Shown: piece by piece, positions 1-32,000 of the stretch
How the letters are laid out: the number at the start of each line of letters is the position of its first letter
Numbering within the stretch: the stretch's first letter is position 1
NCBI RefSeq assembly: GCF_001458695.1
Contig: NZ_LN885086.1
Coordinates: 2,940,001 to 2,972,000, forward strand
DNA: 32,000 nt
Direction of reading: 5' to 3'
Source: Candidatus Nitrospira inopinata
GTDB taxonomy: Bacteria; Nitrospirota; Nitrospiria; Nitrospirales; Nitrospiraceae
The notes under the pieces: generated by a model
What the model was told of the DNA's origin: nothing
The model's input: the letters and a program-made list of their open reading frames with translations, nothing else
The model's database searches: none
Position numbers and translations under genes: made by a program

Positions 1-273
1 TTTCCGTTCGACGATTTCACGGAATGTTTCATACGCTCTTTCGGAGACACTTTCGCCGGTTCTCTTGTTCCAGGCCTCGCATCTTTGGACGTCCGACGAG
101 AGGCGGATTTTTCGGCTTTCGTGGACGAGACCGGAGCCGTATAGGCCGCGGTGCGGTTGATTTTCGCAAGCTGCTCCCCGCTTAGGATGCGGACCTGATA
201 GAGCTCAAACAGCTTGCTGATGGCTTTCGTATCCCCCCGTCTGGCCGCGTTCAACAGTTTGCGGCGTTGATTC
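1..273 (-). CDS. hypothetical protein, N-terminal part only (gene runs off the left edge)
   Basis: Hand translation of the reverse strand from ATG at 271-273 gives MNQRRKLLNAARRGDTKAISKLFELYQVRILSGEQLAKINRTAAY..., with no stop before position 1. Purine-rich GAAGAGGAA lies just upstream. It is absent from the ORF track because the window edge truncates it. No family recognised. Confidence 0.35.
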
Positions 274-578
274 ATTTCCTCTTCTTCGGTATGAGAAGCT
301 ACGCGCCGTTCCATCCTCCATCCTTCCTACGTCTCCGGAAACGCCGATCGGATAAAACGTCCCCCACCCGGTCTGTGCCGATAAAAATTGGTCGAGTATA
401 CCAAAGTCGCGGTGAATTTGGGAATCCGCATGAAAAACTTCTGAGTAGTAACCCCATTCTACTTTTCTACTTTTTCACTTTATTGATCATCCAGTAATGA
501 CCGGCTTTTTCCCGAGCGGACCAGTGTAAATTCGGAGAGTTCGCATGCGCACCGACGACCGTCCGTCATTGAGCATAT

Positions 579-607
579 TTGAGCCTATTTCGTACCGTGT
601 GTATAAT
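579..607 (+). promoter_or_regulatory. sigma70-like promoter for the 648 gene (TTGAGC-N17-TATAAT)
   Basis: TTGAGC at 579-584, a 17-nt spacer, and a perfect TATAAT at 602-607. This sits about 40 nt upstream of ATG 648, with AAGGAGG at 630-636 in between. Confidence 0.45.
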
Positions 608-647
608 CTGATCTCCATGCTCTTTATCCAAGGAGGCCGTTCCCATC

Positions 648-1322
648 ATGAGCGAACACACCCAGCACCAGCCGACCGTGTCCGACGACCCCAAGGCGCG
701 TGATCTGCTTCGCAAGGCCTTTGAAGCCACCGCCCGATGGCCGAAAGACTTCGCCGGCTTCACCGCCAACCTGACCGTAAACGTCAACGGGAAAGAAATC
801 GTCGGCTCCGTTATGGTCAAGAGCCCGCGGGAAGTCTCCGTCCAACTCGGCGACGCCGACACCCAAAAGTGGGCGCAGGAACAACTCGGCATGATCGCCG
901 TCCATCGGGGACCTCGCAGCTTCGAGGAGTCCGACGGCAAATATCTGTTGACCATGGAAGAAGACGGGCACCCAATGGGGACCAAGCTCGTCATCCATGG
1001 CTCCAATTCGTTTTACCGCATCAAGGACAATCGCATCACTCAGATCAACCGCAGCATGGCGCATCCCGGCATGGCTCCGTTCGCCTTTACAATCAACGTC
1101 GAGGACGGCGCCGTGACCCAAGACGGAAAGAACCTCACGACCAAATACACGGTCTATTACTACTCGCCGACCGACGGCAAACTGAACAACGTCGAGAGCT
1201 TCACCGATACTCACGTGCGCGTGGGCTCATCCGATCTGCCGGCAACCCGCCGGATCATCTCGTTTGAAAACGGTACCGTCGTCGTCAAGAGCCTCACGTT
1301 CAAAAACCATACGCTCATCTGA
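648..1322 (+). CDS. DUF3386-like protein (uncharacterised, cyanobacterial-type family)
   Basis: 224-aa ORF with an AAGGAGG Shine-Dalgarno upstream. The pattern ARDLLRKAFEATARWPKDFAGF...VHRGPRSFEESDGKY matches my memory of DUF3386 proteins. GC3-rich codon usage. Confidence 0.7.
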   Translation: MSEHTQHQPTVSDDPKARDLLRKAFEATARWPKDFAGFTANLTVNVNGKEIVGSVMVKSPREVSVQLGDADTQKWAQEQLGMIAVHRGPRSFEESDGKYLLTMEEDGHPMGTKLVIHGSNSFYRIKDNRITQINRSMAHPGMAPFAFTINVEDGAVTQDGKNLTTKYTVYYYSPTDGKLNNVESFTDTHVRVGSSDLPATRRIISFENGTVVVKSLTFKNHTLI

Positions 1323-1324
1323 CG

Positions 1325-1786
1325 ATGGACTTGCGAACGGGCTTTCCCCGCAGCATGAAGGTCATGATCGCGGGCCATGTGCATCTGGCCCGCATGATCG
1401 ACAAATGCCGGGCCGTTCTCGCCGGTACCGAAGGCGAATACATCTACCCTTGCCCCATGGATGACCGGCTGTTGGAGTTTGCTGGCCTCACGGCGGAACA
1501 GTTCACGGCGGCCGTGAAGGCCAATCCGACCGATGAAGGGATGGAGGCCTGGTTCCGGCAGGCGGCGAGGCCGCACACACCCGCCGAATTGGAAGAATGG
1601 AATCGGAAGCTGCTGACACGAGGGCCAAGCTCGCCCGAAAGCGCGGCCCGATTCAAGAAATACCTCGACGCCATCGATCCCGCGCGCACCGACATCACGG
1701 CCTGGTCGGACCTCCAAGACTTAGAAGAAGGGCGGGTCGTCCCCAGACGAGATTCGAGAACGTCCTATACCGGTATCAGTAGGTGA
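1325..1786 (+). CDS. DUF5069-like protein
   Basis: 153-aa ORF starting 3 nt after the previous stop. The motif PRS..AGHVHLARMIDKCRA...GEYIYPCPMD is typical of DUF5069. Its 3' end overlaps the convergent reductase gene by 11 nt. Confidence 0.65.
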   Translation: MDLRTGFPRSMKVMIAGHVHLARMIDKCRAVLAGTEGEYIYPCPMDDRLLEFAGLTAEQFTAAVKANPTDEGMEAWFRQAARPHTPAELEEWNRKLLTRGPSSPESAARFKKYLDAIDPARTDITAWSDLQDLEEGRVVPRRDSRTSYTGISR

Positions 1787-2402
1787 GTGCCGGATACTTG
1801 CCGAGGCACGTCGGGTGTTCCGCCTCAGTCACCATGAAGTGGGCCACATCGGCACGGGAAATCGAGTCGATCTGCATTCCCTTTGTCAGTTCAGTCAAGA
1901 CCTGATACCGACCCGTCAGGGGACCATTGGTCAGCCGACCGGGACGGACGATTTCCCACCGCGAATAGCCTGCGGCTATCACACGTTCTTGCTCCGTCTT
2001 ATCCGCATAGACCGCCCTGAGCAGCAAGGTAAAAAAGATTCGCATGGGCAATGAGTTATAGCTCCAACTGTCTCCGGCACCGAACCCGGTCAGGATAATG
2101 AGCGTCGGAGTGGAACTCGATTCCTGGAGGACTTGCAGCAAAACGCGCGCGGAAGAAGAAAACAGTTTGGTGGCCAAGGGGCTTTTGACGCCCAGTGTGA
2201 CGAGAATGGCCTCGGCTCCCGTGATCGCCGATGCCACCGGCCCCGCCTCGGTGGCATTGCCCTGAACCCGTTTAAGCCGAGGATGGTCCGGCAGCGGCAC
2301 GACCCGACGCGATAACGTCGTCACCTCGTGCCCTCGCTCAAGTGCAAGGCGGGTGACCTCACGCCCGATTCCGGCCGACGCCCCGATCACGGCGATCTTC
2401 AT
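1776..2402 (-). CDS. NAD(P)H-binding oxidoreductase (atypical SDR / flavin-reductase-like)
   Basis: An internal ATG at 2400-2402 gives MKIAVIGASAGIGREVTRLALERGHEVTTLSRR (Rossmann GxxGxxG at the N-terminus), 208 aa. The 104 codons upstream in the ORF track have no protein-like character. Confidence 0.8.
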   Translation of the reverse strand: MKIAVIGASAGIGREVTRLALERGHEVTTLSRRVVPLPDHPRLKRVQGNATEAGPVASAITGAEAILVTLGVKSPLATKLFSSSARVLLQVLQESSSTPTLIILTGFGAGDSWSYNSLPMRIFFTLLLRAVYADKTEQERVIAAGYSRWEIVRPGRLTNGPLTGRYQVLTELTKGMQIDSISRADVAHFMVTEAEHPTCLGKYPALTY

Positions 2403-3124
2403 AAAATAGCCCACAAATTGCCATATTGAGTCTCGCGCCGTTTTAACGCGATCGCACGGCCGGAGACATCCGCACAACATCATTTTCAATCGATTCGCCG
2501 CCTTGGTCAAGAGCGCAAAGAACAGGCTCTTTGCCATTGACAATCGGCCACAACGCTCAGGTCCAGCAGCAGACACATAGGTCCATTGGAGATATGACAC
2601 CCTTGGAGCTTTACACCTGCCAAGCCGGAGTCCATCCGGGGAACGGACAAAAATTCCGCTGAACTCTTCGGAGTGTTTTTCCAGCGTCGTGATGAGTCCG
2701 TTTGGGGCTAGCAATCTAATACGTCAATAAGGAGCGAGTAACAATCAGATTCGTGCCTGTCCTTCTCAGTACCCGTTCCATGCGCGTTCTCACGCATTCG
2801 CTCAACCGCTCATCCGCGGCCTTTCAAGACACGTTCTCTACGAAGGCCTCGACATAGGCTTCCCGTTCCCTCACACATAACAGATGGCCCACCCTACACC
2901 GTGATCGACGCCATGGCGACGAAATCGGTCTTCCAGACGCATAGGACCCGAAGCTGGCTTCGGCCGCTCGGATGAACGGTCGGAACGTGAGAAGTCGATG
3001 AATAAACCATGAAGACGTCTCCATGATATGCGGTGCTTCGGTGCTGCGATGGGCCGGGTGGCCGTGCGCGTCACGAGGAAACTTGAAATACGATTGTCGT
3101 TTCCATAGTATTGGCCTATTGACC

Positions 3125-3748
3125 ATGCGATCACGCCAAGCCTCCATCGCGCCGTCCGGTCCGTCGGTTGCCCAGCGCGTGGTCACCGCCGCCCGGCACC
3201 AGTTCATGCGCCATGGGTTTCGCCACGTCACGATGGACGAGCTGGCGGCGGAACTCGGCATGAGCAAGAAGACGCTCTATGCCTGTTTTCCGAGCAAAGT
3301 CGCGCTCCTGGAGGCGGTGCTCCTGGACAAGTTCCGAAGCGTCGAGGCGGATCTCGACGATATCACATCCGACTGTTCCTCCGACGTGTTGAGCGCGCTG
3401 CACCGGCTCCTCGCCTGCATGCAGCGGCATACGGAAGAGATTCAGCCGCCGTTCGTACGCGACATGCGGCGGGAGTCCCCGGAGCTGTTCAAGATCGTGG
3501 AGAACCGGCGCCGGGATGTGATTCAACGCCATTTCGGCAAGATCCTCGGCGAAGGCCGTAAGGCCGGCATTATCAGAAAGGACATACCGGCCACCCTGAT
3601 CATGGAGATTCTGCTGGGCGCCGTGCAGTCCATTATGAATCCGCCGAAGATGGCCGAACTCGCGCTCACCCCGAAAACCGGCTATGCCACGATCATGAAG
3701 GTTTTTCTTGAAGGCGCGATGACCGAGGCGGGAAAGTCCAAATTATGA
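3125..3748 (+). CDS. TetR/AcrR family transcriptional regulator
   Basis: From ATG 3125 the N-terminal HTH reads AARHQFMRHGFRHVTMDELAAELGMSKKTLYACFPSK. The stop overlaps the next gene's start (ATGA at 3745-3748). Gene order resembles E. coli cecR(ybiH)-ybhGFSR. Confidence 0.85.
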   Translation: MRSRQASIAPSGPSVAQRVVTAARHQFMRHGFRHVTMDELAAELGMSKKTLYACFPSKVALLEAVLLDKFRSVEADLDDITSDCSSDVLSALHRLLACMQRHTEEIQPPFVRDMRRESPELFKIVENRRRDVIQRHFGKILGEGRKAGIIRKDIPATLIMEILLGAVQSIMNPPKMAELALTPKTGYATIMKVFLEGAMTEAGKSKL

Positions 3749-4734
3749 GCAGCGGTGGTCCATTATTGCAACGCCTCGTCTGCCGCACGGCGGTCCCGCT
3801 GGCATGGGTGGCGCTGGCGGCCGGTTGCAGCAACTCGGACCCCACCAACCTAGTCCAGGGCTATGTCGAAGGAGAATATGTCTATGTGGCTTCTCCACTT
3901 CCCGGCGCGCTGGAATCCTTGTCAGTGCAACGGGGCACACAGGTGAAGGAGGGCGATCCTCTGTTCGCGCTGGACAGCGCGGCTGAGCAAGCGGCCAGAG
4001 ATGAGGCAGAGCGCAGGCTCGCGCAAGCCAGGGCGAACTTGGAAGACGCCAAGAAGGGCAAGAGGCCCACGGAAATTGAATCGATCAAGGCACAACTGAA
4101 GCAAGCGCGGGCGGCGCTGAAGCTGGCGGAAAGCGAGTTTTCGCGGCACGAGGCTTTGATGAGCGTCCCCGGCGCAACGGCGGAATTAGAGTTTGACCGT
4201 GCCCGATCGATGCGGGACCAGCAACGTCAGCGGGTGGCGCAGCTTGAAGCAGACCTGACGACGGCGCAGCTCGGCTCGCGCAGCGACCTGGTGATCGCGG
4301 CCGAAGCCGAAGTGCGCGCGCGGGAAGCGGCGCTGGCGAAGGCGGAATGGGACCTCTCGCAGAGACGCCAACGAGCCCCGAAGGCGGGCTTAGTGTTCGA
4401 TACGCTCTATCGCGAGGGAGAATGGGTGGCCGCGGGGCGGCCGGTCGTCGCGCTGCTGCCGCCGCAGAACATCAAGGTCCGCGCCTTTGTCCCCCAGGCT
4501 AAGATTGGAACGATTCATCTCGGCGATCAGGTGGCGGTCAGCATGGACGGCGTGGCCCAGCCGTTAATCGGAACCGTGAGCTTTATTTCCCCCCGGGTGG
4601 AATACACTCCACCGGTCATTTATAGCCGGGAAAGCCGGGATAAGCTCGTCTTCATGATTGAAGCCACCTTTGATCCCCAGGTCTCGGCCGACTTGCATCC
4701 GGGACAGCCGGTGGATGTGCGTGTTGGGATTTGA
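3745..4734 (+). CDS. HlyD-family periplasmic adaptor lipoprotein (YbhG-like)
   Basis: 329 aa with lipobox LAAGC. It has a long coiled-coil middle (AEQAARDEAERRLAQARANLEDAKKG...) and a beta-barrel tail, typical of HlyD_D23/YbhG-type adaptors. Confidence 0.85.
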   Translation: MSSGGPLLQRLVCRTAVPLAWVALAAGCSNSDPTNLVQGYVEGEYVYVASPLPGALESLSVQRGTQVKEGDPLFALDSAAEQAARDEAERRLAQARANLEDAKKGKRPTEIESIKAQLKQARAALKLAESEFSRHEALMSVPGATAELEFDRARSMRDQQRQRVAQLEADLTTAQLGSRSDLVIAAEAEVRAREAALAKAEWDLSQRRQRAPKAGLVFDTLYREGEWVAAGRPVVALLPPQNIKVRAFVPQAKIGTIHLGDQVAVSMDGVAQPLIGTVSFISPRVEYTPPVIYSRESRDKLVFMIEATFDPQVSADLHPGQPVDVRVGI

Positions 4735-4794
4735 CAGCCATCGGGAAGACACGGACAGCTCCGTGGCGGGTGATGGCGAAGCTTTGAACGGTCG

Positions 4795-4900
4795 TCATGC
4801 GTCAAACATCATCCGTCAATCGAGCCATGATGCTGGGAGACGTGATACGGAGAGTTGTCGCTCCAATACATTTGACGAATGACAGATGATATTTGACGGA
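4795..4900. repeat. Extragenic palindromic element, copy 1, built from 7-bp-periodic GTCA / TGAC units
   Basis: GTCA/ATCA cores start at 4794, 4801, 4808 and 4815. TGAC/TGAT cores start at 4873, 4880, 4887 and 4894. Arm 4800-4822 is complementary to arm 4876-4898 at 20 of 23 positions, with a 53-nt spacer. It shares TCATGCGTCA and TTGACGAATGAC strings with the element at 7008-7123. Confidence 0.55.
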
Positions 4901-4933
4901 TCGCCCTGCCCCTAACCGTGAGCCACACAGACT

Positions 4934-5860
4934 ATGACGAACGATCTGGCCATCAACGTGCGTGGGATGACGAAGCGATTCGGCGCGCTGACCGCCGTGG
5001 ACCATATCGACCTGGACGTTCGCCAGGGAGAGATCTGCGGATTTCTCGGCCCGAACGGCAGCGGGAAGACGACGTTCATCCGCATGCTCTGCGGGCTCCT
5101 CCGCCCGGACGAGGGCAGCGGTACCTGCCTGGGCCATAACGTCATCACCGAGAGCGAGGCCATCAAGCGCCAGGTCGGCTACATGACACAGCGGTTCAGC
5201 TTCTACGAAGATCTGAGCATCGCCGAGAATCTGGACTTCGTGGCGCGCATGTACTCGGTTCCGAACCGCCGCGAAGCGGTCCGCGCGAGCCTGGACCGGC
5301 TCGGCTTGACGGAGCGGAAACAGCAACTGGCGGGCCAGTTGTCCGGCGGATGGAAACAGCGCCTGGCTCTTGCCGCCTGCATGATCCACGATCCCAAGCT
5401 GCTCCTGCTCGATGAGCCGACCGCCGGGGTCGATCCCAAAGCGCGCCGCGAGTTCTGGGAGCAGATCCATGAGTTGGCCGCGCAGGGCCTGACGTTCCTG
5501 ATCTCCACGCATTATATGGACGAAGCCGAGCGGTGCCACCGGCTCGCCTACATCACCGCCGGCAAGTTGCTCACCCATGGCACCGTTACGGAAGTCATCG
5601 CCCACTCGCGGCTCACGACTTGGTCCGTCAGCGGCCCGAATCTCGTCGAGTTCGCTCAGCGGCTCAGGACGGCACCGGGCGTGCAACAGGCGGTGGCGTT
5701 CGGCACGATGTTGCATGTCAGCGGAGACGACGCGCCTGCACTCGAACGGGCGATCGCGTCGTTTCGAACGGAGCCCTATGAATGGCGGCGGATCGAGACG
5801 GGGCTGGAGGACGTGTTCATTCACCTGATGGACAATGCGCCGGAGCGGGTGTCGGCATGA
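4934..5860 (+). CDS. ABC transporter ATP-binding protein (ABC-2 / YbhF-like, single NBD)
   Basis: Walker A GPNGSGKTT, signature LSGGWKQR, Walker B LLLLDEPTAGVD; 308 aa. Confidence 0.9.
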   Translation: MTNDLAINVRGMTKRFGALTAVDHIDLDVRQGEICGFLGPNGSGKTTFIRMLCGLLRPDEGSGTCLGHNVITESEAIKRQVGYMTQRFSFYEDLSIAENLDFVARMYSVPNRREAVRASLDRLGLTERKQQLAGQLSGGWKQRLALAACMIHDPKLLLLDEPTAGVDPKARREFWEQIHELAAQGLTFLISTHYMDEAERCHRLAYITAGKLLTHGTVTEVIAHSRLTTWSVSGPNLVEFAQRLRTAPGVQQAVAFGTMLHVSGDDAPALERAIASFRTEPYEWRRIETGLEDVFIHLMDNAPERVSA

Positions 5861-6999
5861 CGAAGCGGCTGGCCTTTTCACCAGCCCGGTTCTGGGCGAT
5901 TGTCGTCAAGGAGTTCATCCAGATGCGTCGGGACCGCCTGACCTTCGGAATGATGGTGGGGGTGCCGCTGATCCAGCTCACGCTGTTCGGTCTGGCGATC
6001 AATTCGGACCCCAAGCAGTTGCCCACCGCCGTGCTCCTGGCCGACCATGGTCCGCAAGGGCGCTCGCTGCTGTACGGGATTCGAAACAGCGGCTATTTTG
6101 AATTCGTGCGACAGGTGCAGACCGAAGCCGAGGCGGAGGCGGCGCTCGCGCGCGGCGAAGCCCAGTTCGTCGTCAACATTCCGGAGAACTTCACGCGCGA
6201 CCTCCTGCGCGGCGATAGGCCGACCGTGCTGCTGGAAGCGGACGCAACCGATCCCGCCGCTACGAGCAACGCGCTGGGCTCGCTGCGCACGGTGGTGAAT
6301 ACAGCCTTGCGGGAAGATCTCAAGGGGCCGCTCGCCTTTCTCGCCGCCGGCGACAGTCCGATCGATCTGCGGGTCCATCCTCGATATAACCCCGAGGCGA
6401 TCACCCATTACAACATCGTGCCGGGCCTGATGGGCGTCGTCCTCACGATGACTATGATCATGATCACGGGATTGGCCATCACGCGAGAACGCGAGCGCGG
6501 CACCATGGAGAATCTCCTCTCGATGCCCACCCGTCCCTTCGAAGTCATGACCGGCAAGATCCTGCCCTACATCATCGTGGGCTACGTGCAGGTCGGGTTG
6601 ATCCTCCTGGCCGCGCGCTTTCTCTTTCACGTGCCGATGGTCGGCAACATCCTGTTGCTGCTCGCCGTGACCCTGGTGTTCATCGCTGCCAACCTGGCGG
6701 TCGGCATCACCTTTTCCACGTTGGCCAAGAACCAACTGCAGGCCGTGCAAATGACGTTCTTTTTCTTCCTCCCCTCTCTCCTCTTGTCCGGCTTCATGTT
6801 CCCGTTCCGGGGCATGCCGCAATGGGCGCAGGCCATCGGCGAGGTCTTTCCGCTCACGCATTTTCTGCGCATCGTGCGAGGTATTCTGTTGAAGGGCAAC
6901 GGATTCGAAGAGGTCGTCCTCCAGCTCTGGCAGATCGCCCTGTTCGCCGCGGTCGCGCTGATCATCGGCGTGAAGCGGTACCGGCAGACACTGGACTAG
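5857..6999 (+). CDS. ABC-2 type transporter permease (YbhS/YbhR-like)
   Basis: ATG 5857 overlaps the ATPase stop (ATGA). The protein starts MTKRLAFSPARFWAIVVKEFIQMRRDRLTF, has a large extracytoplasmic loop followed by about 5 more TM helices, and is 380 aa. Confidence 0.9.
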   Translation: MTKRLAFSPARFWAIVVKEFIQMRRDRLTFGMMVGVPLIQLTLFGLAINSDPKQLPTAVLLADHGPQGRSLLYGIRNSGYFEFVRQVQTEAEAEAALARGEAQFVVNIPENFTRDLLRGDRPTVLLEADATDPAATSNALGSLRTVVNTALREDLKGPLAFLAAGDSPIDLRVHPRYNPEAITHYNIVPGLMGVVLTMTMIMITGLAITRERERGTMENLLSMPTRPFEVMTGKILPYIIVGYVQVGLILLAARFLFHVPMVGNILLLLAVTLVFIAANLAVGITFSTLAKNQLQAVQMTFFFFLPSLLLSGFMFPFRGMPQWAQAIGEVFPLTHFLRIVRGILLKGNGFEEVVLQLWQIALFAAVALIIGVKRYRQTLD

Positions 7000-7007
7000 C
7001 CCGGCCT

Positions 7008-7123
7008 TCATGCTTCGTCAATCGACAAGCGTCAACCGTCTATCGTCGCCCGTCAATTGTCATCGGTCATAGACGACATAGACCCCTTGGCCGCCCTTTC
7101 ATCAATTGACGAATGACGCATGA
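7008..7123. repeat. Extragenic palindromic element, copy 2 (heptad GTCA array plus inverted TGAC units)
   Basis: Cores GTCA/GACA/GTCT/GTCG occur at 7017, 7024, 7031, 7038, 7045, 7052, 7059 and 7066, an exact 7-bp period. TGAC/TGAG occur at 7107, 7114 and 7121. The termini TCATGC (7008-7013) and GCATGA (7118-7123) are complementary, as are TTCGTCAAT (7014-7022) and ATTGACGAA (7105-7113). Confidence 0.55.
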
Positions 7124-7287
7124 GGGGCGTCCCGACCGCCAAGATCAGTCGAGGTTGATTTCACCTTCGATTGGTATTGCCCAGGAAATCTCTGATTTAT
7201 TCTCTCTGTCCGATGTACTACGGGTTGCGCAGCACTGAACGGGAGGCGCGCTCATGGACCACCGACATTTGCGGAGGTGTCGCTTGA

Positions 7288-7405
7288 AATGTGCATGATA
7301 GCCAAGTGTTACCTAAGTTGCTGCACGGGCAGGAGATGTGGGTGCGGGGGCGATGCCGTCTACAGCGTGCGTCACGGACCGCGCGACAGCGCCTCGCCAT
7401 TCTGA
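7288..7405 (+). pseudogene. IS5-family DDE transposase relic (short, frameshifted fragment)
   Basis: The translation reads (stop)NVHDSQVLPKLLHGQEMWVRG. After a +1 shift it continues GDAVYSVRHGPRDSASPF(stop). The NVHDSQ-L--LLHG-E--V-GD-AY string is characteristic of IS5-group transposases around the second catalytic Asp. There is no intact ORF and I found no terminal inverted repeats. Confidence 0.5.
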
Positions 7406-7443
7406 ACCGATTCACCGGCATCGTCAAACGGCGTCGAGACTCG

Positions 7444-8217
7444 TCATTTTTGATGTCCCGCTCGGACGATCAACTCCTTCAGCCCGTCCAAATCCAGCAT
7501 CCCGGGGACCAGTTCCGTGCCGACGATGAAGCCAGGCGTCCCTGAAATGCCGAGCTCCTCGGCAAGCGCCCGATTCTTGTCAATGATGGCCTGCCACTGA
7601 GGATCGGCCATGTCCGCTTCCAGGCGTTTCACGTCGAGACCCACGCCGGCGGCGATCTTCAAAATTTCATCTTTGGTCATGTCGGCATGCGACGCGAGCA
7701 GCGCCTCGTGAAAGACCCGGTGCTTTCCTTGCGCCTGAGACGCGAGCGCCGCCTTCGCCGCGAGCTCGGACGGCTCGCCCAGAATGGGGAAGTCCTTGTA
7801 GACCACTCGCACCCGTGGATCTTCCTTCTGAAGTTGCGTGACGGCCGACGCGGCCCGTTTGCAGTAGCCGCAGCGATAGTCGTAGAACTCGACCAGCGTG
7901 ATCTCGCCCTTCGGATTGCCGCTGACCGGCGACGACGGATCGTGCAGCAGTTCGTCCTGCTTTGTCGCAAGGGCGACTCTTTGACGCTCCTGTAGCTCCG
8001 CCCGCCGTTTCGCCTCCATGGCTTGCAGCGATTGGACGATCACTTCAGGATGAGCGCGGATGTACCGTTCGATCACGGCATCGGCGAGGTCGTGAGAAGA
8101 GGCTGATCCCTTCTTGGTTTGGTCGGCCGTCGTCGAACAACCGGATGCAAATAATGCCAGCGCGGCACAGACGCTCATTCCAAACCGGACACGGCTCCAG
8201 ATATAGAGATGACTCAT
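7444..8217 (-). CDS. DsbA-family thiol:disulfide oxidoreductase lipoprotein (DsbG/COG1651-like)
   Basis: Thioredoxin active site YRCGYCKR, lipobox LFASGC. The preferred start is ATG 8215-8217, preceded by GAGGAG; the ORF-track start at 8232 is a TTG lying inside that SD. Confidence 0.85.
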   Translation of the reverse strand: MSHLYIWSRVRFGMSVCAALALFASGCSTTADQTKKGSASSHDLADAVIERYIRAHPEVIVQSLQAMEAKRRAELQERQRVALATKQDELLHDPSSPVSGNPKGEITLVEFYDYRCGYCKRAASAVTQLQKEDPRVRVVYKDFPILGEPSELAAKAALASQAQGKHRVFHEALLASHADMTKDEILKIAAGVGLDVKRLEADMADPQWQAIIDKNRALAEELGISGTPGFIVGTELVPGMLDLDGLKELIVRAGHQK

Positions 8218-8379
8218 GGCTGTTCTCCTCAAGGAATGAATTCTTTGCTTGCGTGGCCGGTGAATCTGTGACTGCGGTATCGGATCAGGCCGGGAGCATA
8301 GCCGATGGAGAAACCTGCTGAAAACAACCCAATCTCACACGCATGATCTGACGCACAACGAACATACCTCCCCCTCTCG

Positions 8380-9591
8380 TCACTCATCCAGACTCGGCTG
8401 CAACAGCAACGGGCCGTAAGACAGGGCAAAGAGCGCGTAGGCGCCGCTCCAGCTTGCCGCCGCCAAACCCATCGCAAGATGGCTCGCGAGGCCGGCAGCC
8501 GGACCAAAGACCCGAATGAGAGCGCCGAGAAACGCCAAAAGGTAGATGGTGACCGTCAAGGGCCCGGCGTGGCGGGGCCGTCCCGTGTGGCCCAAACTGG
8601 CGCGGGTCATGACCCCCAACGTCATCACGCCGATGGCGCCTGTCGTCAACGCATGCAGCGCGTCCGCCGGCGTCAACCCAATCCCGAGCAACGATCCTCC
8701 AAAGAGCAGCAACGATGCCACCACCCAGGCGTAACCTACGTGCAGCACCAAGACCAGCGGCTCCGGCCAAGTCAGCCAGCCTCGCCAACGCGCGAGACGA
8801 CCGGCGTTCACGGCGCCGGCAAGCACGAACAACCAACCGGTCGCCTTTTCATAAGGCGATCCCGTCCAGACCAGGCCGGACAGGACCACAAGCAGGATCG
8901 CCAGCCCGTCATACCGGGAAAACGGCGCCGGCCGTTCCGGCCTGTTCCGCGTCTCAAAAAACTCTTCGGTGAAATTCGGAATGATCCTTCCGCCGATCAC
9001 CGTCAGCAACACCAGGATGACGGCCAGCGCCATCCGAGGAGGAAGGTCCGCGCTCCGTCCCTCCAGCGTCAGAACGTGAAACGCGATATTGGCCAGGGCA
9101 TAGAGACTGACCAATACCCCCATCGGCGCATGTCTCCAACTGCGCGCCATGGCGATTTCCCGCCAGATCAGTCCGGCCGCCGCCACCAGAAAGGCCCCGT
9201 CCACCACCGCCGCGAGGGAAGCATCGACCCACGGCGTCGCGATCACCAGCCGCCCAGCGAGCCACAGAGACCAGAGTCCGATCAGCTCAATTCCCCTGAT
9301 GGGCGGCCGATCCGTCCAGTTGGGAACGGCGGTCAACATGAACCCCATGATGACCGCGGGCAGAAACCCGAAGACCATTTCGTGGATATGCCACAGCCTC
9401 GGCTGGTAGCGAACCGTCAGCCCCTCGACCCCGCTGAACATGAAAACCCACAAGGGAACGGCAATTCCGGCAAACAGGGCCGCGCTCAGAAAAAACGGCC
9501 GGAATCCCATCGAAAAGAACGCCGGTCCCTGGTAAGGGGCTTCTTGATCGAATCCGTGACTCATCGATACGAACGCGCGCGGCGAGGGCAC
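8380..9591 (-). CDS. nnrS: NnrS family heme/copper membrane protein
   Basis: About 12 TM helices. The N-terminal FFSMGFRPFFLSAALFA motif and conserved His residues are typical of NnrS. The start is uncertain: GTG 9591 or ATG 9564. Confidence 0.75.
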   Translation of the reverse strand: MPSPRAFVSMSHGFDQEAPYQGPAFFSMGFRPFFLSAALFAGIAVPLWVFMFSGVEGLTVRYQPRLWHIHEMVFGFLPAVIMGFMLTAVPNWTDRPPIRGIELIGLWSLWLAGRLVIATPWVDASLAAVVDGAFLVAAAGLIWREIAMARSWRHAPMGVLVSLYALANIAFHVLTLEGRSADLPPRMALAVILVLLTVIGGRIIPNFTEEFFETRNRPERPAPFSRYDGLAILLVVLSGLVWTGSPYEKATGWLFVLAGAVNAGRLARWRGWLTWPEPLVLVLHVGYAWVVASLLLFGGSLLGIGLTPADALHALTTGAIGVMTLGVMTRASLGHTGRPRHAGPLTVTIYLLAFLGALIRVFGPAAGLASHLAMGLAAASWSGAYALFALSYGPLLLQPSLDE

Positions 9592-9659
9592 ACAAGGAGA
9601 ACGACTAGAGCGGCCTTTCTGCTTTCAGAAGAAACGACTGAAACGACGAGATCATTGCG

Positions 9660-10424
9660 TTACCGCCACCCCTCTCCGCTGGTTCCACCGCCGAACCCGC
9701 CCCAGTTGCCGCCGAATCCACCCCGTCCGATCCCCCAATACTCGCCCTTTTGCAAGCGGCGGTAGGGGTGGCGCAGGTCGGGGCGGCTGATAAACCAAAA
9801 GGTCGAAGCGGCGACCGCGCTCAGCAGCACCGTCAACCAGAATCCCAGCCCCTTCATGTGCGTATGGGGAAGATCGCCGACGCGAACCTCCTGAGCCGGG
9901 GAAGCCAAGGCCACCACGGTTCGATAGAGCCCGTCTCCAAAATCGCCGCGTTCAATCGCCGGAAACAGATAGCGATTTCCCACGTCTCTTCTGACGTCTG
10001 GCGTGATGATCGGCATCATCCGGCGTCCCAACGCAATCGCCGCCTGCCGCTCCCCGACGGCGACCAGCAGCATGACGCCGTGCTCTTGTTGAGTGGAGCC
10101 GATGTTCCATTTCTCATACAGCCTGGTCGCATACTCATTGGCCGAGGGAAAGGGTTTGATCGTCGGAACCGTCACCACAACCATTTCGACGCCGGTTTTT
10201 CGCTCCAGATCCTGGCACACCGAGCGAATGCGCTCTTTCCACTCGCGATCCAACACGTGGGCGTGGTCGCTCACGTAGCCGAGCGGACCGGGAAGCGGAA
10301 TCCTCTCTTTGAGATGCTCGTAATAGGGAGACTGGCCTTGCCCCGTCCCCGTCGTCATGAGGCTCATCGCCAGGACGAAACCGGTCAGGTGAAGCAAACG
10401 ACGGCTGAGCCGCACCTTTCTCAT
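9660..10424 (-). CDS. TPM domain-containing protein (YgcG-like) with C-terminal TM helix and Gly-rich tail
   Basis: Signal peptide, then the TPM core YVSDHAHVLD...VEMVVVTVPT...HGVMLLVAVGERQAAIALG. This is followed by a TM helix and the tail GGFGGNWGGFGGGTSGEGWR. The start overlaps the upstream gene's stop (ATGA 10421-10424). Confidence 0.85.
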   Translation of the reverse strand: MRKVRLSRRLLHLTGFVLAMSLMTTGTGQGQSPYYEHLKERIPLPGPLGYVSDHAHVLDREWKERIRSVCQDLERKTGVEMVVVTVPTIKPFPSANEYATRLYEKWNIGSTQQEHGVMLLVAVGERQAAIALGRRMMPIITPDVRRDVGNRYLFPAIERGDFGDGLYRTVVALASPAQEVRVGDLPHTHMKGLGFWLTVLLSAVAASTFWFISRPDLRHPYRRLQKGEYWGIGRGGFGGNWGGFGGGTSGEGWR

Positions 10425-11209
10425 GACCGCCCTGCCTGTAGCTGTCCTAGCCGCCGTTCGACCGACACCACCAGCCGCCCAAGGCTCTCGAGATAGCGAT
10501 CCATCAAGCGCGGCACCTCCAGCCGCCCCGGCGAGCTATGACCGCGCTTAAGCGACCAGGCCTCCCGCAAGGCCGCGAGATCGGTCTCGCAACAGACTTC
10601 CAGATCCTTGAGCAGCGATTCCCCGTCAAACAGAGCCGGTCTGTCCAAGAGCCGTTGCACGCCCCGCAGCACCGGCAACAAGGACGTAATCGACAAGCTC
10701 AGCAGAATCGTCATGGCCTCGCCTGTCGCCTCTCCTTCAACCAATCGCTGCCGGAGGCGTACCAGGTTCCCCCGCAGCCCCTGCAAGACTTCACCGGCCA
10801 GATGACGATGATCGACGACGAATCCGACGAAGGGATCCTTGCCCCACAACAGGCGATGACAGTCGCGAATGTCCTGGCACTCAAGCGGAAAGACCGCCGC
10901 CGAGGCTCGGAGATCGTCGCTGGTGAGGAACAACGGCGCCACGATCAGTTCCTTGCCCCATTTCGCGTGCAGCGGGACGTACGGCTTCAAGACGGACAAC
11001 TCGCAGGACGACACGACCAGCAGAATGTTCAGATTCGACCGTCCCGGCAGGAAGTCTCTCCGCGCGGCGCTTCCGTAGAGCAGCACGGCTTCCAACCGAT
11101 CGCCGAAGGCCTTGATCACGTCTTGCACGTAGGAACGCAACAGTTTGTACGTTCCTTCCGGCAACCCGTCGATGCTCCAATGCGGAATCGACATCGCTTC
11201 ACCCGACAT
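10421..11209 (-). CDS. Nucleotidyltransferase-fold protein with substituted catalytic motif
   Basis: LLYGSAARRDFLPGRSNLNILLVV aligns to the Pol-beta/MNT signature GS-x(9-13)-SDxDLLVV, but reads SNLN. Candidate starts are ATG 11233, 11209 and 11194; I chose 11209. Confidence 0.65.
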   Translation of the reverse strand: MSGEAMSIPHWSIDGLPEGTYKLLRSYVQDVIKAFGDRLEAVLLYGSAARRDFLPGRSNLNILLVVSSCELSVLKPYVPLHAKWGKELIVAPLFLTSDDLRASAAVFPLECQDIRDCHRLLWGKDPFVGFVVDHRHLAGEVLQGLRGNLVRLRQRLVEGEATGEAMTILLSLSITSLLPVLRGVQRLLDRPALFDGESLLKDLEVCCETDLAALREAWSLKRGHSSPGRLEVPRLMDRYLESLGRLVVSVERRLGQLQAGRS

Positions 11210-12473
11210 CGTGGACCGCCCTGTCGCAGGCATGGGGGTCGGGCAGGAACCCCGCCGCCATGAAGCGATCAACCAGGCCGAACGGCGGCCTGCTCCGCAA
11301 CCCCGCCGTCGTGGACAAGATGCGATACCGAAGCCGCGTGTTCCGGTCCAAGGTTTTGAACACGCGATCCCGCAAAAACCCGATGACGGGATTGCCCGTG
11401 TTCCAAAAGAACACCTCCTCGTCGGCGAGCCGCTGCAACATGGTGACCTGCGGCCGGCGCAGGCGCTCGAATTGCTTCAAACGTTCCGCCGAGCAATCGT
11501 TCGCCGCCAGACAGTCGGGCAACAGATCGGCGAGCGTGACCGCGTCCACCATCGCCTGCATTCGCCCTTGCGACGCATGCGGATTCATCGCATGGGCGGC
11601 GTCGCCGATCAGCACCGCGCCGTCGGCCACCCAGGTCGGGGTCCGAACCCGGCCAGTCGGTAAAAACGCGGTCTGACTCCAATCCGTCAATCCTCGAAAG
11701 ATCGGTTCATCGGGCGGACTGATGGCCGTCCAAGCCCGTTGCAACGAAGGGATGCCTTGAGCCTTGACGCGGTCGTAAGAACCGGCGTCGATCATGTAGA
11801 GCAGAAACACGCGGCGCCCCGCCGCCGGAAACAGCGCGAGAATCGTGCGCTTGCCCACAAAATACTTGGCTTCGTCGATCGGAACAGGCGCTTCGATGAT
11901 GGCGATCAGATAGCCTTGGGGATAGAGATGTACGTCGGCGGGAATGCCCAAGGACTCCCGAACTTTTGAAAAGGCGCCATCGGCGCCGACCACCGCCTTG
12001 GCCCGCACCATGATCTCTTCGTCTTCCCTTTTGGCCGTCAGGCCGACGACTCGTCCGTTCTCTCGCAACAGACTGACGAAGGACGTTCCATACCACAGCG
12101 TCACGGCCGGTTGCGCGTGAATCGCGTCGAGGATGGCATGGTGCGCCACGTTGGGCAACGTCACCACCGCCCGATTGTAGGGAGGCGGCAAGTCGCCGTA
12201 GTCCACCGTGCAGAGCCGTTCGCCGCCCGCCCGACAAAAATGAAACAGCCGAACCGGCCGGACCGAGTCGGCTGGCAACTTATGCAACAATCCAAGCCGA
12301 TCGAGCACCCGCTGTCCGTTGGGTTGAAGAATCTCCCCGCGCAAGCCGCGAGGCGGCCCGGCGGCCTGCTCCAGCACGATCGTTTTGATCCCCTTGTGAG
12401 CCAAGGCCAGGGCCAAGACCGCCCCGCCCCCCCCTGCGCCCACCACCGCCACGTCCGCTTCTTCCTTTCTCAC
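11199..12473 (-). CDS. FAD-dependent monooxygenase/oxidoreductase (UbiH/PHBH fold)
   Basis: The dinucleotide motif VAVVGAGGGGAVLALALAHKG and the motif LIGDAAHAMNPHASQG are present. The preferred start is GTG 12471-12473, with GAGG 6 nt upstream and 11 nt after the PLD stop. The ORF-track start at 12527 (also GTG) would overlap the PLD gene by 43 nt. Confidence 0.85.
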   Translation of the reverse strand: MRKEEADVAVVGAGGGGAVLALALAHKGIKTIVLEQAAGPPRGLRGEILQPNGQRVLDRLGLLHKLPADSVRPVRLFHFCRAGGERLCTVDYGDLPPPYNRAVVTLPNVAHHAILDAIHAQPAVTLWYGTSFVSLLRENGRVVGLTAKREDEEIMVRAKAVVGADGAFSKVRESLGIPADVHLYPQGYLIAIIEAPVPIDEAKYFVGKRTILALFPAAGRRVFLLYMIDAGSYDRVKAQGIPSLQRAWTAISPPDEPIFRGLTDWSQTAFLPTGRVRTPTWVADGAVLIGDAAHAMNPHASQGRMQAMVDAVTLADLLPDCLAANDCSAERLKQFERLRRPQVTMLQRLADEEVFFWNTGNPVIGFLRDRVFKTLDRNTRLRYRILSTTAGLRSRPPFGLVDRFMAAGFLPDPHACDRAVHDVG

Positions 12474-12484
12474 CTCAGGCCTCG

Positions 12485-13057
12485 CTACGAGGGGTTCCAA
12501 TCCTCGAATCTGGCTTGATCGCGCCACATCGAAAGAAATTTGTCGCGCGCCTTGACCGAGAGATCCCGATCCCGAATGACGTCAAGCCGTTCATCATTAT
12601 ATCGATTGCCGCTGCCCGTATGATTCATCGAGCCGTTCATATTGATCTGGTCGTCGATGACCACTTGCTTCAGATGCATGAGTCCATCATGCCGGTTGAC
12701 CTTGACGGGAACACCAGCCTCCCGCAGAGCGGTCATCGCCGCCCGCTGCTTGGGATCGCTCAGACGTTGACGGTCCGTGATGATTCGCACGTCCACCCCC
12801 TGCTTATGCGCGGCGAGCAGAGCCTTGACCGCGGGGGGAAAGGTCATCCCATACACCGCCACATAAATATACTGCGTCGCCCGCTCGTAAATCCCCACCG
12901 CCCGTTGCAACGGCCTGTCTTCCGGCGCGTACCACACCTCTACCGAAGAGGCCGAAACTTCCCCGGCCGATGTTGTCGAGACGCAGCCTGCCGGCCATCC
13001 GAGGATGGCGACGCAACATCCGATCCAGAAGAAAACGCACAGCCGTAATCCGTTCAT
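12485..13057 (-). CDS. Secreted phospholipase D-family protein, single HKD motif (Nuc-like endonuclease type)
   Basis: N-terminal signal sequence. The motif HLKQVVIDDQINMNGSMN matches HxK-x4-D-x6-GSxN. 190 aa, the size of the single-HKD Nuc family. Confidence 0.85.
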   Translation of the reverse strand: MNGLRLCVFFWIGCCVAILGWPAGCVSTTSAGEVSASSVEVWYAPEDRPLQRAVGIYERATQYIYVAVYGMTFPPAVKALLAAHKQGVDVRIITDRQRLSDPKQRAAMTALREAGVPVKVNRHDGLMHLKQVVIDDQINMNGSMNHTGSGNRYNDERLDVIRDRDLSVKARDKFLSMWRDQARFEDWNPS

Positions 13058-13431
13058 TCAAGATCAAAGAGCGCGCGAAACTGCTCCTCCGACGCCTCCC
13101 AGGCCTCGGGCGCATGCGTCTGAAGCCATCGTCCAAGAAATTGTTTCTGCTCCGGCGTCAGCATCTGCTTGATCTGGTGAGACCGTCCTTGAAGCGGCTG
13201 AAGAAACCCCACGCGTTTCGCCACGTCCAAGGCGGCGGTTCGGACATAGACATTGGTGAACGCCGAGGGTTTATCCTCCTCGCCTTCGCCCTGCACCCAG
13301 ACGGACAAAAACCGCTCGAGCGTCAGGCCGGCGCTATCCATCGCCGGTTCGGTATCATGAAATAGCTCGTTCTCCGATTCCACCATCGGCGCGCCGTCGC
13401 CGACCCGAAAGAGAAAATTCTTTTTCCACAT
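13054..13431 (-). CDS. hypothetical small acidic protein, translationally coupled to the PLD gene
   Basis: The stop overlaps the PLD ATG (ATGA 13054-13057). From ATG 13431 the product is 125 aa with about 20 D/E versus 13 K/R. The upstream 70 codons of the ORF-track ORF use rare codons (tta, ata, cta) and lower GC3, so I exclude them. No family recognised. Confidence 0.5.
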   Translation of the reverse strand: MWKKNFLFRVGDGAPMVESENELFHDTEPAMDSAGLTLERFLSVWVQGEGEEDKPSAFTNVYVRTAALDVAKRVGFLQPLQGRSHQIKQMLTPEQKQFLGRWLQTHAPEAWEASEEQFRALFDLE

Positions 13432-13722
13432 AAGGAATGGCTCCGGAGCTTCTAATATCAAAACCCATTTCTTGCCGGAGGCTAGTCCCGGACTTCTCAC
13501 CCACGGACAAAAGAAGCTGGCATAGTGGAGAGGAAGTCTTGCAAAGTCAAGCAACGCACCGGACCGCAGTAAAGAACTCGCCTCTTTCCCCTTCGCACAC
13601 GCGCAACCGGATTCCAGCTTCCGAAGGATGTCGCTTTGCATTCTCCTCCCGTCCCGAAAACCGGTCGGCCGGTCTCACGCTTCAACAATGGCCCTCGGGC
13701 ACTCCACTCAAAGACCATCACC

Positions 13723-13752
13723 TTGACAACCGTGGAGCCCCTTTGTTAGGTT
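13723..13752 (+). promoter_or_regulatory. possible promoter of the sulfur-carrier operon
   Basis: A perfect -35 TTGACA at 13723-13728, then 17-18 nt to a weak -10 (TTAGGT/TAGGTT, 13746-13752). It lies about 40 nt upstream of ATG 13792. Confidence 0.25.
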
Positions 13753-13791
13753 GGCAAAATCCCTAATCTCTAGGCCAACTTGGGAGCATTC

Positions 13792-13992
13792 ATGCAGGTC
13801 AAAATCAATGGAAAAATCGAGGACGTGTCGAGCGGAACCCTCCTGGATTTGCTCAAAAGCAAGCAGATCGAACCGCAGATGGTCGTGGTCGAGGTGAACG
13901 ACAAAGTCGTGGATCGCGACCGCCTGGCGACGACTCCCGTCTCCGATGGCGATCAGATCGAGTTCTTGTTCTACATGGGAGGCGGTCGATGA
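13792..13992 (+). CDS. thiS: ThiS-family ubiquitin-like sulfur carrier protein, C-terminus ...YMGGGR
   Basis: MQVKINGK...LLDLL...VVVEVNDKVVDRD...VSDGDQIEFLFYMGGGR. GGGAG lies 6 nt before ATG 13792; the ORF-track TTG 13780 is less likely. The stop overlaps the next ATG (ATGA 13989-13992). Confidence 0.85.
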   Translation: MQVKINGKIEDVSSGTLLDLLKSKQIEPQMVVVEVNDKVVDRDRLATTPVSDGDQIEFLFYMGGGR

Positions 13993-14918
13993 TCTCCGAT
14001 CTTCACAAAGACATCACCGAGCTGATCGGTCGGACCCCGCTTGTTCGGCTGAACAGACTCTCGAAGCTCGACTCCGCGACAGTCTACGGCAAGGTTGAAT
14101 TTTTCAACCCCGCCGGCAGCGTCAAGGATCGGATCTGCCTCAACATGATCAACGAGGCGGAGCGCCAAGGGAAGCTCAAACCCGGCGGGACGATCATCGA
14201 GCCGACCAGCGGCAACACCGGTATCGGACTCGCCATGATCGCGGCGGTCCGCGGTTATAAGCTGATCCTCGTCATGCCGGAAAGCATGAGCATGGAGCGG
14301 GCCAGTCTGCTGTCATCCTATGGCGCCCAACTTGTCTTGACGCCGGCGTGGGAAGGCATGAAAGGCTCCATTAAAGAGGCGGAGAGTATCTTGGCCCAGA
14401 ATCCGTCGTATTTCATGCCGGATCAGTTTTCAAACCCGGCCAATCCGGCGATGCATCGCTTGACGACGGCGGTGGAAATTTGGGATGCGTTGGACGGGAA
14501 GATCGACGCCTTCGTCGCCGCCGTCGGAACGGGCGGAACGATTACCGGATGCGGCGAGGTGTTCAAAGAAAAAAACCCGAGCATCCAGGTCATCGCCGTG
14601 GAGCCGGCCACTTCCCCTGTATTATCAGGGGGAGATCCCGGCCCGCACAAAATTCAAGGAATCGGCGCCGGTTTTATTCCCAAGGTGTTGAACCGTAAGA
14701 TCCTGGACCGCGTCATCACGGTCACCGACGACGAGGCCTATCAAACGGCCAAGCTGCTGGCAAAGAAGGAAGGCCTCCTGGTCGGCATTTCGGCCGGCGC
14801 CAACGTCTTTGCCGCCCAGAAAGTCGCCGACGAATTGGGACCGGGTAAAAACGTGGTGACCATTCTCTGCGACACGGGCGAACGGTACATCAGCATCGAG
14901 AAATACTTTAACATTTAG
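13989..14918 (+). CDS. cysK: Cysteine synthase (CysK/CysM family, PLP-dependent)
   Basis: 309 aa. PLP-lysine motif NPAGSVKDR, TSGNTGIGLA, GTGGTITG, and PGPHKIQGIGAGFIP. Collinear with Bacillus-type CysK as I remember it. Confidence 0.9.
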   Translation: MISDLHKDITELIGRTPLVRLNRLSKLDSATVYGKVEFFNPAGSVKDRICLNMINEAERQGKLKPGGTIIEPTSGNTGIGLAMIAAVRGYKLILVMPESMSMERASLLSSYGAQLVLTPAWEGMKGSIKEAESILAQNPSYFMPDQFSNPANPAMHRLTTAVEIWDALDGKIDAFVAAVGTGGTITGCGEVFKEKNPSIQVIAVEPATSPVLSGGDPGPHKIQGIGAGFIPKVLNRKILDRVITVTDDEAYQTAKLLAKKEGLLVGISAGANVFAAQKVADELGPGKNVVTILCDTGERYISIEKYFNI

Positions 14919-14998
14919 TCGGCCGCGTGCGGCACTCCCGCGGATCTGAGCCTTGAACGTCGAGGGCACACCGCGTTTCAGCGGAAACAGGCCATTTT

Positions 14999-15811
14999 AT
15001 GGATTTCACCGAAGAGCAGATCAATCGCTATAGCCGGCATATCCTGTTGCCCGAGGTCGGCGGGAAAGGGCAAAAGAAAATCGCCAAGGCCAAGGTCTTG
15101 CTCGTCGGCGCGGGAGGATTGGGCTCCCCGGCCGCCCTCTACCTGGCCGCCGCCGGAATCGGCCGAATCGGGCTGATCGACAGCGACGTCGTCGATTTGA
15201 CCAACCTTCAACGCCAAATTCTCCATCACACGCCGGACGTGGGTCGCCCCAAGGTCCTGTCGGGAAAAGAAAAGATCCTGGCGTTGAATCCCGACGTCGC
15301 CGTCTCGACCTATGAAGAACGGCTGACGGCGGGAAACGCCTTGAAGATCTTCGAGGATTACGACGTCATCATCGACGGCGTCGACAATTTCACGGCCAAA
15401 TTTCTGATCAACGACGCCTGTTTCTTCGCCGACAAACCGCTGATCCACGGAGGCATTCTGCGGTTCGACGGGCGGGTGACGACGATCGTCCCTAAACAAT
15501 CGGCCTGTTACCGCTGCGTATTCAAGGCGCCGCCGCCGCCCGGCCTGGTGGCGTCGTGTCAGGAGGCGGGCGTCATCGGCGTGCTGGCCGGCATCATCGG
15601 CACGATCCAGGCGACGGAGGCCTTGAAACTCATCCTGGGAATCGGACGGCCGTTGACCAACCGCCTGCTTGATTTCGACGCGAGAAAAACGCAGTTTAGG
15701 GAAATCAAGGTCCGCCGCAATCCCGATTGCGCCTTATGCGGCGAGCATCCTACAATCACCCAGTTGTTCGACGATGGAGATCCCTATGCCGGCTGCGCGG
15801 TGCGTCCGTAA
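14999..15811 (+). CDS. ThiF/MoeB/HesA-family E1-like adenylyltransferase (no rhodanese domain), copy 1
   Basis: YSRHILLPEVGGKGQKKI, the nucleotide loop LLVGAGGLGSPAALYLAAAGIG, DxDxVxxSNLQRQ, and zinc CxxC pairs CYRC and CALC; 270 aa. Confidence 0.9.
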   Translation: MDFTEEQINRYSRHILLPEVGGKGQKKIAKAKVLLVGAGGLGSPAALYLAAAGIGRIGLIDSDVVDLTNLQRQILHHTPDVGRPKVLSGKEKILALNPDVAVSTYEERLTAGNALKIFEDYDVIIDGVDNFTAKFLINDACFFADKPLIHGGILRFDGRVTTIVPKQSACYRCVFKAPPPPGLVASCQEAGVIGVLAGIIGTIQATEALKLILGIGRPLTNRLLDFDARKTQFREIKVRRNPDCALCGEHPTITQLFDDGDPYAGCAVRP

Positions 15812-15838
15812 CGGCCGATTGCCGAAGGTGGTGCAACC

Positions 15839-17089
15839 ATGAGCAAGATGAAAGCGTTGGTCTGCCGGGAATGCGGAAAAGAGTACCCGACCAAGGCGAT
15901 CCATGTCTGCGAGATGTGCTTCGGTCCCCTCGAAGTGAAATACAACTACGACGAGATCAAGAAAGTCGTCTCCCGCAAGACCATCGAAAACGGCCCCCAC
16001 AGCATGTGGCGGTATCTCGATCTGCTGCCGGTGGAAGGGACGAACCTCGTCGGCCCTCACGCCGGGTTCACCCCCCTGGTGCGGGCCAAGAATCTCGGCG
16101 CCTACCTGGGATTGGATGAGCTTTACATCAAGAACGACACGGTCAATCATCCGACCCTGTCTTTCAAGGACCGCGTGGTCGCGGTGGCCTTGACCCGCGC
16201 CCGCGAGCTGGGTTTCGAAACCGTCGCCTGCGCCTCGACCGGCAACCTGGCCAATTCGGTGGCGGCGCACGCGGCATCTGCCAATCTCCGATGCTACGTG
16301 TTCATCCCCGGCGATCTTGAGGCAGCCAAGGTGCTTGGCAACTTGATCTATCGGCCCCACGTCGTCGAGGTGGAAGGCAATTACGACGATGTCAACCGGC
16401 TGTGCAGCGAGATCGCCGGCGAACACGGATGGGCTTTCGTGAACATCAACATCCGTCCCTACTATGCTGAGGGATCCAAGACGCTGGCCTTTGAAACCGT
16501 GGAACAGCTCGGATGGAGGACGCCGGATCAGGTCGTCGTGCCGATGGCGTCCGGGTCGCTGCTGACGAAAATCTGGAAGGGCTTGCACGAAATGAAGCAC
16601 GTGGGCCTCATCGATGAGGTTCGCACCAAGATCAATGGAGCCCAGGCCGAAGGCTGCTCTCCGATCGCCACGGCGTTCAAGGCGGGTCGCGACTTCTTCA
16701 AACCGGTGAAACCCAAGACCATCGCCAAGTCCCTGGCCATCGGCAATCCGGCGGACGGCTATTATGCCCTCAAGGCCACGGCTGAGAGCAGGGGCGCCAT
16801 GGACATGGTCACCGACGACGAGGTAGTGGAAGGGATCCAACTGCTGGCCCAGACCGAAGGGATCTTTGCGGAAACGGCCGGCGGCGTCACGATCGGGGTC
16901 CTGAAAAAACTCGCCAAGCAAGGGATCATCGGCAAGAAGGATGTGACGGTCGCCTATATTACCGGCAACGGGCTCAAAACGCAGGAAGCGGTCATCGACG
17001 CCGTCGGCCGGCCGACCCGTATTCAGCCGAGCCTGGTGGCCTTCGAGAAAACCTTTCAATTGAGAAAAACCGACGGTGAGAACCCATGA
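15839..17089 (+). CDS. thrC: Threonine synthase-family PLP enzyme with N-terminal Zn-ribbon (ThrC or MetM-like homocysteine synthase)
   Basis: CRECG...CEMC ribbon, PLP lysine motif PTLSFKDR, 416 aa. AAGGTGG SD before ATG 15839. The stop overlaps the carrier gene's start (ATGA 17086-17089). Confidence 0.85.
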
Positions 17090-17358
17090 TTAAAGTCCGC
17101 ATTCCGACTCCGCTGAGACCCTTGACGAAGAACCAAGGCGAAATCGACGTCGCCGCCACCTCCATTGAGGATCTGGTCAACAATCTGGAATCCGCCTATC
17201 CCGGCATCAAAGCGCGCCTCTGCGACGACACCGGGGAATTGCGACGGTTCGTCAACATCTACGTCAACGAAGAAGACATCCGTTTTCTCAAGGGCAAGGA
17301 CACCGCCTTGAAAACCGGCGACGAAGTCTCCATCGTGCCGGCCATCGCGGGAGGATAG
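17086..17358 (+). CDS. cysO: CysO/MoaD-type ubiquitin-like sulfur carrier protein ending in AIAGG
   Basis: [17 protein letters not shown]...[14 protein letters not shown]...[19 protein letters not shown]...[13 protein letters not shown]. This closely parallels M. tuberculosis CysO as I remember it ([14 protein letters not shown]...PAVAGG). Confidence 0.85.
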
Positions 17359-17360
17359 CC

Positions 17361-17600
17361 ATGACCAGCCTGAGATTCCACATCCGATTTCCGGAGGACA
17401 AGATCAAGGAGCCGATCATTTATCAAATCGGGCACGAATACAATGTCGTGACGAACGTCCGCCGTGCCGACGTGCGCGAGACGACCGGCTGGATGGATTT
17501 GGAGTTAAGCGGCGACGTCGCCGAGATCGAGCGCGCCGTCGCCGGTCTGCGAGACAAAGGCGTCATCGTGGATCCGATCGAATTAAACGTCGTGGAATGA
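17361..17600 (+). CDS. Stand-alone NIL domain protein
   Basis: 79 aa. FPEDKIKEPIIYQIGHEYNVVTNVRRADVRETTGWMDLELSGDVAEIERAVAGLRDKGV resembles the NIL (MetN C-terminal, ferredoxin-like) domain. It starts 2 nt after the cysO stop. Confidence 0.7.
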   Translation: MTSLRFHIRFPEDKIKEPIIYQIGHEYNVVTNVRRADVRETTGWMDLELSGDVAEIERAVAGLRDKGVIVDPIELNVVE

Positions 17601-17666
17601 GCGGAGAACATGAACCGCGCATAGGAAACATCGTCTGAAAAGACAACAATCCGAGCAATCGAAACC

Positions 17667-18470
17667 ATGCAACTGACTGAATCGGAAATTCAACGGTACA
17701 GCCGTCATATCATTCTCCAAGACGTCGGAGGCAAGGGGCAGCTCAAGCTCAAACGCGCCAAGGTGCTGCTGATCGGCGCGGGGGGGCTGGGATCTCCCGC
17801 CAGCCTTTATCTCGCGGCCGCCGGCATCGGAACCATCGGCCTCGTGGATGGCGACGTCGTGGATCTGTCGAATTTACAACGGCAGATCATGCACTCGACC
17901 GCGACCCTCGGACAGCCCAAGGTCGAGTCCGGCAAGAAGACGCTGTCGGCCATCAATTCGGAGATCACCGTCAACGCCTACCACCAACTGGTGGATGCCG
18001 ACAACATTCTTCCTCTCATCTCGCACTACGACGTGGTGCTCGACGGTTCCGACAACTTCTCGACCCGGTTCTTGGTCAATGACGCCTGTTTCTTCGCCAA
18101 GAAAACCCTGATCTCGGCCAGCATGTTCCGATTTGAAGGGCAATTGACGACGATCAAGCCTCATCAAGGATACCCCTGCTACCGATGCCTCTATCCGGAA
18201 CCGCCTCCCGCCGGATTGGTTCCCAATTGTCAGGAGGCCGGCGTGTTGGGCGTCTTGGCGGGAACGATGGGTATTTTGCAGGCCTCTGAAGCGATCAAGG
18301 AGATTCTGAGCATCGGTGAAACCCTGGCCGACAAACTGTTGATCTACGACGCCCTTGAGATGAAGTTCCGCAAAGTCGGGCGTCCCAAAGATCCGGCTTG
18401 CCCTCTCTGCGGGCCGAATCCGACGATCAAAGATCTCCGCATGGATTACACCGTGACCTGCACCATTTGA
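17667..18470 (+). CDS. ThiF/MoeB/HesA-family E1-like adenylyltransferase (no rhodanese domain), copy 2
   Basis: Paralog of 14999-15811, roughly 55-60% identical by eye: YSRHIILQDVGGKGQLKL, LLIGAGGLGSPASLYLAAAGIG, and CxxC pairs CYRC and CPLC; 267 aa. Confidence 0.9.
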   Translation: MQLTESEIQRYSRHIILQDVGGKGQLKLKRAKVLLIGAGGLGSPASLYLAAAGIGTIGLVDGDVVDLSNLQRQIMHSTATLGQPKVESGKKTLSAINSEITVNAYHQLVDADNILPLISHYDVVLDGSDNFSTRFLVNDACFFAKKTLISASMFRFEGQLTTIKPHQGYPCYRCLYPEPPPAGLVPNCQEAGVLGVLAGTMGILQASEAIKEILSIGETLADKLLIYDALEMKFRKVGRPKDPACPLCGPNPTIKDLRMDYTVTCTI

Positions 18471-18523
18471 CCCCCATCGAAACACCACGTGAAGCATAAG
18501 TTGAAAACAGAAAGCATCTCGCC

Positions 18524-19033
18524 GTGACGGAACTGGTCATCCCTCGCGCCATCCTTGAAGACATGGTCGCTCACGCGAGGGAACTCGCGCCTCACGAGTG
18601 TTGCGGGCTCCTGGCCGGAACCGACGGCGCGGTCAGCCGAGCCTACCGCATCACGAACATCGTCGCGATGGAGGGGGCGCAGCATCTTTCCTCGTTCGAT
18701 ACCGCCAAAGTCGCTCATTTGGAACGGCTCACGCCGGCTGAACGGGCGGAAATCGCGTTCGTCATGGACATGCAGGATTTCTCCGCCGCCAAGAAAGACA
18801 TGCGCCAGCGTGGGCTCGATCTGCTGGTCGTCTATCATTCACACCCGCACGATCCTGCCCGCCCCTCCGTGACCGACATCAAGATCGCCACTGATTACGA
18901 AGAGATTTGGCCCAAGATCAACCTGCCGGTTCCCTCCTATCTGTTAATTTCCCTCATGGACGCCGAGCCGGACATCAGAAACTATTGGATCAAATCCGGG
19001 CGGGTGTCTCCCGCTCCCTTCACGATCGGATAG
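18524..19033 (+). CDS. JAMM/MPN+ (Mov34, Mec+-like) metallopeptidase
   Basis: Catalytic Glu in APHECCGLLAG and the JAMM motif YHSHPHDPARPSVTD. GTG start; 169 aa. Confidence 0.85.
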   Translation: MTELVIPRAILEDMVAHARELAPHECCGLLAGTDGAVSRAYRITNIVAMEGAQHLSSFDTAKVAHLERLTPAERAEIAFVMDMQDFSAAKKDMRQRGLDLLVVYHSHPHDPARPSVTDIKIATDYEEIWPKINLPVPSYLLISLMDAEPDIRNYWIKSGRVSPAPFTIG

Positions 19034-19121
19034 TCTCGGTTTTTGCAGTTTTCTTCTCAGCCGCCGAGTGCGATAATGGCGGCGCCGCCTATCATTCCAA
19101 TCACTCACAATGAGGAGTCGG

Positions 19122-19445
19122 ATGCGGACGGTTCTTTTCACCCTCTTCTTCGGCGTGGTTCTGGCCGGCCCCGCCCTTGCCGTCGAAAAGAGTTACTATA
19201 GCCCGGTCATTCATATCGACGTGGAGAATCACCGCATTTTGATTTCGCAACTCGGCGGCGTGTTCTACATCGACGTCCCCGAGGCCGCGCGGCCTCACAT
19301 GGAGAAGCTGCCGATTTCCGGACTGGTGGATTTCGTGGTTGAAATACAAGGCGAGAACGAAATGCCGGTGCTCAAATCATGGAAGGTCAAGTCCGGCGAA
19401 TCGACCTGCATGCACTTTAACGGAAAAGAGTGCCGGGACAAATAA
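19122..19445 (+). CDS. hypothetical exported protein
   Basis: Signal peptide MRTVLFTLFFGVVLAGPALA/VE. GAGGAG at 19112-19117 favours ATG 19122 over ATG 19110. No family recognised. Confidence 0.55.
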   Translation: MRTVLFTLFFGVVLAGPALAVEKSYYSPVIHIDVENHRILISQLGGVFYIDVPEAARPHMEKLPISGLVDFVVEIQGENEMPVLKSWKVKSGESTCMHFNGKECRDK

Positions 19446-19459
19446 CGTCACGGTCGAGG

Positions 19460-19669
19460 CTATTCCCCGCTTCCCGCCATATCATCGATGAGCGGGCGGT
19501 TGATGTCGGTGCAGCCGGGGCAGATCCGGTCGAGCAGCCCTTCGAAATCCGCAACGAAGTGTTTTGCGTCCGTCAGCCCTTCGCCGACCACCTGCGAGTA
19601 ACAAGTCTCGCAGAGCATCATGAGGCCCCGCGAGACCCCGACCGTTTTTCTCCCCGCGCTGCCCGTCAT
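19460..19669 (-). CDS. hypothetical small protein with two CxxC pairs (zinc-ribbon-like)
   Basis: 69 aa with CETC ... CPGC. Acidic, GC3-rich codons. It starts 4 nt after the upstream small ORF's stop; an internal start at MMLCETC is possible. Confidence 0.45.
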   Translation of the reverse strand: MTGSAGRKTVGVSRGLMMLCETCYSQVVGEGLTDAKHFVADFEGLLDRICPGCTDINRPLIDDMAGSGE

Positions 19670-19673
19670 GCCG

Positions 19674-19895
19674 CTAGACCGATCCCTTCTGAAGCGCCGT
19701 GAAAAAGTCTTCTCGTTCGAGATCGATCCCGCAACGCGGACACTCGTAAGGACGATCCTCGTCCGGCAGGCTCAACGGCGTGCGATCGACGCGTCCATGA
19801 CACACGTGGTAGAAACGGCCCCGCGCGTGCTCGTCGTCGAGAGGATCGCTTTCATAAATCAGCACCATGATCTCTTCCTTCTCATCGAAGGGCAT
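19674..19895 (-). CDS. hypothetical small protein with CxH ... CxxC (zinc-ribbon-like)
   Basis: 73 aa with HVCH ... CPRC. Acidic, with normal codon usage. It lies 51 nt downstream of the ABC exporter on the same strand. Confidence 0.5.
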   Translation of the reverse strand: MPFDEKEEIMVLIYESDPLDDEHARGRFYHVCHGRVDRTPLSLPDEDRPYECPRCGIDLEREDFFTALQKGSV

Positions 19896-19946
19896 GAGTA
19901 TACCGATCTCCTCTTCCCGGCGGCAACCGCTTGAGCAGCGTAGACC

Positions 19947-21671
19947 TCATATCTGGAACTGCGCCTCGTACAAACCGGCGTAAACCCCGCCTCGACTCAG
20001 CAACTCGTCGTGCCGACCGTCCTCGACCAATCGACCGCCGTCGATCACAAGAATTCGATCGACGTCGTGAAGCGTGGACAACCGATGGGCGATGATGAAC
20101 GTGGTGCGTCCTTTGGTCAGTTCGGTCAAGGCTTCGCGGATTTGCACTTCCGTTTCCGTGTCGATATTGGACGTCGCTTCATCGAAAATGACGATGGGCG
20201 GATCTTTTAAGAGGACTCGCGCGATGGACACCCGTTGCTTTTGGCCGACCGACAGTTTGACGCCCCGTTCTCCGATCCACGTGTCGTATCCTTCCGGCAG
20301 TTTCATGATGAAATCATGTGCTCGCGCGGCCTTGGCGGCGTTCTGCAGACGATCCTGATCGGCCTCAAGATCTCCATAGAGCAGATTCTCCCGCACCGTT
20401 CCATTGAACAAAAACGGCTCTTGTTGAACAAAGCCGATCTGCCGTCGGAGGTATGAGACCGGCAGATCGCGAATGTCCAGACCGTCGACCATGATCGATC
20501 CGCCTTTGACGTCGTACAACCGCATCAACAGTTTGAGAATCGTGCTCTTCCCCGCTCCGCTTGGCCCCACCAGCGCCACCCGCTCCCCCGCGGCGACGGA
20601 TAGCGACAGATCTTTCAATGCCGGAACATCGGGACGATAATGAAACAGGACGGACTCAAATCGAACGTCGCCGCTCACGCGACGCGCGGGAGCTTGGACA
20701 CCGGGACGATCCGCCACCTCCGGAACGGCATCCAGCGCCTCAAAGACCCGCTCGCTCGCGGCCAGCGCGTGTTGCAACATATGGTTGACCGAATGAATCT
20801 GATTGATCGGCACATAAAACAACGCGAGGTAGGACAGAAACATCACCAATTCCCCGATCGTCAAGCGGCCTTCCGTCACCTCGCCGGCGCCGTACCAGAG
20901 AATAAGCACCGTGCCAAGCGAGCCCAGAAAAATCATCCCCGGAGAATAGACCGACCACAGGACCATGGCTTTCAGATTGGCATCGCTATAGGCTTTGCTC
21001 AACCGGTCGAATCGGCGCTGCTCATAGTCCTGCCGCATAAATCCCATGGTTTCCCGGATTCCCGACAGAGCGTCCTGCAAATAGGCGCTCAGGTCGGCGG
21101 CCTGTTTTCTGATCTGCCGGTAATAGCCGTGCACCTTCGAGGTAAACCAACCGGCCGAAAGCACCAAAAGGGGAATCGGCGCCAGGGCCAAGACCGCCAG
21201 CTTCCAATTCAGCGTGAACAGCATGATCGTAATGCCGATCAAGGTCAGCGCGGCGGTGATCGCGCCCTCGATCCCGTCAATGAAGATTCTCTCCATGTGC
21301 TCGGTGTCGTTGATCACGCGAGACATGATCTCGCCGGTTGAGCGGTTCTCGAAATAATTCAGCGACAGCCGCTGCAGCGCCGAGAAGACGTGGCTGCGCA
21401 ACCCGTGCACCACCGTCTGCTCCAATCGATTGTTCAGCCTGATGCGGAGCGACGCGAACAGGTTTTTCAGTACATAGGCGCCGACCAACAGCCCCAGCGC
21501 CGCGGGCAGCAACTCCGTTCGCTTGGTCTGAATGACGTCGTCGATGACGATCTTGATCGCCCAGGGGGGCACCAACTCCATGGCCGTGGCGCAAACGGCG
21601 CAGAGCAGAGTCGCTCCCGCCAACGCGCGGTGCGGCCGAAGATAGCTCAGCACTCGAACAAGAGAATTCAC
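19947..21671 (-). CDS. ABC exporter, fused permease/ATPase (MsbA/type IV exporter fold)
   Basis: Six-TM N-terminal domain. Walker A GPSGAGKST, signature LSVGQKQR, Walker B IVIFDEATS; 574 aa; GTG start. Confidence 0.9.
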   Translation of the reverse strand: MNSLVRVLSYLRPHRALAGATLLCAVCATAMELVPPWAIKIVIDDVIQTKRTELLPAALGLLVGAYVLKNLFASLRIRLNNRLEQTVVHGLRSHVFSALQRLSLNYFENRSTGEIMSRVINDTEHMERIFIDGIEGAITAALTLIGITIMLFTLNWKLAVLALAPIPLLVLSAGWFTSKVHGYYRQIRKQAADLSAYLQDALSGIRETMGFMRQDYEQRRFDRLSKAYSDANLKAMVLWSVYSPGMIFLGSLGTVLILWYGAGEVTEGRLTIGELVMFLSYLALFYVPINQIHSVNHMLQHALAASERVFEALDAVPEVADRPGVQAPARRVSGDVRFESVLFHYRPDVPALKDLSLSVAAGERVALVGPSGAGKSTILKLLMRLYDVKGGSIMVDGLDIRDLPVSYLRRQIGFVQQEPFLFNGTVRENLLYGDLEADQDRLQNAAKAARAHDFIMKLPEGYDTWIGERGVKLSVGQKQRVSIARVLLKDPPIVIFDEATSNIDTETEVQIREALTELTKGRTTFIIAHRLSTLHDVDRILVIDGGRLVEDGRHDELLSRGGVYAGLYEAQFQI

Positions 21672-21692
21672 GACCGGTTCAAGAAGGAGGAA

Positions 21693-22217
21693 TCAAACCA
21701 CGGTGGCCGGTTGTTTCTGCCAGTATTGCTGAAATTCTTCGAGCTGAGTCAGGGTGGACAGGTCCGTCATCCGATCCAGAAACACCTTGCCGATCAAATG
21801 ATCCAACTCATGTTGAATGCAGACGGCAAAAAGCCCGGTCGCCTCGAAATCAAGCGGCTTTCCCTTTCGATCCAACGCGTTCACCCGAACCAGGGACGGT
21901 CGCGTCACCTTGCCTCTCAAGCCGTCGACGCTGAGGCACCCCTCCCAATTTTCCACTTGGTCCGGACCGTAATACACGATCGACGGATTGATGAGCACCG
22001 TCTCGGGGAACCCGTCTTCCCCTTTGCAGCCCATCACGACCAACTGGATCGACCGAAAGACCTGCGGCGCGGCCAAGCCGATTCCCGGTTCCTCATACAT
22101 CGTTTCAAACATGTCGTCGATCAGCCGCTGGATCTCGCGTGACTTAATCTCTCTGGGATCGACGGGAGCGGCGATTTTTCTCAGAATTGGATTGCCCAGC
22201 TTCGCGATTTTCAACAT
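21693..22217 (-). CDS. def: Peptide deformylase
   Basis: All three signature motifs are present: GIGLAAPQ, EGCLS and HELDH; 174 aa. Confidence 0.95.
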   Translation of the reverse strand: MLKIAKLGNPILRKIAAPVDPREIKSREIQRLIDDMFETMYEEPGIGLAAPQVFRSIQLVVMGCKGEDGFPETVLINPSIVYYGPDQVENWEGCLSVDGLRGKVTRPSLVRVNALDRKGKPLDFEATGLFAVCIQHELDHLIGKVFLDRMTDLSTLTQLEEFQQYWQKQPATVV

Positions 22218-22320
22218 AGTGTTTCGTCGTTACGACTCAGAAGGTTGCGGGTCGATATCAAGCCGACTTGATCATTCCTAACACAGGTCTCTTTCGCCCT
22301 GCAACTGCATGCCGGCTGGG

Positions 22321-23169
22321 CTATGATCGGCGCTTGGGTCGCTGGGGTTCCGGGAACTCGAACGTTTCCTTGTTCGCTTCCCACCAGTCAATCCACTCGC
22401 TCGCCCATGCCGCTCGATCCTGCTTCGAGGAGGTATCCCAGTCATGAAACTCGGTCTCATGACGGGTCAAAATCCACAGCGATTGCACGGCCGACAGGGC
22501 GACGAACCGTTCTTCATCGGTCACCAGATCGATCAAGAGGGGAACGACCGACTTATGCCGCACGTACCGGGCCTCAAACGCGGCGGCCTTGCGAACCGAC
22601 GAATTGAGGTCTTTGGCCATCGCCTCGATCGCTTCGACCGCCTGTGACGGGTCGAGACGAACGGCGACCTTCAGGGCATGGGTCCGAACGCGCGGCATTT
22701 CCTCCGACCGCCTCGCCGTCTCGACGAGCGCCGGCACTGCGGACACGCCTTTGATCATGGAAATGGTTTCGATGGCGTTGTAGCGAATCCTGGGGCTCGG
22801 CATCGAGAGCGCTTTGATCAAGACCGGCACCGAGGGCTCTCCCAGGTGCACGAACTCGCCCATGGCCCAAAACTCTTGCTTGCCTTCCAGCAACGGCAGC
22901 AGCGCCTCCGCTCGTTGCAGCTCCTCCGGACTGAGCGGCTCGGTGTTGGGAGGAATCGACACGTCCGGCGCGTCCTGACCGGCCGGAGGGGCCTCATAGG
23001 GCATTTGCGCAAGCCAAACCTGCCCGGACCAGGCCAACGAGCCACACCATCCGATACCAAGTCCGATGACAAGAACGGCCGCGAGAAGGACCTCTCTTCC
23101 GCCGACACGATAGCTATTCACAATGGCCTGCTCCTTTCCACCATTCATCGGCTCCTCGGTCCCGCTCAC
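22321..23169 (-). CDS. Membrane-anchored HEAT-repeat protein
   Basis: N-terminal TM helix (LLAAVLVIGLGIGWCGSLAW). It is followed by HEAT/PBS-lyase-like repeats (VPVLIKALSMPSPRIRYNAIETIS..., VPALVETARRSEEMPRVRTHALKVA..., VPLLIDLVTDEERFVALSAVQSL). The GTG start overlaps the RND gene's stop (GTGA 23166-23169). Confidence 0.7.
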   Translation of the reverse strand: MSGTEEPMNGGKEQAIVNSYRVGGREVLLAAVLVIGLGIGWCGSLAWSGQVWLAQMPYEAPPAGQDAPDVSIPPNTEPLSPEELQRAEALLPLLEGKQEFWAMGEFVHLGEPSVPVLIKALSMPSPRIRYNAIETISMIKGVSAVPALVETARRSEEMPRVRTHALKVAVRLDPSQAVEAIEAMAKDLNSSVRKAAAFEARYVRHKSVVPLLIDLVTDEERFVALSAVQSLWILTRHETEFHDWDTSSKQDRAAWASEWIDWWEANKETFEFPEPQRPKRRS

Positions 23170-26100
23170 GCCGCCGACGAATCGTTATCGTCTCCGTTAT
23201 CAAGACCGCGCCCGTGCACGATTTGATATAAAACCGGCAGCACGACCAAAATCAAGACCGACGCCGTCAGCATGCCACCGACCACCACTCGCGCGAGCGG
23301 CTGCTGGGCCTGGGCTCCCACGCCCGTCGCCAAAGAGGCGGGCAGCAACCCGATCGCCGCGGCGAGCGTCGCCATGAGAATGGGACGCATTTGCGTATCG
23401 GCGCCGCGCAAGACGGCCTCTCTCACGTCGAGCCCCTCCCGCCGCAACTCTTCAACGCGCGACACCAACAAGACGCCTCCCAAAATCGCCACGCCCAACG
23501 TGGAAATGATACCGACCGCGGCGGAAATGCTGAAGTTCGTATGAGTGGCCACGAGCGCCAACACGCCTCCGATCAAAGCAAACGGAACCGAAACCAGCAC
23601 CAGCACCGCATTTTTCACCGAGCCGAACGCCATGTACAGCAGAACGAACACGACCGCCAAACTGACGGGCACGACTTTGGCCAGTCTCGTCAGTTCGTCC
23701 TTGAGCTGATCATACTGTCCGGCCCACTCCATACGATAGCGCTCGGGCAGCTTGACGTGCGTCGAGAGCCGTTGCTGCGCTTCCTCCACCGTGCTCTGCA
23801 GATCGCGGCCGCGGACACTGAACTTGATCGGAATATAGCGCTTGTTATTTTCCCTATAAATGATGAACGCCCCGGTCTGCATCGTAATGTTCGCCATCTG
23901 TTTGAGCGGAATCTGAGTCCCTTCCATCGTGCTGACCAGAATATTACCAATGGCCTCGACGTCCCGCCGATATTCCGGAAGAAACCGGACCACCAGGTCG
24001 AACAAACGCTCCCCTTCATACACCTGCGTGACGGCCTGGCCGCCGATCGCGCCCTGCACGATGGCGTTCACGTCCGATACCCGTAGTCCATAGCGCGCAA
24101 TGGCTTCCCGATCCACCTCGATCAACAAATTCGGCTGACCCATGAGACGGAAGATCCCCAAATCTTTCACGCCGGGGACGTTTCTCATGATGGCTTCGAT
24201 CTCCTGGGCCTTGGCTTCCAACGTCTTCAAATCCGGGCCGAAGAGTTTGATCGAGTTTTCGCCTTTCACGCCGGACATGGCTTCTTCCACGTTGTCTTGA
24301 ATGGCCTGCGAAAAATTAAAGACCACTCCCGGTATGGCCCTCAGTCGTCCTTCGATTTCCTTAATCAACCCCTCTTTCGTCAGTCCCGATCGCCATTGCG
24401 TCCGGGGCGTAAGGTCGGCCAGGAACTCGGCGCTGAAAAATCCCGTCGGATCGGTGCCGTCGTCCGGCCTGCCGAGTTGCGACACGATGGTGCTTACCTC
24501 CGGCGACTCTCTGATTGAACGCCGGATGTCGCCGGCCAGTCGATCGGCCTGCTCGAAAGAAATATCGACCGGCATGGTCGCCCGAATCCACAAATTTCCT
24601 TCCTCCAACGCCGGCATGAATTCTCCGCCCATGAATTGCAGCGCGACGATCGAGAACCCGACCAATCCCGTCGCGATCCCCATCACAACGAAACGATGTT
24701 TTAGCGCCCACCGAATGATTTTCGAGTAGACCGAACGGACAAGGCGGATCGCCATTGTATCGGACTCGCTGATCGGCCCCGTAAGCAGGATCGAACACAA
24801 GGCCGGAGCGAGTGTAAAGGCCATGAGCAGCGCGCCCACCAACGCGAACCCATAGGTCACGGACATCGGCGCAAAAATTCTTCCCGGGACCCCTGTCATC
24901 GTAAAGAGAGGAATAAACGCCACCACAATGATCGCCGTGGAAAAGAAAATGGGCCGCCCCACCCGCCGAGCGGCCTGAACGATGTGCTGCTGCACCGTCA
25001 AACCGCTGTGCTTGCCGTGCGCCACGTGAAAGAACACGCTCTCAACCATGATGAGGGACGCGTCGATAATGATGCCGAAATCGATCGCGCCCAGCGAAAT
25101 TAAATTGGCGGATTGCCCGAGAATGTTCATCGTCGTAAAGGTGAACAGCAGCGCGAAGGGAACCGTCAACGCGACGATCAACGCGGCCCGCAAATGACCC
25201 AGAAACAGGAACAGAATGACGAACACCAACACCATGCCGCTGATCAGAATGTCGGTGACCGTCTCGACCGTCGTGCGGATCAACGCGGTTCGGTCGTAAA
25301 ACGCCTTGATCGTGACGCCAGCGGGCAATTCCCATCGGTTCAGCTCATCGACCTTTTGCCTGACCTTGTCCAAGACCGACAACGCCTTGTATCCTCGTTG
25401 GAGCAGCACGATGCCTTCCACGACGTCGTCACGATCGTCGATACCGACTTTGCCGAGCCGGACGCGGTGGCCCACCTTCACGGCCCCGAGCGTCTTCACG
25501 AAGACCGGCGTGCCCTCCCGTTCCGCCACCATCACGTTTTCAATGTCGTCAAGATCGTTGATCAGCCCCAGCCCCCGAATATTGTAACTTTGCGCCCCGA
25601 TGGTCAGGTAATTGCCCCCCACATTGGCGTTGCTGTCGGCCAACGCCGTCATCACCTCGGAAAGCGTCACTCCGTAGCCGATCAATTTTCCCGGATCGAT
25701 ATCGACATGGTACTCTTTGGTGGTTCCGCCGAAGGTCGTCACATCGATGACGCCGGGCACGCGTTTGAAAGCCCGCCGAACCTGCCAGTCTTGAATCGTT
25801 TTCAACTCCGTGAGGCCGACGCCGTCGCCCGTCAATTCGTACCGATAGATCTCCCCGATCGCCCACCAGGGCGACAGCACCGGCTGGGCGTCCGGCGGCA
25901 GTTGGACCGAAGCAAGGCGGTTCAAGACCTCCTGGCGGTCTCGAAATATGTCCGTATCGAAGCCGAAGTACACTTTTACGTCGCTCAATCCGAAAAGCGA
26001 CAGCGACCGGATGTCCGTGAGCCCCGGCATACCGGTCAACGCCACTTCGATCGGAACGGTAATCTGGCGTTCGATTTCCTCCGCCGACCAGCCGGGATAT

Positions 26101-26255
26101 TGAGTGATGACTTCTATCATCGGGGGGGAGGGGTCCGGATAGGCGATGACATCAAGCAGATGAAACGAGTACAGGCCTCCGAACAAGAGAGCCAAGCCGA
26201 GCGTGAAGATGAGAGATCGCTGCCCCAGGGAAATTTCGACGATTCTGGCGATCAT
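23166..26255 (-). CDS. czcA: CusA/CzcA-family heavy-metal efflux RND permease
   Basis: About 1030 aa and 12 TM. N-terminus MIARIVEISLGQRSLIFTL and TM4 GAIDFGIIIDASLIMVES (the HME-type DFG..D motif). I prefer ATG 26255 over the ORF-track TTG 26309. Confidence 0.9.
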   Translation of the reverse strand: MIARIVEISLGQRSLIFTLGLALLFGGLYSFHLLDVIAYPDPSPPMIEVITQYPGWSAEEIERQITVPIEVALTGMPGLTDIRSLSLFGLSDVKVYFGFDTDIFRDRQEVLNRLASVQLPPDAQPVLSPWWAIGEIYRYELTGDGVGLTELKTIQDWQVRRAFKRVPGVIDVTTFGGTTKEYHVDIDPGKLIGYGVTLSEVMTALADSNANVGGNYLTIGAQSYNIRGLGLINDLDDIENVMVAEREGTPVFVKTLGAVKVGHRVRLGKVGIDDRDDVVEGIVLLQRGYKALSVLDKVRQKVDELNRWELPAGVTIKAFYDRTALIRTTVETVTDILISGMVLVFVILFLFLGHLRAALIVALTVPFALLFTFTTMNILGQSANLISLGAIDFGIIIDASLIMVESVFFHVAHGKHSGLTVQQHIVQAARRVGRPIFFSTAIIVVAFIPLFTMTGVPGRIFAPMSVTYGFALVGALLMAFTLAPALCSILLTGPISESDTMAIRLVRSVYSKIIRWALKHRFVVMGIATGLVGFSIVALQFMGGEFMPALEEGNLWIRATMPVDISFEQADRLAGDIRRSIRESPEVSTIVSQLGRPDDGTDPTGFFSAEFLADLTPRTQWRSGLTKEGLIKEIEGRLRAIPGVVFNFSQAIQDNVEEAMSGVKGENSIKLFGPDLKTLEAKAQEIEAIMRNVPGVKDLGIFRLMGQPNLLIEVDREAIARYGLRVSDVNAIVQGAIGGQAVTQVYEGERLFDLVVRFLPEYRRDVEAIGNILVSTMEGTQIPLKQMANITMQTGAFIIYRENNKRYIPIKFSVRGRDLQSTVEEAQQRLSTHVKLPERYRMEWAGQYDQLKDELTRLAKVVPVSLAVVFVLLYMAFGSVKNAVLVLVSVPFALIGGVLALVATHTNFSISAAVGIISTLGVAILGGVLLVSRVEELRREGLDVREAVLRGADTQMRPILMATLAAAIGLLPASLATGVGAQAQQPLARVVVGGMLTASVLILVVLPVLYQIVHGRGLDNGDDNDSSAA

Positions 26256-26331
26256 CTGGCGATCATGGGTCTCTGGTGTCGGAAACGCGGTCCGCAGGGG
26301 TCCGGTCAATCGGGGCGCCCGTTTCGGCCGG

Positions 26332-27513
26332 TTACTCCTTGATCAACACGGCGCCTTTGGTCACGATTCGCTCGCCGTGACGTATCCCTTCAAGCACACG
26401 AACCTGGTCGGAGGAGGTGTTGACGACCTTGACTTCCCGTTTCACGTACCGACCCGAATCCTCCGCGACATACACGAACTGTTTGCCGTCTTTTTCCAAG
26501 ACCGCCTCTCGCGGCAGGGTGAGAAACCGGCCGGCCTCGCTTAAGTCCAGTTGCAAGCGCGCAAACATTTCCGGCTTCAACAGACGGTCTTTGTTGTTCA
26601 CCTGTGCGCGCACTTTGATCGTCCTGGTCGCGGAATCGACGATATCGCCGACCGCCGTGACCCTGGCCGGAAAATCGACGTCCGGATAGGCCTCGACTTT
26701 GACCACGGCGGACTGTCCTTCCTTCACCAGGGCCACGTCCCGCTCGTAGAGATCCGCCAACACCTGCAATTGATCCAGATCGGCGATCGTGAAGAGAATC
26801 TCTCCCGTCACCAATTGCCCCGGCGTCACGGTCCGCTCCACGACGACTCCCGTCAGCGGACTCTTCAATTCAAACCGCGAGGTGATGGTCTGTTTATCCA
26901 ACGGCTTGTCCAATTCTTCGGGCGTGACTCTCAGCGAGAGCAGACGCTCTTTCGCTCGTCGAAATTCGGCCCGCGCCTTGACCAGCTCGTTTTCGGCCTG
27001 TTTGAGATCCTTGAGCGCCAACGCCTTGACCTCATATAAATCCTTGGCCAACTCATACGCTCTGGCGGCGTACTCCAATTCGGAATCTTCTTTCACGTAC
27101 TCCGAATAGGCTTGCGCGATATCCGGACTGTCGACCACCAACAGAATATCTCCGGCCTTGACCCGATCGCCCAGGCGGGCTCGGACCTCAATCACCCGCC
27201 CTTGGAGCGGCGACGAGATGCGCGAATATCGATCCTCGCCGTACGCCACCTTGCCGAAGAGCGTCAGCTTCTGATGGGAAGCCCCCAATTCGACGATCGC
27301 CGTTTCAATGAGCGGCGTTGATTCGACCGATGCCGTTCTCTTATCGGCTTCAGGAAGGTTTGTCTTGGTCAACTCGGACGACTGGTCGGGGCGACCACAG
27401 GCCGCGAGCAGCAGCAACACCGATGACCAGACCAATGCGCTGTTGCAAGGAATCGTCTTCCATCCCCATCTTTCACTCATTCCCGGAATCCTGTTCTCGA
27501 CTCGGGCCAACAC
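26332..27513 (-). CDS. RND efflux periplasmic adaptor (membrane fusion protein, CzcB-like)
   Basis: Lipobox LLLAAC, with lipoyl/hairpin/beta-barrel organisation. The start is uncertain: GTG 27513 or ATG 27480. Confidence 0.85.
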   Translation of the reverse strand: MLARVENRIPGMSERWGWKTIPCNSALVWSSVLLLLAACGRPDQSSELTKTNLPEADKRTASVESTPLIETAIVELGASHQKLTLFGKVAYGEDRYSRISSPLQGRVIEVRARLGDRVKAGDILLVVDSPDIAQAYSEYVKEDSELEYAARAYELAKDLYEVKALALKDLKQAENELVKARAEFRRAKERLLSLRVTPEELDKPLDKQTITSRFELKSPLTGVVVERTVTPGQLVTGEILFTIADLDQLQVLADLYERDVALVKEGQSAVVKVEAYPDVDFPARVTAVGDIVDSATRTIKVRAQVNNKDRLLKPEMFARLQLDLSEAGRFLTLPREAVLEKDGKQFVYVAEDSGRYVKREVKVVNTSSDQVRVLEGIRHGERIVTKGAVLIKE

Positions 27514-27528
27514 CTCGAACTTTCCATT

Positions 27529-28881
27529 TCAAATCCCGATATGCGCCCCAACGGCGTTTTCCAATTGGAGGACGTTCCGCTGATACGCAAACAACGCCTC
27601 AATAAAGTTTTCTTGGATCGTCCAGGAGCTTCTGGCCGCGTCCAGCAAATCGACAAGCGTGGCGCCGCCACGCTCATAGGCGCGTTCCACGATCGTCAAC
27701 GTCGAGCGCGCGTCGTCGAGCACGCCGCTGAGGTAGGCTTCGACCAACCACCGGCTGTGGACGACGTTGCGATAGGCGACGTCCACCTGATTTTCGACAA
27801 GGTTCAACGTTTTGGAGAGATCCGCTTGAGCCGACTGCACCGCCGCCTCCGCCTGCATGATACCGCCCTGGTTTCGGTTGAACAACGGCAGCGGGAGCCC
27901 AAGACTGATGCCGATTTGATTGGAGTTGTCGGGTCCCTTTGGTCCTTGAATGGCATAGCCGGCTCCCACCGTCACATCGGGAATCCGATAGGCCTTGGCG
28001 AGCTTGAGGTCGGCCTCCCGTTGCGAAAGGGCGAACCGTTTCATGCGCACGTCGGGGCGGGATTCGAGGGCGAGGACGCCAAGCATGGCTCGGTCAAGGT
28101 CCGATCGCTTGAACTCCAAATTACTCGTCAATTCCAAATCGGTGGCAGGGGAAATCCGCAGCAGTTGGCGAAGATCGGAAAGGGCCGATTCGACCTCTTG
28201 AAGAGCCTGGATCACCCGGGACTGGAAATCGATGTACTGAAGCCGAATGCGAATCAGCTCGATTTCCGCGATGAATCCTTTCTTGAACCGAATGGTATTG
28301 ATCTCGAGAATGCGCGAGAAGCGATCCTTGTTTTCCTCCGCCAAGGCGAGTCGCCTCCGCGCGAGCTGAACTCGATAGTAGGCATCCTTGACCGCAAAGC
28401 CGAGCTGACGGACCGCATCCTCGAAACCCGCCTCCGCCGACTGCGTCCCGAATTCGGCGCTCTCGATCCGATATCCCCGTTTTCCGGCCAATTCGAACAA
28501 TTGTTGAATCTGCGGATAGAACTGCCCGCTGTTCGACAGTGTTCGGCCGTCGACGGGAGAGGTCACCACCCCGACGGAAACCACCGGATTCGGGAACAAT
28601 CTCGCCGTGACCTCTTCCCCTTTCCTGATGTCAATGCCAAACTGGGCGATCAGAAGGTCAAGATTTCTCCTGAGGAACAATCCGACCGCTTCGTCAAGGC
28701 TCAATCGCAGAGTCTTGTCCGATGCGGCCTCGTCTGATCGCGGAAGCATCCGAAGAACCGGATCCGGCGAGGCGCCGGAGGCCGCCGCCTCGCCGTCGAC
28801 GACGCAGCAGATCGCCGAGACAGATAAACCGAGCAACAGCAACCCGTGGGATAACCGGTACAACACACAAGCGTTCTTCAT
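27529..28881 (-). CDS. TolC-family outer membrane efflux protein (CzcC-like)
   Basis: 450 aa with a signal peptide and two OEP repeats (..AYRIPDVTVGAGYA.., ..LDAARSSWTIQENFIEALFAYQRNVLQLENAVG). Confidence 0.85.
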   Translation of the reverse strand: MKNACVLYRLSHGLLLLGLSVSAICCVVDGEAAASGASPDPVLRMLPRSDEAASDKTLRLSLDEAVGLFLRRNLDLLIAQFGIDIRKGEEVTARLFPNPVVSVGVVTSPVDGRTLSNSGQFYPQIQQLFELAGKRGYRIESAEFGTQSAEAGFEDAVRQLGFAVKDAYYRVQLARRRLALAEENKDRFSRILEINTIRFKKGFIAEIELIRIRLQYIDFQSRVIQALQEVESALSDLRQLLRISPATDLELTSNLEFKRSDLDRAMLGVLALESRPDVRMKRFALSQREADLKLAKAYRIPDVTVGAGYAIQGPKGPDNSNQIGISLGLPLPLFNRNQGGIMQAEAAVQSAQADLSKTLNLVENQVDVAYRNVVHSRWLVEAYLSGVLDDARSTLTIVERAYERGGATLVDLLDAARSSWTIQENFIEALFAYQRNVLQLENAVGAHIGI

Positions 28882-29079
28882 GGATCAGCCGAGGAAGATG
28901 CAGTTTTTAGAAGAGCCGCCAGAGATTGCTCGCGACGCGCATGACAATAGACGGCCGAACTGATGCCGGATCTTTTCCAAACCGGGCGTTCTTTCACTGT
29001 ACGGATACGAGTCGCCTCGCGATGCGAGACTCCACTGATTGAGCCTGCGAAATCGGCCGGAATGCCAGCGGCGAACCAC

Positions 29080-29379
29080 TCAGCCGGTCAGCTCCGTTTT
29101 GGAAACGGTGTCGCGCAAGTGCTTTCTGACCCGAACTTTCTCGTGGTGCTTACGGAGCAACTGACGGCGTATGACGTTTCGATCCTCCGCGACGATCCGC
29201 ACGAGACGATCCATATCCTCGGCATGGTCCCGCACCAACTCGGACAACCGTTGGAGCTGTCCTTCGAGGCGATCCAAACGCCAAGCCATGTCGTTCATGA
29301 AGTCGGACGGTCGAAGAGAAGGTTTTCCTCCGGATCGATGAGTCTGTTGGAGAGCCTCCACCAGTACATCTCGCTTCAT
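29080..29379 (-). CDS. hypothetical coiled-coil protein
   Basis: 99 aa. Strong SD AAAGGAG lies 6 nt before the ATG. The middle is heptad-like (RLDRLEGQLQRLSELVRDHAEDMDRLVRIV) and the tail is basic. It lies 200 nt upstream of the czc-type operon on the same strand. Confidence 0.6.
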   Translation of the reverse strand: MKRDVLVEALQQTHRSGGKPSLRPSDFMNDMAWRLDRLEGQLQRLSELVRDHAEDMDRLVRIVAEDRNVIRRQLLRKHHEKVRVRKHLRDTVSKTELTG

Positions 29380-29510
29380 AGTCGCTCCTTTTTTCTAATG
29401 TGCCTCCGAAACGGCCGTGCGCGCAGGGGCCAGTATCGTCCGAGGCCGTCGGTAAGTCAACGATTCCCCTTTCTTCCTATTTCCCGACGGTCCTGTTAGA
29501 ATTTCGTCCG

Positions 29511-30752
29511 ATGATGAAGAAAATCTTTACGATGATCCTCGCCGGAGGCAAGGGGGAACGACTCTACCCTCTGACGGAGCAACGGGCCAAACCGGCCGTT
29601 CCGTTCGGCGGGAAGTATCGGATCATCGATTTCACCTTGAGCAACTGCCTGAACTCGGGGCTCCGTAAAATCGTCGTCCTGATCCAATACAAATCCCACT
29701 CGCTTGACCGGCACATCCGGATGGGTTGGAACGTGCTGAACGCCGAGTTGGGAGAATACATCGCCTCGGTGCCGCCCCAACAGCGCATCAGCGAGGATTG
29801 GTACAAAGGCACCGCCGACGCGGTCTATCAAAACCTCTTTCTGATCGACGCGGAGAATCCCGAATTCATCCTCGTGCTCGCCGGCGACCACATTTACAAG
29901 ATGAACTACGCCGAGATGTATTACTGGCTCATCGCCAAACAGGCCGACGCCGTCGTCGGCGCGATCGACATTCCCATTCAGGACGCGTCCCGCTTCGGCG
30001 TCATCTCGGTGGATGAAGACTATCGCATCACCCGCTTCGACGAGAAGCCGGCCAATCCAACGCCCCTGCCGGACAATCCCACCCACGCGTTCGCGTCCAT
30101 GGGCATCTATCTGTTCCGGACCAAGGCCATTCGCGAACACCTCATCGGGGATGCCCAAGAAGGAGGTGCCCATGATTTCGGCAGAAACATCATCCCGCGG
30201 ATGATCGGGCAACACCGCGTCTATGCCTTTAAGTTTCAGGACGCCAACAAAAAGGCGATCCAGTATTGGCGCGACATCGGCACGTTGGACGCCTTCTGGG
30301 AAGCCAACATGGACCTGGTGTCCGTGGATCCCCAGTTCAATTTGTATGATCCCGAATGGCCGATCCGCACCTATCAAGGTCAATTTCCCCCGGCCAAATT
30401 CGTGTTCGCCCAGGATTTTCAAGGGGGCCGGATGGGAGTCGCCCTTGATTCCATCGTCAGCGGCGGGTGCATCGTTTCCGGCGCGCGGGTGCAAAATTCG
30501 ATTCTTTCACCCAACGTCAGGGTGCAAGATCACGCCGACGTGCGGGAATCCATCCTCATGGACAACGTGCAGATCGGCCCCCACAGCCGCATCAAACGGG
30601 CGATCATCGACAAAGACGTCGTCATCCCGCCCCGCACGGAAATCGGATACGATCGCGAGGCCGACGCCAAGCGATTCAAAGTGACCGATTCCGGAATCGT
30701 CGTGATTTCGAAGGGAATGGACCTGCATGCCGCCATCGATTCATCCGGTTGA
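29511..30752 (+). CDS. glgC: Glucose-1-phosphate adenylyltransferase
   Basis: MMKKIFTMILAGGKGERLYPLTEQRAKPAVPFGGKYRIIDFTLSNCLNSG, and later WYKGTADAV and the LbH C-terminal domain. The internal ATG 29511 is the start; the ORF-track start at 29400 adds 37 non-homologous residues. Confidence 0.95.
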   Translation: MMKKIFTMILAGGKGERLYPLTEQRAKPAVPFGGKYRIIDFTLSNCLNSGLRKIVVLIQYKSHSLDRHIRMGWNVLNAELGEYIASVPPQQRISEDWYKGTADAVYQNLFLIDAENPEFILVLAGDHIYKMNYAEMYYWLIAKQADAVVGAIDIPIQDASRFGVISVDEDYRITRFDEKPANPTPLPDNPTHAFASMGIYLFRTKAIREHLIGDAQEGGAHDFGRNIIPRMIGQHRVYAFKFQDANKKAIQYWRDIGTLDAFWEANMDLVSVDPQFNLYDPEWPIRTYQGQFPPAKFVFAQDFQGGRMGVALDSIVSGGCIVSGARVQNSILSPNVRVQDHADVRESILMDNVQIGPHSRIKRAIIDKDVVIPPRTEIGYDREADAKRFKVTDSGIVVISKGMDLHAAIDSSG

Positions 30753-32000
30753 CCTGATCGACGCCCTGCGCCAGAAACACCTGACTCCCGCCATCGTTTT
30801 TCTGACGTCGCGTCGCGCCTGCGACGAGGCGATGGAATCGTTCGACCACGCCGCCGTCGTCCTCCCTCCCGCTCGTCAAGAGGCCATCGACGCCGTGCTC
30901 CAACAGGTGATCGCGCAATACCCGAGCGTGGCGGACCATCCGTTGATTCCCACCGTGCGACGGATCGGCGTCGCGGCGCACCATGCGGGGCATCTGCCAT
31001 CCTGGAAAATCGCCGTCGAAGAACTGATGCGGCAAGGCTGCCTCGACGCCGTCTTCGCCACGACCACGTTGGCCGCCGGTGTGGACTTTCCCGCCCGCAC
31101 CGTCGTTATCACCCAATCCAGCATTCGCAAAGCGCGGGACTTTACCGATCTGACGATCGGCGAAGTACAACAAATAGCCGGACGCGCGGGGCGGCGCGGA
31201 AAAGACCAGGTCGGCTTCGCCGTCGTAGCCCCCTCGCCCTATATCGACCTGAGCGTGCTCACCAAGGGATTGACCGGCCATCCGGAACCCATCGACAGTC
31301 AATTCACCATCACCTATCCGATGGTGCTCAACCTGCTGAAGGCTCACCCCCTTGAGCAGATTCAGTCGATCCTGGCCAAGAGCTTCGCCCAGTTTCAGCT
31401 CAATCGGCGCGCCGAGCTCTTGGAACGCAAACTGGACGCCCTGCACGTTCAGATGGAGCCCTTCGGCCCCCGAATTTGCACCGATTGGATCACTCAATGG
31501 CAGACCTTCGACCAAGCCCGTCGGCAACGTCCACAACGCCACCAGGCCCGCCATGAGTCGCCGGAACTGACTGCGCGCTTTCACTTCATGACACCGGGCC
31601 GGGTCGTTGGTCTCGCCCGTGGGCGCGGCGTCGTGCTCCGGCAGTATCGGAGCAAGGGCCAGCGACACCCCATGATTTCGGTGCTCCGGCCGAACGGCTC
31701 CGTGACGGAATGTCCCGCCGCCGCCGTGGTCGAGATCTTCGACCGCGTGTTCGATTGCGAAGAAACCGCCTCGTTTCCCTGGTGCTCGGCGGCGTCTTTT
31801 GACGAGCTCTGCTATCAACTGACGGAACTGCCTCCGCGACTGCCGGTTCTGCCGATTTTGGTTTCCCACGAGTCGGCCCCCCTTCCCGACACCGTCGTTC
31901 AGTCCCTCGGCGATTTTCCCTGCCCGACCTGTCCTTCCCGTCCGGCCTGCCAGAAGGATTTCGCCACCGCGCACCGGCTCCGTCAGGAACAGCACCGCCA
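30727..32000 (+). CDS. Ski2/HelY-like helicase, C-terminal half only (RecA2 domain onward), 3' end beyond window
   Basis: Hand translation from ATG 30727 is open to position 32000. It shows motif IV AIVFLTSRRACDEA, HHAGHLPSWKIAVEELMRQGCLDAVFATTTLAAGVDFPARTVV, motif VI QQIAGRAGRRGKD, TYPMVLNLL, and later CPTCPSRPAC. An in-frame TGA at 30703-30705 and glgC upstream preclude an N-terminal DEAD/DExH domain. Confidence 0.8.
   Translation, partial: MPPSIHPVDLIDALRQKHLTPAIVFLTSRRACDEAMESFDHAAVVLPPARQEAIDAVLQQVIAQYPSVADHPLIPTVRRIGVAAHHAGHLPSWKIAVEELMRQGCLDAVFATTTLAAGVDFPARTVVITQSSIRKARDFTDLTIGEVQQIAGRAGRRGKDQVGFAVVAPSPYIDLSVLTKGLTGHPEPIDSQFTITYPMVLNLLKAHPLEQIQSILAKSFAQFQLNRRAELLERKLDALHVQMEPFGPRICTDWITQWQTFDQARRQRPQRHQARHESPELTARFHFMTPGRVVGLARGRGVVLRQYRSKGQRHPMISVLRPNGSVTECPAAAVVEIFDRVFDCEETASFPWCSAASFDELCYQLTELPPRLPVLPILVSHESAPLPDTVVQSLGDFPCPTCPSRPACQKDFATAHRLRQEQHR

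Follow-up and report, generated by a model that had tools for sequence, protein, structure and literature searches.

Which product requires a block of eight co-directional genes that brings together two ubiquitin-like sulfur carriers, two E1-type activating enzymes, two PLP enzymes, a NIL-domain protein and a JAMM peptidase? The block was found in Candidatus Nitrospira inopinata, in a window of 32,000 nucleotides (contig NZ_LN885086.1, positions 2,940,001 to 2,972,000), where it occupies positions 13792-19033 of the plus strand (Table 1). We predict that its product is most likely homocysteine, and probably also cysteine, formed via small ubiquitin-like carriers. More broadly, we favor, with modest confidence, the view that the block is a conserved housekeeping operon for sulfur-containing amino acids in nitrite-oxidising Nitrospira, in which sulfur is passed through ubiquitin-like carriers. 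The homocysteine half of this predicted pathway is well supported, whereas the cysteine half, which we infer, is less certain.

Table 1. Features of the block and of the region preceding it (positions within the window).
Feature	Position	Strand	Basis
Intergenic region preceding the block, shared with a divergent minus-strand gene	13432..13791	+	Gene calls and sequence
ThiS-type sulfur-carrier protein, 66 aa (gene 1)	13792..13992	+	PF02597 4e-11; TIGR01683 62.6 bits, cut-off 37.45
CysK-type cysteine synthase (O-acetylserine sulfhydrylase A-like)	13989..14918	+	TIGR01139 465 bits, cut-off 351
E1a, ThiF/MoeB-type adenylyltransferase, 270 aa, without rhodanese domain	14999..15811	+	PF00899 4e-86
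ThrC-family PLP enzyme with N-terminal zinc ribbon	15839..17089	+	TIGR00260 297 bits
CysO/MetO-family sulfur carrier, 90 aa (gene 5)	17086..17358	+	ThiS/MoaD family; M. tuberculosis CysO 3dwg_C E=1.4e-20
Stand-alone NIL protein of 79 aa, lacking cysteine	17361..17600	+	PF09383 1.5e-14
E1b, second ThiF/MoeB-type adenylyltransferase, 267 aa, without rhodanese domain	17667..18470	+	ThiF/MoeB 1.5e-79
JAMM/MPN+ metallopeptidase, 169 aa, GTG start	18524..19033	+	Prok-JAB 1.9e-21

Organization and conservation of the gene block

All eight open reading frames were present at the coordinates listed. Profile matches of the eight proteins to Pfam and NCBIfam, on which the family assignment is based, agreed with the families named in a first-pass annotation of the sequence, and families and catalytic motifs were intact in 8/8 proteins (Pfam, NCBIfam and motif inspection). 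The gene order was identical in all 80 sampled Nitrospira species-representative loci as far as the contigs reach, the sole exception being an insertion of about 5 kb in locus L054. The arrangement is therefore not due to chance, and the block is a conserved unit.

The first-pass annotation had described two tandem modules of carrier, E1 and PLP enzyme with dedicated E1s. The statistics of the gene junctions in Nitrospira species instead gave three units, [ThiS-CysK], [E1a-ThrC-like-carrier-NIL] and [E1b-JAMM], a parse that is an addition to the earlier description. The thiS and cysK genes overlap by 4 nt (64/70 species), as do those for the ThrC-like enzyme and its carrier (79/80), and a gap of 2 nt between carrier and NIL genes is kept in 76 of 80 species; in most species only about 22-27 nt separate E1a from the ThrC-like gene that follows it. 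Dedicated E1s also found no support in the E1 tree, which showed no resolved pairing of either E1 with either carrier, or in related loci, where a single E1 accompanies a single carrier and CysK is present in some cases. E1a and E1b are 57% identical. E1a contains the motif GAGGLG at 37, zinc-binding CxxC motifs at 170 and 244, and Cys187. Both E1s scored above the cut-off of the MoeB subfamily model PRK05690 and may be shared with the thiamine and molybdenum cofactor (Moco) pathways.

The upstream intergenic region probably holds a promoter. A TTGACA sequence at 13723 was spotted by eye, and a promoter scan returned zero scored sites in this region. No Rfam match indicative of a riboswitch was obtained upstream of the block, either at the gathering threshold or at E<=5.

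The ThrC-like enzyme, its carrier and the NIL protein

The ThrC-like enzyme possesses an N-terminal CxxC..CxxC motif (C9/C12/C24/C27) and the PLP lysine K110. The carrier encoded next to it had 3dwg_C and 4n6e_B as its best PDB matches and ends in a free ...AIAGG; such a free GG end was present in 83/85 loci. Its previous designation as "CysO/MoaD-like" was appropriate with respect to CysO and not with respect to MoaD, since the moaD model TIGR01682 gave only 19 bits versus a cut-off of 66.

The pair of ThrC-like enzyme and carrier recurs in archaea, in Elusimicrobiota and on many metagenome contigs, and in one archaeal locus (L088) it adjoins hom/ask/asd. In Elusimicrobiota and in most of 80 metagenome loci, a NIL gene follows directly 3' of the two genes. 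Metagenome loci collected with NIL as anchor contained all three genes together, often with genes for E1, JAMM, CysK, cysH or TusA. Across bacteria, the pair thus defined has the NIL protein as a conserved third member, which goes beyond the first-pass annotation. In the literature, NIL domains are described as methionine-binding and are linked to another homocysteine pathway; by analogy, the protein is probably a methionine-sensing regulatory or adaptor subunit. Its predicted structure was a poor model (pLDDT 66), and a fold search with it gave no significant match.

A canonical short ThrC is encoded within the same operon as the ThrC-like enzyme in locus L157 and about 11 others, and the two paralogs are therefore not redundant. 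From these comparisons we propose that the ThrC-like protein is a MetM-like, thiocarboxylate-dependent homocysteine synthase.

The block in N. moscoviensis

N. moscoviensis carries the same block (L067), and at least seven of the eight products (NITMOv2_2396-2402) were present in both the transcriptome and the proteome when cells grew on nitrite. These include the E1b counterpart NITMOv2_2402, annotated as moeB and present in the proteome; the JAMM counterpart is NITMOv2_2403. A separate thrC gene (NITMOv2_4467) adjoins hom, so the ThrC-like protein is not the sole threonine synthase. Also present are a thiS-thiG pair away from the block, a homoserine kinase, and IscS, TusA and stand-alone rhodaneses.

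In the curated metabolic model of N. moscoviensis, none of the classical steps from homoserine to homocysteine has a gene: homoserine acylation, cystathionine gamma-synthase and cystathionine beta-lyase are all without one, and three reactions on the way to homocysteine are gene-less and gap-filled. The operon would close this gap in the published model's route to methionine. Candidates for serine acetyltransferase are present elsewhere in the genome.

The genes of the block are annotated in N. moscoviensis as thiS, cysK, thiF, thrC and moeB. Read literally, they would form a mixed housekeeping cluster, with ThiS/ThiF serving thiamine, MoaD/MoeB Moco, CysK cysteine and ThrC threonine synthesis, and without any transfer of sulfur from a carrier to an amino acid. 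Gene 1 scores above the cut-off of the thiS equivalog model, the E1s match the MoeB subfamily as described above, and Nitrospira needs Moco, which is required by nitrite oxidoreductase. We nevertheless regard this explanation as quite improbable, given the separate thiS-thiG and hom-thrC pairs, the membership of gene 5 in the CysO family and its failure with the moaD model, the absence of moaE nearby, and the occurrence of the trio of ThrC-like enzyme, carrier and NIL in other phyla with a canonical ThrC alongside. It would also leave methionine synthesis as a gap. Moreover, thiamine and Moco operons lack JAB genes, which are typical of sulfur-assimilation operons with ubiquitin-like proteins (Iyer et al., 2006, PMC1779556).

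The ThiS-type carrier, CysK and the JAMM peptidase

The ThiS-type carrier terminates with ...YMGGG plus one variable residue, and a GGG+R/Q/L end was found in 72 of the 73 loci with a readable C-terminus. A variable residue at this position is expected if it is removed, which suggests that the JAMM peptidase trims the carrier. The catalytic motif of the peptidase is complete (E25, H105xH107x7S115xxD118), and its PDB matches were 2kks and 2kcq. We propose that it both trims the ThiS-type carrier and frees cysteine and homocysteine adducts from the carriers.

CysK contains the PLP lysine K46 and a TSGNTG loop (73-78). Its best PDB matches were 2egu and M. tuberculosis CysK1 (2q3b), which are structures of O-acetylserine sulfhydrylase A; an assignment to the CysM type of M. 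tuberculosis was rejected, as the CysM models scored under their cut-offs. The N. moscoviensis model assigns cysteine synthase to cysK alone. With an ordinary CysK and serine acetyltransferase encoded elsewhere, carrier-free synthesis of cysteine from sulfide is therefore possible. The earlier proposal of a single locus for both amino acids is thus well supported for homocysteine, where the similarity to MetM/MetO and the model gaps agree, and for cysteine it is an extrapolation.

It is conceivable, if rather unlikely, that only the ThrC-like enzyme, the CysO-like carrier, NIL and one E1 form a thiocarboxylate route, leading to homocysteine, that CysK is a normal sulfide-dependent O-acetylserine sulfhydrylase, and that the ThiS-type carrier, the second E1 and JAMM perform another sulfur-transfer task. 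This task might be tRNA thiolation, the supply of sulfur to the homocysteine synthase from a second donor, or a reserve function in thiamine or Moco synthesis. Besides the profile and structure matches of CysK and the serine acetyltransferase genes, related metagenome loci having CysK, the ThrC-like enzyme, one carrier and one E1 and no ThiS-type gene are consistent with this division, and neighborhoods of ThiS and cysteine synthase have been read as supplying sulfur from cysteine to ThiS (Iyer et al., 2006, PMC1779556). The conserved 4-nt overlap of thiS and cysK argues against it, as do the dedicated thiS-thiG pair elsewhere and the lack of a TtuA-like or other acceptor enzyme within the window. 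In addition, a carrier with a capped GGG+X end and a JAMM peptidase encoded in the same operon mirror the logic of Wolinella HcyS/HcyD.

A ubiquitin-like protein, an E1 and a JAB peptidase are also the minimal toolkit of protein tagging, a role for which the first-pass annotation had left room. Tagging of the SAMP/TtuB kind as the main job, with the PLP enzymes as targets or bystanders, appears highly improbable. TtuB and SAMPs do have a double role as sulfur carriers and protein modifiers, and gene 5 reached 54 bits with the SAMP1 model and the E1s about 315 bits with the SAMP-activating E1 model, although none of these scores attained its cut-off. However, neither an E2 nor an E1-E2 fusion was found, and the PADLOC defence-system profiles matched weakly and to the E1 half only. 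The closest genetic coupling is to PLP enzymes of amino acid metabolism, and in other loci the neighboring genes point to sulfate assimilation (cysH, TusA, cysteine desulfurases). Positive support for tagging was nil.

Proposed mechanism

In the favored carrier-dependent pathway, homoserine would be phosphorylated by an enzyme encoded outside the block, and the zinc-ribbon ThrC-like enzyme would exchange the phosphate of O-phosphohomoserine for the thiocarboxylate sulfur of the gene 5 carrier to yield homocysteine, as in the MetM/MetO route. The carrier would be charged by a rhodanese-less ThiF/MoeB E1, which adenylates the Gly-Gly end and allows conversion of the acyl-adenylate into the thiocarboxylate. 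No sulfur donor gene is encoded in the window; the sulfur may stem from sulfide, as a product of assimilatory sulfite reduction, or be handed over in trans through a persulfide relay (IscS, TusA, rhodaneses). The NIL protein would probably exert feedback control by binding methionine, replacing the SAM riboswitch used in Streptomyces. For cysteine, the ThiS-type carrier, translationally coupled to CysK, would lose the residue beyond GGG through JAMM, be thiocarboxylated by the second E1, and deliver its sulfur to the aminoacrylate bound by CysK. As Mec+ and HcyD suggest, JAMM would also hydrolyze the carrier-Cys and carrier-Hcy adducts that arise through an S-to-N acyl shift.

Comparison with known systems

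In the aspartate-semialdehyde sulfurtransferase MA1821/MA1822 (DUF39 pathway), NIL forms part of a NIL/ferredoxin subunit and is likewise tied genetically to homocysteine synthesis and regarded as a methionine sensor. The Nitrospira NIL differs in standing alone, without ferredoxin domain and without cysteine, and in accompanying a non-homologous enzyme of the ThrC rather than the DUF39 fold. The block also falls into the general class of sporadic operons for sulfur assimilation in which ThiS/MoaD and cysteine synthase occur together with E1 and JAB (classes 4c-4e in Iyer, Burroughs and Aravind, 2006, PMC1779556). The E1 in classes 4b and 4c is fused to rhodanese, unlike in Nitrospira. A search of the text of PMC1779556 for "threonine synthase", "ThrC" and "NIL" gave zero occurrences; that paper mentions neither the ThrC-like enzyme nor the NIL protein, nor a doubling of carrier and E1.

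With CysO-CysM-Mec+/MoeZ of M. tuberculosis, the block shares a CysO-family carrier (about half the residues that HMMER aligns with 3dwg_C are identical) and the presence of a JAMM peptidase and a PLP enzyme of the cysteine synthase fold in one locus. In Nitrospira, however, the CysO-type carrier has the ThrC-like enzyme and not the cysteine synthase as its coupled partner, the synthase is CysK-type instead of the O-phosphoserine-specific CysM type and has a ThiS-type carrier beside it, and the E1s lack a rhodanese domain.

The HcyS-HcyF-HcyD-MetY system of Wolinella succinogenes was reportedly described by Krishnamoorthy and Begley in 2011, with the JAMM peptidase removing the residue after Gly-Gly of a ThiS-type carrier. 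Common to both are a ThiS-type carrier with an extra end residue and a co-operonic JAMM, a rhodanese-less E1, and sulfide from assimilatory sulfite reduction as the likely sulfur source. The PLP partner in Wolinella is the fold-type-I O-acetylhomoserine sulfhydrylase MetY, whereas in Nitrospira CysK is the enzyme coupled to the ThiS-type carrier, and a ThrC-fold enzyme would supply homocysteine.

A MetM/MetO thiocarboxylate route to homocysteine in Streptomyces albulus was reportedly presented by Hasebe and colleagues in 2024 (Appl Environ Microbiol 90:e01247-24). Both GapMind 2026 and PMC12172450 describe the pathway together with Mec and MoeZ. Judged by the published description and the gene arrangement, the Nitrospira homocysteine half appears to match this route: a ThrC-homologous PLP enzyme, routinely misannotated as threonine synthase, adjoins a small ThiS/MoaD-family carrier, the expected substrate is O-phosphohomoserine, a ThiF/MoeB E1 and a Mec-type JAMM peptidase are required, and a separate true ThrC exists (N. 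moscoviensis). In contrast to Streptomyces, the Nitrospira block has no SAM riboswitch, its E1, without MoeZ's rhodanese domain, and JAMM are encoded in the operon, its carrier already ends in GG, and NIL is a conserved third partner.

Gene Content and Conservation of the Block

All eight open reading frames that the first-pass annotation had described are present on the plus strand, and Pfam and NCBIfam profile searches of the eight proteins bore out the families named there. The sequence of the window is identical to part of a Nitrospira assembly (GCA_001458715.1). According to motif inspection, the PLP lysines are intact (K46 in CysK, K110 in the ThrC-like enzyme), both E1 proteins retain GAGGLG, two CxxC pairs and the conserved Cys187/188, and the JAMM motif of the peptidase is complete (E25, H105xH107, S115, D118). 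Two small conserved ORFs lie just 3′ of the block. The small protein encoded directly after the JAMM gene appears, from its position in the gene order, to have NITMOv2_2404 as its counterpart in N. moscoviensis, which is present in the proteome of that organism (PMC8407350).

Features of the block and of its flanks in the window
Feature	Position	Strand	Profile match or remark
Intergenic region 5′ of the operon, 360 nt	13432-13791		no Rfam match
ThiS-type carrier, 66 aa	13792-13992	+	PF02597; TIGR01683 62.6 bits, cut-off 37.45
CysK	13989-14918	+	TIGR01139 465 bits, cut-off 351
ThiF/MoeB E1 (E1a), 270 aa	14999-15811	+	without rhodanese domain
ThrC-family PLP enzyme (ThrC-like), 416 aa	15839-17089	+	additional N-terminal CxxC..CxxC zinc ribbon
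ThiS/MoaD-family carrier (CysO-type), 90 aa	17086-17358	+	C-terminus AGG
NIL protein, 79 aa	17361-17600	+	PF09383 1.5e-14
Second E1 (E1b), 267 aa	17667-18470	+	57% identity to E1a
Prok-JAB (JAMM) peptidase, 169 aa	18524-19033	+	PF14464 1.9e-21
Small protein after the JAMM gene	19110-19445	+	signal-peptide-like N-terminus; no Pfam match
Small conserved ORF, 69 aa	19460-19669	-	CxxC motif; no Pfam match
Small conserved ORF, 73 aa	19674-19895	-	CxxC motif; no Pfam match

A scan with one genome per species yielded 80 loci, all from Nitrospira and including N. moscoviensis, each showing at least 91% identity in the ThrC-like protein. The block is indeed conserved as a unit in these relatives: a tblastn search with the eight proteins recovered the eight genes in identical order in 80 of 80 loci as far as the contigs reach. 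In one metagenome-assembled genome (L054, 10600-15840), E1b and JAMM are separated by an insertion of about 5.2 kb with a glgC-like gene, helicase pieces and an outer-membrane protein; the insertion cuts off the C-terminus of E1b and may reflect either a true rearrangement or an assembly error. Another locus (L049) has apparent frameshifts in NIL and E1b.

The gene junctions differ in length. The ThiS-type gene overlaps cysK by 4 nt in 64 of 70 species and the ThrC-like gene overlaps the carrier gene by 4 nt in 79 of 80, while 2 nt separate carrier and NIL genes in 76 of 80. E1a and the ThrC-like gene are about 22-27 nt apart. The junctions CysK/E1a (at most about 200 nt) and NIL/E1b (at most about 170 nt) are variable, and E1b is followed by JAMM after 1 nt in 24 of 75 species and otherwise at a variable distance of at most about 180 nt. 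These lengths therefore define the tight units ThiS-CysK, E1a-ThrC-like-carrier-NIL and E1b-JAMM. The genes of the two carrier/E1/PLP modules proposed initially are all there, but they are arranged in three units, not quite in two modules.

The ThrC-Like Enzyme and the CysO-Type Carrier

N. moscoviensis has the block (locus L067), and its published data, taken here from the supplements of PMC8407350, bear on the pathway. The block corresponds to NITMOv2_2396-2402 with agreeing protein masses, and the seven listed products were found in both the transcriptome and the proteome of nitrite-grown cells (PMC8407350). The organism has a homoserine kinase, a separate thiS-thiG pair for thiamine and, apart from the block, a thrC gene (NITMOv2_4467, 37 kDa) adjoining hom (PMC8407350). 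In the curated metabolic model, homoserine O-succinyltransferase, cystathionine gamma-synthase and cystathionine beta-lyase are assigned the gene "None", and the cysK of the block is the sole cysteine synthase gene (PMC8407350). Candidates for serine acetyltransferase exist, and genes for assimilatory sulfate reduction, IscS, TusA-like proteins and stand-alone rhodaneses are expressed (PMC8407350). Since a 37-kDa ThrC is encoded next to hom in N. moscoviensis, the ThrC-like protein is not the sole threonine synthase; that it might be was an objection that the first-pass annotation had raised against its own reading. The alignment of the ThrC-like protein to short threonine synthases begins at residue ~55, and its zinc ribbon is therefore an addition.

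The fifth gene of the block encodes a CysO-family carrier that matches M. tuberculosis CysO over its full length (3dwg_C, E = 1.4e-20; 4n6e_B, E = 1.5e-18) and ends in AIAGG with a free Gly-Gly. Its assignment to MoaD, and with the E1s to a molybdopterin synthase MoaD/MoeB set, was rejected: TIGR01682 gave 19.3 bits where 66.15 are required, and moaE is absent from the flanks covered by gene calls.

The MetM/MetO pathway was described in Streptomyces albulus in 2024, depends on an E1 of the MoeZ type and a JAMM of the Mec type, and contains an enzyme, MetM, that is "often misannotated" as threonine synthase (GapMind 2026; PMC12172450); MetM shares 51.6% identity with Microcystis ThrC (PMC12172450). 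Here, a ThrC-family PLP enzyme exists in addition to a separate threonine synthase (N. moscoviensis; the metagenome locus L157 and other loci), and a ThiS/MoaD-family carrier with a C-terminal Gly-Gly is encoded next to it. O-phosphohomoserine is available and the classical route is absent, as judged from the published annotation of N. moscoviensis rather than from the genome of the window. By analogy, the ThrC-like/carrier pair, the separate thrC and the gap in the model bear the signature of the MetM/MetO pathway, in which the pair is predicted to form homocysteine from O-phosphohomoserine and the thiocarboxylate of the carrier.

Distribution Outside Nitrospira

The initial protein search and genome scan did not reach beyond close relatives within Nitrospira, and more distant context was obtained via 50%-identity representatives and a NIL-seeded metagenome scan. 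A library-wide search found full-length zinc-ribbon ThrC-like relatives at 36-64% identity. In archaea (Bathyarchaeia, Nezhaarchaeales and others) the ThrC-like gene is followed by that of a 93-aa carrier, and one such pair adjoins genes for homoserine dehydrogenase, aspartate kinase and aspartate-semialdehyde dehydrogenase. Elusimicrobiota keep the trio of ThrC-like enzyme, carrier and NIL protein; no E1 was found near these loci (L090-L092). Their carriers extend past the Gly-Gly (AIAGG+LRKE, +LR or +C; e.g., L090, 8298-8585) and therefore need trimming, with no JAMM gene within 7 kb. In Nitrospira, where the operon includes a JAMM gene, the orthologous carrier ends in GG as it is.

The NIL-seeded scan added 80 loci, almost always in the order ThrC-like, CysO-like carrier, NIL, with E1-JAMM upstream or CysK directly upstream as recurrent additions. 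About 12 of the metagenome loci have a second, canonical short ThrC directly 3′ of NIL; that both paralogs occur in a single operon argues for different chemistry on the shared substrate O-phosphohomoserine. In L157 (748-4821), for example, genes for a TusA-like protein (82 aa), E1, zinc-ribbon ThrC-like enzyme, carrier (AIAGG+SV), NIL and canonical short ThrC (355 aa) follow each other. In L172 (44-3860), an APS-kinase fragment (cysC) and a cysH-like PAPS reductase gene are located immediately 5′ of CysK, ThrC-like, carrier and NIL, which ties the module to assimilatory sulfate reduction. The occurrence of the trio across phyla, the existence of thiS-thiG and hom-thrC pairs apart from the block, the CysO character of the fifth gene and the presence of JAMM and NIL genes contradict the alternative that the block is only a mixed housekeeping cluster.

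Two further loci deviate in organization. The metagenome locus L167 (988-8768) encodes an Rrf2-type regulator, a long E1 (350 aa), CysK, a Cys/Met-metabolism PLP enzyme (380 aa), ThrC-like, NIL and two cysteine desulfurases, and a carrier gene is absent between ThrC-like and NIL. In a Nezhaarchaeales MAG (L089, 10150-11772), 3 kb from a ThrC-like/carrier pair, a 540-aa ORF fuses an N-terminal ThiS/MoaD-like domain to a CysK-like PALP enzyme with 33% identity to the CysK of the window; the fused carrier cannot expose a free C-terminus.

The NIL Protein and Regulation

The NIL domain (PF09383) was recognized with 54 bits against a gathering cut-off of 24, and the protein weakly matches 2qsw, the C-terminal domain of MetN2. 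A single-sequence AlphaFold model was poor (pLDDT 66), and no hit of this model in a Foldseek search of the PDB was significant; MetN ranked first by probability (0.85), to which no weight is attached here. Because it has no cysteine, the NIL protein cannot carry a persulfide. NIL is the methionine-binding regulatory domain of MetN. It is likewise part of the NIL/ferredoxin subunit in the DUF39 pathway to homocysteine, which is unrelated and for which methionine feedback has been proposed. Streptomyces metM is reported to be under SAM riboswitch control (PMC12172450). Upstream of the operon studied here, no riboswitch or leader RNA was found in Rfam at the gathering threshold or at E ≤ 5. The tRNA search was likewise negative, and scans for promoters and terminators yielded nothing informative. 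The lack of a SAM riboswitch together with the role of the NIL family makes a methionine-sensing regulatory or adaptor subunit the simplest reading of the NIL protein, by analogy. A TTGACA at 13723 in the intergenic region may represent a -35 element.

The ThiS-Type Carrier, CysK and the Two E1 Proteins

A role of the first carrier as thiamine ThiS was rejected: it passes TIGR01683, but it has an extra C-terminal residue, its gene overlaps cysK, a separate thiS-thiG pair exists and a JAMM is encoded in the operon. That its thiocarboxylate feeds CysK seems to us about evenly balanced. In support, its gene overlaps cysK in nearly all species, and thiamine has its own thiS-thiG pair in N. moscoviensis. 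The carrier ends in GGG plus R, Q or L in 72 of the 73 loci with a readable C-terminus, and this variable residue fits a cap that the co-operonic JAMM is predicted to remove. JAB genes characterize Ubl operons for sulfur assimilation but not those for thiamine or Moco (PMC1779556). Against it, CysK is plain, and the structures nearest to it are OASS-A enzymes that use sulfide, M. tuberculosis CysK1 (2q3b, the second match) among them; M. tuberculosis CysM is not among its best 60 PDB matches, and the CysM type was rejected with TIGR01138 (298 bits, cut-off 394) and NF008735 (305, cut-off 413). As the only cysteine synthase of the N. moscoviensis model is accompanied by serine acetyltransferase candidates, sulfide-dependent cysteine synthesis would suffice. 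Moreover, loci elsewhere with CysK beside the ThrC-like module have one carrier and one E1. The strongest rival confines the use of a thiocarboxylate to the homocysteine unit and assigns the ThiS-type carrier, E1b and JAMM to another task. We infer the cysteine half as a whole.

Gene spacing favors E1a as the enzyme that would serve the CysO-type carrier, which by elimination would leave E1b and JAMM for the capped ThiS-type one. A neighbor-joining tree singled out neither E1a nor E1b as orthologue of the single E1 in ThrC-like modules elsewhere. Sharing of the two E1s with thiamine and Moco synthesis is possible, and their matches to the MoeB subfamily model PRK05690 leave room for an additional role in the latter. 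Gene calls and profile searches revealed no sulfur donor gene within the window. Sulfide might attack the acyl-adenylate directly, or a persulfide relay might act in trans, either being plausible; in L157 a TusA-like gene precedes that of E1.

Implications

Nitrospira are the dominant nitrite oxidizers, including complete ammonia oxidizers, of soils, fresh water and wastewater plants, and are hard to grow. The operon offers a concrete route for the three gene-less, gap-filled homocysteine steps in the N. moscoviensis model and would correct "thiS/thiF/thrC/moeB" annotations across hundreds of genomes. The NIL protein, which travels with the ThrC-like/carrier pair in several bacterial lineages, provides a handle on pathway regulation without a SAM riboswitch, and the block is a natural system for studying the specificity of two carrier types and two paralogous E1s. 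In a wider reading, which we consider rather unlikely, Nitrospira and the many uncultured bacteria carrying the trio would obtain all sulfur of cysteine and methionine via protein thiocarboxylates instead of free sulfide. The ThiS-type carrier for CysK and the CysO-type carrier for the ThrC-like enzyme would each have their own E1, and homocysteine synthases of this class would include the stand-alone NIL protein as a hitherto unrecognized obligatory subunit that acts as a methionine-sensing brake or docking adaptor. If cysteine also comes from a thiocarboxylate, the shielding of reduced sulfur from oxidation in aerobes, an idea reportedly first proposed for M. tuberculosis, would extend to environmental nitrifiers.

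Comparison with Known Systems

A thiocarboxylate route to cysteine is known in M. tuberculosis, and routes to homocysteine reportedly in Wolinella and Streptomyces. Like the M. tuberculosis CysO/CysM/Mec+/MoeZ system, the block has a CysO-family carrier and a JAMM in the locus (Prok-JAB 1.9e-21, complete metal and catalytic motif). In contrast, its cysteine synthase is of the CysK type (TIGR01139) and not of the O-phosphoserine-specific CysM type, and its E1s (267-270 aa) consist of the ThiF domain only, whereas MoeZ is fused to rhodanese; the MoeZ model NF005902 scored ~315-320 bits on both against a cut-off of 647. With Wolinella HcyS/HcyF/HcyD/MetY the block seems to share a capped ThiS-type carrier and a JAMM. 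The PLP partner there, the O-acetylhomoserine sulfhydrylase MetY, has no counterpart in the block, and no gene of the Cys_Met_Meta_PP family was found in it or in the flanks covered by gene calls.

Conjugation or defense of the SAMP, Bil or CBASS Cap2/Cap3 type was rejected as the primary reading, as there is no E2 or E1-E2 fusion: the E1-E2 profiles of PADLOC match the E1 half only (≤67 bits), and its JAB match reached 25 bits. Protein tagging had initially been left open, and the SAMP1 (54 bits, cut-off 60) and UbaA (~315, cut-off 450) scores are sub-threshold, not nil; a ubiquitin-like tagging or defense role nevertheless finds no positive support.

Neighborhoods of Ubl, E1, JAB and cysteine synthase genes were catalogued in 2006 (PMC1779556). 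In the papers searched, no ThrC-like/carrier pair was described with a stand-alone NIL protein next to it. What is new is the combination of a CysO-type carrier with a ThrC-fold enzyme and of a capped ThiS-type carrier with a plain CysK, together with two paralogous rhodanese-less E1s, one JAMM and a conserved NIL partner.
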